From Haliotis cracherodii (Eukaryota), in the NCBI RefSeq assembly GCF_022045235.1, contig NW_027266308.1, forward strand, positions 62,186,001-62,250,000: 64,000 nucleotides of DNA, read 5' to 3'. The notes under the pieces were generated by a model. It saw only the letters and a list, made by a program, of their open reading frames with translations. It had not been told where the DNA came from and ran no database searches. Below, piece by piece: positions 1 to 64,000 of the stretch (positions are counted from its first letter, which is position 1; the number at the start of each line of letters is the position of its first letter). The position numbers were made by a program, and so were the translations under genes.

Positions 1-1800
1 CCGTATGTATGTAAGGTTTGTGGATATTTCCAAAGGTTTTGACTCAGTACAGCACTTTTTTATTGTGAAATCTATTATCAAAAAATGTTATATCACATAA
101 AGTATATAATGTTTTGAATGCAGTGTATTCGCAGAGACGTTCCTGTGTAAATACAAGTTATGGTTAAAGTGATTTCTTTGATTGGAGTATTGGAGTAAGA
201 CAGGATTGGATGGTATACCCTACATTATTTATTACATTTTAAATGACTTCATTGAAATGATCAGTCTGACTGCGGATGAAAATATGTTGGTAATCTTCTA
301 GACAATTTCACGACCTTATTATCTGCTGATGACATGCCAATGTTGCAGATGGCGTGTACAGATTACAGCCACAGATCGATATTTTATGCATGTTTTGCAA
401 TAATTATGGCATGAACGTGAATCAACAGAAGACTAAGATCATGGTATTCAGAAGAGGCTGACTGCTTAAAACAACTGAAAAATGTCACTGTGACGGACAT
501 ATTTTAGAAACTGTATCTGGAAATATATCTTGGTAACCATTTCAGTTCGGGAAAAACTTATCTATATTTATAACAACAGCCTAAGAAAGCTTCATTTTGT
601 CATTTTGGGGGCGGTCGGGTAGCCTAGTGGTTAAAGCGTTAACTCGTCACGCCGAAGACCCGGGTTCGATTCCCCACATGGGTACAATGTGTGAAGCCCA
701 TTTGTGGTGTCCCCCGCCGTGATATTGCTGGAATATTGCTAAAAGCGGCGTAAAACCGAACTCACTCACTATAAACTCAATGCAAATACGTCAATGTTCT
801 TGTTCGACAGTATGATGCGCCTATCTTAATCTACGCCGATGAAGTTTGGGGATATCATGCATTGAAAGGATACAGTTATATTTTTAAAACAATTTTTAGG
901 CATTTCTCCTAATACAAGCAACGATTCTGTACTCGGTGAATTATGAAGGTGTCCGTTATATCTATTTATGTTATGAAATGTGTTAAAATATGCATATAAG
1001 TGTTGTCCAGGTCATGTCCAGGTCCAGGTACCCCAGAAGTTCTTCCAATATGTTGTTTTCACTTGATAATTCAGGAAGGCAAAAGCATCCTCGGATTTGA
1101 TAGAAACGTTTTGTTTGAACATGGGTATGGATTCGATTGAGAATTGTCTTTGTAATCTACATGAGAAAGTAAAATTAAAATTTTATGAGTGAGTGAGTGT
1201 GGTTTTACGCCGCTTTTAACAATATTCCAGCGATACAAAGGCGAGGGACATCGGAAATGGGTTTCACGCATTGTACCCATGTGGGGAATCGAACCCGGGA
1301 CTTAAGCGTGACGAGCCGAAGCTTTAACCACTAGCCTACCCCACCACCCCTAAGATTTAATGAACAGTGTATATATGTGCGACAACCAGAACAGTATCTA
1401 GTAAATATTAAGAGTCAGTTATTTATGATATGGTTAATTAAATTCAGTTGTAGAAACATATTTTGCACGAAGAAAGATTATGTTAATATTGTAAACATGC
1501 CAGTTTAAAGAAAGTTATCGAAGATGAAGAACATTTTCTGTTGATCTGTCCTTGGTATGAGAATTGAAGAGTCAGCAATTTAGCGTTGTGAAAGGACATA
1601 TAAACGATCAATATGAAAACTTGTGACAACCAACATGCATGGGAAATAGGTGCAAACATATTTTATGGTTTTAAAGCGAGAAAACAATGGATTGAAAAAT
1701 ACTATGATATGAATTAATACCATTCGTTGATGATATATAGTTTTAGTAATGTACAGGAGAACCTTTCATCAATATATTGTTTGTGAATAATATGCCTGAT
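1..1800 (+). mobile_element. Degraded non-LTR retrotransposon (LINE) RT remnant with two SINE insertions
   Basis: Fragments of RT motifs DISKGFDSV (24-50), GVRQ (192-203), ADD (326-334) and KTKIMVF; many stops and frameshifts. Confidence 0.75.
607..770 (+). mobile_element. tRNA-derived SINE family A (~165 bp). Other copies: 1186-1350(-), 3558-3707(+), 7402-7582(-), 13248-13402(-), 21034-21197(+), 48432-48597(-)
   Basis: A box TAGCCTAGTGG, B box GGTTCGATTCC, (ACTC)n tail. The 48432 copy has flanking GGAGTAGT direct repeats. Confidence 0.9.
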
Positions 1801-2539
1801 GGCCTACATTTCCGAAAACAAACAAACAAAAACAACAACAAATAGTCAAATACATAATAGTGCCACACACATCTTACTGAATGAGAGAAAGAGACAAAGC
1901 TTTTTCAAACACAGTTTTTTCTGTTGTTTGTTTGATGTTTGACGCCGCACTCAACAATATTATTGTATAACCGTTTGCCATTTGATAGAAAAATCGTTCG
2001 TAAGAAATATAAACATTACAAATTCAATAATACAACTAGTGTCATCACCCACAGGTCTAACTGAAATTAGTCTAATTGTAAACACATTGAACACAATGTC
2101 CCTCAATACTACATATTACTGAGGCGTTGTCCTAATTTGATTTACTGCCTGGACTGGTTTGCATATTTGTTTTGTTTACTGCAGCACTCAGCAATATTCC
2201 AGCTAGATGACAGCGGTCTGTAAATAATCGAGTCAGGACCAGACTATCCAGTGATCGATGTCATGAACAACGGCCCACGCGGTCGAATCACGTGGACAAG
2301 CTATCTGCTAAATCACCGAGCGTGACCACGCACCTAACATGCGCCCGATCAGGCAAGTCGATTCGCATGACCAGAATATGTTTCTGGGGACCATTTGTAA
2401 CCTGCAATCACCAAATCGGGTCCTTGTTCAGGACTTATCCATCAAATAAATATTCACGGAGCAGTTGGAAAACATGCTGTCCTGGAATCCCTACGGGGGA
2501 AAAACAAATAAAGTGCTAGTTGTACATATTACAAGATTT

Positions 2540-2770
2540 TTGTTTGTTGTTTAACGCCGCAGTAAGCAATATTCAAGCTATATGACTGCGGTCTGTTAAT
2601 AATCGACTCTGGACCAGACAATCCAGTGATTGACATCATGAGCATTGATCCATGCAATTGGGATACGATGACATGCATCAATCAAGTCAGCGAGCCTGAC
2701 TACCCGAACCCGTTAGTCGCCTCTTACGACAAGCATAGACGCCTTTTACGGAAGGATGGGTTTGCTGAAG
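2540..2770 (-). mobile_element. SINE-like family B. Other copies: 2165-2340, 7055-7280, 9965-10147, 16357-16562, 43148-43292, 44187-44330, 46340-46593, 51045-51805
   Basis: Shared GTCGTAAGAGGCGACTAAC core and CTGGAATATTGCTGAGTGCGGCGTTAAAC(AAAC)n 3' end in many dispersed copies. Confidence 0.85.
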
Positions 2771-3713
2771 ACGCACGTATGTTTGATGGTGGATAAAAAT
2801 AAAACTTTTTTTTTTATACGGGTATATCATAGTTGTGTTGTGGACCTTGAAATGTTTTGGCGACTGTTTTCAGCCTAGTAACGTTTGGACAACGTTTGCA
2901 GTTTTGGGGGCAAATCCGAAGCTTATATATATACTTCCTTTCGCCAGCAGTTTCTTGTATTGTTTAGCCACCAGCGGGTATGACGTGGACAAATAATATC
3001 CCATATGTTAATCAAATGCTTATTTATCACATCCTCATGTGGTCGAACCAGCTGTGAACAATCTGAATTATCGGAATGCAACGATTAACCGCACGCTAGT
3101 TGCTAGCACAGTGTACAGCGACCCTAATGTGTAGTAATTACTAGTGTGCATAATAATTTATTACTTGTAGCGAATTTACTGTTAATGAGTACAGACGTGG
3201 ATGTGCATATGTTATCAGGAAATGGTAGGCTCTATTCTCCAATATAGTTGTGTTCCAGATACCTATTACTGTTAAACAGAAGCAATCCCCATAATTCCAG
3301 TCACGTTGTCAGCCATAATCCAAGTTATATACGACAGGGAAAACGTATCAAGTCTGACCGAGGTCACCGTTTTGGGACGTCGCGAGTCATGATAATAAAC
3401 TTGAAAATAGCCTTCAGCGAGCCAAGGAGACAACCCAATTAAACAATAATACCACAAAGAAGGCCCAATGTTGTTTTGCGCCGCGTTTGGTAATATCCTA
3501 GCCAAACCAAGGCTGGGGACACCAAGAATCGGCCTTACACATGGTTCATGTGCGGAAAGGGGCGGTCTGGTAGCCCAGTGGTTAAAGCGTTCGAAGTCAC
3601 GCTGAAGACCCGCGTTCTATTCCCGACATGGGTACAATGTGTAAAGCCCATTTCTGGTGTCCCCCTTCGTGATATTTCTGGAATATTGTTAAAAGCGGCG
3701 TAAAACACCTCCC

Positions 3714-3752
<39 letters not shown>

Positions 3753-6700
3753 TACATACATACATGCATACATACATCTTAACACAGTGCCTGACATCAT
3801 GAACCTATATACGCTTGACTCACCAAGATGCACGGATTCGCACACGAGTAAGTATGCTAGGGACAAATCACATTTTCTTTCTGAATCGAAAAGGTCAAAC
3901 GGGCATAGTACTTGAGCGTCATATACAGCAATAGTAGAACTAGGTCATGTTAATCATTTGGATCAGCTGTGATGTATAGCTGCTGGCTGTGACGATAAAC
4001 AACATTCAATCAGTTATGCATTTGGAACACGCCATGACATACAAAGAAATATACCTTCATGGCTCGATTTAATTAACCTGTTTTAACTTGCACCATCTGC
4101 ATGTTGACATAAAACCTACTTGCACTAGAAAAGAACAGGTTGCACCCTGTAAAAGTTGAAACATCCATACAGTTTGGTGACGTGTTCAGATTGATTTCGT
4201 GTGGACATGTAAGAGTTACACACAAATTGGAATGATTTTGACATGCGCTTGGTGCATGTAGATATAAATATAAGGGTCCGTTTTTCATTAAAGGGTTGCC
4301 CTTGTGCATGATTGATGTAGCTAAATCAAGCCAGGACCTTGGATATATATGAAACAACAAAGTAATTTCACTACTCTCCTCGATGATCCACTGTGTTTTT
4401 TTTAAATATATACTTCAGTGTGAAAGAGTGAGTTTTCAGAAGTTGAGAAAAGTGATATTTTCATTGCAGTGAACATAACATTTGATATTTCACTGCACTG
4501 AACATAACATGGACGGAACTATTGTCATACAAGAGTTACCTCCCCTTAAAATTGTCTCCCTTTGTCGTAAGTAACTAGTCCTTACGCAAACTGTTGACGT
4601 TCATATTACGTTAGGTCCACATTGACAAGGCAAAATAATGACAGATGGTCGTTTATGCAGTTAATATCATTCTTGCCGTTTTTTATTCTCTCGAAAATGT
4701 TTCCTTATAAACTGTAAATTTCTTCTCATTTAACTAGTCAATCGAGACTGTTCGTTTCGCAAAGCGCCATTTTTGTTACTTGACCAGCATGTATTCTTTC
4801 GCTTCCAACAGCTGCCTCCTAGTTTTCGAGAATATTTTTTGTTAAAGTTGATTTTGTTTATAATCATATCTGTATGATAAAGAATGTGTGTGCCCTTAAT
4901 ATTTTTTTATGCTTTTGTTTATATTTTTTAAGATTTTGCAAACGCGAAACTACTTTTAAAGTCGTAAACAAATGGTGGTGAATCGTCCCTGTATGTTAGG
5001 TAGTATAAATAAATATAGGGAGAATTTACGTTTCAAGGTTTTACATTAATGTAATGAAATAATTTCATTTTCTGCTAGACAACTACACAAAAAGTATATA
5101 ATAAATAGTACTCTCGGTCTTGCTTGACAGCGGTATAAGGATCTATACCGAAACGTCGCATTTACAGTAAAAGTTGTTATCCATAAATTGTGTCTACTTT
5201 GTAGTACTCTCACCAGAAACACGTACGTAGCATCTCGTTTGACTTCCCGCCACAAGCTGCGCTGTGACAAGGTATCTGATATACAGCGACTGTGTCACAG
5301 TGCTGCAACGTGAATCACAGAGACCCGACTGGCGCAGGACACGTGAAACCGAGTGGTAAGCTGTGGACTGTTTGGCATTATCATCGTACGCAGTGTGTAA
5401 CAATCCTTGTTTAAACTACAATCATGGCTTGGCTCCTTAAAAGTAAAGGCCAATTATCTATCTTAAAGCAAAATAAAACAACGTTTTCACGACATTTGAA
5501 GGTTCACCTATGACGAACCAGGTTTGTTCATTAACAACATATACAAGCTCTTTTTTGTAATCTCAAGGAAGTATAAATGAGTGAGTGAGTGAGTTGGGTT
5601 TAACGCCACTTTTAACAGTATTCCAGTTATATCACGGCGTGTCAGCTTAATGTGGGAGGAAAGCCCGAAGTGATGCAGGTCTCAGACGTTTACCACTCCG
5701 GTGAAACCCACGAGCACGGGTATGGTGCTGACAAACCTAGAAACATAATCGGGGCGAACCGGGATTCGAACCCACAATCATAGGTTTCTGGCGTGCCCAA
5801 GGGACGCAACTCTGCACAGCGAATCGCGTCGCCTCGGAAGACTTGGCCACCCATGCCCCCTAAGCATAAATGAAATTAGACATACGATGTTTTGTCTGTT
5901 GAACGTTTGTAGTAGCCAAGTGGTGTACAACGCCACGACTGTATTAAGCAGCCAGGTTCCATTGCAGGACCCCCCTCCCACTATCTTTTAATCCACCTCT
6001 GTGTTTGTAAGTATTCAACCCAATTGTGTTCCAACAATTCTGGATCTTGGAGACTGTCCCTATCGGAGCTGCACCAAAACCTACCGGAGCCCAGTTAGAT
6101 ATATTTGACATTGCTGGATTTAGGGGAGGGAGACAAATTCTTATTGTCAGCACATGCACGTTTGGCACGTCTGCAAGTTCTTGACATGGCGCATATTTTG
6201 CATCAACATGTACGTAATTCCCCGTCATGTCAGTTATCACCAAGCGTGTTCAGTAGACAGCCGCCGGAACCATATCCGAGGTGGCAGTATTATACAGCGA
6301 GCGTATCGTGTTGCCAAGTCTCTCCGGCCGTGTTTTATATACGTGTACTTTACGTATTGCGCATATGTGCATGTATTGTATTGAAATGTTTCAACCTTTA
6401 AAGTACAGCTGTGTATTCGACTGCGCTGCTTTCAGAATATTAATTGACCACCTTGTTGACCTTTCTTTAATCAACAATACTTTAAGGCATTTTCTTTGAG
6501 TTTTATTAGTTGTGGGGGCATTGGAAGCTTCTGGGTCACTCCAGTATGTTTTATGTAGTTCAGCTTACACAGCTTACACATGATTGGTCTAGTTCAAATT
6601 CTATTCTAGCGCTCAGCATTTTACCTGCACGCCAGCCATAACATCTTGACCATGTTCACGGACCACAGCCGTCCTCTGTATAGAAACTGTACCCTGTACC

Positions 6701-8265
6701 ATGTACAAAATTCAAAAATTGACATTAAACTTCGCACTGCACCTTTCACAGTTCGAAAAAGAATTATGTAGCAGTTTTGAAGTTACAGGTCGCACAAAAT
6801 AAATGTCCTCTGACCGACGAAGTCCTTGGTTAACTACATACCCACCACCAATGTCAGCTGACTTGAGACTTCAATCACGATAGTATGGCACAACCACCGG
6901 TAAATAAATACATATTTCATTAGACTTATCCTTACATATCTACGAAAGTGTATATTTTTAGGAAGCAGGTTTCTTTGTTCAGACTTCACCACACTACGAT
7001 AGGCTGTCCGAGGGTTTTGTCCCGTGAGAATACTAAAAGTACCTGCTTGTCTGATTTGGTTTGTTGGTTTGTTGTTTAAGGCCGCAATATTCCAGCTATA
7101 TGGCTGCGGTCTGTAAATAATCGAGTCTCTAACGGACAATCCAGTGATTAATATCGTGAGCACCGATCCACGCAATACGGGATCGATGACATGCATCAAC
7201 AAGTCAGCGAGCCTGACCACCCGATCCCGTAAATCGCCTCTTACCACCACAAGCAAAGTCGCCTTTTACGGCAAGCATGAGCTGATTGTCTGAGCGTGAA
7301 TGATGTTGTTGCACTGCAGTCATATACATACCAAAGGATTTCTCACAATCACATTTTAATACGATAAAGTTTAGTTAGTTAACCGAGCCGTCCCTCCCGA
7401 AAGTGAGAGTTTGATTTTACACCGCTTTTAGCAATATTCCAGCAATTTCACGGCTGGGGGGGGGGGGGGGGGGGGGGGGGACACCAGAAATGGGCTTCAC
7501 ACATTGTACCCATGTCGGGAATCGAACCCGGGTCTAGGCGTGACGAGCGAACGCTTTAACCACTGGGCTACCCGACCGCCCCTCCGTCCCGAAAGACAAA
7601 TAGCCCAGATCTGAAAGGCTCTTATTTGAAAAACTTACATTGATCATGTCCATTTGTGCAACCCCTGGTAGTCCGGTTAGTAGAATGCACATGCATTCTA
7701 CCCTACTCGGACACTGGTTCAACCAATTCCAGTCAAATCCTGGCCGAGATAAACCCAGCGAGGAGCTTCACACACTGTATCCTTATGTGGAAATCGAACC
7801 TGGGCCTTCTCGTGTAATATAGCAACCCATGCTTATCGCAAGAGGCGACTAACGGGTTCTGGTGGTCAGCCTCACCAACGCATGTCATCGTATCCTAATT
7901 GCGTAGTTGATGTTCATGTTAATCTCTTCAAGACCGCCATCATATATAGCTGGCATATTGTACTAAACAAACTGACAATTTCGTCAATTAACACATTTTG
8001 TAACCATATTTTCCTGAGTGTAAAACAGTTTTTATGTGCAATATCCCAGCTATATCAGGGTAGCCTGTAAATCTTGTAAAGCCTGGGTCAGTTATGTCAC
8101 AAAGCATGCTCCCCAACAACAACCTTTAGGTATGACACACAGCTTCAAGCTATATAAATCAAACCACTTTCCCTTGACACCTTGTTTATTCATTTTCTTT
8201 ATCACATTTTTCGATGACAGTAAAACTGTTCAGCACTGATTTCCCAGTGAATGTTTGCAACATAA

Positions 8266-11200
8266 TCACTTGAAGATCTTTCCCTGGTTGAACTTCTTGC
8301 CATCAAAGTTGCCCTCCCAGGTGAAGTACTCCTGCACCAAAGTCTTCGTCTTGGCATCATCAGGGTTGAGCTTGGTCCACTTGTAGGACTCAAAGTCTAT
8401 CTGCCAGTCCTCACTCAGCTAAAACACAAAGCAGATATCGGGTCAAACTAGGGTTTGCAGCCATAGAAAGTAACCATTTTAGTCCACTCGTCCTTATAAT
8501 ATTAACATATAGCAAAAAACTTAATAATGGCAAATTTCTATTAGTCCTTATGATATCTGAACTATTGGGCAGAGCCAATTTCTAAGCTGGTTTGTTGCTT
8601 ATGCGGCACTTGGCAATATTCCCGTGGCATGTACATAATTAGGACCAGATTGATATCGTGAACGATCCATGCCACGACACCTAAGTCAGTCAGCCTATTC
8701 TGACCTGGAATCTCCACAGTCATTCAAAATAGGTAATCAAAACCCATGGTTATGAAAAGAAGACTACGGATAATTAACAAAATACAAGTCTTATAAGGTA
8801 TTTGACTGTTAAGGATACGTACATACATTTTGTTTGTTGTTTAATGCCACACAATAAAAAAAACACAACCCTGGCAGGGAAATGCTTGAAAAAAATTCAA
8901 TACTTAAAACAGTACCTAACATTTTTTTACCACATACATGCTTAAACATATGTCTTTATGTTCAGGTATGACCCGTGATGTCGAATTATATGATGTGACA
9001 TCATAGGGCCTAGTGCCATACACTTTGTGAGGATCCTTATACTGTATATGCATTCATGTTGGTACGCATTCTCACCACTATTTGTCAGCTGATTTTATGA
9101 CAAATCTTCATTTATATTGAGAGCAAACTATGGGTAATTAATGTTACATTTGTACTTGTAGGTATTTTTTCACATTTGATTTATGTGTATTTATTTCAAC
9201 AGGGCCTCATTAGGGGTTCACAGGGTTAATTTCTTCAAAATTTCAAAACAGCTGGCATCCAAACATCAACCGTGTTTGTGCAATTGTTTTCACAAAACCA
9301 CTCTGGTTACAGTGGCAAGAGAAGAATTCTCATATCCAACATTCCACATATGCTTACCTCAAAAGCCAGTTGAGGTCCTCTCCAGAACCAGATGCCAGAG
9401 ATACTGTTCGTATTGTCTCCACCAAATATAATCATACTTCCAAATGCATTTTTTCTCATCTTGTCAAGACGCTGGAACATGCCTGCAGATTCAGAATTGA
9501 CATCCACTTGACTAAAAATATTTCTATTGAGAGGAAATATACTGATGCTTTTCGGCACAAACCTGGCTCAAGCCAAAACTTATCATATGAAGTGCCAAAC
9601 CTTGGACTAATGCTGAAGCAAGGTGAGCCACAAAGTAGGGGTTGCCAAACACAGAAGCAGCCCTGTCACTGCTATTTCTCACAATGACCTCATAGATGTT
9701 GTAGGATTTGTTAACGTGCCTGTAGGATTTGTTAACATGCATGCCTGTAGGATTTGTTAACGTGCAATGCCTGTAGGATTTGTTAACGTGCAATGCCTGT
9801 AGGATTTGTTAACATGCCTGTAGGATTTGTTAACATGCATGCATGTAGGATTTGTAAACATGCATGCCTGTAGGATTTGTTAACATGCCTGTAGAATTTG
9901 TTAACATGCCTGTAGAAGTAACCATGCCTGAGATAATGAAAATGATATAACCATGAGCTGAAGTTTTTGTTTATGTTTAACGCCGCACTCAGCAATATTC
10001 CAGCTATATGACGGCGGTCTGTAAATAATAGAGTCTGGATCAGACAATCCAGTGATTGACATCATGAGCATCAATCCACGCAATAGTGATATGATGACAT
10101 GCATCAACCAAGTCAGCGAACCCGTTAATCGCCTCTTACGACAAGCTTGGGTAGCTGGAAATACCATAGGTTGCACAGAAAGAACTAGAGGTATTTCAAG
10201 CTCAAACAACCTTCATTACTAGATTTGCTTGTCGATTGTTCATTTCTTGCTACGTTACACGACCAAAAAGTATGCATGATACAAATGACATATTTGTCAG
10301 TGTTCAAATACGCACCTGAAACAAGATTGCACACCATAAAGGTTTTCTTAGAAGACAGGTCTTGTGTGTATTCACAATGCCAAATAGAGTACTTGTCCTT
10401 TTCAAACTTGTCCCAGAAGTATGGCAAAGCAACTTTGTCTGTGTCCTCATTGGAGTATGTTCTCTTGAATTCATCGAAGTCAAAGTTCCTGAATTAAAGA
10501 AAAGGATAAATCTTAAATTATATTTAATTTAACTTGGCATAGATTCAGTATCATGGCTTGATATGGAAACAGACACCATTACTGCAATAACATTATAGAA
10601 TTCTGACACAATGAGCGGTAGAATTGTATCTGAAATGATTATTTTATAAGAAATAATTTTTCCCAATATCAATAATCATGTTATTTTATTTGCAGCTTTA
10701 ATATAAATATATATTGTGCTTTACATATATATATATATAGTAATAATTAAATAAGTGGAGCAAGACTGAACACAGTTTTAATTGGCTAGCGCTTTCAACT
10801 CGTACCATGTATGAGTCATCAGGCCATAACTGAATAAATGAAGTAGTAACATAGTTACGTGACGTCATAACATTTAGGAGAACTATGACGTCACAATACC
10901 AAGGTGACAATGGACAAATAACTTACGCCTTTACATTTAACTTAGGCGCGTATTTATGAATGAAATGCTCTTTTTGAAACAATGTAGGTTCATGATCAAA
11001 ATTTAGTTTATATAGCGGGAAAACTAAAAAGTTGCCGCTTCCACATGTATCTTAATGTTCACTGAGTGGAATCGTCGGTTGTGTGGCTGCTTTATTTATG
11101 ACAGTGAAGATTCATTCTTCTTTTTAATTTAAGTTCTGTCTTTCCGATATACTTTTCATGAACTTTTCAGTTCCCATATACTTTTCATGAAAAGTTCATG

Positions 11201-14200
11201 AAAAGTATATCGGAAAGACAGAACATATATATATATATACATATGTGAAATATATATGTTAAATGAATTACCATGAGCGTAGCACTTTGGTACAGCTGAT
11301 ACCTATTGCCGGATACTTTTTCGTATGGAAGAATTTGACCAATCACCATCTATGCGCCCGTGATTGCGAAAACCTTTTACTGACATATAATAGTCAAACT
11401 ACAACAAATATGACTTTCAGCGAGTCAATGTATGGCTTTTATGATATATCCTCTCTCTATCCACTTAAGTTCGTTTCAAGGCATCAATAGTGCTAAAATG
11501 ACCTTGGTTGCTGTAAATAACAGTGTTTTGCGATCTTCTGATCGCTTCACATACGATTTTGCCGAAATGAATTGAAACAATATTGAATGTGATTTGGAAT
11601 AAAAATATTAAAAAAGATTACAAACATAAGTGCCGATATAAAATGAACTCTTTTTACAACCAGACAGTGTAAACACATGATTAATTTGTGTACTTCCGTA
11701 CGGATTTGTTGACATGGCATTTCCGGTGTTACATGCTCACAGTAATGTCATTTTATTGGGGAAAAATACTTCTCTTGAAAGCCCCCTAATTCTAGTTACG
11801 AAAAATTTGTCTTATATGCAGCAATATACGGATTTGGATTCCTACCAGTTTGTAATCAACACACCCCTCCCTCCAATAAAAGCTGCCCACCCGCCCGCAC
11901 AATATTCTCATACGCCCTTACCTGAGAACCAATTCTTTTATTTTTTTAAGCCTTAGTAAAACAATTTCTAACATTGATAATATGTGAACATTTTGGTGCA
12001 ATGAAATCCCAATTGCATGAGATTAGAGCTATGGTCATGTTGGATGGTTTAGGAGTCCAGTCACAAATACTAGTGATGGACACTCGGCCAACCAATTATT
12101 ATATCCTCTTTAAACTCACAAGACCAACAGTGAAAGAGCAAGTCTCACAGAGGAATCCTAGACAAGGTAGAAAAGTTTTTCATTATGAAAGTAACAGTTG
12201 TTGTCAGGACAGTAGGACTTTCAGACTATGAGAGTGAAAGGTTTTCCTACAGCTTAAAATGGCACGGCATACCAAGAATAAGCTTCACATTGTACTAACA
12301 TGAGAAATAACCTTAGGCGTGGCGAGCCAATGTATCAATCACTAGGTTAGGTTTCAATGACCCCAGACAAACAGTTTCAATGTAAACAAAAGAATGGCAT
12401 TGAGGACAGTTTACATAAAACAGAAATGGGTCTCACCCTTTGGGGAACTGTGCAAAGGGGTCTTTCTTCTCAGGTCTTGGTGCCTCCTCTGCCTGGAAAT
12501 TCAAATGAATATCAAATTTAATGTGGTCGAATTCCATTTCATGAAAGCTTATTCTAACAATATGTTAATAAATGTCAATCTTTGCCCAAAAATAACTAGT
12601 GAAAATATAAAAAATAAGAATTTTCTACTTTCCTGAAGGACAGCAGATAATGGGGCAGATAGTCAAGTGCTTAATATTTACTCAGCTTATGTTTGTAGTT
12701 TTGAGATAACACTCATTTTACAGTATACCTTCTCTCTTTCAAAAACTTATAATTGATTCATGTAATCCAAGTCATGTGACAAACCTCAGCAGGCTTTTCC
12801 TCCTTGGGTTTCTGGGCCGGCTTGGCTTCCTTCTTGCTCTCCTTCTTGCTGTCCTTCTTGCCGTCCTTCTGCCCTCCGTGAAGGTCTGCATACTTCTTGG
12901 CTAAAGGAATGACAAGGCTTGAAATTGGTGGTAGGAAGTAGAAAACATATATTTAACTTTTAAAAAATGTCTCAATTAATTGATCAAATTACCTTGGGGT
13001 GTATGAGCAATTGGGTTTAACACCACTTTGATGATTATTCCAGTTATATCGCGGCATGTCAGCTTAATGTGGGAGGAAAACCCTAAGTGACACAGGTCTC
13101 AAGACGTTTACCACTTTGGTCAGACCCACAAACACGGGTATGGTGCTGACAAACCTAAAAACATAACTGTCAGCATCTTCCTCAAGTGCATTAGACCCGT
13201 GAAGATTCAGGGTAGAAATTACGGATCATCACGGGTGCTGGTACCATGAGTGTGTGGGTATGGTTTTACTCGCTATTCCAGCAATATCATGGCGGGGGAC
13301 ACCAGAAATGGGCTTCACACATTGTACCCATGTCGGGAATCGAACCAGGGTCTTCGGCATGATGAGCTAATGCTTTAAGCACTAGGCTACCCGACGGGCC
13401 CCTGGTGCTATGAAATCCCACTGGCATGAGATAAGGTTTATGGTCATGTTGGAAGGTTTAGGATTCCAGTCACAAATACTAGTGATGGAAACTCGGCCAA
13501 CCAATTATTATATCCTCTTTAAACTCACAAGACCAACAGTGAAAGAGCAAGTCTCACAGAGGAATCCCAGATGACGTGCATTGCCGTAACACCTCGGATA
13601 ACAGCTAATTTCAGGTGACCTCAAAGACTTATCTACTTTTTGCCATACCGTAAAATGTTATTGTTTAAAAACATTGTTGTTCGTCAAATATTCTGTTTGA
13701 TCATGATAATATTAAATCAGTTTCCCTTAGTGATGATCATGATTTTCATAACAAATGTCCTTATTCCAAATGAAGACATTTATTTTCATTTCCAATTTAT
13801 TAACAGTAGAGCAAAATTGAAATGTTATCAATAAAAGCCCCAAGACAGATAGGTAAAGGGGAGCACCGGTCAATATACATACCATCAAACTGAGCCATCT
13901 TGGTGCAGAGTGCGAAGTTCTTGACGACTGCCTTGAACTCCTTCTGGTTGATCAGTGTTGTGAACCACCGATTGACATTGGGGAAGGACTTGCGGAAGTC
14001 AGGGTCCAACACCTACACGACACAGTACAGTACAGAGAGATGCACTATATTTCATAAATTATTGCCACTTTTCATAGTAACAATTTTCTAACAATGATAA
14101 TATATAACATTTGAACATGGTGTTATGAAATCCCACTGGCATGAGATAAGGCTTATGGTCATGTTGGATGGTTTAGGATTCCGGTCACAAATACTAGTGA

Positions 14201-17200
14201 TGGAAACTCGGCCAACCAATTATTATATCCTCTTTAAACTCGCAAGACCAACAGTGAAAGAACAAGTCTCACAGAGGAATCCTAGATGACGTGCATTGCA
14301 GTAACACCTTGGATAACAGCTGATTAGTGACATACAGATCTTATCAATCTGAGCAGCTTCTATTCAGGTGAACCAGCAATGAAAGAGCAAGTCCCACAGA
14401 GGAACATCCTACATTGAAGCTACAACTCTTTCAAACGTAGCTACATGCACTAGACAACTTTCCTTTATAATTGTTTCCAAACAACCTTCCATGATGGTGT
14501 ACAGTCAACCAGTCTGTACATGCATGGTGTACCCTCAACCACATTTAACCACCAATCACTGTCTTGGTTAGCTCTAGTCTTTAAAGTGAGTGAGTGAGTT
14601 GGGTTTAACGCCGATTTCAACAGTATTCCAGTCATATCACGGCGTGTCAGCTTAATGTGGGAGGAAAACCCGAAGTGATGCAGGTCTCAGACGTTTACCA
14701 CTTCGGTGAAACCCACGAGCACGGGTATGGTGCTGACAAACCTAGAAACATAATTGGGGCGAACCGGGATTCGAACCCACAATCATAGGTTTCTGGCATG
14801 CCTAAGGGACGCAACTCTGCACAGCGAATCGCGGCGCCTTAGACGACTGGGCCACCCATGCCCCTCTAGTCTTTAAAAGCTCCACGGTGCACTCACATAT
14901 TGGTAGAGCTGGATGAGGTTGCAGGCGACGCTGATGTCAGCCTGGGAGATCCTCTCACCGACGAGGTATGTGCGAGTCAGAAGAACATTGTTCAACACTT
15001 CAAGGGCTGTGCGGATCTGCTCCTTTGCTCTCTCTGTGTCCTGGCAAGAGATGTTGCATTTGATTACAATAACAACAACCATAAAAAGGAAACAATATGA
15101 TAGAGTAAGTTGGCAACAAACATTCTTTCATGAATTATACATCTCTTACCAAGAAAATAGTTTCTCTTTTCATGTTTCCAACACAGAATGGTGTACATTT
15201 CACCACAAACAAAAAAGCAAGGGACTTAACTCAATAGGAAGACAACAAAAAGTCAAGTCCCCTTGCTTAGTCTTATTACAATATCCTAGTTTTGCAGTTA
15301 TAATGTGCAAATTCAGATCTTAGGAAAAAAAGGAGAGCACCCACTCTGCAGAAGGGGACTGGTCCACCACCCACCTGTTTGTTGTACTGAACAATGCCGA
15401 GACAAGGGAATACCCAGGTACAAGCGGCTGGAAGGATCTCATTGTCTGCAAAGCAGGTCCACTGCTGCACCTGGGCGGCGGCCTCGGGGCTGCTCCCTCT
15501 CAGCTGGTTGTTACCCACTGAAACATGGAACACACACAATCATGCTTTTCGTCCAAAATCTATTCATGCTTAAGGCAACACAGTTGGCAATGAAATGTAG
15601 TCAAGCGGGTTGTTACAAATGCAATAACCTCAGAATGGTCACATCCAACTAGTCACCGGCTATTTGCAGACTTGTGGTTTATGTAAAGTACTGTAAATCG
15701 TGAAATTAATGCGTCTTCAAAAGAATGTGACCACTGGCCCCTTGCCAAAAATGTGACTCAATTATGTCAATATGAATGTAACACCCCCCTCCTCTCAAGC
15801 ATCAGTGGATTTCTATCTAAAGAAAATGTCCTCTGTCAGGTTTAAAGGAGAATCCACACATTAATCCAATCATACACCAAATAGCACCACTTATTAGGGC
15901 TGAGTAGAGTACTTCCACTAATACAATACATGCGTGCTGGCTCGTGTCGGCCTTTGACGCAGTCGTAATGACACCTAAGATCTTATTAGCATTAATAATA
16001 AAATGTATTGGTTATCATGGTTATGTTTTCACAGGTTTATATCAGAAAAACACTTCATATTATGTATAGATAAATCCGGCTACTAATAAAACCAGTTGGT
16101 GCTACAGGTTTTTCACTTGGGAGCCAAATGGCACCCAAGGGAAAAAGTTAACCAAGAAGGCTTGTCATGAAAGATACTTACCATATTGAGCAATAGCATT
16201 GCTCTCAAACAAGTTTAATCCATTCTTTGACTGGAATGCTGGGACCTGGAAAAACAAGGTTGACAGAATATGAAAACATTTGTAAGCAGCTGTAAAACAA
16301 TAACACGAAAGGTTGCCACATGCCTGGAGTGGTAGTGGCTATGATTTAAAAAAAATGTTTGTTTGTTATTTATTGCAGTCTGCAAATAATCATTCTGAAC
16401 CAGACAATCCAGTGATTAACTTCATGAGCATCGATCCACGCAATTAAGATGATGACCTGCATTAACCAAGTCAGCGAGCTGGACCACCCGATCCCGTTAG
16501 TCGCCTTTTACTGCAAGAATGGGTTGTTGAAGACCTATTTAACCCCAGATCTTCTCACGGGTTTAACAAATGTACCGGTAGTGCAATCAACATTTTACAT
16601 GTTATGTAACACAGGTGCTTCTGCTGGATACAGATAGTATGCTGTGCAATCTAATATGTAATATAACCATTTGCCCATTTGATAGAAAAATAGTTCATTA
16701 CAAATTTAAAAAATAAAACTAATTTCATGACCCACAGGTGATTTGAAGTTGGTCTAATTGTACACACATTGAACATGTTGAACACAATGTCCCTTAATAC
16801 TACAAATTACTAAGGCTTTGTCCTAATATGATTTACTGCCTGGACTGGTTTGTAGGAGAAATGTTATGCAAACAGTTGACACTACACCTTCGCAGCCAAT
16901 TTCATGATGCAGTGTTAGACAGGCAAGAATATGATTATATATAGTTACAAGAACCTTCAAATCCTGCTAATCTCTTTATGTTCCTCCAGGTCTTACACTT
17001 GGGTCACAGAAGTACACAAGTGCCTTTGAAGGAGGGTGTTTCGTGGCTGACTCAGGCTAAATACTCATGCAACTGTCACGTAATACCACCTACATAATAC
17101 CATGGTTAGAAACAAACAGTTTTTGTCCACTAGTCCTTATAATGATAACATATAGCAAAACCCTTAAAATGGGCCAATTTCTACTAGTCCTTAGGATACC

Positions 17201-19246
17201 TTTACTATTGGGCAGTTTGGTAAGGACTACAGGACTAGTGCCAATTTCTTACGCTGAATACAACTGAACTGTCAGTCATTTCACCAGCAGAGGGTGGAGC
17301 TTGCTACCAGTTGTGGGCCAGTCAACAGTTTGGTCTTAAGTGTACATAAAATAGTTTGCATGTCTGTCCTTTTCCGTACTACCCAGTAAACACAGGTTAT
17401 TTCTTTGTTAATCTTTCCATTCCAACCTTTTAGCATTGTATAAAATAATATCAAGATAAATATACATTTCTTATCAATTCATGCACCATAACACTAAGGT
17501 TAAGTGGGGTTCTAAAAAAGATGAAGCCATTAAATAAATTTGTCTGATAATCATAATAAAGTGTCCTTGTGTCAGTGCACAAACAAACGATATCAACACA
17601 AGTTCCTAGTTGACTATCACTAAAGTCATCATGATCTTTAATGTTTTGAATTGACTAGAGAAAAACTATGCATTGTTATTAATATAAATCAGACATGTTG
17701 ATGTTGGACCCATCAGCTTCCTGCGAGCAGCAGCTGGCAAGGTATGACACGTCCTCCAGTATATATCCTCCAGCACTTACATTCACATCACAAACGTACA
17801 TGAATGCCTTTGTAGAGGAATATTAACATGCAGGAAAAACAGAAGGCACTTGTCTGAAATAGTCCTCCCACGTCTACGAGGTTAAACATATTCTAATAGT
17901 TGACAGTTTGCCCAGATACTCTATATATACAGGATATAATTTATGGGCAAGAGTTAAAAAACACAAACTCTAGTAAGCTGTATCTGCCTTTAACCCGTCA
18001 TCAGCAAGACCTTATTTTCAATTAATTGGATAATGAAAACAACTGTCCAAAATTCAAACATGTTAGAAAAAGCACTACAAAAATACAATATTTCCAAATA
18101 AACTTCCTTTAATATTGTTTAACAACTATCAATGAACAAAAAGAAATAGACCAACTTCAACTTGGCAGGTCTTAGTGCGTCGGTAGCATTCTAGTTGAGT
18201 TTCATAAAATCCTGTCATCTTTGTACTCTCACAAACGTGCAAATGTTAATTGTGTTGATCAGGGTATTGATGGTTAAGTCCAAAGTGTGTCGTTTCCCTG
18301 GGCTGTCCTGTATATGAATAGAGACAAGTCACTAGAGTGGCCGTGTGTTGTAATAACTTTCCTCTGCACCATGTGTAATCATTTACCGTATTGTGAAATG
18401 CTGAACATACATCTTGACACTGTGTCCCTAAATACCATAATTAATGACTGACTGGACTATTTTAGTACTCATATATTCAAAGTACTGTAGGAGAAATATT
18501 GTTAGACTGGCAAGAATATGGTTACATGTTGTCAAGAACCTTCAAATCCTGCTAATCTCTTTTTGTTCCTCCATGTCTTACACTTGTGTCACAGAAGTAC
18601 ACGAGTGCCTTTGAAGGAGGGTGTAACTTTATTATGTTGTACTTTGTCCCCCTCACCACCCAGATATATGTTGATTACCAACTGATCACTATTAACACAT
18701 CCTCTCACGATTTCCATTTGACCAAAACTGACCAAAGAATGGCATGGGTGTCTATCATCAAGTGAAGGACAACCGTTGCCGGTACAATTTCTTTATTTCA
18801 TTTGCCTGTCGAACGTGCTGTGGACAGTGGACAGTTGACTAACCCCAAATGTCAGGTTACTTCCAATTCCTGGTCCTCGGATAGTAGTGACCGTATCAAG
18901 TCTGACTGGTAGTCTGTATCCTTAGTTATCACGAGATTGTGCATTTTCATACCTTTCCCAGTGGGAACTTGCTAAGAAAGTCGCTGGATTTATTTGTTTC
19001 TCCGAGTTTAAACCCGTCGGCAACTTTCACGTCAGCACCACTGTACTGAGCGGCTACAAGAATCTTGTAGGCTCTGAAGTTTCCTGCGTATGTGTATAGA
19101 GTCTGGAATGAAAATAAAGATATTTAATGGAAAAGTCACTATTCGAGAGTATAATTTTACTTCAAACCAAGCGCAAAACTCGCAGATTATCGAGATTTCA
19201 GACTGATTGAGCTCGTGAAAAGCAGAAGACTCACGCCGGCCGCCAT
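8266..19246 (-). CDS. EEF1G: Eukaryotic translation elongation factor 1-gamma (eEF1B-gamma), 11 coding exons, ~421 aa
   Basis: Exons: 19235-19246 (MAAG), 18953-19102 ([22 protein letters not shown]...FPLGK), 16182-16245 (VPAFQ...[10 protein letters not shown]), 15375-15517, 14897-15040, 13883-14012 ([14 protein letters not shown]), 12785-12900 (Lys-rich linker), 12437-12492 (KDPFAQFPK), 10316-10488 ([13 protein letters not shown]), 9358-9482 (GMFQRLDK...GIWFWRG), 8266-8418 ([12 protein letters not shown]...NQGKIFK*). All introns GT-AG with consistent phase. GST-like N-terminus plus EF1G C-domain. AATAAA at 8185-8190. Confidence 0.98.
9699..9915. repeat. 21-25-bp minisatellite in EEF1G intron 9
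   Basis: About 9 copies of CCTGTAGGATTTGTTAACATG. Confidence 0.9.
10783..10826 (-). ncRNA. Minimal type I hammerhead ribozyme-like motif (Penelope-like element remnant)
   Basis: TGGC-CTGATGA-CTCATACATGGTACGAGTT-GAAA-GCGC-TA-GCCA: stem I, core, stem II, palindromic loop III and UA cleavage site. The base of stem II is imperfect. Confidence 0.65.
12035..12157 (-). ncRNA. Candidate box H/ACA snoRNA family A, copy in EEF1G intron 8
   Basis: Same fold. Compensatory change TTCC/GGAA to GTCC/GGAC in the upper stem of the 3' hairpin. Confidence 0.8.
13444..13566 (-). ncRNA. Candidate box H/ACA snoRNA family A, copy in EEF1G intron 6
   Basis: Near-identical to the intron 5 copy; H and ACA boxes intact. 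Confidence 0.8.
14159..14281 (-). ncRNA. Candidate box H/ACA snoRNA family A, copy in EEF1G intron 5
   Basis: Sense strand of host: hairpin (ATTCCTCT...AGAGGAT), H box ATAATA/ATATAA, hairpin (TTGGTTGG...CCATCCAA), ACA+3 nt. Conserved in three different introns. Confidence 0.8.
14586..14864 (-). mobile_element. tRNA-Leu-like SINE family C (~280 bp). Other copies: 5577-5860, 47043-47308, 44370-44590; partial 13005-13165, 36427-36660
   Basis: GTGGCCCAGTCGTCTAAGGCG A-box region, GGTTCGAATCC B box, (ACTC)n tail, 13-bp TSD TCTAGTCTTTAAA. Confidence 0.88.
16910..17037 (-). ncRNA. Candidate box H/ACA snoRNA family B (SNORA25-like guide), copy 1 in EEF1G intron 2
   Basis: CCTCC-TTCAAAG-stem-AAGAC-GGAGG hairpin, H box ACATAA, second hairpin, ACA+3 nt. 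Confidence 0.72.
17699..17821 (-). ncRNA. Divergent H/ACA-like RNA sharing the family B 5' pocket
   Basis: TCCTCT-ACAAAGG-stem-TAAG..GGAGGA hairpin and a second hairpin GGAC...GTCC followed by ACA. The hinge ATATATAC is not a canonical ANANNA. Confidence 0.4.
18497..18624 (-). ncRNA. Candidate box H/ACA snoRNA family B, copy 2 in EEF1G intron 2
   Basis: Paralogue of 16910-17037 with H box ACAAAA and ACA+3 nt. Differences fall mostly in loops and upper stems. Confidence 0.72.
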
Positions 19247-19389
19247 GTCATCGATTCAAAGGAAGTGACGTACCGGGGTTTTCCAGATTATGCGCAAAGA
19301 GTAATGAAATTGCTGAGTGCCCGGATGACATTCGGCGACGAAGTAGATATTAGTGACACTATATATTTGGGGGTCTTCGATCTATTAAT
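19247..19389. promoter_or_regulatory. Compact bidirectional promoter/5'UTR region, EEF1G <-> calcineurin B, with TCT/5'TOP start and ETS-CRE-like motif
   Basis: Only 143 nt between the two ATGs. CTTCCTTT pyrimidine tract on minus (19258-19265) just upstream of the EEF1G ATG; GGAAGTGACGT at 19261-19271; CpG-rich. Confidence 0.7.
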
Positions 19390-22300
19390 ATGGTACGTAT
19401 ATGCATATATTTTCCCGATTGAGCGTAGCGTTCGAATGAGTAGTGATTCTAATGTTTTTATTTAATACCATACCGACTGGGAAAAGCGAAATCATATCAA
19501 GAGCCGGTCGAATACAGTTTGGATAATGGATCGTGAATGCAGTTCTCTTTGCTGCCAATGGGCAGTAGTCAATGCCATAAGCATCTGTGGTACTATCATA
19601 TACTATGGAATATTTGAGATTATCGGTTTGATCTTTATTACGTGGTAGCATATTAATATGAGAATTAATAACTCCCATGTGCTACACAGAACCAATATGA
19701 TGTCCGACACAGGTTTTATTCCGACACAATTAGCACTAGTCTAGTGGGAGCTCATTTAGCCTCTAGCCTACATGTTCAAGTCTGCTTGTGATCGTATCTT
19801 CAGTTTCTGTTAAACAAATGGCAGGGGACACAATCGACCAAGAACAAGTCTTGATAATACTAGCTCCACCTGAGTATCACAATACTGTCGATTTATTCCC
19901 AGGGTTTTGTAGAAATTCACTCGAAAATGTGTATTTATTTGTCAGTGATGCTCATTATATTACATGTCTATAGTGGACCTAAACATATATTAGTCTAATT
20001 ATAACTCTTCTTTGTGTCCTGAAGGTATATTTGTAATTTATCTCATTGAAATGCATTAAATATCACTGTTGAACTCCTTAAATTGACTCAAATACAGTGT
20101 GGCTAATTGATGAAACTTTTAACAAATGTCAAGCATTAAAATAATGATATTTTAAAATTGTTGATTTTTCTTTACAATCTCTCTTACCGCAGCAGGTAAT
20201 GCTACGAAAATCTCTGCCTTCACATTGACATGAAAACATTGCTGAGAATAAGTAGGAACAGGGTATTATATGGACACAGAAAAAATTGAACTGAAGAGAT
20301 ATGGACAATTACTTCTTTTGATATAGTGTACAATGATTATGCACTTAATTAAACAACTTTCCTTGAATTGGGATTCTCATTATGTCCTGGTTCAAACACA
20401 CCTTCCCATCGGACATAATCTTTCTTTAATGTGGTGCCAGTGATATGGAAAAATGTAGAACATAATGTAAACCATGCAGTCTAGGATGAAACATGAATCA
20501 TCATTATAATAATTTTCTGGTTCTTTTTCAGGGAAATGAAAACAGTTTGCCAATGGAGCTTTGCTCCAACTGTAAGTATATTCAGTGAAGTGTCGGAACG
20601 AAATATGTTTTTCACTTCTGCAATACATTGCCACAGGATTGGTTCCTGCATCCGACATATGCCAAAGGTCTAAGAGCATAGCTCAGTCTACAGTTTTTCA
20701 GGGTTACTCGTGATGAAGGAATTCTGCATATATGACACAAATTCCTTCCTAAATACTCCTTATTACATTTTCAGCGAGTTATTTGAAGCAACATATTTTA
20801 TCTGTCAGTACAACTTCAGTCAAACACAACCAGTCTGCGACTTCAGCCAATGCTGCGAAGCCTGAGTGTAGTTAAATTTTTTTCAGTCTGTTAATGGTCT
20901 AATAATAACATAAAACAATGCTTTAAGCTAAGTTTGAGCTACTGGACTCAAAAGATGGCACAGACTGCTCATCAAATGGTCTGTAATAGAAATTGTTTTA
21001 GTTATAACATCCTTTATAACATTCATCGTACGGTGGGGTAGCCTAGTGGTTAAAGGGTTCGCCTGTCACATCTGATGACCCAGGTTTGATTCCCCACATG
21101 GGTACAATGTGTGAACACATGGTGAAGCCCATTTCTGGTGTCCCCCAATATTACTGGAATATTGCTAAACACAGCATAAAACCATATTTACTCACTATAA
21201 CATTCATCAGATTTTAAGTTTTCGTTGATATCTTATGAGGTAAAATTCTGAACTCAAGCAAGACTCTCTAAGGTGTGCTGTTGACTGTCAAGTTATGCAT
21301 AGGCTAGTTTAAAGTTGAATCCCAGGGCGTTTTCTAGTGTTTACAGTATTTCTAAGCTGTGTATACTTTCATATTACCTTAATTTGGTTTGATAAATGAA
21401 ATGATTTTCCAGAGTAAGGTGAGTAATGGCCTCTTGCACTTATGACTATTGGATAGCAACTCTCTATGGTCTCCATGTGGTATTTATCATGCAATAAAAC
21501 AGATTAATTAAACACTGTACTGCACTGTTGTATGCATATGTTATTGCTACAATACAGATTTGTCTGTTTGCAAGTTGCAATTCAGGCCAGGAGATTGAAG
21601 TTAGGAAAGTGTATTTGGTCTACTAAATGATGTTCCCCTTAGAATAGGGTTCACCACTAATTGATATGCATGAATGCAGCTTTGAAAATACATATCATTT
21701 ATCTCTGTGACTAAATTCCAGATTAGATAGCTCCCTAGCAGTAGTAACTGACAGATAGGTGACCATGATTCGGTAGTCAGACTCAGTGACTTGGTTGGCC
21801 ATCATGCCCCGGTGGTGTGGATTGTTGTTCACAATCAATCACTCAGTTATCTTGTGTAAGACATGATTATTTACAGGCAGTCGTCTATAAGCTGAAATAT
21901 TGCTGAGTGATCTTGGAGATCAATACTGTATTTCAAAATCCCATAGGGGGCATTCGGTAGCCTACTGGGTAAGCCCTTTTCTTTGTGTGACCCCCCGTGA
22001 TTTTGCTGGAATATTGCTTAAAGCAGCGTAAAACCATACACACTCACTCACAATCCCATAGGGATAGCCTTCATGCTGATTATGCAAAATATGTGTCACA
22101 ACTGACACCATGTTACCTTTGGTTTGGTTGTGTCATCTCCCTACAGTTGACCTGGACGAAATCAAGAGGCTTGGAAAGCGCTTCCGCAAGCTTGACTTGG
22201 ACAATTCCGGATCTTTGAGCGTGGAGGAGTTCATGTCCCTACCGGAGTTGCAGCAAAACCCACTGGTGCAGAGAGTTATAGATATATTTGACACTGATGG

Positions 22301-25300
22301 AAATGGGGAGGTAGATTTTAAAGGTACAGTGATATTGAGTAACAGACTGTCGATAGGTCTTTCAACAACTGCTTCATCTACAGCTACAAGTGGGGATCTA
22401 GGTTAGAGTAGGTCCCCAGCACACCATTGCTGGTTGTATTATGAGGCAATGTGAGTACTTGTGTGCCATATTGCATGGATTGTTGCACATGCTTTCATGC
22501 ACTGGATTGCCTGGTCCAGACTTTACAAGCAGCAGTGATATAGCTTTACTATTGCTGACTGAGATGTGAAAAACTTTCATTGACTCACCCACACGTGCAG
22601 CTATTTAGCTTACCAGTAACAAAAGTTCATGCCCGGACCTAGAGGTATTCCAGCATTGACTTTGTTCTGATTATGAGCAAACATCCTCCATCTTCCCGAA
22701 GCAATGGAGTTACCTGACAATAAAAGTCCAGTTTCCACCCTTGCCAAACTATTTTGACTGGACATAGTCCATTAACGAAATCAGCACCTGGTTCATTAAC
22801 AGCTGTGAAATTTCGCTCTATTGCAGGATTTGCAAAGCATGTGTTCTGTCAATAAATATTTTCCAAATCTTTTCATGTTTTTAATCAAGGTGATCACATG
22901 ATTTGATACACTTCGTAAAGTAAAAAGTTTTGTTACATTATAGATCTTGATTATTGAACAGATCATCTTCGCTAGGCACTGTCATTTTGTTTGAAGCAAA
23001 TGCAAGTGATATGAGTGTTGGAATCTGATTGGTAAATAGGAGGGACATAGAAGGGACATAATTGGTAATAGCCTATGGTGGTGCTACCATTGAGACCAGA
23101 AATTCCAGCCTAGTTTGGCAAGGGTGGAAACTGGAGTTTTTCAGTCAGTTAACCCCTTTGCCTCTGGAAGGCACAGTTACCACAATCGACTTTAGATATG
23201 TCAACTTCTGTGCTTTGGCATACAGCATGACACAATTTCTAAAAAGTTGTAATTTGAAAATCATATGATCAATGTTAATGATTGGTTGAAGTAAACTCAA
23301 TAAGACTCGGACCATTTGTTAAATCCCAATACAAATAAGTCCTAACTGATCACTGTTTTTTATCCCAAATGATAATTGCAGAAAATCAGTTAATCATCCA
23401 TTTGTTTCATTTCCAGAATTCATCGAAGGTATTTCACAGTTCAGTGTTCGTGGCGACAAGGAGTCCAAGTTAAGATGTATGTGTAAGCATTTTACCTAGA
23501 TGTTCAAGACGACATCATCATGATCACCCCCACCTACTCCCACTAAGCAGTTAACACCTCTTTCCTCATCTGCTACGGCAGATCAGTGACGTACTCTCTG
23601 TGGCTAATCTCATCAGGCAGCGAGGCTGCTGCCCCAGGGCTGTATCTAGGATTCCCCCCAGGATCCCCCCTAACACACTCACACACGTCATCCAGGATGA
23701 TCATTCGCTGCGTCTAACAGTCCTTGGGTAATGGAGGACTAGTGTGACTTTAGTGGCATCTTACCATAGCACAACTCTGCAGTTCAGTGTGGTTTCTTGA
23801 CATATAAATTTGATAACTCTGTGTTTATGGAGCTCTTTATACTCACATTATGCTTCTCTGCAAGTCAGAGCTTGTAAAGTTTTTAAAGAATGATGTTTTA
23901 TGATGATTATACAATGCTTGTTATGTTTCTCTATGATTTTCTTTATTGTTATATGTTATATTTAATTGTAACTGTAAATTTGAAAAGTACAAGAGCTCTG
24001 ATGGTAGTTTTTATCAATAACTGTACAAGTACTAGAGTCGCTAGGGTTAGACAGTGAAATGTGTGGGGAATGATTCAGCACGAAGCGCATGTTATGAGGA
24101 GCAAGATAGGAGAAGGTAACTATGTTCCGGGATGCTGCTGTCCTCACACACATGCTTCATCCTGTCATTCCCCCATGTTGCCCATAGATGCTAAAAAGTG
24201 ACAGGATCTGGGCCCAACTTGCCCAGTATCTTGTCCTTCGAAACCCAAACTGAATCCTAGATACAGCTCTGACAAAAAGGTGTGTGAACTGAAATCAGAA
24301 GGGTATGGTTTTTGTTCATTAGAAATGTGATTAAATGAATTAATGCATCTATAGGATCAGGTAAGAGTTTTAATTAAAGTTCAAAATTTGCATGTTTGTG
24401 CATACATTTTGACCCATCTTTTTACTCTGAAATTTCAAGGTTACCATTTCCAATGCATACAGTGTTATGTGAACTCTGTGACACTCCTTCACTGGACTGC
24501 ACCCTTGTCTCTAGCTTTTGTGCACGCATCTTGCACTCAGAGCCACCTCCCACCCTTTGTATTGAACTGATGATGTTTAACAGTTATTTGCCAGGGAATG
24601 GTCAAATATGAGGCATTGAGTGATTCATGTATGTTTTAACATGCTAAAAACGTTTTAAAATCTCTTGTGAGGAATTGCTGCAAGTTTGGTTCACTTGCTA
24701 TGTGATGGGCCCTTTATGTGACAAATGTCAATGAACTGGTTGGAGACCTAAATGCTTGGGCAGTGAAGGAAGGTATAGCTCGTGTGTGAGCACTGTCACA
24801 GATGTTATATCTGTTAACACATGCTGGGAGAAAAGGAACTATTTCTTTGTTTAGGCCTGTTGGCTAATGTCAGTTGTCAGGTTACATATGACATTTTCTT
24901 TATTTTCATGTTCCTGCTCTTTAAGATATGGTAGTTTTTTTGGTATTTCATTATGTAAATTATTTTCTTGGGTATTACATTGATGATGATTAATTTTTTT
25001 TTGTGTATTTCATTTAAGTTAAATTGCATTTCATTATCATTCTAATTTTTTGTGGGAATGATATCTGAAACCTTTACATCCGATTAGTTTTTCCAAGTTT
25101 CTTCTTACTCTCTATCGACTTACCTTGGTTTTTTTACAGCCTGTTATCACTCATACTAATTACATATGCTGTAAATCTTGAAATTAATGGGTCTCCAAAT
25201 TAACACGAATGCTGACACCTAGCCAAAATGCGGCTCAATACCAATGCGACTCCCCCACCCCATCCCCAGTGGAATGATACATATCCTTCCTTAATCCAAT

Positions 25301-28043
25301 CAAACACAAATAGCACCGCTTATTAGCGCTCAGTAGAGCACTTCCGTAAAAACAATAAACAGTGTTTTCTTGAAAAAAACAACACACAGTTTATATGTTT
25401 ATTCTGTCGACTGGCATTAAGGAAGTTCAAAGGCAAAGAAATAATTTAACGAACAACAGTTAACTGATTGGTTTGCGGAGAAGGTGTCAACAAACTTGAA
25501 AGCGGATGACAAGACAAAGGCTGTAGACCGATCGGTGCGCGTTTGGTCGTGTCAGCCTTTGATGAAGTGTTGCATTGGTGGCGTCTGTCTGGACTGCTGG
25601 AGTGGTCAATGATGCTTAGTTTGACACAAGAGGGTAGAACTCTTAACCTCAACAGTGATAACTGACCAGATGCCTTTTGTGTAATTCCTATTCTTTGAAT
25701 GACATTGTTATATACTTGTTACAACTGCTGCTCAATAAACCGTGTTTGTGTTTTTGTTCAAATTGGTATTTCCGCTAGCCAAAGTGTGCAGTGAGGCCAT
25801 CTAATTGTTGATAGTCATTTTGGAGACATAAATGCGAAGTATCATTAATGAGAACAAAGACCACTTGCATTTTTCACATTTAATTCACGCTCACGTTAAT
25901 GTCAAGATTTACAGTATCCATGTTAAGAAATCTGTAATAATATGTAATCACTTCCATAAGGGATTTTTGTACTCATCCTGGGCAGAGGCTTAAAGAGCAG
26001 TCATCAGACATATATATCCTTCACTGAATACAAGTATTCAAGTTGAATTTGTCCATACATGTTAAACATGTTGAAAGTAGCATTTGGGTTTATCTTTAAT
26101 TCTTTTTGAATGTGAATAGGCGTGGTTTAGCAGGTTATATTTTATTGGTCCTTTGACTGATCTAGTTCGGCCCAGCCAGGCCCAATAAGTGTAATATGCC
26201 TTATGTGGAGATGAGCTACAGATCCTTTGTCTATATCATGTGTCTCACTGTGTGAACCACTGTATTTATCACTAACTGATCAGTCTATAGTATCGAGACT
26301 GAGGAACAAGTATTGTCTAATATAGATTTATGAATTGTAATCTTTTTACTGACAACATCTCTGTTTGTGTTTCATAGGATTGTTCTGTAATTTCCTATTT
26401 CTAAGGCTTGTCTGTTTTTGACTTTACATGTAACCTTCACATTTTTCTCACTCAATCTAATAGCAACCAAATTATTCTTCTTAAAGTCCTAAAGTATTGG
26501 TATATGATACATATTCAACTACATTAATAAGTTCAAAAGCCATAATTGATATTGCATGGGCAAAGTGCTTAAAGGTAACTGAGATTTCAATTAAAGGATC
26601 ATTTGTTTAATATGGTTAGGCTGCAACCTGGTATAATTTAGAAATGTTTTTATTCATGTTATTTATTTCCAGCACTCAAAATATCTTTATTACACAAGTA
26701 TCATTTTGTAGGGCACTATCTTACTGCAAGTTAACATGTATTTTCACTATTTGTAAATCCCAGAATTACTCTCCTTATTTGCCATAATTCTGTTGGCCTT
26801 TTTATGAAAATGAGTTCTCCCCTCCTAGATAGATATGTGTAGTACTGCATACAACGTCTAACCACTATAACTGGCACTATCACAGCAACACCACACTTGT
26901 GGAAATCACTAGGGTTCATATCAAGTAAATAACGAGCTACACATGTAATTTGAATATGAATTAGTTGGTTCTTGAATGTATCAATGAGTAGATATGAATG
27001 TACAACCTACAATCTCCATACAAGCCATATACAATGATAAGGATAGTGCCAGTTACAGTCTAGAAGTATTGTCTCAATCACAGTGGTCAGCCCGGCTTTC
27101 CTGCTAAGATAAATCTATCGGTATAAAATAATAAAAGGAACTGATTCTCAAAATGTTACTTTGAAGATGTTCTATCAATACTCTTTGATTTTGCTGGAGA
27201 TAAATGGTTTTATGATATTATGATTGTTACAATTTTAAGTGGGCTTTACATGCTCTTGGTACCTTCAGAAAAGAATTTGTTAATGTCCTGAAAGATGGAC
27301 CAAGCTGATTAACCCTGATTACAATGTTTGACCACTGTTATGGATGCAATAATTTTGTTTTAAATAATATATTCGTTCACTTTTCAAATTCCATGTTTGA
27401 AAATGATATGTGGTCAAGTGCTATATATAAGTGTACTAATTCCGTTTTTTCTTTTAAACTCCAATTTCAGTTGCATTCAAGATATACGACATGGACAAGG
27501 ACGGGTACATCTCAAATGGAGAGTTGTTCCAAGTCCTTAAAATGATGGTGGGCAACAACTTGAAGGACACACAGCTCCAGCAGATTGTGGACAAGACGAT
27601 TATCCATGCAGACACTGATGGCGATGGCAAAATCTCATTTGAAGAATTCTGTGCTGTAAGTGGAGGCTGTTACTACCCAACGTAACAAAGTATGGATCGA
27701 TATAAACATACACTGGAACCTTGTTCAAGTCTGTGGCAGAATGGGTCCCTAGAAATCTATTGCTTATGTAACAATTGGATCAGGTGGACAGACTGGGTGA
27801 CCTTGTTTGCCTGCCTTGAACATCCTGAAATAACATGCATGATATTGCAAGAATATTACTCTAAAATACACTAAAAGTGGCGTAAAACCATACTCACTCA
27901 CTCACTCATATTGAACCCAGAAGTAAACTTTCTTCTGGTGTCACATCTTCCCTTACTTTTTCGCTTCAGTATATTTTGTCTCTTTCTCTTTCCAGGTTGT
28001 AGGAACTATGGATGTTCATAAGAAAATGGTGGTTGACGTATAG
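19390..28043 (+). CDS. PPP3R1: Calcineurin subunit B (protein phosphatase 3 regulatory subunit), 170 aa, 4 EF-hands
   Basis: Exons: 19390-19392 (ATG|gtacgt, inferred), 20532-20571 ([13 protein letters not shown]), 22147-22323 ([22 protein letters not shown]...[11 protein letters not shown]), 23417-23476 ([20 protein letters not shown]), 27471-27655 ([31 protein letters not shown]...), 27996-28043 ([15 protein letters not shown]). The 3/40/177/60/185/48-nt pattern fits the conserved CnB gene structure. N-terminal MG is the myristoylation site. Confidence 0.97.
25167..25916. mobile_element. Non-autonomous DNA transposon/MITE with CTGTAAATC.TGA.ATTAA TIRs; partial copy at 15689-15990
   Basis: Inverted termini CTGTAAATCTTGAAATTAATG / CGTTAATGTCAAGATTTACAG-TA; internal similarity to 15860-15960. 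Confidence 0.6.
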
Positions 28044-31000
28044 AAGAAAACCTCACATCACTACAAAAAGACTTTACTTTACTATTTTAAATGATGATCT
28101 TTTTCCATGACAGCTTGCTGGTGTCCACCCTACAGGTGTTATGGTACTTTGATGTTTAGCTGTGTACCACATGGCAGTTCATGTGCTCGTCGCCGATGGC
28201 GCCGATGCTGCCGATGTTGCACAACAACCAACTACCCAGTTATGGAGGGCAGAATTTCCCTTGTGCCTGCGTCTCTCAGTGTCGAAACTATTCAAACTGT
28301 TCATAGGAATTTTGTGCTCTTTAGAAAATCTTGGTATTGAAAGCATGACTTCAGCTGGAGCTCTGTGTATCGGCTCAGTAGAGAAGCCAGTTAAGTTCCC
28401 CCTATGTTTTTGGACTGACGATATAAGTTGTGTTGTATTATTTCAATGAAAGGTGTACCTGTAACTCAGGGTTGTGTGTATTGTGTGTACAGTGTTCAGT
28501 GTAATCCTGTTTCCCAGTGGTTGTGAGACTAGACCAACACCTAGTCCAGGACTACATTCAGCTCATTCACACATCCTTTAAATCGGTAGGAAAGATCATT
28601 ATTTCAAACGTTTATCCCATTTTTTAGATCGGTAGTAATTATGAATCTCCTAGCCTGACTGAAGTCTTGCTTCAAACCAACCTACATGCTCTGGTAACAG
28701 TGCAGAGAAGACCTGTCTACTTTAGTTACAAATGTTCATGACAATAATACTTACCATATGCTTTGTGGTAGGGTGTGTTTGTCATCATTAATATGTGCAG
28801 CTAGACTGACCAGTGATCTCAGCTACTTTCAAGGGAACATCAAAGTAGATGGGCAAAATCATGTCTTGCATAACTTTTTCACAACAAAAGATGGAAAACA
28901 GTTGTTCTTGTTGCATAATCCGGCACAGTAATGGGAATGCTTTATGTGTTTGTTGATATTGTTTGTTGACCCAAAGTAGTGTTCTTTTGTTGATTGTGTT
29001 GGTGGGTAGTGTATACACATCCCTGCAGTAAAAATCTTTATTTCTTGTTTGACAGTTTTTTACACAAGTCACTTATAGGATGATGAAAGAGAGTTTAAGT
29101 TCTATGTTATGCACATCAGACAGTACACAATACTCACATGTATTTGTAGTGTCACTGGTTCAAAATTTGTATTGAAAATAATGTTATTGCTGTGTACACG
29201 AGTTATCTCCCCTGCTCGCTCAGCCGTTTGTAACTAGGGTTGATCTAGAGACTTAATATATTCCAGAACTGTTTCTTAAAGAACAAAACTAATTTAATGA
29301 AGGTCAACATTCATTGTTGAGATACCAAAGACTTATTGAAAGTTATGCAGATATTTTCCCTGATTGCTTAGATATGCACAGATTTGCTTGTCGTCTAGTC
29401 TGACAGAAGAAACACTGACCTATGTTCAAAGTTTTGCTTGTAGTGGGTATGTTCTATCAGGAACAAATAAGTACATATGCACTCTAAATCAAGCATAAAA
29501 CGGTGCATAATAATGTATGGTGTCACTTCACTGACAAATATTTATCATGGAGCAATTTGTAATGTTATGTAAGCATAAGAATGTTTTGTGCAAAGGAAGG
29601 AAAACAGAAAAGAGATTTTATATAAGGTTTGATAACTCTGCTTGCAAACATTGCAGTGAGTCTGTGAAAAGGTATTTCAAGTCTGAGCCTGAATCAGTAC
29701 ATTTTAATTATTACATGTGGGCTTTCATAAATTAAGCTTGCTAGACTGACAAAGTTTATTATACTTGCCTAGAGGCTTATTCATATTTACTTGGAAATAG
29801 TGCTATTTGAAGAATTTTCCTGCTTTCTTTCCACATGAGAGATCCAGTGCACTGTCTCCACATCTCAGCATCTGTCCATCACTGTCTGACTGCTGTCATC
29901 TCTTTTCATTTGTCATACATCACACGTGGACAGAGTCCTATGCCAAACCCAGGGTGTTCCCATCTCTCGTAATCTGTTCTAACTGATCATATGAAACAAC
30001 TGAATGGCTTGAAGCTACTTATAATTGTGTGTAAATCGCTGCCTCTCCATTGCATGTTGTTTAACCTCCAACATCTCTGCTGATGACCCATTGTTATAGA
30101 TCTGGCTTGCCGCACAAAGTCGGTTGAACCCTGAAATGTCAGTGTGGGTTATACATGCCTGTTGACCTCTGACACAAGGTTGGAGTGTAAGCAAGCACTG
30201 GCTCACCGGTGCTGGTCAAATGAGGAAATAAAAATACCTTGGGGTGAAGGTCGATTTGAATGTAGACCGACTTCAGGTAACGGCATGAACACACATTTCT
30301 CAGGTTGTTGATTTAAACATAATGTCTCAAGATATAAAATTTAAATTAATCTAAAGGGTTTGGTTACTCAAGCTGTAATAACACTCATAATTTCTTACTA
30401 ATTTATGACATAATAATGTTTGTTTGTTTGTAGTAAGCAATTATGACATTCCTCTATTTTGATATTTGATAAAGTTCTTCCAATATTACAGATATGATTT
30501 TCGACAAAATTGATTATGGTCTCTGGGAGTCTGTGATTATAGGAGACAGTAAGGTATAAGAAGTTATCTCATTGCTGCACACTATGCAGTGTCGGGCATT
30601 TAGTCAGTCTTGTAACCCTGGTGTTTTTTGCCAATTCAGTCCTTTGGGGACCTGTTTTAATTTATAGTCAAAATTTATCCATCACTTTTTGTTAAATTAA
30701 ATTTTTACCTTCGTTTCAGATCTTATCATTTCACCCCGTACTTGTGATACCTGTTTGCCCCTTTTGTATTGTTTTGTGTGGAATGAATCATTTGCATGTA
30801 ATTTGGTGTGTACATTAAATTAATTATAATTATACTATCATCAGCTTGTGTATATTGAATCCCTGTATATTTTTGCAATAATTTGAATATGGTCTATCAT
30901 CTGACCGTTTTTTATTATTGTAAGATGTTCCAACTTTTTTCTGTAAATTTGAACCATTTATATGTTGTAAAATGTCGAATCACCTTCAGGTGTTTTTATC

Positions 31001-31191
31001 CTCCCTGTTAACACCTTCACATTGAGCTTATCTAACCTTGTTCATTTTATCTTTTCACACAATTGCTAAGATTTCTCTTAAATAAATTTTGCAAATATCC
31101 ACTATGCTTTTGTTCTTTGTTGATCAACATTGTCTTACAAGCCTAATTGGGGCTCTCTGGCACTGGCAGCATGTGTTTGGGATTTCTTGTT

Positions 31192-31784
31192 ATGGTCCTC
31201 GTTACTTGCAATAGAATCACACAATATGATTAAATGACGGAGATAGCTGTATGGCTGCTAATACTTACAAAGTGAAAACAAGCCAATAAGGAATATTACT
31301 TACAGCAGTGAAACATTTCAAAGTGCACTTTCAAGAAATGTCAATTTTCTTAGCAATAAAAAAAGTTTTGATCACATGGTTTCAATCCAGGTATAAATCA
31401 ACAGGTGACTGCAAGAGGTTATATTAAGCAAAGGCCTTGGTCGTTTGAACTATAGATAGATCTGCACGTGGTTTTCTTTTAGTTTGTGGTAATGTACGTA
31501 CACTGCGTACACTGCTAAATGTATCTGCACACGGTCACCCGACTGCTGATCCTCTGTCGGATTCGGATTGTGAGGTGATCAAAACTCAATGTTTATCGCT
31601 AAGAAAACTGACATTTCTTGAAAAGTGCACCTTGCAATTTAGGTCATTCTTGTAAGAAATATTCCTTATCAGCAGAAAGTCTTATAAAGTAAAAACAAGC
31701 CAAAGTAATGGCACACAAGCAGCTATCTTCATTGATTAATGAGCGCGACATTTTCTGATTCTATTTCAAGTGACGAGGGCTGTG
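31192..31784. mobile_element. Foldback MITE with ~170-bp imperfect inverted arms
   Basis: CCTCGTTACTTG...AAGAAATGTCAATTTTCTTAGC mirrored by GCTAAGAAAACTGACATTTCTT...CAAGTGACGAGG. Confidence 0.6.
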
Positions 31785-33639
31785 TTTCACACTGGAGTTA
31801 AAGTGCAACAATAGCATAAATTACTTACCTCCTTGTCAGAATGTTGAGTTCTGATTGGTTCATGTGATTTTAATAAAATACTATGCATTCTGCCTAGGAT
31901 AGAAATATATTTCTGAGCCAGAGAAAATATCCCTTATACCCTGATACAAACTGCACATCAATAAAGTCAATAAAAGTCACATGATACATCACAAGTTAAC
32001 CTCAAACAGATGTTTTCTATCAATTTTGAATTTATTTAAATTCTTGTAAATGGCAGATTAAAAAATGTCATAAAGATAAATTCATTGTGGCAGTATCACT
32101 CGGGGTACATGTGGTTTTATACCATGAGCCAGAGGTACCCCTTGTGATACTGCCACAGCTTAGAACAGACATAATTTAAGAATTTATGGGTAAACAATAT
32201 GGATTGTGTGAACACATTGTTGATATTGAAGCAGGGCAAAAGTTTTGTCATATAATAATAATAGTCAATTTGTATGATGCATATATCCATGAACAGTGCA
32301 TGCTCAAGGCGCATAATAATGTCTTTTGGAGACTGTCTAAAGTCTAAAGAGATAGGATTTAAGTTGTGAGCGGAAAGTTGACCGTTCACTGCAGTCACAG
32401 AGGTGTTCTGGTAGACTGTTCAAGGCAATGGCCGCTGAGTATGCAAAGGAACGTTTGCCATAGTGTGATGTCTAAACATTTGGTTTGATAAGCAAATTCT
32501 CTGAGCAGGGCATCTTTCTGGGACATATATATGAAGGAGATCAGCAAGATGGGATGGTGCGTGTCCCACGAGACATCTTAAGACATAACAGAGAATCTTG
32601 AATGTTAACCTGTGTTCAACTGTTAATGGTAGTACATGTATTCCTGATAATGGTCAACTACTGAAATAAATCAAAACACCATTTCAATTTTGTTTTATTT
32701 ACAATCAATGGTACAATTCTGGGCTTTCTCTGAAATACAAATCACATTTCATTGTAACAATTAGAACATGAGATTCCTGAGCATGTAATTAATACAGACT
32801 GTCACAGCAAATCTTATTTCTGTATCTCGAAACATAAACTGTCAGTTCTGAATGGAAACAATAGTGGCCACACGATAATATTGTGGTTATATTATTCATC
32901 CTGTTATTTCTGAGCACAATGGCATTACACTGAAAAGGAAGTACTATGAATATTTCTATATTGAGTAAAACTTTTGAAATAAAGTGCCAAAAAAAAAGCC
33001 GAATCATCTTGGAGGCTTGATGTCCGATTGGTTCTGATCGAACCCACAGATCCTTCGTTTACACGATTTAGACTAGGCGGTCAACATCCACTCAGGGTTC
33101 ACTGGACGCGACCTCTGGAGAGTTTGTCAGATCTTCAGGCAGGCAGGTTTCGTAATGGAGTAAAAGATCTGATTTTATGGAGATTGATATACTTCTTGAT
33201 ATGTAACCAGTGCCCTATAAGTTTAGTACATACACCACTGTACTTACGCCTGACAAAGTGGAGATAATGTATGGATAACAACTTCTTTTTTAACTGTAAA
33301 GGCGACGTTTCGGTATAGATCCTAATACTGTTATCAAGCAAGGACAACGGTATAAGGATCTATACCGAAACATTGCCTTTACAGTATATAAAGAAATTGT
33401 CATCCATACATAATCTCTACTTTGTCATCTGTCAACTTCAATTTGTTTCCGTTGTTCAAATGTTAACACTTTTCACTGGGATCAGTGTGTCTTACGAAAA
33501 CTTACACAGGGATGTTCAGAAATGCCCCAACCATGTGATACACATTCACTATATTCACCGGATGATTTGCAAATGTTATCACTTAGATAGTCTAGCCTTA
33601 CAACACTGTCTTACACTTAACCTTCACTTTATGATACTT

Positions 33640-34085
33640 TCTATTACCCATAAGGTTCGAAATAACCGAGGCCATCGTATGTGCATTAGTGCAATATCAC
33701 GTCACTCGCACCAGTGTATTGTTTACGTCATGTGGACAGCATTGTTGACTTCCTCGAATATTATCATGACGTTAGGTCGGAATGACGTAAGGTTGGAATG
33801 ACATCACACTAGAAACGACATCATAGCTGAAGATTGTTGACGTCATTCAACTATTGTGTTTTTCTAAGACTGCAGTTGTGATCAGAGCATTTTTCTAAAG
33901 GGGAGCTCAAAGATTAGGAATTATGGGAAATAAGGACATTATTATACGAGCATAAGTGTCATACTGTTTTTATGAAATAAGTGTCAGAATCTTGTATTAC
34001 CGCAGCGAGAGTGAGGGCAATGCATGAATTCTTGTACATCTTTCTGAAAATCAGTGTAACACACATACCATTATAATGCTTTATA
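33640..34085. repeat. Dispersed palindrome-bearing repeat; inverted copy at 41675-42085
   Basis: Shared GTGTCATACTGATTTT...AAAATCAGTATGGCAC hairpin and TGACGTCA-rich body. Confidence 0.6.
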
Positions 34086-34611
34086 ACACTGAAAACATCA
34101 AAACCCTCATTTGACATAAATAATGATATGCATTATCACAGTTTGAGAATAAGTATTTTCACAGACTAGTTCTGACTGCATGATGAGTGAGGACGGTCAC
34201 AGAGTGAATGAGTCAGATCAAGGATCATAATTGGGCATTCAGCCCAGATAAGCAGATCCTGGCAACTGCACAGCAAAGTGCAACTTCTTAGACCGAGCAA
34301 CTTTTGCGTTCAGGTTTGACGTTCTGCCTTCACAGCCAGCATTACAAAACCACCACTTAGCTACATGGAATGACAAATTTATGGCGATCTGTAACTATGG
34401 TAACCCTTGCAGACGTAGATTGGTAAGTTTCAAGGCAAACCCAGCAATATCATTCTGGACCATAAGCTGTTGCCTTCTCTGCTGTTGCCATAGTTACTCA
34501 CAGAAGGCCGACATCTTGTTCCTCTTTGCACACACCACGTGGCTGTATTCAATGTTAACTGTGACCTGGAACACACAACCATAACACCCAAACACCAAGG
34601 TGGTGTGGCAC

Positions 34612-37600
34612 TCAAGTCCTTCCAAGGTTATCTGGATTGGAGAACCTGACCGTTAACACATAGAAAATAGCTGGGAATGGCACCAGGGCTATGAGAGGGG
34701 CTTGGAAGCCGGGTTGTTTCAGCAGTGTCAGAGATATGATTCCATACGCATGTAGAAGCCAGTGTCCGATCAGAATAGTTGCATTTCTGCCATTGGTGAA
34801 ACTGTCAACTATAAGATCCCTCATTTTCTGAAAAGAAATAAATAAAATCCCAATGATAACTGACCAAAATACTTCTTCAAGCTAACCATCTTGTAATCAA
34901 ATAACCTGTATGATATTCCTAGTCTACTGTACATAGTATGAGATACTGTTGATATTATCATCTGCTAGACCCACTGTGCATGTCGGAAGTCATCTTCCCG
35001 AGGCAAGAGAGTTAACTGACTATAAAAGTCCAGTTTCCACCCTTGCCGAACTAGGCTGGTATTATGGAGTTACATTTTGGCTGGACAAAAGAGTCTATGC
35101 CTAGTCCAATCAAAATCACGCACCGAAATCGAAATCCGGTTCGTAAACTGTCGTGCAGATTTCGGTCGATTGCAGGATTTGCAAAGCATGTGCACCGCCA
35201 ACTCGTTGTCAGCAGATATTTTCCGAATCTTATCATGTTTTTAATTAAGGTGCTCATGCGATTTGATGCATTTCGCAATGTAAGACACATTTTATCACAA
35301 TATAGATCTTGATTATCGATCAGATCCTCCTGACTGGCGCCACCATTTTGTGTGAAGCAAATGCAAGATACAAGAGGTGGAATCTGATTGGTCCATAGGA
35401 GAGGCTTAGAAGGGACATAACTGGTAATAGCCAATGCTGGCGCTACAATCAAGCCCAGTAATTCCAGCCTAGTTCGGCAAGGGCGGAAACTGGACTTTTA
35501 ATGTCAGTTAACTCTCTTGCCTCGGGAAGATGGTCGAAAGTGGGGCTGCTGGGTAAATCTTGTGTTGCGATGAGTTGCGAACATGTGCCGACTGGCATGA
35601 CAAGTTGGCTGTTTTAAGTATGAGCGTACACGAAGCTAAAGAAGAATATATAAGTGAAGTGTCTGCTGTGGTTGGTTGATTGGCATTATCAATTACCAGT
35701 TTTACTTTCCTCCACTGCTGTGTACAGTGAAGCAATAGGTCATGCTTTACTAATATGAGCATATATTATATATATTGATATCACGATAATCTGAGTCTAG
35801 TTTTACATCAATAGCAACATTTCAGCCATAAAAAGGCTTCACATGTTGTACCCAGTGGGGATTTGAACCCAGGTCAGTGGTGGGACAAGCCAGTGCTTTA
35901 ACCACCGTGCTACATGAGTCTCCTGACTGCTACAGACAATGGTTATGCGTACCTGTTCCTTCATGGAGGCAAGATGAACAGCACTGGTCACCACCGAGAC
36001 TACCAGGACAATGAACGGGAAGGCATAGTCTGAAACAAATAATCCTAATCAGTCTTCTTGTGGTGAACCAGGACAGTCATCACTACAGAACCTCACTGGG
36101 TGATGTAACTCTTTCATGATATTTGACAGCATTGTTTGCCAACAACTTTCAGATGCAACAGTTTTACCTTGAACCCTGTGAAGACGGAACCCAATCTTCA
36201 GGACAGTCTAGTTGGGGATGTGTTTATTATACAAAGGAACATCAGTCTGTACCAAGGATTCGTTAATCTGGGAAATTGTTAATCTGGATGATTACTTTAG
36301 TATATTTCCTATTAAAACAAATTACTGTATACTGGAAACATTATTTTAAAAAAAATATCCTGAATTCTTTGCCATTCATCATATTAATAGAAGTTTACCT
36401 CCTGTACCTCGTATTTGGCAAACAGTGAGAGTGAGTGAGTGAGTTTGGTTTTACCACTGCTTGACCAATAGTTCAGTTATATCACAGTGTGTCAGCTTGA
36501 TGTGAATGATAAAAAGGTGATGCAGGTCTTCCAAATTCTAAAAGCCTTAGGTCTTCTTCAGGTCTTACCAATTACGTTAAATATTATCAGATGTTTACCA
36601 ATTAGGTCAACGAGCACAGACAGTGCTGACATTGTAACAAACCTAGAAACAACTAGGGATACCTGGCAATCAAATCCGCATTCATTTATATTTTAGAAGC
36701 AACTCGGTGAATTAGAATTCAGGTGTTTGTCCCATCCGTGCTTCTGATGCGGCCTATGAAGTCTGTAAACCCGAATCTGTATCTAAAAGGTGTGTGACTT
36801 ACACAGGAGTCCTCCGAACACGGCCTGCAGCACGATGAGGATGGGGAGGAAGTACAAGGCCGCATATATGGACTTGGTGCCGCGGCCTTCAACCAGCTTG
36901 TAGGAGATGACGGGTCGGATGAGCATCAGTAGAACCAGTGATATGGCATAATACACCATCACCATTGTGTACCTGGCAGAACAAACCGACACTGTAAACC
37001 CTGCAGACATGTTAGTGGTGGGTATCAGCCTGACTGTTTACTTGCAATAATGATTTATGTATTGTGACACATACCACAATATATTGCTTGTGTTCTTTCA
37101 TCTGTAATTTGTATGAAGCCATGCTTTTACGCGACGTACAAATGTGCGTCTAGTACGCACAAATATAGAGAACGGACGCAGAAAAATATATATCCTGCAT
37201 CCCTTGGGATGCACAATTACATTCATAGTACCTTCAGTGCATCAAGATCAGTAATGGGTGTCTGTTATTTCATCCATCAATCATGACCACTGTCCACATG
37301 ATCACTGATTCATTCCAGGCTCTACAGTAATTATCTGAATGAACAGCACACTACACCATTTCATTACTTCACAGGACCCTCATACTCTACTCAGTGCTCA
37401 TAAGTGATGCTATTTGGTGTGTGATTGGCTTAATGTAAGGTTGTATTAAGGTGAAGATTCTCCTGTAAACCTGACAGGGGACATTTTGTTAAGACATATT
37501 GAGTCACATTTTTGGCTAGGGGCCAGCGGTCGCATTCTTTTGGAGACGCATTAATTTCACGTTTTACAGTAATTGATATTCACAACAAAATCACAATAAT

Positions 37601-40600
37601 TGTTTTCACCTTACTTGCCGATTCCATCAAGAAAGAACGGCGTAATTTATTTGGACGTCTATTTTCAGTAGTGTGTCATTCAAAGCGTCTTCAAACAAAG
37701 TCGAGGGGGCAAATGGGTACATGGTTTATGTCCTAATATGATGGAGAGACGATGGCAGGTACTGGAGGATCACGTTAGTACTGATAGAGAGTTTGCGTGA
37801 AGGATACTTACAGTGGCTATAGGTCCTAACAGGATGGAGACACGATGGCAGGTACTGGAGGATCACGTTAGTACTGATAGAGAGTTTGCGTGAAGGACAC
37901 TTACAGTGGCTATAGGTCCTAACAGGATGGAGACACGATGGCAGGTACTGGAGGATCACGTTAGTACTGATAGAGAGTTTATGTGAAGGATACTTACAGT
38001 GGCAGTAGGTCCTAGGATGGAGACACGATGGCAGGTACTGGAGGATCATGTTAGTACTGATAGAGAGTTTGCGTGAAGGATACTTACAGTGGCTATATGT
38101 CCTAGGATGGAGACACGATGGCAGGTACTGGAGGATCATGTTAGTACTGATAGAGAGTTTGCGTGAAGGATACCTACAGTGGCTATAGGTCCTAACAGGA
38201 GGGAGACACGATGGCAGGTACTGGAGGATCATGTTAGCACTGATAGAGAGTTTATGTGAAGGATACTTACAGTGGCTATAGGTCCTAACAGGATGGAGAC
38301 ATGATGGCAGGTACTGGAGGATCATGTTAGTACTGATAGAGAGTTTGCGTGAAGGATACTTACAGAGGCTATATGTCTTAACAGGAGGGAGACACGATGG
38401 CAGGTACTGGAGGATCATGTTAGCACTGATAGAGAGTTTATGTGAAGGATACTTACAGAGGCTATATGTCCTAGAATGGAGACACGATGGCAGGTACTGG
38501 AGGATCATGTTAGTACTGATAGAGAGTTTGTGTGAAGGATACTTACAGTGGGTAGACCAACTCCTGTGTACAATGTAGAGTGAATGTGTAGTTGGGGCTG
38601 GGGTTGTACAGCATGGTGTACCAGTCGGACAACTTGTTCACGTTACAGGATCGGATGTGCATGGATCCCAGCGGGTCGGCCATCAACAGGGTGAGAACTG
38701 CAGCAATGGCGCTCTCCATCAAGGCCGACAGATGCAACACTAACACAGCCCTGGGAAAGCAAGCCAACACGTTAGGAGACGTTTACAAATATCTCCATGT
38801 ATGGTGGCGTTACCCCACAATTTAGGAAAATATTACTCATGATTCATATCATCCGACCAACCCATTGTTTCACTTGCTGGAAACAGCTGTTCATAAAGCC
38901 ATGTGTTGTATTCGTAAAGAAAAGGGATGTTTGTGTATATTATTGTTGCTGTACTTGTTACTGAAAGACAAGTTCAGTGAAACATTGTTAATCTGGACTG
39001 TTCCATCACAGTGAAGTCATCTGAATAAACCAATTTCCGAATTACAAATCACAGACATTTCTCCATGTTTGGCTAGCAGCTGTTCTAATCCGATCAAGGT
39101 CCAGATTGACGTCATCCAGATTCACAAGGGTTCACTGTATTTTATGTTTTGCCTTAATGATAATGAAAAGCCATAGCCTGGACCTGTTTCCTTTTTTCGT
39201 GGGTGCGCCCAGACAAAGTTTGTAATTGCGAACAAATGCTGCATGGTTTCTCAGAGAGCAACATTTTGTCCATGAAACCAGGTCTACTTATAAAAACACT
39301 TCAAGAAAATAATTCAGCATAAATCTTTAACATTTCATCTTAACAATCTGATCTGAGTTGGCCTTGCACAATAATCCAGCAATATCACTGGTGGTGATGC
39401 CAGAAATGGGCTTCACACATTGGACAAGTAAACCAGACTATCCTACTGCCCACATCTCACCTGAATCGTTTGCCTCGAGTTTTGAAGTCGATGAAGAACC
39501 AGTGCAGCACAAGAGACAGCAGCGCCATGAAGCCGAGATACAGCCAGTCATGCAGGGCCAGGCTGCCGTCACATTCAGTACACTGTGACCAGGGAGACTT
39601 GCTGTTGGGCTGGAACCCCCGGGGACAGGCCTGCAACACAGCAACATTATATAACAGTGTTAAACAGGCCTGCAACACAGCAACATTATATAACAGTGTT
39701 CAACAGGCCTGCAACACAGCAACATTATATAACAGTGTTCAACAGGCCTGCAACACAGCAACATTATATACAGTGTTCAACAGGCCTGCAACACAGCAAC
39801 ATTATATAACAGTGTTAAACAGGCCTGCAACACAGCAACATTATATAACAGTGTTCAACAGGCCTGCAACACAGCAACATTATATACAGTGTTCAACAGG
39901 CCTGCAACACAGCAACATTATATAACAGTGTTCAACAGGCCTGCAACACAGCAACATTATATAACAGTGTTCAACAGGCCTGCAACACAGCAACATTATA
40001 TAACAGTGTTCAACAGGCCTGCAACACAGCAACATTATATAACAGTGTTCAACATTGAGGGTTGCTGTTGGGGTGGTACCCCGGGGACAGGCCTGCAACA
40101 CAACAACATTATATAACAGTGTTCAAACATTGAGGGTTGCTGTTAACCAGGTACCCCGGGGACAGGCCTGCAACACAGCAACATTATATAACAGTGGTCA
40201 AACATTGAGGGTTGCTGTTGGGGTGGTACCCCGGGGACAGGCCTGCAACACGGCAACATTATATAACAGTGTTCAACATTGAGGGTTGCTGCCAATATAT
40301 ACCACCAAATAAATATTTCTTGTCGTTATTAGAAAATATGAGGTGCCATTCTTGCTTGACAATTAGTAGCAGTTTTAGTGAAAGTGGTGTTATTTTTTCC
40401 AGAGGAAATCGGTAACGTTTTGCTGAGGTGCTGGTATAGCCTGCACCTGTATACCAGTGGTCCATTTGTATCCCAGTGGTAAATCTGCATGACAGTGGTA
40501 CGTCTGAGTAACCGTGGTACGTCTGCATGACAGTGGTACGTCTGCGTCACAGTGGTACGTCTGTATCACATTGGTAAGTCTGTATTACAATGGTACGTCT

Positions 40601-41445
40601 GCATGACAGTGTAACCAATATTACCCCACAATCAGCATCTATAGTCTCTCTTCCACAGTACTCCCCAGGACAACTCTTCGCTGAAAATATATAATCATAA
40701 CAGTAAATAAACACATCAGATATCAATCTTTAAACAGTACAATCAGCTATATGTTTATTCCAGCTATATGACGGTGTTCTGTAAATAATCGAGACTGGAC
40801 CAGACAATCCAGTGATTGACAATCGGTATTGGATGCTATATTCATATATCGTTGGATCATAGGTTTTTGGACATCACATGTTTTTGGACCGCCATGGTTA
40901 TCGCGATTACTCTTTCTATAAGTGGGGGTGGAATGTAGCATCGCACAGACATTGTAAATATTCAGATGATGGCCTGTTTTTAAGAGAAAGTTGTTTTTTA
41001 TAAGTGAATGAGATGTTATACAGTTGTTCATGTGATTAGAGAGAAAACTAGGAATGTTTCTAAAGCGTCCGAAAACCCATAACACGGGGATAGTAAATAG
41101 AGTGATATGTCAAATATTACGTTCGACGGTTAGGCAAACTAAAACACTGACACTGAGCCTAACAGCTACAGGATAGTCTGGAATTAACGTACATACACCT
41201 GTCAAACATATGGGTTTCACCGAACAAGCGATAAAACGCTAATTTCTTTAGCTTCTAATGTAGGCTAAAGCCCGATTTAGTCTCGTACAAGTTTGGAGAG
41301 CAGTCGTACTTCACTTGTTCATTACTGACACTGGGTTAAAGACTATTCTGATCGATCACTCAAAATGTTACCAGTTTCTTTTGCGAGTCTTACCTATATT
41401 CATTTCCACAATAACGTCCGACGAGACGCTGGGTAAGGGCAACAT
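34612..41445 (-). CDS. JKAMP: JNK1/MAPK8-associated membrane protein (ERAD component), 7 exons, ~314 aa
   Basis: Exons: 41394-41445 (start ATG uncertain, 41445 or 41403), 40625-40680 (CPGEYCGR...CG), 39461-39630 (ACPRG...DWLYLGFMALLSLVLHWFFI), 38547-38750 (SDWYTMLYNPSPNY...HCTQELVYPL), 36803-36972 (SIYAALYFLPIL...GGLL), 35953-36029 (YYAFPFI), 34612-34827 (GHWLLHAYGIIS...LVPFPAIFYVLTVRFSNP). Motifs are diagnostic and phases are consistent. Confidence 0.95.
34991..35532. mobile_element. MITE with long TIRs and 9-bp TSD (Mutator-like); copies at 51138-51643 and 22689-23172
   Basis: TIR CATCTTCCCGAGGCAAGAGAGTTAACTGAC. Flanks GTCGGAAGT/GTCGAAAGT; second copy CGGTTGGGC/CGGTTGGTC. Confidence 0.85.
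37727..38546 (-). repeat. Minisatellite, 9 x 90-93 bp, starting at the JKAMP exon 4 splice donor
   Basis: Unit GTAAGTATCCTTCAC...TACTAACATGATCCTCCAGTACCTGCC...CCACT; explains the repetitive 260-aa ORF. Confidence 0.95.
39626..40290 (-). repeat. Minisatellite, 11 x 38-39 bp plus 3 x ~75 bp, built from the JKAMP exon 3 splice acceptor
   Basis: Unit TTGAACACTGTTATATAATGTTGCTGTGTTGCAG|GCCTG. The longer units also copy the exon start GCCTGTCCCCGGGG. Confidence 0.95.
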
Positions 41446-42379
41446 CCGAATGTGATCTTAGAACACAACATCAAAAGATGTGACAACAGGAAGTAAGACG
41501 GGCTGACATGCGCGGCACTGTTTGAGCTCATTGTGTTGATAGAGTTTTCTCCTCTTTGCCAAAACACGACCGTTTTGCCGTTAGGTGGCGCTTTGATTTT
41601 CGCCACCGTAAACTGGCTCCGTCTAGCCTTTCCGAAGTCTGGTGACAGACAACGTTTAATAGCTTAGAGATTATTTATTATACGAGGTTATGTGTCATAC
41701 TGATTTTACGAAATGTGTGTCAGCATTCTTGTATACCGGAGCGAGGGTAATACATGAATTCTGACACGAGTTTCGTAAAATCAGTATGGCACAAAAATGT
41801 CATGCGACTGTTCTAATTTCTTTATTGTCCATTATTTATTCATCCTTTCGAGGTTCTTGAAAACCACAATTGTCGAATGACGTCAACAATCTTCATTTAT
41901 AACGTCGTTTCTTGTGTGACATCATTCGACCTTACGTCACATTAAGATTCGAATGACGTGAACAATGCCGCCCGGATGACGTCAGCAATACACCGCTGCG
42001 CGTATAGTGATATTTGCACTACTGTACATACGGTTTTTATGTACCCGGGTATTTCTAACACTATGTGTAATAAACCATTATATCAACCGTTCAGTTTGAT
42101 GCAGGTACAGACGGAGGTGGGCAGTAGCTTTCCTCATGCAAACAATCGAATTTCTTCGACACTTTCATTTCATCGAGTTAAGAGTTAATTTTAAATGATT
42201 TCCCCATTTCGCTAAAAGTTGCACGTGTACAAAAATGAACAATGTATGCCATATCAAATATTCGATTGAAAGATTGACTTTCATTATTTTCAAACACTAT
42301 ACATATGCACATTCGTTTGGGTACCATGTCATTTGTGCTTCCTTACAGTGGTGGGTTGATTTTGGAACTGAGATATAGA

Positions 42380-43012
42380 GGATATTCAATGTGTCTTGTG
42401 AAATATCATGTTTCCCTCATCGAGTGACCGAAGGAAGAAACATGATATTTCACAAGACACTTGGAAAATCTTATTTATGTCATACTATATGTGTAGTTTA
42501 TATTTGCGACTAAAAAGTAGTTTCGTGTTTGCAAAATCTTAAAAAATAGAAACAAAAGTAAAAAAAAATATTTAGGGTCACAAACATTCTGTATCATTCA
42601 TATAGATATGATTATTTACAAAATCAACTTTAACAAAACATATTCTTTAAAACTACGAAAGAATACTCGCTGGTCAAGTAACAAAAGTGAAAACTTTGCG
42701 AAACGAACAGTCTCGATTGACGAGTTAAATGAGAATTTTACAGTTTATAACGAAACCTTTTCAAGAGAATAACAAACGACATGAAGCGATATTAACTCCA
42801 TAAAAGACAATCAGTCATTATTTTGCCTTGTCAAGGTGGAACTAACGTAAAATGGAAGTCAACAGTTTCTGTCCGGACCAAACACTTACGACAAAGGGAG
42901 ACAATTTGAGAGGATGACCATAGTTCCGTCAAAGTGTTATGTTCAGAGCAGTGAAATATCAAGTGTTATGTAATGAAAATATCACTTTTCTCAACTTTCA
43001 CACTGAAGTATA
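42380..43012. repeat. Dispersed palindrome-bearing repeat; inverted copy at 4408-4960
   Basis: About 500 bp of similarity to 4408-4960 in the opposite orientation. Near-perfect hairpin GTGTCTTGTGAAATATCATGTTT...AAACATGATATTTCACAAGACAC (42392-42460). Confidence 0.65.
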
Positions 43013-43271
43013 CAATGAAATATTACCTGACGTTCATTATTTGAAGATATTTAATTTAATTCTGTTGTTGTATTTGTAATTGCGATTACTTCCTACGTTA
43101 TGTTTATTTGCAGTTTGCTTTGAAATGGTAACACCAGGGACTTCACAAGCGGTCTGTAAATAATCGATTCTGGACTAGACAATCCAGTGATTGACATCAT
43201 TAGCAGCGATCCACGCAATTGGGATCGATGACATGCATCAACCAGGTCAGCGAGCCTTACCACCCGATCCG

Positions 43272-43787
43272 TTAGTCGCCTCTTACGACAAGCATAGTCG
43301 CCTCTTCTGACAAACATAGTCGCCTCTTCTGACAAACATAGTCGCCTCTTATGACAAACATAGTCGCCTCTTATCTCTTATGACAAACATAGTCACCTCT
43401 TATGACAAACATAATCGCCTCTTATGACAAACATAGTCGCCTCTTATGAAAAACATAATCGCCTCTTATGACAAACATAGTCGCCTCTTATGACAAACAT
43501 AATCGCCTCTTATGACAAACTTAGTCGCCTCTTATGACAAACATAATCGCCTCTTATGACAAACATAGTCGCCTCTTATGACAAACATAGTCGCCTCTTA
43601 TGACAAACATAATCACCTCTTATGACAAACATAGTCGCCTCTTATGACAAACATAATCGCCTCTTATGACAAACATAGTCGCCTCTTATGACAAACATAG
43701 TCGCCTCTTATGACAAACATAATCGCCTCTTGTGACAAACATAGTCGCCTCTTATGACAAACATAGTCGCCTCTTATGACAAACATC
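43272..43787. repeat. 22-bp minisatellite (~23 copies) expanded from the SINE B core
   Basis: Unit TAGTCGCCTCTTATGACAAACA, contiguous with the SINE B body at 43148-43292. Confidence 0.95.
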
Positions 43788-45577
43788 GGGGAGGGACTTT
43801 TTTGTAGGACAAAGGAATGTATATAGAAGGACGTTTTTGTAGTTGTGCACTTGTTATTTATTAAATTCATTTAGTAAATATACTATTTTGAAGATTATGG
43901 TGGAAATGGTGGTTTTGTAAAAAAAACCTGTATGTGGTAGTTTTTGTGCCTGCTGTTACTTTGTATCCTCCCTGTTGTCGCCCCATTCCCCCGGTTACCG
44001 AGAACAACAGTTTGTAATAAACAAAATTTAATTACTCCTTATGAATTGTCCTGTGTCAACATGTCATTTTAAACATTAGAATAATTGTGGAATTTATGTT
44101 GTGGAATACTTGGTAACTGTTGTAAGACAAATGATTCCCCAATATTTAATGTTACATCAACAATGAGCATTATTATGACTGCGGTGTATGCTTGTGGTTA
44201 GAGGCGACTAAATGGATGATGATCCGCCTGGCTGGATAACTCGGTTGATGCATGTCATCGTATCCCAATTGAATGGGTCGATGCTCATGATGTCAGTCAC
44301 TGGTTTGCCTGATCGTGTTTCGATCACTATCTTCTTCTTACTATCAACAGTATCAAATCAACAGCTTTGAACAGTATTACAGTTACATCACGGCGTGTCA
44401 GCTGAATGTGGGAGGAAAGCTTGAGGTGATGCAGATCTTAGTCGTTTACCCACGGGCACGGGTATGGTGCTGACAAATAATTGGGGCGAACCGGGATTCA
44501 AACCCACAATCATAGGTTTCTGGCGTGCCCAAGACAGGCAACTCTGCACAGTGAATTGTGGCGCCTTAGACGACTGGGCCACACGTGTACCCACATATTA
44601 TGTAAGCTGCATTGCAAGTTGTGCGTCGCCGTATCCCAATGGTGTAGCTCTACGCTCATGCTGGTAATCACAGGTCTGTGTACCCCAGATCCTATCTGGA
44701 TTGTTCTCAGCATCCCGTGATACAGCAGTAGTGTCGCTGCTGACCTCGAGTCCACAACATTCAATCACAACGATGACACCAGGCGTCCCGTGAGTATCTT
44801 TGTCCGGGACGTTTGATACCGACCTTCGCTTGGTTCTAGTATCATAGTTATGGTTATTGCCACCAAAAGGATGTATTATATAAAGATAGAGCTGATAATC
44901 ACACCTCGTTGTGTGCCACGCGCCTGGAGATTACAAGCAAAGTCGATGGTTTTCCTATTTGATATTTCTCAATAAAACGTTTTGAACTACAAATGTGACC
45001 GATGCAGAAAGTCGACTATCTGTTCATGTAGTTCTTTTTGAAAAAGACATTCAGGGTGTTAAAGAAGCAGTTATCCAGTTATTTGGTGTACGTGTATTCT
45101 CAAAACTTACATTTTCAACCCTTTATGTCATAAATGATGACTTACAGTCAAAATGAATTAGAATCAAGTCGCCCAACATTTTAGTGATAGGGGAACTTTT
45201 AATTCTCAAGATTAATCTCAATTAAAATTTAAACGGCACATATGCTCCTGGAATATGTATTTTAAATAATTATTTCCATAATAAGTATAATTATCGAAAT
45301 GATTTATTAATCGAATTGGTACTCAAACATAAAACCACCAATCTTGCGTCATCAGTGTATTCATGTGTGTATGGTGTGACAGGTGTTATCAGTTGTAAAC
45401 ACCAGTTTCCGATAGCTCCCTGCTGCCTACAGACTCATTTAGTGTCGGTACTTTATCTCTCGGCCGACAACTGGGTGACCCCTGTCTGTACGTCTCTTGC
45501 ATTCACTAGACACGCTTTAAAGCACCTGTTCCCGTTAGTTTATATCCATACTAAATCATTTTCATCTAAAGTCGTCT

Positions 45578-45894
45578 ATTTTGAAACATGTCTTTTTTTT
45601 GGAAGTTATCGTTGTTCCGACCCAGTTAAGAAATGCGTATGCCTTCACCCCAAACTCCGTCATGTCAGCACAGACAAAGTGTGAACCGATTGAAATATGT
45701 TTTTTACTGGAAGGTGTGGTGATTTCGACCTCACCCGATCAACAAATACGTATGGCTTCACCCCAAAACTCCGTTATGTCCGCACAGACAAAGTGTGAAC
45801 CGATTGAAACATGTTTTTTACTGTAAGGTGTGGTGATTTCGACCTCACCCGATCAACAAAGACGTATGCCTTCACCCCAAAACTCCGTTATGTC
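45578..45894. repeat. ~116-bp tandem repeat, ~2.7 copies
   Basis: Repeated CGTATGCCTTCACCCCAAAACTCCGTTATGTC...GCACAGACAAAGTGTGAACCGATTGAAA. Confidence 0.85.
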
Positions 45895-46039
45895 GAGATG
45901 GTGCTGACAAACCAGAATTATTAAATCAGTGTGAATCTTGGATTCGAACCCACGAACATACAGGATACTCACGCGCCTAAGAGGCGCAACCCTGTGCACA
46001 ACAAATTCCGGCACCTTGCATGACTGGGGCCACCTAGTT

Positions 46040-47040
46040 TTAACCCAGGGGTTTGATTGCGTTGAATTCAGTGCGCGCTGATGGCACGCACGCTAGTACA
46101 TGCTATCGTGTGTATCTCCATTGTGCTCTGGGAGCAATAACCTTTAGAGTGAGAGATATGCAGTTCAGTCAACTAAAAGTTGCTTGTCAAACGACGTGGC
46201 TAAAGTATATACTTTGCCCAGTGATGTAGTTACTGTATGTATTCGGTCTTCATTGTTTCAAATGTTTAATTGTAGCTTGAATTTATCACGAAAAAGTACA
46301 GATCAATTATAATATCCATTTTATTTTATATTCTTTTGGCTTGTTTGTGGTTTAACGCCGCACTCAGCAATATTCCAGCTATATGACGGCGGTCTGTAAA
46401 TGGTCTGGACCAGACAATCCAGTCATTGACATCATGAGCATCGATCCACGTATTTAGGATACGATGACATGCATCAACCAAGTCAGTGAGCCAGACCATC
46501 CGATCCCATTAGTCGTCTCTTACGACGAGCACAGTCGCCTTTTACGGCAAACATGGCTTGCTGAAGACTATTCTAACCCAGGATCTTCACGGGTGTTTGG
46601 TTTGGTTTGGTTTAGTGACGAATCCGGTTTCCATCATCGAAGGACATCTGTGCGGATCTGTGTGTATCGGCTACAGAATAAGCGCTATACCGGATGTTGC
46701 GTACCGGAAGTCGTCAGATGTGGCATGATGTAAGGGAGGAATGTCTCATGGGCGACAAACAGATCTGGTTCATACCCCGAACCACTTAACAGGTTGCGTT
46801 ACCGTGATGACGTCCTCACGCTGACTTAACCCTGCAAGAATAAAGCGCCATTTTTCAGTATGACAAAACGTATCCGCATGTACTACGACCTTGTACTGTT
46901 CATCAACATGCTGCATTGACCGTCAAGGTCACCGGATCTCAACCCAACATGCAGTATCTTAGGGATGAGCTAGACCTACGTTTACATCAACGCCAATCAG
47001 GGTCACAGAATCTGCAACAATTACGCCAAGCTCTTCAGGA
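46040..47040 (+). mobile_element. Decayed Tc1-like remnant interrupted by a SINE (46340-46593)
   Basis: WFSDESGF, RICVYR, CVPEV motifs; aligns by eye with 52485-52610 and 56870-57250. Confidence 0.65.
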
Positions 47041-48431
47041 ATAGTGAGTGAGTTGGGTTTAACGCCGCTTTTAACAGTATCCCAGTTACTAGTATATCAC
47101 GGCATGTCAACTTAATGTGGGAGGAAATCCCGAAGTTATGCAGGTCTCAGACGGTTACTACTTCGGTGAAACCCACGTTTGTGCTGACAAACCTAGAAAC
47201 ATAATCGTGACGAACCGGGATTCGAACCAACAATCTGGCGTGCCCAAGGGACACAACTCTGCACAGCGAATCGCGGCGCCTTAGACGAGTGGGCCACCCG
47301 TGCCCCCTGACATGTCTAGAAGTCATCCAGGTCAACGGTGGAAATACACAGTACCATGGTTTGAGATTGTCACATAACCGGCAAATGACAAGACTTCTCT
47401 GTCAACGTTAAATGGACTTGTCTCACTTTGTAATTTTCCAAATACAGGCATGTTGTTCGTATCGCTTACACAGGTTGTCGAGGTCAAAGAATGAATCTGT
47501 TGAAAACCACACATGCCTTCATGTTTTGGGGGATTATATTTATAATGGAATCAGGATGTGCAATGTTTATTATTTCAATCACAAATTAAATGGTAAAAAG
47601 ACGTTTAAGATGGTGAACAAGTACGGTTTTTAAGAATGTGAATTTCACTATTATGTGGATTGGGTGGTAACATTGGAGGACCATGCGTAATCATACCCTG
47701 GCGTATTTGAAAGGAAGTTCATGCTATCAACCGGTTTAATGACTTATATATTTACAGGTTGCCAATGACATAGCTGGAATATTACGAACAGTGGCATGAA
47801 AAAGCATTTACTGTTTTTATGCATAGACAATGCCTTTCAGAAAATGGTCAGATACAACATGTGTTATATTTGGGGTTTCACTTTCTTATTAAAGTTCAAA
47901 TTCGAGTACTTTTCTGGTTTCAGTCCCATCCGGGATTCGAACATACATTTTCAGAGTAAAAAGGCACCTAATCGACAGTCAGCTGTGCCAACTTACACTA
48001 ACCAGAGGGGAACACAAAGTGGGTGATCTAGACAACAGTTGTTGGATTTCCATTCTTTGAGGCCTCGCTGACTTAGTGTGCTCACGATAAAGTGCTTCAC
48101 ACTGGCAGTGTGGGTTCGAATCCCGGATGCGACTCAAGCCCGAAAAAGTCCAAGACTCTGTACGTCACAAAGAAAGTGTCATCCCAAATATAACATTTGT
48201 TACATTTGACCACCTTTATAAATGGCATTGTGTGGTCATAGCTTTCGGCCATGGGAGTCGTGCCAATTTACACTTGTCAGAGGGGTACACAAAGTACGTG
48301 ATCTAGACTACCTGTTGCCGAACATGTACACTCTGAGAGAGTGGCATTTGTACTTTATTAATAAGTGTAATCCCAAATACAACATATGTTACATTAACTG
48401 TATAGTATGAGTCAAGACTGGAGTAGTTACA

Positions 48432-48597
48432 GTGAGTGAGTGAGTATGGTTTTACGCCGCTTTTAGCAATATCCCAGCAACATCCCGGCGGGGGACACCA
48501 GAAATGGGCTTCACACATTGTACCCATGTCGGGAATCGAACCCGGGTCTTCAACGTGACGAGCGAACGCTTTAACCACTAGGCTACCCGACCGCCCC
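48432..48597 (-). mobile_element. SINE family A copy inserted upstream of SLC46 exon copy 1 only
   Basis: Absent from the paralogous flank at ~60770-60800; GGAGTAGT repeats on both sides. Confidence 0.88.
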
Positions 48598-48965
48598 GGA
48601 GTAGTGTACCCCAACAACGACTCACTTCCCGGACTCACAGACGTGTTTATGAAGCCAACATTGACCAAATTGATATGATGTATCATATTTGAGAACAATT
48701 TATGCTCATTTACATTATCTCAGATGCTCTAACATGTGACGTTGGTGACATAGAAACGAGGGACCATTTGCAAGGCGGTGACCCGTACATATTACAGTGA
48801 TAAAACAGATAAGATAATTCTGACATTTAGCATGAATGACTCATGAAGATTGTCCAGGGGCTAGCTGCACAAGACATCTCACAATAATTCTATTAGCAAT
48901 AATGATTCTTGCTTAAGAGCAGCACATATTTTCGTTCTTTGACTTGATCTGTTTCTTTCATAAGA

Positions 48966-50463
48966 ATGGATGAAAGAACGCCACTTCTTAGTGGGTCTGC
49001 AAATAGGCCTGATGTAAGGGATATCCTACAGGATGGGGAGGGTGATCCCCTTTTGATCAGGGCGTCCACTGATGCTGAATTCGAAGGACATATCATTGCT
49101 GATGTTAAAGTGAGGGTGAATGCAAGACCAAAGTCTGCTCCTCCTTTGAGACGAACCCTCATTGTGAACGACGATGAAGACACAACGTCTGCACAGAGAC
49201 ATAGACCAAAGACAAGTCTAGGCGACCAAGAGGAGATGGATGACGATGGTTGGGTAGGCTGGGCCCTCAACAGGCAGAAGAGTAGGAACAATGAGGATGA
49301 GGAGTTCCTCAACAAAGACACCAATAGGAAGGAGGATTCTCCCAAGACTCAGGTTGTAAACCTGATTCTAATGAACATCATCCTTATCATCTGGTCTATA
49401 GCCATCCATATCCACGGCCCGGCATGGAGTCAGTATTTCTTCCATAGGTTGGAAGAAGAAGTGTTTGGGAATACGTCGCGTTCTTCTGACGGCAACAATT
49501 CGAGCTACGACGCGTCCTACTGTGAAAACCCATCACTCAACGCTTCAGATTCAAACGGGACAAACTCCCTACAAGAAAAGGCCGAACAGCTCCAGACGAC
49601 ATGGAGCATGTGGTTTACATTCACAGGATGTCCTATTGCTCTAGTGAGTACGGTCATCTTTAGTGCCTATTCCGATTACTTTGGTCGAAAAGTGTTGTTT
49701 TTAATTCCAATGATTGGCACTCTACTCAATTATGCCCTGATAACCGCCATCATTCATTGGTCATTAAATCTTGATCTGTTATTCATAAACTGTGTAATAT
49801 CATCAATTTGTAGTACTGAAATATTCACTATTGCATGCTTGGCTTACATCGCTGACAACACGCCCCCTGAGGGTTCACGGACCACTGGATTAGTTGTAAT
49901 GGGAATAACACAGACTTTAACCAATGCAGCCTTGTCCACTGGTGTTGGGTACTACATACAACTTGAAGGCTATTTCCTCCCAAGTGTGACTGCGGTTGCA
50001 ATTCTCCTGCTAGCAGTGTTGGCTGTTGTGGTCATCCTGCCAGAAAGTAAAAAGACGCCATCGTCTTCAGTGTTGAGGAAACAGAAGAAGAAGGAGAGGA
50101 AGTTACTTACTCCGTTAGGAGCCATAAAAAATGTTTTTGGCTTTTACTTTACCGAAGGTACTGTGAAAACTAGAATAATGTACTCAATTCTTTTGTTGGC
50201 AATGGCTTTTCACAAAATTGCATTGAAAACTGGTAGCATCGGTACGTTATGGGAGATGACCTGGCCTTTATGTTGGAGTCCGGAGATGATGGGTTACTAT
50301 GGGACCGGAGCCTCCATCTTTTCTCAACTGATTAAAATCCCTCTTCTGAAGCTGTATCAGTGCTGCTTCAACGACGTGCTCATCGCCATCTGGAGCAACC
50401 TCGCCGTAGTTGGAGCCAATATTCTGAAGGCATTTGCTACCAACAACTTCTTGATGTACGGGG
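48966..50463 (+). CDS. SLC46A/PCFT-like MFS transporter, large first coding exon, copy 1 (no own downstream exons seen)
   Basis: Open 1498-nt exon with multiple TM helices, SDYFGRK MFS motif A, AYIAD, LPES and PLCWS..MGYYG motifs typical of SLC46. Ends at an intact donor G|gtaagc (50464). Confidence 0.85.
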
Positions 50464-51137
50464 GTAAGCAGCACATTTCTTGGATTTATCTAGCTTTCCA
50501 GACTTGTTATAGATTCCCGAACAGACTCAGTTGATTCTGTTACCTGCATATGGCAGTGTTGTGTAACTGCATTATTTGTTAGTGTAAAGCGCACACCTCC
50601 TGTGTAGATACCTAGATCGGCCGATGTTTAAGTTAACAGAAATTAGGTATACAATCATATATCGCGCAATATCGTATTGAATGGTCACGACTTGTGGAAC
50701 GTGATTGTCACGTGGACTTGTGAGATTTATTCCAGCTGCAATATGGATGTTCCCAATGCTGACCGAGATAGATAGATGGGATTGTGATGAGCCGAGTTAA
50801 TTCCGGGACAAAAGAGCTCCTTCGTACAAATCCATGCAGTAATTTCTGCTATTGTGCATACCAAGCGATTGTCCGTTGCTTTCGTTTGTAGTCAAACGCG
50901 ATATACTGAAATCGGTGCAGTCCTTGAAAGTGGATGGCTTTCCATATTATTTTAGATTGTTATATATATTATATTTATTAAGACGTCTTGTTACACACGC
51001 GACAGTAACTGATAGTTACTGCTATTTGAAACACATCAAAATGACATGTCGGGATAGAATAGGTCTTCAGAAACCCATTGATGCCGTAAAAGGAGACTAT
51101 GCTTGTCGTAAGAGGCGACTAACGGGATCGGTTGGGC

Positions 51138-51643
51138 CATCTTCCCGAGGCATGAGAGTTAACTGACTTTAAAAGTTCAGTTTCCACCCTTGCCGAACTA
51201 GACTGGAATTCCTGGGCTCGATCGTAGCGCCACCAGTGGCTATTACTACTTATGTCCCTTCTAAGCCTCTCCTATGGACCAATCAGATTCATCCTCTCGT
51301 ATCACTTGTGTTTGCTTCACACAAAATGTTGGCGCCCAGTCAGAACGATCTGATCGATGATCAAGTTCTATATCGTGATAAAACGGGTCTTACATCGCGA
51401 AATGCATCAAATCACGTGAGCACCAAACATGAAAAGATTTGGAAAATATCTGCTGACAACGAGTTGGCGATGCACATGCTTTGCAAATCCTGCAATCGAC
51501 CGAAATCTGCACGACAGTTTACGAACCGAATTTCGATTTCGGTGCGCGATTTTGATTGGACTATGCATAGACTCGTTAGTCCAGCCAAAATGTAACTCCA
51601 TAATACCAGCCTAGTTCAGTTTACTCTCTTGCTTCGGGAAGAT
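51138..51643. mobile_element. Same Mutator-like MITE nested inside a SINE family B copy
   Basis: SINE B sequence resumes on both sides; imperfect 9-bp TSD. Confidence 0.85.
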
Positions 51644-53278
51644 GCGGTTGGTCAGACTCGCTGACTTGGTTGATGCATGCCATCGTTTCCCAATTGCGTG
51701 GGTTGATGCTCATGATATCAATCACTAGATTGTCTGGTTCACGCGCGATTATTTTCAGAATACTGCCATATAGTTGGAATAATGCTGAGTGCGGCGTTAA
51801 ACAACATGAAACAAAAACAAAAACAAAAAAGACAACGTTCTACGTTATTCGATTTTTTACACGGTTACGTAAACAAAGAATAAATGCTCAACAAGAAACG
51901 TTTTGTCACATTTCGTCAATTAATGACAACATTTTATCTGTGCAACAATCGAAACATATCTTAAAGATATTCTATTGGCTAAATAGATCGTGTGAGATTT
52001 GATGCTACCTTCTATCTGGCTTGTTTGTGTCAGGTGCACTGTAGATACTTGGTGGTTTGTAATCTCAAGGAGAGTATTTTATTGTACCTTTTGCTCGTCC
52101 TAAAATTAGCTGTTGTTATTCTTGGTAACCACATGGCATCTTGTGATTGTATGTTATCGTACGCCGTGGAACGATGCTCACGCTGTCCAGGCAGGTTTCT
52201 TCTTGCCTGACTTGACAGACTGACCCTCAATTGAGAAACTAATGGACGTAAACTATTCCTGGATAGTTCCTCCAACTCAATGCAAAATTGTGCATTAGGG
52301 AGGTACATTGTGATGTTACACAGCTATGCACTGAGACCCAATCTCATTAAAACCCACGAGCACGAGTATAGTGCTTACAGCCAAGAATATTAAAATCAGG
52401 GTGAATATATAGGATATAGGATTCTGACACGCATTAAGGACGCAACCCTGTGTACAGCATATTCCGGCAGGGGTGGCTGTTTAATTGCGTTGAATTCACT
52501 GCGCGCTGATGGCACGCACGCTAGTACATACTATCTTCTGTATCTCCATGTGCTCAGAGAGCTATACCTTTAGGGTGGGATATACGCAGCGCAGTCAACT
52601 GAGATTCTTTTGTCGTGGCTGAAATTTGCTCAGAAGTTAAAAACAACTTGGCACTACTAGGAACCGTCCAAGACACGGGCCACCATGCATGTCCAAAACA
52701 ACCTATGGTTGCTACGCCCGGGTTCTTCACCTTCTAAACAGGACACTCACTGCAACGTACATGGCAAAATAAATTCGTACAAACCTGTAGAGGTTGTGGA
52801 TTCTCTGATGAAATCCTCCTTGGGGCACTTATTGCATTTTCCTTGCTCAAGAAAATCTACATGACATAGTTGCAACCATTTTCCTTAATAAAAATGTTAC
52901 CACACAAAAAACAACGTTTTTGTATGATATATGACCACCCCAACGGGGCCTCACCCTCTACCGGCGACACACGGCAAGGGGAGCGACTCTCACCCAAATC
53001 ACTTTTCCAATGTCTCATAGCAGACGGAATGTGGGGAGGAGGGCGGACGTGCCCCAAGGAGGATTTCATCAGAGAATCCATAACCTCTACAGGTTTGTAC
53101 GATTCTCTTTCAGATTAAATCCTCCTTGGGGCACTTATTGCATCAAGATAGACTCCTAAAGACAATAAAGGAAGTGGCATCCGTCTGCAACAAGCGTAAA
53201 CACATCGTTTAACATGATGATAGAGAATTAAAAAAATGGAACCCACCTTATGGTTTATCATAAAGCGAGTGAAAACTC

Positions 53279-53310
<32 letters not shown>

Positions 53311-53443
53311 TTTGTACAAGTGATAACGGGGACAACAATCACGAGGGACAATACGCCTGCTAGCTAGGCAGGCTTTAGGGTCCCGTAGGATCGAGCGAGT
53401 GACGTGCCAAGAAAACCGGAGGACAGTCTAAAATCTCGAAGAC

Positions 53444-54520
53444 TCAATCGGCTAGAGATGTAGAACTCTGCCCAGTGCAGAGAACTGACTGACCGAAACG
53501 AGCACGCTCCCTAGAGTGTTTATCGATTTGGTAATGTTTGATGAACGTACTCGGCCGGCTCCAAATAGCCACAGAGCAGATCTCCTCAATGGGGAGAGCT
53601 GCGGCATACGCTTTTGACGTAGCCACTGCCCTAACCGAATGAGCCTTCAACCCCTCAGGGGTGTCCCTCCCTTTGTTCCTACAAGCCGAACAAATAATAG
53701 AAACAATCCACAGCGAAATAGATTGTTTGCTCGCAGGGGAGCCAGCCTTCCCACCGCAATAAGAGCAGAATAATTGGTTATCCTTACGGATATCCTTAGT
53801 CTTGCTGATATAGACCTTGAGAATCTTGCGGACATCCAAGACATAAGCATGTCTTGCAGAGGTCCCCGACGAGGAAGGCTGTGAAAGAGCAGGTAGCTCG
53901 ATAGCAGCCGTCACGTGGAAAGCGTGTGCGACCTTGGGACGGTAAGAGTCCGGTAGCCGAATACTGACTCTGTCCAGGTGAAAGACGGTCAGCTCGGGAT
54001 CGGCGGACATTGCGTGAATGTCGCCTACCCGTCTACCTGACGTCACTGCCACAAGGAACGCCGCCTTCCAGCTAAACAGCTGAAGGGAGAGAGACGACAG
54101 CCAATCAAGATCGATTGACAAGTCCCAAGGAAGACTGATCCGCCGGACAGGCGGTCGAATCCTGTCCACGCCTGCCAAAAAGCGTTGCACTAAAGGGTAC
54201 GCACCCAGAAGTGCCCTGTTGATAGGGACGTGAAAGACCACAATGGCTGTTGAGTACCCCCTGACTGTCGATGCGGCCAGGCCGGCATCAAGTCGTCATT
54301 GGAGGAACTCTAACACCACGACTAGATCTGCAGAAAAGGGATCTGCAAGCCCTTTATCGACACACCACCGCGCATTGCAGGCCCATCTATCCTCATACTG
54401 AACGTTTGTTGAATCCCTCCGCGAAGCCAGTATTGTGTCTGCAACTTGCGCAGGAATACCGCTCTTCTGGAGGCGATTCCGGACAGTGGCCAAGCCACCC
54501 ACTGAATCCTGGAATTCAGG
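53444..54520 (-). pseudogene. DIRS tyrosine recombinase; catalytic domain open (53444-54241), N-terminal part interrupted
   Basis: GRRVGDI (R), HSVR (H,R), FIKHY (Y) tetrad. The upstream SAM-like part (SRRDST..QY..RW) is in a separate ORF ending at 54296. Confidence 0.88.
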
Positions 54521-54552
54521 TGGAGTGCCCCGTTCTTGGATTGGGGGTCCGG

Positions 54553-54942
54553 TCATAAAGGTAATAGAACAGGAGGCTGAGCCAGAAACCTGAGTATTAC
54601 GGGAAACCAACTCTGCGTTGACCAAAGAGGTGCCAGTAGCACAAGAAGCCGTGCAGGCTGAGTGGCTAGCTGAGAAAGGACCCTGGGAATCAGAGGAACT
54701 GGTGGGAAGGCCCACAGAACTCTGTCCGTCCAATCTAGCTGTAAGGCGTCCGGTGCCGCCGACCTCGGGTCGGGGACTTGGGAGCAGAACACTGGTGTCT
54801 GGTGGTTCACCACAGACGCAAACAGATCCACCTGGAACGACCCGTATAATCGGGAGATAATCCCGAATATCCCCGCGTCGAGCCTCCACTTGTGAGGAGC
54901 GAGGATCCGGCGAGACAGAGCGTCTGCATGGACCTTCTCCAT
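54553..54942 (-). pseudogene. DIRS DNA N6-adenine methyltransferase-like domain
   Basis: ADALSR, DLFAS, DALQLDW, WAFPP.PLI, APLW..Q.WF motifs characteristic of the DIRS pol C-terminus. Confidence 0.8.
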
Positions 54943-54949
54943 CCCTGGG

Positions 54950-56368
54950 AGATAAACAGGTTTCTTGGAGAAGCGACGGAGACACCGTTCCCCCCTGCTT
55001 CCGGATGTAAGTCATCGCCGTTTGGTTGTCCATTTCTACACGAATCACCTGGCCAAGAAGCAGATCCAAGAAGCGTTAGAACACCAACGTGACCGCTCTC
55101 AGTTCCAGCACATTGATGTGCAGCTCGATCTCCTGCTGGGACCACAGTCACGAGGCAGTGTGATCGTTCAGAACACCTCCCCAGCCAGAGAGTGACGCGT
55201 CTGTCTGAACTGTGAGAGACGGAACGGCAGTGTCGAGGGGGAGCCCCCGGGACAGATTCCCGTCCTCAGTCCACCACTGAAGGTGTGGAATGAGCCACGC
55301 TGTGGTCTCGAGAACCTTCTCGAGATCCTCCGAGTTCGCCCATAACCGACGTAACGCCTGCTGAATGGGTCTCATTCGCAAACGTGCTCGCCAAACCACA
55401 TCCACTGTCGCCGACATGTTACCCAGTAGCTGGAGCCATGTGCGAGCAGTGTGTCTCGTGGAAAGAAGGAACAGTGAAGTTACACTCTTGACCCTGACAA
55501 TGCGGTCTTGTGAGAGGGAGACAAGCCCGCTCTCTGTGTTCAAATTCGCTCCTAAGAAGACCAGGGTCTGAGCAGGGTTCAGATCTGACTTCTTTAGGTT
55601 GACTATCCACCCTAGAGATACCAGAATGTCTAACACCTCTTGTGTAGCAATCTGACTCATATGGTGAGATAGTGCTCGTAGCAGCCAGTCGTTGAGGTAC
55701 GGATGACAGAACCGACCTTTCGACCTGGCCACTTGGGCAGGAATCAACATCAGCTTGGTGAACACCCTCGGGGCCGGGGAGATCCTGAAGGGTAGAATCC
55801 GGAACTGATAACACCTCGCGTCGAAAGAAAACCACAGGTATTTCTTGAACTCGCTGTGTATAGGTTCATGGAGATAGGCGTCTTTGAGGTCTATTGACGT
55901 CAGCCATTCCCCAGACTCTACAGCAGAGATCACTGAGCGCAGTGTCTCCATCCTGAAGGACGGTACCTCTATGAGTTTGTTCAGTTTTCTCAGGTTGAGA
56001 AAAGGTCTGAACCCTCCGTCTTTCTTTTTGTGACGAGGAAATAAGTGGAGTAATAGCCCTCGCTTTCCTGTCCCATTGGAACCGGCTCGATAGCAGGTTT
56101 GTCTAGCAGTGCTACGATCTCGTCCCGAAGTATGTCCGCCTTCTCTCGGGTAGCGTGCACCGGAGTGGGCCTTATCCCGAAGAAGGGTGGCGGAAAACGT
56201 TTCCACTGAGGCAAGTGGCCTTCCCTGAGTGTGGACATGACCCAGGGATTGGATGACACCTTCTCCCATTTCGACAGAAAGAGAGAGAGTCGGTAACTGT
56301 GGGGCCACCTGGGGCCGAGCAGGAGCTATTGGGAACCCGCTTGGTGCACGTGGCGGCCAAGTTACCAC
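54950..56368 (-). pseudogene. DIRS reverse transcriptase/RNase H, frameshifted
   Basis: KKDGGFRPFLNLRKLN, IDLKDAYLH, LPFRISPAPRVFTK, catalytic YLDD changed to YLND, TDASLSGWG, DNQTAMTYIRKQGG. Several frameshifts. Confidence 0.9.
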
Positions 56369-57899
56369 AATTAAGAAACCATAGAATGCGAGGAATTACG
56401 CCTTTGCAAGGAAGAAAAGGGAAATATACCACACATACACTGTCAGCCATGTCTTCAAGTTTCAACGTATAAGTTGGGTGAAGGTTTCTCTGAGTCTTAA
56501 CGCACGTCTGGTCTGCCAGATGACATAAGGAAAAGTGATTTGGGTGAGAGTCGCTCCCATTGCCGTGTGTCGCCTGTAGAGGGTGAGGCCCCGTTGGGGT
56601 GGTCATATATCATACAAAAACGTTGTTTTTTGTGTGGTAATATTTTTATTAAGGAAAATGGTGACAACTATGTCATGTAGATTTTCTTGAGCAAGGAAAA
56701 TGCAATAAGTGCCCCAAGGAGGATTTAATCTGAAAGAGAATCCTGGTTTAGGTTCCACAGATGCGCAGACTTCAGTAACTGTTTACGAGCTCCCGGGAAT
56801 CCAGAAAAGAAGACCCTACGTTGGCGTTATTTTATCTCAACGTGATCGAGTTCAGTGGCTACAAAGGTGTGGTATTTTGTGAGGAACCAGCTTCCTTCTT
56901 CAAAGGAGATATTTGCGGATCTGTATGTATCGGCTGCAGAAGGAGTGTTATACCGGATGTTGCGTACAGGAAGTCGAGAGATGTGGAGGATATGTTATGA
57001 TGTTGGGGAGTAATCTCCTATGGGCGATGAACAGAAATGTGGTTCTTATTCAGAACAACTTAACAGGTTGTGTTACCATGACGGTATCCTCACGTTGTCT
57101 CGACTCTGCAAGCATCAAGCGCTATTTTCTTCATGACAATGCTTGTCCACACATCGCATGTGTCTGTATTGTACATACCTTGGTTGTAAAGGTCGCCGGA
57201 TCTCAACCGCATCTGAGGAAATCTTTAGCAATGACGCCAAGCTCTTCAACGCATTTACCCAATGGGTCATTCATACCCCCGGTGGTAAATTTGCAGAGGT
57301 AGGGCAAATTTACCACTGGGGGCATGTGTTTAACCCACGGATAGATGTACCCTCGGGGAGTATTATGTGCATATAAAAGATAGCTACGCGATAAATCACA
57401 AAGAACAATGAAGAACGAAGCGTTGTTTATTTCACGATAAAACATTGTTCTATCTTAAGGTCATTTCTGGAGATTCTAATATGCGCTCGCAACTTGATGA
57501 CGTCACATACTGAATGACGTTATTTTCTAGAGAGAGATATAGCTACTCAGATAAACGCAGTGGCGGGACGATTGCATCCCAAAGTGAGTAAGATATGACA
57601 ATCGCTATTAGGAGAAAAGGTACAGATAATCGACGTTAGGGTTGTGAGAATATTCGGGAAATACCAAACGTAACCCACCTGTTCGTAAAATGGACTTGTC
57701 CGACATATCCGAGTCGGATTCTATTCAGGGAGTCATCATTATTAAAATTTGTTTTATCAACTCCTTAATGAGGCTGTGTATAATGTTGATATCTCATAAG
57801 AAACAGACTCTATTATAATATTATAATAAAACACTGCAGGCTGTGCTCCTCATGGTTTATTCTCCCTGCAATGTTTTATTGTACCTTAACCAACACCCA

Positions 57900-58327
57900 G
57901 TGTGTGTGTTTGTGTGTGTGAGTGTTTGAGTGTGTGTGTGAGTGAGTGTGTTTGAGTGATGTGCGAATGTGAGTGTGTGTGAGTGTGTATGTGATTGTTT
58001 GTGTGAGTGAATGTGTGTGAGAATGTGTGAATGTGTGTGTATGAGTGTGTGTATTTGTGAGTGAGTGTGCGAATGTGTGTGTGTGGGTGAATGAGTGTGT
58101 GTGTGAGTGAGTGTGTGTGAGTGAATGTGTGTGTGTGAGTGTGTATGTGAGTGTGTGAATGTGTGTGCGACTGCGTGAGTGTGAGAGTGTAAGTGTGAAT
58201 ATGCGAGTGCGAGTGTGTGTGTGTGTATGTGAGTGTGTGAATGTGTGTGTGTGTGCGACTGCGTGAGTGTTAGTGTGAATGTGCGAGTGCGAGTGTGTAT
58301 GTGAGTGTGTCGTATGTGTGTGTGTGT
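57900..58327. repeat. Degenerate (TG)/(TGAG) microsatellite
   Basis: Low-complexity TG-rich tract; source of the His/Thr-rich ORF. Confidence 0.95.
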
Positions 58328-58918
58328 TACGTATGGCTGTTATTTTATGTACCTGTGAACACTGTTTCATGTAAGGAAAATTCCTTCTTTGTATTATCTG
58401 ATCTTATCTTATCTTACTATTTATATTGTTTCAATAACATATTAAATGGTACAACTACAAGACTTGTGGTATAAGTATGGATTTGATTGATGATATGTAT
58501 TAACCTGGGGTATGTGTAATTATTATTTTTCGTTTTAAATGAAATACTGTGTTTGATCGAATTTCTTAACTAATATTAACTCATCTATTTCATTCCAAAA
58601 TCTTTAATCACAGTTCTGCACCAAGAACAGCTTGTTCTGAATCGAGTATTGTCCACAGGACGTATTCGTGGAATGTTGCTAAAAGAGACACAAGAATCTT
58701 ACTCCCGGGACGTATTTGCCATAAGTGATTTGTTGCAAAATTGTAATCTTATTACCAACTGTAGTCACTAAGGTCTCATCCATGGGGATCCGGGTCCGAT
58801 TCTGTAATCTGATGATTAAGATGATCGGGTGGTTACAATTTTTCACCGTGCATGTTTATACCCGACACCGTTCAATCGTAGCTCATGCTAGCAAGCCCTG
58901 GTTTGATGATTTGATCAT

Positions 58919-59107
58919 NNNNNNNNNNNNNNNNNNNNNNNNNNNNNNNNNNNNNNNNNNNNNNNNNNNNNNNNNNNNNNNNNNNNNNNNNNNNNNNNNN
59001 NNNNNNNNNNNNNNNNNNNNNNNNNNNNNNNNNNNNNNNNNNNNNNNNNNNNNNNNNNNNNNNNNNNNNNNNNNNNNNNNNNNNNNNNNNNNNNNNNNNN
59101 NNNNNNN
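58919..59107. other. Assembly gap (N run)
   Basis: Run of N characters. Confidence 1.
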
Positions 59108-59272
59108 TCGAGTATGCAGTATACATGTTATATATTTTCAACAATAAAGACAAGAAATACTAATAGGGCAAGATTGACAATTTTTTTACTAAAGACAGTT
59201 TAATGGGTTAAAAGGCAGGTGACATAATTGTTAAGGGCTTACACAGTTTCAGGTCAATACCCAAAATGTCAG

Positions 59273-60608
59273 TCAATACCTGGTGTGACCACCATTAGTA
59301 TTGATCACTGCCACACATCTCCTGTACATTGAGTGGATCAGACGATTTGTGAAGGCCCTAGGGGTCCTCCTGCACACATCCAGAGCAGCTGTGCGTAGTT
59401 CATCGGCAGTTGTAGGGACTGGGCGCACATTGTGCAGACGCCTTTGAACCTCATCCCACAAGTGTTCGATGGGGTTCAGACCAGGGCTGAGGGCTGGCCA
59501 CGGTAGAACGCGGATGTTGTGTTGTTGCAGAAAGGCCACGGTAGCTCTGGCAACATGGGGACGAGTGTCGTCCTGCTAGAAAATGTGTTGTTGATTTTGC
59601 GCAAAAAATGCAACAACGTGGGGTCTGATCACTTGGTCGATATACCGCTGAGCAGTGACGCCGTGTCCCCGACCTTGAACAACATTCAGAAAGCACATGG
59701 GTCCAAGTCTCGCATTAAGTCCAATCCCTGCCCATATCATGACGCTAGGTCCACCCCATGGACCCCTTTCCACAACGTTTCTGTCAGCGAAACGATCACC
59801 TCGACGCCGCCAAATTCTGACTCTTCCGTCTGCATGGGAGACACAAAAGCGACTTTCATCAGAGAAGATGACGCGCCTCCACTCATGATGACGCCAATTG
59901 CTATGACCCTGTGCCCAATGAAGTCGTGCTTGTCGATGCCGTGGTTGGAGAACAGGACGACGTGCTGGTCGGCGACATCTGAGGTTGTTGGAACGGAGAC
60001 GTCGGATCACAGTGTCCCAGCTAATGTGTCGATTATGTGTTCCTATGGTCTGTCGAGCACTTTCACTTGCAGTTAGGAACGGATGTCGCTGGTGTTGACG
60101 GGTAATCTGCCGATCTTGTCGAGGTGTGGTGACCCTAGGACGACCGCTCCGAGTAAGGTCATCTGTGGTCTGTGTAGCATTGTATCGATGCAGGAGGCGG
60201 TAAATTGTGATTATGTTAACGTTGAAATGACGGGCAAGATCTTGGACAGACTCTCCAGCTTCCAAACGTCCGATTTCTCTGAATTTGAGTTAGGCGTGGC
60301 ATTGTTGTCCAAGGAGTGTTAGGTCCAAGAATCGGCCACAGTTTTATACCCACTACAGTTCGTGACAGTTCGTGCATTTACGATTTCGCGAGAAAAGGGT
60401 GCATGATAGCCACATATTCATTGAAATGGTGCGTTTTTGCGATTCGTTTTTTTATGTTGCGTTTTTACTCGGGGTTTCCAAAATGCAACCAAAAATATTG
60501 ATAACACCATAAGGCTTCACTAAATCCTAAAACTCGTATCAATTTATGTTTCCGTGTTTGTTACCTATTTGCTTAAAACCACTTGTGTTTCTTTCGCGTT
60601 TGAGTATA
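59273..60608 (-). mobile_element. Tc1/mariner DNA transposon with defective DD34E transposase (ATG ~60302, stop 59273)
   Basis: MPRL start, HTH, GRPRVTT, IFSDESRF, WPALSPGLNPIEHLW, NGGHTRY. Premature TAG at 59576 in the F.QD motif and an N-terminal frameshift. TA at the right terminus; left TIR not confidently seen near the gap. Confidence 0.92.
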
Positions 60609-61160
60609 TATATCCGGGATTCGAACCCACACTCTCAGAGCGAGGCACCTTATCGCTAACACACAATGGCAGCGAGTGCCAGAGTTTGTACTTTACTAAA
60701 AAGTGTAAACCCTAAATACAACTTATTTTACATCAACTGTAGAGTATTAATTACGTTGGTCCAGGCTGGAGTATTTACAGACTGTCGTGATACGGCTCAA
60801 CAATGACTCTTTCATCAGTACAAACGCATTTATGAAGCCAAAATTGACAAAACTAATATGATGTATCATATGTGAGAACAATTTACGTGTGCTTACATTA
60901 TCTTCGACTCAGATGATCTAACATGTGACGTTGGTGACATTGATACCTTTTTTTACCTTTGGTTACCTCACATATTACAGCGATAAAACTGATAAGGGTG
61001 AGGGTAAGATAATGCTGACATTTAGCATGAATGACTCACGAGGACTGTCCAGGGGCTAGCTGCACAAGATACGTTGCAATAGTTCTATTAGCAAAAATGA
61101 TTCTGGCGTGAGAGCTGCACACATTTTCGTTCTTTGACTTGAACTGTTTCTTTCATAACA

Positions 61161-63693
61161 ATGGATGAAAGAACGCCACTTCTTGATGGGTCTGCAAACA
61201 GGCCTGATGTAAGGGGTATCCTACAGGATGGGGAGGGTGATCCCCTTTTGATCAGGGCGTCCACTGATGCTGAATTCGAAGGACATATCATTGCTGATGT
61301 TGAAGTGAGGGTGAATGCAAGACCAAAGTCTGCTCCACCTTTGAGACGAACCCTCATTGTTAACGACGATGAAGACACAAAATCTGCACAGAGACATAGA
61401 CCAAAGACAAGTCTAGGCGACCAAGAGGAGATGGATGACGATGATTGGGTAGGCTGGGCCCTCAACAGGCAGAAGAGTAGGAACAATGAGGATGAGGAGT
61501 TCCTCAACAAAGACACCAATAGGAAGGAGGATTCTCCCAAGACTCAGGTTGTAAACCTGATTCTTATGAACATCATCCTTATCATCTGGTATATAGCCAT
61601 CCATATCCACGGTCCGGCATGGAGTCAGTATTTCTTCCATAGGTTGGAAGAAGAAGTGTTTGGGAATACGTCGCGTTCTTCTGACGGCAACAATTCGAGC
61701 TACGACGCATCTTACTGTGAAAACCCATCACTCAACGCTTCAGGTTCAAACGGGACAAACTCCCTACAAGAAAAGGCCGAACAGCTCCAGACGACATGGA
61801 GCATAAGATTTACAGTCACAGGATGTCCTATTAGTCTTGTGAGTACGGTCCTCTTTAGTGCCTATTCGGATTACTTTGGTCGAAAAGTGTTGTTTTTAAT
61901 TCCAATGATTGGCACGCTACTCAATTTTGCCCTGACAACCGCCGTCATTCATTGGTCATTAAGCTTTTACATTTTATTCATAGGCTCTGTAATAGGCTCG
62001 ATTTGTAGTTATGAAGTATTCACTATTGCATGCTTGGCTTACATCGCTGACAATACGTCCCCTGAGGGTTCACGGACCACTGGCTTAGTTGTAATGGGAA
62101 TAACACAGACTTTGACCAATGCAGCCTTGTCGACTGGTGTTGGGTACTACATACAACTTGAAGGCTATTTCCTCCCATGTGTGACTTCGATCGCAATTGT
62201 GCTGCTTGCAGTGTTGGCTGTTGTGGTCATCCTGCCAGAAAGTAAAAAGACGCCATCGTCTTCAGTGTTGAGGAAACAGAAGAAGAAGGAGAGGAAGTTA
62301 CTTACTCCGTTAGGAGCCATAAAAAATGTTTTCGGTTTTTACTTTACCGAAGGTACTGTGAAAACTAGAATAATGTACTCAATTCTTTTGTTGGCAATGG
62401 CTTTTCACAAAATTGCATCGAAAACTGGTAGCATCGGTTCGTTATGGGAGATGACCTGGCCTTTATGTTGGAGTCCGGAGATGATGGGTTACTATGGGAC
62501 CGGAGCCTCCATCTTTTCTCAACTGATAAAAATCCCTCTTCTGAAGCTGTATCAGTGCTGCTTCAACGACGTGCTCATCGCCATCTGGAGCAACCTCGCC
62601 GTAGTTGGAGCCAATATTCTGAAGGCATTTGCTACCAACAACTTCTTGATGTACGGGGGTAAGCAGCACATTTCTTGGATTTAACTAGCTTTCCAGACTC
62701 CTTATAGATTCCCGAACATTCGAACAGACTCGGTTTAGCTTGAGAAGTGAAGTGTTATTTGATCGACCGATTTTCATGGTTATTAAAAATCAGGTGTACA
62801 ATCTGATATTTAAGGTTCTTATTGACTGTGTTTTGGAACGTGATTGTCACGTGTACTTGTGCGAGTTATTTTTTTATAAGGAAAGAAAGTCTGACTGCAT
62901 GCTCGTCCACGAATACCCTCGCTGCGACTCATAATAGTGAAGAACAAAGAAATCCACTTGCAAATTGGGCATACATACGCTCATGTCACCTCTCCTTTTG
63001 AGGAACTATTTTATTCCGCGATACAGGTTGTTGTTGTGTGGCTGTCAGAGTACACATTAATGTACACATACTAAATACAATTGTGTGTACATTCTTCGAG
63101 GTACAAAATAGTGAGTTAATTGGCACTTTCATAGATTGAGGACCAAACTTTAGCATGTGATCCAAAGTGAAATAAAGCGACAAAACCCCTTCCATATCCA
63201 ATAATAATTTCTGTATAAAACAAAGTCCTCGATTGCACGATTCCGACTATATCATGAGCATGTGTTTATGAATCACTATCAAACAGTAATGATACCAGGT
63301 GTCCGCGAAAAGGTGAGCGTATCCTGCCCCGGTGGCACCTGTTACAAACACATGCAAAGGCACGTCAACTGTTCACCTAAAAGAAACACGGGAACATATA
63401 GTACAAATCAAATTAGGGGAAAAGGGACTAACATTTTTTAATAAACATTTGTATTTCCTGAATGTGAACTGACGAAAAACTTCGTTAAATTCTTCGAGTG
63501 AGTTCTCCGTCTGATGTGTATTGTATAGTTTCCATTGCAAAACTATATGCGCACATTTGACAGTAATCTCATATAATAGGATGTTTATTAAATGTTAGTT
63601 ACTTTTCAGTTGCAGCCGTCGGATCTTTTGATGTAGCTCTAATCTCCGCAATCCAGTCTATCATGTCAGCAATGGCCGGTCCTGACCGTCAAG
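61161..63693 (+). CDS. SLC46A/PCFT-like MFS transporter, copy 2: exon 61161-62658 plus 84-nt exon 63610-63693; gene continues beyond the window
   Basis: 1498-nt exon, ~94% aa identical to copy 1, same donor G|gtaagc. Next exon ttttcag|TTGCAGCC...CAAG|gtaaaa encodes VAAVGSFDVALISAIQSIMSAMAGPDRQG in the correct phase. Confidence 0.88.
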
Positions 63694-64000
63694 GTAAAAC
63701 TTGGATATTTTATCACACGCTAGGGCAAACTAGGTATTTAGATCACACGTCAGTGTGGCGCTAGATTGGTTGATCACATGCCAGGGTAAGGCTAGATTGG
63801 TTGATCATTTGGATTGGTTGATCACTTGTCTGGGCTACACGTAAATTGTTTTATCACATGTTAGAATAACACTGATGAGTTTTCCCACGTGATGTCACGC
63901 TTAGGAACGTTATGACATTTGTTTCCTTACGACAACCTGTATAACCGTACTTGACAATATACTTTGCATTGAACTAACACTTGTGAAATATTTAAGCTAG

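What the first reader, a model, noticed from the sequence alone, without database searches (positions are those of the whole stretch)
12035..14281. Triplicated intronic H/ACA snoRNA in EEF1G that appears to guide pseudouridylation near the 5' end of 5.8S rRNA
Seen: a ~123-nt block recurs once each in introns 5, 6 and 8 on the host sense strand, as hairpin - H box - hairpin - ACA+3. The intron 8 copy has a compensatory pair change (TTCC/GGAA to GTCC/GGAC), which is direct evidence for selection on the fold. The 3' pocket arms GCCGAGU and UCC are invariant, and the 3' arm starts 14 nt before ACA. Established: this is canonical H/ACA geometry, and metazoan 5.8S rRNA contains GGUGGAUCACUCGGC. Inference: the pocket pairs as GGA-[U]C-ACUCGGC (3+7 bp) and targets that U. 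As I recall, this site is not among the human 5.8S Psi sites but corresponds to a modified position in plants (needs checking). It could be an undescribed invertebrate guide family amplified by intron-to-intron duplication.
Basis: partly seen in the sequence, partly recalled or inferred. Interest (0 to 1): 0.8.

Follow-up and report, generated by a model that had tools for sequence, protein, structure and literature searches.

The report
Three intronic H/ACA snoRNA copies
Three introns of a translation-factor gene each carry a copy of a small guide RNA of an ordinary kind, and its guide sequence best fits one uridine near the start of 5.8S ribosomal RNA, a site so far reported as modified only in plants.

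Summary
Three 124-nt units lie on the minus (host sense) strand at 12035-12158, 13444-13567 and 14159-14282, in three introns of an EF-1-gamma gene. Each folds as hairpin, AUAUAA hinge, hairpin, ACA.

They are the only copies found in the 1.18-Gb genome, by BLAST and by covariance model. They are 96-98% alike, against 71-85% in the 3' flank.

The 3' pocket fits this species' own 5.8S rRNA at U17: 10 Watson-Crick pairs in 12 contiguous, 14 nt from ACA. It is the best of 1673 uridines in rRNAs, spacers and U1-U6; the next best has 7. Shuffled arms reach this in 40 of 3000 trials.

No Rfam family matches.

Not shown here:
- a stable RNA (only low-depth RNA contigs);
- the pseudouridine itself;
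- conservation in other species.

Structure support is thin: one compensatory pair, two one-sided changes that keep pairing, two that break pairs.

Verdict: most likely a real, undescribed H/ACA snoRNA in three paralogues, a new member of a known kind, with a plausible 5.8S target.

The scan holds notes on further H/ACA candidates in this gene and genome.

The parts
12035..12158 (-). snoRNA copy A (intron 8), 124 nt; carries the G-C version of pair 78/104
   Evidence: covariance model 159.8 bits
13444..13567 (-). snoRNA copy B (intron 6), 124 nt; A-to-U at position 114 breaks one lower-stem pair
   Evidence: 157.3 bits
14159..14282 (-). snoRNA copy C (intron 5), 124 nt; positions 21 and 41 changed with pairing kept, position 100 breaks one pair
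   Evidence: 157.1 bits; RNA contig of run X2 over 14110-14288
13508..13513 (-). H box AUAUAA in the hinge of copy B (positions 55-60; same in all copies)
13491..13496 (-). 5' arm of the 3' pocket, CCGAGU (positions 72-77), pairs with 5.8S 19-24; G71 and G70 can extend it
13457..13463 (-). 3' arm of the 3' pocket, UCCUAAA (positions 105-111); UCCU pairs with 5.8S 13-16; starts 14 nt before ACA
13447..13449 (-). ACA box of copy B (positions 119-121), followed by UGA
14372..14404 (-). truncated fourth piece: 33 columns matching only the rising strand and loop of the 5' hairpin (at least 30 of 33 alike to each full copy), no H or ACA box; a dead fragment
   Evidence: not found by the covariance model at E up to 10
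13883..14012 (-). host exon 6 of EF-1-gamma, between the introns of copies C and B
   Evidence: spliced contigs and joints; ORF translation
12784..12900 (-). host exon 7
   Evidence: joints 12491>12784 and 12900>13883
12436..12491 (-). host exon 8, upstream of the intron that holds copy A
   Evidence: contig piece and loose end at 12436

Best explanation
These are three paralogous genes for one box H/ACA small nucleolar RNA of about 124 nt. One copy sits in each of introns 5, 6 and 8 of the EF-1-gamma gene, on the sense strand. Inferred from how animal intronic snoRNAs are made: each is cut out of the spliced intron, trimmed by exonucleases to the edges of the dyskerin-type protein complex that binds the two hairpins and the H and ACA boxes, and so accumulates.

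The internal loop of the 3' hairpin pairs with 5.8S rRNA on both sides of U17, counted from the start of the Rfam 5.8S model. UCCU pairs with 5.8S 13-16 and (GG)CCGAGU pairs with 5.8S 19-26. This leaves U17 and C18 unpaired at the foot of the upper stem, 14 nt from ACA, where the synthase would turn U17 into pseudouridine. U17 lies in the single-stranded joint between two predicted 5.8S-28S helices.

The 5' hairpin has no open pocket and probably only serves assembly. The copies arose by intron-to-intron duplication of a unit of about 175-210 nt and were kept alike in the RNA body only.

Shown: sequence, fold, boxes, copy number, conservation pattern, best target. Inferred: processing, accumulation, the modification itself.
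For: Fold and boxes. Two hairpins, AUAUAA hinge and ACA directly after the 3' hairpin in 3 of 3 copies. 98% of 99 pair cells are standard pairs, against 29-51% when partners are slid by 1 to 3 columns either way.

Structure-keeping changes. One compensatory pair and two one-sided changes that keep pairing. P(at least one compensatory pair from 6 random substitutions) = 0.0096.

Copy number. Only 3 copies in 1.18 Gb, all in this gene and in the same orientation.

Conservation. The RNA body is 119-121 of 124 alike. The 48-nt 3' flank is 34-41 of 48 alike, and the 45-nt 5' flank is 20-39 of 45 alike. Fisher P for the body against the 3' flank is 1.3e-6, 1.4e-5 and 0.012.

Host. EF-1-gamma is spliced and abundant in RNA contigs, depth 500-765. 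The same gene holds three more H/ACA-like units in an upstream intron, SNORA38-like at E 1e-4 to 1e-3.

Target. 5.8S U17 gives 10 Watson-Crick pairs in 12 contiguous. The next best of 1673 uridines gives 7. Only 40 of 3000 shuffled and 52 of 3000 random arm sets do as well. The 3' arm starts 14 nt before ACA.

RNA contigs. Low-depth contigs cover the blocks (X2 14110-14288; X1 14124-14235 and 11968-12231). Intron bins 12248-12421, 12509-12769 and 14336-14500 have no depth.

Literature. A pseudouridine in the bulge between helices 2 and 3 of 5.8S is confirmed in Arabidopsis (passages). A site 5.8S-18 is predicted for several unrelated fungal families (passages).
Against: - No RNA ends were seen. 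One intron contig (X1 13541-13894) runs into the exon, so it is pre-mRNA. Words shared by three copies get triple depth in an assembly, which by itself could explain contigs only over the blocks.
- The small-RNA runs gave no test. X20 laid 0 reads. X21 laid 16, mostly on a SINE, with depth 0.14-0.36 over the copies.
- Fold energies are not significantly below shuffles: z -1.4 to -1.8, with 5-18 of 200 shuffles as good.
- The tool's column-shuffle control for covariation is not significant, 173 of 500.
- Two of the six variable columns break a pair.
- One side of the guide has only 3 Watson-Crick pairs plus one G-U.
- The target match has P about 0.015 for one pocket, and there are two hairpins.
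- No Rfam family reaches its threshold; the best is TtnuHACA22 at 25 bits against 90, E 0.9.
- No orthologue from another species could be fetched.
Confidence: 0.6

Rival explanations
1. It is a real H/ACA snoRNA, but the 5.8S match is a coincidence. The RNA would guide another site or another RNA that I did not scan, or it would be an orphan or have a chaperone-type role.
For: The match has P about 0.013-0.017 per pocket, so it is not overwhelming. One arm gives only 3 Watson-Crick pairs plus one G-U. Invariant arms are uninformative when only 6 columns vary (P 0.27). I scanned only rRNAs, the two internal spacers and U1, U2, U4, U5 and U6, not the external spacers, minor snRNAs, tRNAs or mRNAs.
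Against: 5.8S U17 beats the runner-up by 3 Watson-Crick pairs among 1673 uridines. The 14-nt spacing is canonical. A site in the same kind of junction of 5.8S is a confirmed target in a plant, and a site numbered 5.8S-18 is a predicted target in fungi.
Confidence: 0.22
2. It is not a functional RNA. A piece of intron was copied between introns and kept alike by gene conversion, and the hairpins and boxes are chance features.
For: Fold energies are not significant. There are only three sequences, and the covariation control is 173 of 500. No RNA ends were seen. Another agent's note on this genome reads a similar intron duplicate as gene conversion (s1-829578; I did not test it).
Against: High identity stops within about 6-8 nt of the predicted RNA ends on both sides, while the flanks are 15-29% diverged or unalignable. 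H box, ACA, pocket spacing and a strong rRNA match occur together. One compensatory pair and two pair-keeping changes have P about 0.01. The setting is a multi-snoRNA host gene.
Confidence: 0.12
3. It is a dispersed repeat or SINE fragment that happens to lie in three introns.
For: True SINE-like repeats lie next to it, at 13031-13378 and 14599-14756. They show very high depth in RNA contigs and a weak tRNA match.
Against: BLAST and the covariance model find 3 copies in the whole genome, all here. In the model search only 150 of 14903 first-look candidates were scored. The depth over the blocks is 3-6, not thousands.
Confidence: 0.02
4. It is a Cajal-body guide RNA (scaRNA) for a spliceosomal snRNA.
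For: It has the same two-hairpin H/ACA build.
Against: The terminal loops CUGU and UAGUAUUU hold no UGAG-type CAB box (motif recalled). No site in U1, U2, U4, U5 or U6 is among the eight best listed, which run from 10 down to 6 Watson-Crick pairs.
Confidence: 0.03

Closest known systems
Animal intronic box H/ACA snoRNAs in translation-machinery host genes, including cases with several isoforms in different introns of one host (recalled from the Drosophila snoRNA literature, not checked here)
   Same: Two hairpins, H and ACA boxes, a pocket 14 nt from ACA, sense strand, one unit per intron. The host gene is highly expressed and codes for a translation factor.
   Different: No sequence or structure match to any of the 4227 Rfam families at threshold. 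In the searches I ran I found no paper describing snoRNAs hosted in EEF1G or H/ACA snoRNAs of molluscs.
The Arabidopsis H/ACA guide for 5.8S Psi22. The site is predicted and confirmed, and it is called plant specific (PMC8351944 and PMC6793436, passages only).
   Same: The target is a uridine near the 5' end of 5.8S, in the bulge between helices 2 and 3. Here U17 lies between the predicted 5.8S-28S duplexes 3-12/412-421 and 21-31/333-344.
   Different: I did not align the two 5.8S sequences, so identity of the position is not shown. Plant snoRNAs are mostly not in single introns of protein genes (recalled).
Fungal H/ACA families predicted to target 5.8S-18 (PMC5824354, passages only)
   Same: A pseudouridine is predicted at about the same distance from the 5' end of 5.8S, by several unrelated guide families. 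This suggests repeated independent aiming at the site.
   Different: The paper says there is no experimental evidence. Its numbering is its own, and the details are in a closed supplement. That this is the same uridine is my recollection of the yeast numbering, not a test.
Xenopus SNORA10, said to target 5.8S instead of 28S (PMC6984369, passages only)
   Same: An animal H/ACA snoRNA with a predicted 5.8S target that human lacks.
   Different: The position is given only in a figure and supplement that I could not see. No Rfam match of these copies to the SNORA10 family was listed at E up to 10.
Rfam TtnuHACA22 (Tetrahymena), the best Rfam match
   Same: Overall H/ACA layout, aligned end to end.
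   Different: 20.6-25.2 bits against a gathering score of 90, E 0.9-8.9. This is a resemblance of class, not membership.

Membership tests
Box H/ACA snoRNA (eukaryotic two-hairpin type) | Hairpin-hinge-hairpin-tail fold | tested here: met
   The minimum-energy fold of 3 of 3 copies gives it. 98% of pair cells are standard pairs. The energy z-scores are only -1.4 to -1.8.
Box H/ACA snoRNA (eukaryotic two-hairpin type) | H box ANANNA in the single-stranded hinge | tested here: met
   AUAUAA at positions 55-60, with AUAAUA at 57-62 also fitting. It is invariant in 3 of 3 copies.
Box H/ACA snoRNA (eukaryotic two-hairpin type) | ACA three nucleotides before the mature 3' end | tested here: inconclusive
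   ACA at 119-121 directly follows the 3' hairpin. The 3' end of the RNA was not mapped, because the contigs and the few small-RNA reads show no ends.
Box H/ACA snoRNA (eukaryotic two-hairpin type) | Pocket with two-sided complementarity that leaves the target U and the next base unpaired, 14-16 nt from the box | tested here: met
   3' hairpin: 4+8 contiguous pairs (10 Watson-Crick) around 5.8S U17, 14 nt from ACA. In the 5' hairpin the fold shows no open pocket, so it is a single-guide RNA.
Box H/ACA snoRNA (eukaryotic two-hairpin type) | Sense-strand intronic position in a polymerase II host gene (animals) | tested here: met
   The host is on the minus strand, and exons and GT..AG joints are confirmed by spliced RNA contigs.
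Box H/ACA snoRNA (eukaryotic two-hairpin type) | Accumulates as a discrete RNA of about 120-140 nt bound by dyskerin, Nop10, Nhp2 and Gar1 | tested here: inconclusive
   Low-depth RNA contigs lie over the blocks but not over other intron parts. This is confounded by pre-mRNA and by three-fold word depth. Protein binding is not testable here.
Box H/ACA snoRNA (eukaryotic two-hairpin type) | Target uridine is pseudouridine in vivo | not testable with these tools
   No modification data for this animal.
Any described Rfam snoRNA family | Score at or above the family's gathering threshold | tested here: not met
   0 matches in the window at gathering. The best below threshold is TtnuHACA22, 25.2 bits against 90.
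scaRNA | CAB box (UGAG type, recalled) in terminal loops; snRNA target | tested here: not met
   The loops CUGU and UAGUAUUU lack it. No snRNA site is among the eight best listed, which run from 10 down to 6 Watson-Crick pairs.
Dispersed repeat / SINE | Many copies spread over the genome | tested here: not met
   3 copies, all in this gene.
Guides of the plant 5.8S Psi22 / fungal 5.8S-18 site | Same rRNA position targeted | tested here: inconclusive
   U17 lies between two predicted 5.8S-28S helices. The review places Psi22 between helices 2 and 3.

The most novel reading that the evidence does not exclude
This guide would install, in an animal, the counterpart of a 5.8S pseudouridine that a review calls plant specific. 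The site sits at the joint between the first two 5.8S-28S helices. With several unrelated fungal families predicted for a site at about the same place, unrelated guide RNAs would have been recruited again and again to one uridine in three kingdoms. That would point to a recurrent benefit of this modification, or of guide binding itself, at the step where 5.8S pairs with 28S. The guide covers 5.8S 19-26, which overlaps one strand of the predicted 5.8S-28S helix (21-31).
Probability: 0.4. Interest if true: 0.45.

Novelty: new member of a known kind. Interest (0 to 1): 0.32.

Why it matters
Mollusc snoRNAs are almost unannotated. Rfam found nothing at threshold in this 64-kb window, although this one gene seems to hold six H/ACA units of two families.

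The unit gives a concrete prediction that is cheap to test: a pseudouridine at U17 of 5.8S in this animal. If it is found, the label 'plant specific' for that site would fall. The site would then become an example of convergent guide evolution onto one rRNA position.

In itself the object is an ordinary intronic snoRNA family with local duplication.

Tried and rejected
Dispersed repeat. Rejected: 3 copies by BLAST and by covariance model.

Known Rfam family. Rejected.

Coding. The plus-strand 54-aa ORF over the block has no word-sharing relative, so there is no support for coding.

Guide function of the 5' hairpin. The fold shows an 8-bp stem where a pocket would have to be, and the small loops lie 19-21 nt from the H box by my count. 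I ran no target scan for it.

Third hairpin. A hairpin in the conserved 3' flank (AUCUCA...UGGGAU, invariant stem, two loop differences) is seen in the alignment. By my own hand count, the chance that the 8 variable flank columns miss its 12 stem positions is about 0.045. I left it unexplained.

Orthologues. Three attempts gave nothing:
- a word search with the 43-aa exon 6 peptide, where the length window excludes full-length EF-1-gamma;
- a word search with the antisense ORF;
- an exact 25-mer scan of the metagenome contigs.
The big representative search was not used.

Expression. The small-RNA runs gave no usable signal.

Literature. I found no paper on EEF1G-hosted or mollusc H/ACA snoRNAs in the searches. 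Closed supplements may bear on the target claim:
- PMC8351944 Table S1;
- PMC5824354 section S21;
- PMC6984369 supplementary table 1 and Fig. 4B;
- the Drosophila preprint's Table S3, which holds 16 calls in 5.8S.

Full report
WHAT IS THERE. The repeat finder gives one family of three direct copies at 11994-12201, 13403-13610 and 14118-14325. On the minus strand the three align without gaps over a core. I trimmed this core to 124 nt: A 12035-12158, B 13444-13567, C 14159-14282. Copies B and C also share about 45 nt upstream. All three share about 41-48 nt downstream. A fourth, truncated piece at 14372-14404 (minus) matches only the rising strand and loop of the first hairpin, at least 30 of 33 columns to each full copy. 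It has no boxes.

HOST GENE. Exon ORFs on the minus strand hit GST_N, GST_C and twice the EF1G domain. Contigs of runs X1 and X2 join 12491 to 12784 and 12900 to 13883 with CT..AC on the plus strand, which is GT..AG on the minus strand, at depth 500-765. These runs are therefore RNA, and the gene is spliced as read. The exon that starts with the TLYTY motif has a splice acceptor just before it. I did not find that first exon.

FOLD AND BOXES. Each copy folds on its own into two hairpins, with a hinge reading AUAUAAUAA and with ACA followed by UGA after the second hairpin. In 124-nt numbering:
- stems 5-10/50-55, 14-21/40-47 and 26-28/33-35;
- H box 55-60;
- stems 64-71/112-119 and 78-86/95-104;
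- pocket arms 72-77 and 105-111;
- ACA 119-121.
The energies are only 1.4-1.8 sd better than dinucleotide shuffles. This is common for snoRNAs but is no support by itself.

VARIATION. Six of the 124 columns vary.
- Positions 78 and 104 change together in copy A, U-A to G-C.
- Positions 21 and 41 change in copy C and keep their pairs (C-G to U-G, G-U to G-C).
- Position 100 in C and position 114 in B each break a pair.
The tool's column-shuffle control is not significant (173 of 500), as expected with three rows. In my simulation, 6 random substitutions give at least one compensatory pair in 0.96% of 200000 trials. No substitution falls in the 24 arm and box positions, but that happens by chance in 27% of trials.

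BODY AGAINST FLANKS. The stronger signal is the contrast between body and flanks.
- Body: 121, 119 and 120 of 124 alike.
- 3' flank: 34, 34 and 41 of 48 alike.
- 5' flank: 20, 23 and 39 of 45 alike.
Fisher P is 1.3e-6, 1.4e-5 and 0.012 for the body against the 3' flank. Identity drops within a few nucleotides of the predicted RNA ends. This fits selection on the RNA. Gene conversion limited to the body is the alternative.

NOT A REPEAT, NOT A KNOWN FAMILY. BLAST of a 136-nt frame finds 3 places in the 1.18-Gb assembly, all here. A covariance model of the three copies (R1, 33 pairs) finds the same 3 in the window and in the genome. In that genome search 150 of 14903 first-look candidates were scored. 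Rfam gives nothing at gathering in the whole window. At E up to 10 it gives only a Tetrahymena H/ACA family at 20.6-25.2 bits against a threshold of 90.

TARGET. I took this genome's own rDNA unit: 18S 1810-3668, 5.8S 3972-4125 and 28S 4428-8144 of L008. I also took U1, U2, U4, U5 and U6. For every uridine I counted contiguous pairs outward from the pocket top on both sides.
- Among 1673 uridines, spacers ITS1 and ITS2 included, 5.8S U17 is first with 4+8 pairs, 10 of them Watson-Crick. With the strict pocket alone it has 4+6 pairs, 9 Watson-Crick.
- The next best site has 7 Watson-Crick pairs (first run on 1366 uridines).
- With the arms shuffled, a best hit of 10 or more Watson-Crick pairs came up in 40 of 3000 trials. 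With random arms it came up in 52 of 3000 (on the 1366-uridine set).
- The 3' arm starts 14 nt before ACA.
The 5.8S reads GGGGGAUCACUCGGC here. RNAduplex puts 5.8S 3-12 on 28S 412-421 and 5.8S 21-31 on 28S 333-344. U17 thus sits in the joint between two intermolecular helices. The guide also covers part of one helix strand.

EXPRESSION. No listed run holding the stretch was on record as RNA, but X1 and X2 are RNA by their spliced contigs. In them, low-depth contigs (2.8-5.7) lie over the blocks: X2 14110-14288; X1 14124-14235, 11968-12111 and 12082-12231. Intron bins 12248-12421, 12509-12769 and 14336-14500 are empty. Against reading this as a stable RNA:
- X1 13541-13894 runs from copy B's 5' end into exon 6, so it is pre-mRNA.
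- The contigs extend about 50 nt past ACA.
- Contig ends are not RNA ends.
- Words shared by three copies reach an assembler's threshold more easily.
The two miRNA-type raw-read runs gave 0 and 16 reads, mostly on the SINE at 13292-13378, so they are no test.
Between the window and X1's contigs I count 1 difference in about 228 nt of RNA body and 11 substitutions plus 3 indels in about 490 nt of flank. This is a hand count from tables 3, 4 and 8, at depth under 5. It is suggestive only.

LITERATURE (passages seen by the find mode only).
- A review of Arabidopsis rRNA modification states that the predicted 5.8S U22 pseudouridine was confirmed, that Psi22 is plant specific, and that one 5.8S modification lies in the bulge between helices 2 and 3 (PMC8351944).
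- The mapping paper reports 1 of 1 predicted 5.8S sites found (PMC6793436).
- The fungal snoRNAome paper names a predicted pseudouridine at 5.8S-18, targeted by several distinct families, without experimental evidence (PMC5824354).
- Xenopus SNORA10 is said to target 5.8S, with the position only in a figure (PMC6984369).
- A Drosophila preprint reproducible sites in 5.8S, with positions in a closed table.
- The zebrafish papers mention eef1g only as a promoter example, or not at all.
That human 5.8S has its two pseudouridines further in, and that yeast U18 stands in the same context, is my recollection and not a test.

CONTEXT. The same gene holds three further H/ACA-like units in an upstream intron at 16910-17036, 17699-17820 and 18497-18621 (minus). 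They are SNORA38-like at E 1.5e-4 to 9.5e-4, below gathering. Another agent's note calls this genome an abalone's (s1-829578); I did not test that.

VERDICT. This is most likely a real, so far undescribed box H/ACA snoRNA present as three paralogues. I put that at about 0.8. Its single pocket is aimed at U17 of 5.8S; I put snoRNA and target together at about 0.6. It is a new member of a known kind. Its interest lies in the predicted animal counterpart of a 5.8S pseudouridine known from plants.

Noticed in passing
window 16910-17036, 17699-17820, 18497-18621 (minus): A second H/ACA-like unit in three copies inside one upstream EF-1-gamma intron. It is SNORA38-like at E 1.5e-4 to 9.5e-4, 34-37 bits against a gathering score of 60. 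Two of the copies share a 92-nt repeat at 96%. This is the subject of the scan's note s1-832159.
   Followed up: partly
window 13413-13430 (minus), and the same place after copies A and C: A 6-bp hairpin (AUCUCA, 6-nt loop, UGGGAU) lies 14-31 nt after ACA+3. The stem is invariant and there are two loop differences between copies. Its meaning is unknown; it may be only part of the duplicated flank.
   Followed up: partly
window 13031-13378 and 14599-14756; also 11900-11986: SINE-like dispersed repeats. They show two-copy direct repeats at 86-90%, a weak tRNA match at 13332-13390, and word depth of up to about 735000 in RNA contigs. One sits between copy B and its 3' splice site.
   Followed up: no
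window 11134-11223: A hairpin that hits several miRNA precursor families on both strands, all below gathering (best mir-5014, 50.7 bits against 101). It looks like an inverted repeat rather than a known miRNA.
   Followed up: no
window 22110-22406 (plus): An ORF with EF-hand motifs of the calcineurin-B type, the neighbouring gene on the other strand.
   Followed up: no
G000 contig C34 about 17.60-17.68 Mb; C6 about 9.32-9.35 Mb; C5 about 19.01-19.09 Mb: snRNA genes stand in long tandem arrays. U4 and U6 alternate in one unit of about 1487 bp. U1 repeats every 565 bp. U2 repeats every 1164 bp.
   Followed up: no

Follow-up and report, generated by a model that had tools for sequence, protein, structure and literature searches.

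Black abalone (Haliotis cracherodii) carries, in the 64-kb stretch of DNA analysed here (the window), two giant first coding exons of an SLC46-like transporter in tandem and one second exon behind them, which raises the question of whether both first exons are spliced to a single shared set of downstream exons. A preliminary description of the locus had proposed that they are, and had likened the arrangement to UGT1A and the protocadherins.

Two first coding exons and one exon 2

Both first exons are 1498 nt long, stop-free in frame 0 (499 codons plus 1 nt) and followed directly by GTAAGCAGCAC, which gives each a phase-1 GT donor, as had been described. Between them 63 of 1498 nt and 31 of 499 amino acids are different, with zero indels; in black abalone their last 130 nt are identical, too long a stretch for short reads over the junction to tell them apart. 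Exon 2 is preceded by AG and followed by GT (phase 1-1), continues the reading frame of the copy 2 exon and is, we presume, the counterpart of human SLC46A1 exon 3. Searching the 64 kb by tblastn with exon 2, four C-terminal queries and five full proteins returned no second exon 2 and no further SLC46 exon, in line with the earlier observation that the 84-nt exon is single and has no counterpart between the copies. The exons after exon 2 lie outside the window. Two homologous first coding exons, in tandem, on one strand and with one donor phase, together with a single downstream exon set within the window and, a run of 189 N aside, none between the variable exons and none belonging to copy 1 itself, form the pattern of a variable-first-exon cluster. 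The copy 2 exon has no obvious acceptor.

Table 1. Coordinates of the exons, duplicated DNA and insertions in the window
Feature	Position	Strand	Match, basis or remark
Copy 1 giant first coding exon	48966..50463	+	N-terminal tail and predicted TM1-9, SLC46-like MFS transporter
Copy 2 giant first coding exon	61161..62658	+	Translation is residues 1-499 of H. cracherodii XP_071081120.1
Exon 2, 84 nt, putative first shared exon	63610..63693	+	Predicted TM10
Start of copy 1 intron 1	50464..50731	+	Sole part homologous to copy 2 intron
Copy 1 proximal upstream region, likely promoter and 5′ UTR	48612..48965	+	78% identity to copy 2 counterpart
Copy 2 proximal upstream region, likely promoter and 5′ UTR	60671..61160	+	
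Far-upstream DNA of unit 1	45894..47745	+	Collinear with 52363-58912
Far-upstream DNA of unit 2	52363..58912	+	Broken by DIRS-like retroelement and GT-rich repeat
Upstream match	45894-46188 with 52363-52614		69%
Upstream match	46604-46944 with 56866-57208		72%
Upstream match	47563-47630 with 58419-58484		71%; not in the preliminary description
Upstream match	47641-47745 with 58806-58912		65%; not in the preliminary description; ends 6 nt before N run
Upstream match	48336-48432 with 60671-60780		76%
Upstream match	48612-48963 with 60798-61158		78%
N run, 189 nt	58919..59107		Within collinear upstream region of unit 2
SINE split by MITE	51051..51831		At expected copy 1 exon 2 site if collinear with copy 2
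DIRS-like retroelement	about 52770-56743		Reverse-transcriptase match and neighbouring ORF
GT-rich repeat	57899-58327		Within unit 2 far-upstream DNA
Tc1-type transposon	59108..60450 (approximate ends)	-	Transposase ORF 59576-60289

The duplication takes in the promoter, exon 1 and the first 270 nt or so of the intron, homology between the introns stopping at 50731/62870, where it had been placed before; the donor and the following 60 nt are 95% kept between the copies. The upstream blocks given in the preliminary description matched at 69-78%, and two further blocks were added. Among the copy-specific insertions it had named, the SINE (with its MITE very high-copy in four of four sequencing runs) and the Tc1 element (Tc1/Tc3-type transposase at 59579-60289, E 6.3e-14) were borne out, while the DIRS label goes as far as a reverse-transcriptase ORF (55151-56395; RVT_1, E 9.6e-13) and an adjoining ORF with zero Pfam matches that looks by eye like a tyrosine recombinase.

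Transporter family, pocket residues and gene conversion

Chicken PCFT/SLC46A1 (7bc6) was the only PDB sequence match (phmmer, E 8.7e-35) and PCFT the top fold match (E 6.6e-16, 24% identity), Pfam MFS_1 matched above its cut-off, and Haliotis RefSeq uses the names 'SLC46A3-like' and 'PCFT-like'; in sequence and fold the protein is closest to PCFT/SLC46, with the 12 helices of an MFS transporter. The predicted structure was of low confidence (mean pLDDT 50.8), too weak for pocket geometry, and was used for helix limits only. Unlike PCFT, the abalone protein has a disordered N-terminal tail of 125 residues, belongs to a lineage-specific array and lacks the six PCFT residues for folate and proton coupling: in one pairwise alignment, chicken Arg156, Asp164, Glu193, His289, Phe290 and Arg384 correspond to Ser/Cys276, Ser283, Gly313, Ala419, Ser/Leu420 and Gln515. 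As the charges that bind folate in PCFT are missing from the abalone protein, the substrate is likely something other than folate. Of the 31 residue differences between the copies, 9 fall in predicted TM4. Positions 276 and 420 align with Arg156 and Phe290, which contact pemetrexed in PCFT (phmmer alignment to 7bc6, with one gap nearby), and positions 275, 279 and 284 with human Gly147, Ala152 and Phe157, given as mapped substrate-domain residues in PMC8978580. All five positions differ between copy 1 and copy 2, and the copies are predicted to differ in their substrate pocket.

The flanks have diverged by 22-35%, far more than the exons at synonymous sites (0.03-0.18). This contrast, noted earlier as a sign that both exons are maintained, was confirmed as a measurement and is confounded as an argument, since both gene conversion and selection lie behind an exon dS so far below flank divergence, which by itself is no proof of maintenance. 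The nucleotide differences are clustered, 42 of 63 falling within codons 215-350 (27% of the exon; p 8e-11), and runs of 130, 125 and 120 nt are identical between the exons. Tyr406 is found in five of five black-abalone copies and in none of three red-abalone proteins, while Leu420, 14 codons away, is retained in copy 1 and in the red-abalone protein X2 described below; conversion has thus been active since the two species split. The dN/dS ratio, a comparison proposed in the preliminary description, was 0.39 over the whole exon, which has no stop and no indel. For codons 215-290, the least converted stretch, it was 0.75, a value compatible with relaxed and with diversifying selection alike. 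Even a dead exon can be held open by gene conversion from paralogs that still work.

Other individuals, other species and the red-abalone pair

Both copy types were present in an independent run of the same organism and in a second species, consistent with the earlier view of an old duplication rather than two alleles. Exon 2 is absent between the copies, and copy 1 with its flank occurs in the second individual and the second species, the latter carrying the exon-less flank at 50507-50934 and 52019-52750. The upstream region is conserved in both copies and in the second species, where a contig (run X7) covering 48728-48957 upstream of copy 1 had 3 differences in 230 nt, as against 50 in 1192 nt for the flank downstream of copy 1 (Fisher p 0.035, post hoc). 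Contig depth in run X5 was 25-37 for copy-1-specific sequence and 58-60 for the shared exon, which fits two copies and is not a copy number.

Splicing at this donor occurs in copy-2-type RNA contigs. In X12 and X14, runs from other species that were guessed to be RNA, the exon contigs leave the genomic sequence exactly at 50463, and run on elsewhere for 667 and 641 letters, with 50546-50962 uncovered. At those diagnostic positions that were listed their letters are of the copy 2 type, and no copy 1 transcript was seen, which is no sign of absence, contigs being prone to drop rare variants; one RNA-like contig with copy-2-type letters starts at the equivalent of 48882, and a low-depth X12 piece (2.8) near 50517 fits either copy. 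Among 3069 candidate short protein fragments, none spanned the junction with copy-1-type residues.

The best support for shared downstream exons came from red abalone, in which RefSeq lists XP_046351187.2 as 'isoform X1' and XP_048259572.1 as 'isoform X2', both 618 aa and the sole isoform-labelled members of an 8-member cluster. X1 and X2 have 24 differences among the 499 residues of exon 1 and none among the 119 C-terminal ones. Copy 1 pairs with X2 and copy 2 with X1 at 11 diagnostic sites, the opposite pairing occurring at none, so that the exon pair is older than the split of black and red abalone. The final X1/X2 difference is at residue 485; with about 43 nt between it and the donor, junction reads could tell the two copies apart there. 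From their names alone we infer that X1 and X2 are products of one gene. Identical C-termini by themselves prove nothing here, since over these 119 residues three further black-abalone proteins, each under a name of its own, also show 0, 0 and 1 differences.

This pair was the one case of isoforms with swapped first exons among 26 SLC46 clusters examined. Two long proteins that resembled doubled first exons, XP_067682648.1 and XP_025104542.1, were rejected, each being two whole genes joined; annotation pipelines do fuse neighbours in the SLC46 family. Black abalone has 15 models of the lineage-specific array on one chromosome, and a giant first exon is the usual architecture of the family. Models that read through and end just past the donor are common across the family (18 matches hand-picked for this pattern from 150) and look like gene-calling by-products. 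In H. rubra, XP_046575207.1 is an exon-1-only model, and its H. asinina relative is a full gene.

Taken together, we consider it likely that the locus, which sits in an ordinary tandem array, has UGT2A-like alternative promoters serving two first exons. The protocadherin-scale comparison made earlier was overstated, given two exons, an array of whole-gene duplicates and a giant exon common to the family. Copy 1 would be transcribed from its own promoter, and its donor spliced over 13.1 kb, from 50463 to 63610, to the shared exon 2, the copy 2 exon being skipped within the intron, as in UGT1A and UGT2A. A variable TM1-9 would be joined to a constant TM10-12 to give two 618-residue transporters, with selection perhaps preserving the pocket residues that set the copies apart and gene conversion evening out the rest. 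A broader version, to which we give little credence, makes this MFS transporter a UGT-style variable/constant locus in which promoters swap nine of twelve helices above a shared C-terminal trio for dietary or microbial ligand recognition, models such as H. rubra XP_046575207.1 representing more variable exons. A part in muropeptide transport has been put forward for mammalian SLC46A2/A3 and for a Drosophila SLC46 (10.1101/2022.09.29.509906).

The chief alternative, which we regard as doubtful and still a serious one, is that copy 1 is an orphan partial duplicate that lost or never received exons 2-4, makes little or no spliced product and is kept open by conversion from working neighbours, to which it may serve as a donor of variant patches. 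The clustered differences, identical runs and low dS already described fit such a history, as do the mosaic X2 (copy-2-like at residues 215-231), the unspliced NCBI model of copy 1 (P0009, a 522-aa read-through) and the recurrence of first-exon-only models in the array, as in H. rubra. It accounts less readily for the 11 residues that remain copy-specific in both species, among them a lone pocket-aligned site next to a converted one, for the conserved copy 1 promoter in the second species and for the X1/X2 annotation.

An assembly effect, with copy 1 a whole gene whose exons were collapsed, misplaced or lost in the N run, or with the copies being haplotypes, is quite unlikely. The paralog C-terminal exons are near-identical at the protein level and collapse-prone, and in neither DNA run does a single contig cover the whole stretch, none bridging the SINE/MITE at about 50960-51900. 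Against this, 8.4 kb run unbroken past the copy 1 donor without an exon 2 and are from 52363 already the upstream DNA of unit 2, runs X5 and X7 yielded this flank too, the join at 52363 included, and both copy types occur in two species. As the upstream homology is collinear to the N run and resumes after the Tc1 element, it leaves no natural place for hidden exons, and the gap raised as a caveat in the preliminary description is unlikely to hold copy 1's own downstream exons. Very improbable is a functional unspliced 522-residue protein of about nine TM helices that might, for example, modulate full-length transporters: the copy 1 frame stays open for 23 residues past the donor (its stop ending at 50534), as modelled by NCBI, and human PCFT forms oligomers (PMC8978580), but conservation around the donor, the by-product appearance of the family's read-through models and the requirement of the PCFT pocket for TM10-11 all speak against it.

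Comparison with known variable-exon loci

In the mainly open-access literature searched, listings on SLC46 in Haliotis and on mollusc SLC46 expansion gave no work on the abalone locus, and those on variable first exons and Haliotis splicing no SLC46 case; the supplementary table of PMC8373072 may contain transporter N-terminal swaps. If the shared splice is real, the locus would be a young two-exon stage of the vertebrate UGT/protocadherin variable/constant architecture standing beside whole-gene duplicates, which permits a direct comparison of two routes to transporter diversity, and a natural SLC46 pair with common TM10-12 that differs at pocket-aligned positions would be useful for finding the cargo of the expanded molluscan SLC46 proteins. 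If it is not, copy 1 is an orphan duplicate of the ordinary kind, and the case counsels care with isoform calls in tandem arrays.

The nearest parallel is human UGT2A1/UGT2A2, in which two homologous coding exons at the 5′ end are reported to share one set of 3′ exons (PMC8373072, PMC1885805). There, as in UGT1A, the first coding exon is large, duplicated in tandem and preceded by an upstream region of its own; it carries the substrate-determining part, and the downstream exons are common. The abalone locus differs in encoding a mollusc 12-helix membrane transporter, in a variable exon of 499 of 618 residues, in having two such exons only, and in copies that are 94% identical and reshaped by conversion, with a splice that is putative here; PMC1885805 describes conversion as minor in Ugt1 and calls the Ugt1, Gcnt2 and Ugt2a organisations vertebrate-specific. 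The protocadherin alpha and gamma clusters likewise combine large variable first exons with small constant ones (PMC8373072) and show conversion among neighbouring exons (PMC1885805). With 15-21 exons and a role in combinatorial cell identity, they stand apart from the two exons of the abalone locus. In SLC12A1, SLC7A2 and SLC25A3 the exchanged exons are small, internal and mutually exclusive (for SLC7A2 and SLC25A3, we take their sizes and positions to be so), whereas nearly the whole abalone transporter would be swapped by promoter choice, if spliced. What these genes would have in common with the abalone locus is the use of duplicated homologous exons to produce variant transporters from one gene (PMC8373072).

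The exon pair and its setting

Both giant first exons of this SLC46-like gene were as the preliminary description had them, 1498 nt each, open throughout and ending in an identical donor; they differ at 63 nucleotides and 31 residues, with no indels. Exon 2, which carries on their reading frame, was likewise borne out as single: no second copy of it lies in the 64 kb, and the C-terminal parts of four related proteins had no match elsewhere within the window. Copy 2 has a 951-nt intron 1, joining the copy 1 donor to exon 2 would bridge 13,146 nt, and the intron homology of the duplicated unit to copy 2 does stop about 270 nt past the copy 1 donor. No other SLC46 exon was found upstream at 1-45000, which is mostly dispersed repeats, and copy 1 is the 5′-most family member within 48 kb.

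Coordinates of exons and repeats in the window
Feature	Position	Strand
Copy 1, first coding exon	48966-50463	
Copy 2, first coding exon	61161-62658	
Exon 2, 84 nt	63610-63693	
DIRS-like element, nested inverted terminal pieces	52767-53143 and 56511-56743	
RT ORF of DIRS-like element	55148-56395	-
Recombinase-like ORF of DIRS-like element	53444-54295	-
Tandem repeat, unit ~93 nt	37727-38554	
Tandem repeat, unit ~75 nt	39599-40291	
Tandem repeat, unit ~22 nt	43272-43786	
Tandem repeat, unit ~110 nt	45581-45894	

The DIRS-like element, in which 52798-53025 matches 56511-56743 inverted at 93%, looks frameshifted. An upstream block shared by the copies (46604-46944 and 56866-57208) appeared by eye to be a decayed Tc1-type transposase fragment and looks older than the duplication. 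The ~93-nt repeat holds an open 303-codon minus-strand frame, probably its by-product.

The copy 2 translation is identical to residues 1-499 of the 618-aa H. cracherodii XP_071081120.1, and the copy 1 translation to residues 1-499 of an NCBI model that, at 522 aa, is a plain read-through past the donor. The protein is SLC46-like: chicken PCFT (SLC46A1, 7bc6) was the sole PDB sequence match and also the best fold match of a weak structure model. Its long N-terminal tail comes from exon 1 together with the predicted TM1-9, and predicted TM10-12 lie in the last 119 residues. Reading frames of many distant relatives stop just past the equivalent donor position, and the giant first exon is not peculiar to this locus.

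Among the clusters examined, 15 SLC46-like models lie on the chromosome, three of them further, separately named 618-aa proteins whose C-terminal 119 residues differ at 0, 0 and 1 positions; the setting is thus an ordinary tandem array. Of the five models made up of these three and the two copies, that of copy 1 alone has no downstream exons. Black-abalone models outnumber red-abalone ones about twofold (5 vs 3, 4 vs 2 and 4 vs 2 in protein clusters P0001, P0005 and P0006), some only 2-7 residues apart, reflecting either recent expansion or residual haplotype duplication. A 376-aa H. rubra model (P0031, XP_046575207.1) stops just past the exon-1 donor, shares 91% identity with a complete H. 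asinina protein of 494 aa, and represents either another first-exon-only model of the array or an assembly break.

Splicing, gene conversion and assembly

On balance, copy 1 appears to be an alternative first exon. Red-abalone isoforms X1 (XP_046351187.2) and X2 (XP_048259572.1), 618 aa each, show 24 differences across residues 9-485 and none beyond 499, a pattern possible in one gene solely through distinct genomic exon 1 copies. Their names suggest one gene, as does the lack of an isoform label on every other cluster member; a third, unlabelled red-abalone protein differs from both at one C-terminal residue. The annotation could be wrong, since the black-abalone model lacks such a splice and two RefSeq entries of the family, XP_067682648.1 (P0192, H. 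asinina) and XP_025104542.1 (P0200, Pomacea canaliculata), are fusions of two neighbouring whole genes. The red-abalone pair matches the two exon copies at 11 sites, against 0 the other way, and the exon-pair structure is real and conserved. Two runs guessed to be RNA (X12 and X14) showed the donor in use and at least 84 nt of collinear 5′ UTR ahead of the exon, in copy-2-type sequence only. Directly before the start codon of copy 1, at 48950-48965, a pyrimidine tract closing with AG forms an acceptor-like site, where copy 2 has AC and no such site; copy 1 might also be entered via an upstream exon. TGACTCA, TGACGT and GATAA motifs, presumably AP-1-, CRE- and GATA-like, are kept in both upstream regions (48730-48860 and 60920-61055).

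It is possible, though less likely, that copy 1 is an orphan exon held open by gene conversion. Exon dS between the copies rises from 0.03-0.05 at either end to 0.16-0.18 mid-exon, with 42 of the 63 differences within codons 215-350, whereas flank identity is 65-78%, indicating that the exons were homogenised long after duplication. Because homogenisation can leave a frame open without function, an intact frame taken by itself says little about function; the contrast between close exons and diverged flanks of an old duplication, previously taken to argue that both exons are maintained, stands as a contrast but does not by itself prove this. Tyr406, common to all five black-abalone copies and absent from the three red-abalone proteins, indicates conversion at that site since the species diverged; nearby Leu420 was nevertheless retained in copy 1 and X2. 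Such sites resisting homogenisation are more telling than the open frame, although patches not yet reached by conversion might also have survived by chance.

An assembly effect is improbable. From 52363 on, the sequence belongs to the upstream region of the following unit and runs collinear in four blocks to 58912. The last block stops 6 nt short of the 189-nt N run, with homology picking up again beyond a Tc1 element; exons of copy 1 hidden in the N run would thus have to lie midway in the neighbour's upstream region. In line with the preliminary description, the copies are not alleles, as indicated by two DNA runs and by the red-abalone pairing. X5, an organism-A DNA run of another study, contains both copy-1-specific and copy-2-type sequence. 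Across 452 nt of promoter and exon start its copy-1-specific contigs showed 1 difference, and across 156 nt of the variable region none, and flank contigs reached 52750. X7, from a second species (organism B), contained the copy 1 promoter and flank at 50507-50934 and 52019-52750; no X5 or X7 contig spans the SINE/MITE between these stretches.

The predicted substrate pocket

Pocket and substrate-domain residues of PCFT were taken from PMC8978580 and PMC7612623 and mapped by a single pairwise alignment, which is gapped near 278. Position 420, with four states (Ser, Leu, Ala and Gln) among the proteins compared, aligns with PCFT Phe290, position 276 with PCFT Arg156, and positions 275, 279 and 284 with human Gly147, Ala152 and Phe157. 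A diversified pocket would be of use only alongside TM10-12, an argument for splicing to the exons of the neighbour; that copy 1 encodes a functional truncated protein is very improbable. Charged folate-binding residues of PCFT are not retained, so that the ligand, judged from sequence, is probably not folate; muropeptides are one candidate suggested by the literature.

Comparison with known variable-first-exon systems

Of the 236 human tandem-exon substitutions counted in PMC8373072, 39 are N-terminal swaps, making the class already well known. No report of such a system for SLC46 or abalone appeared in the available portions of the variable-first-exon, SLC46 and Haliotis literature. With two of five defining features of a variable-first-exon cluster found here, membership is probable rather than proven. 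The abalone locus would operate as UGT2A1/UGT2A2, the two-exon case of five human clusters listed in PMC8373072, and would also resemble UGT1A and the protocadherins as described in PMC1885805.
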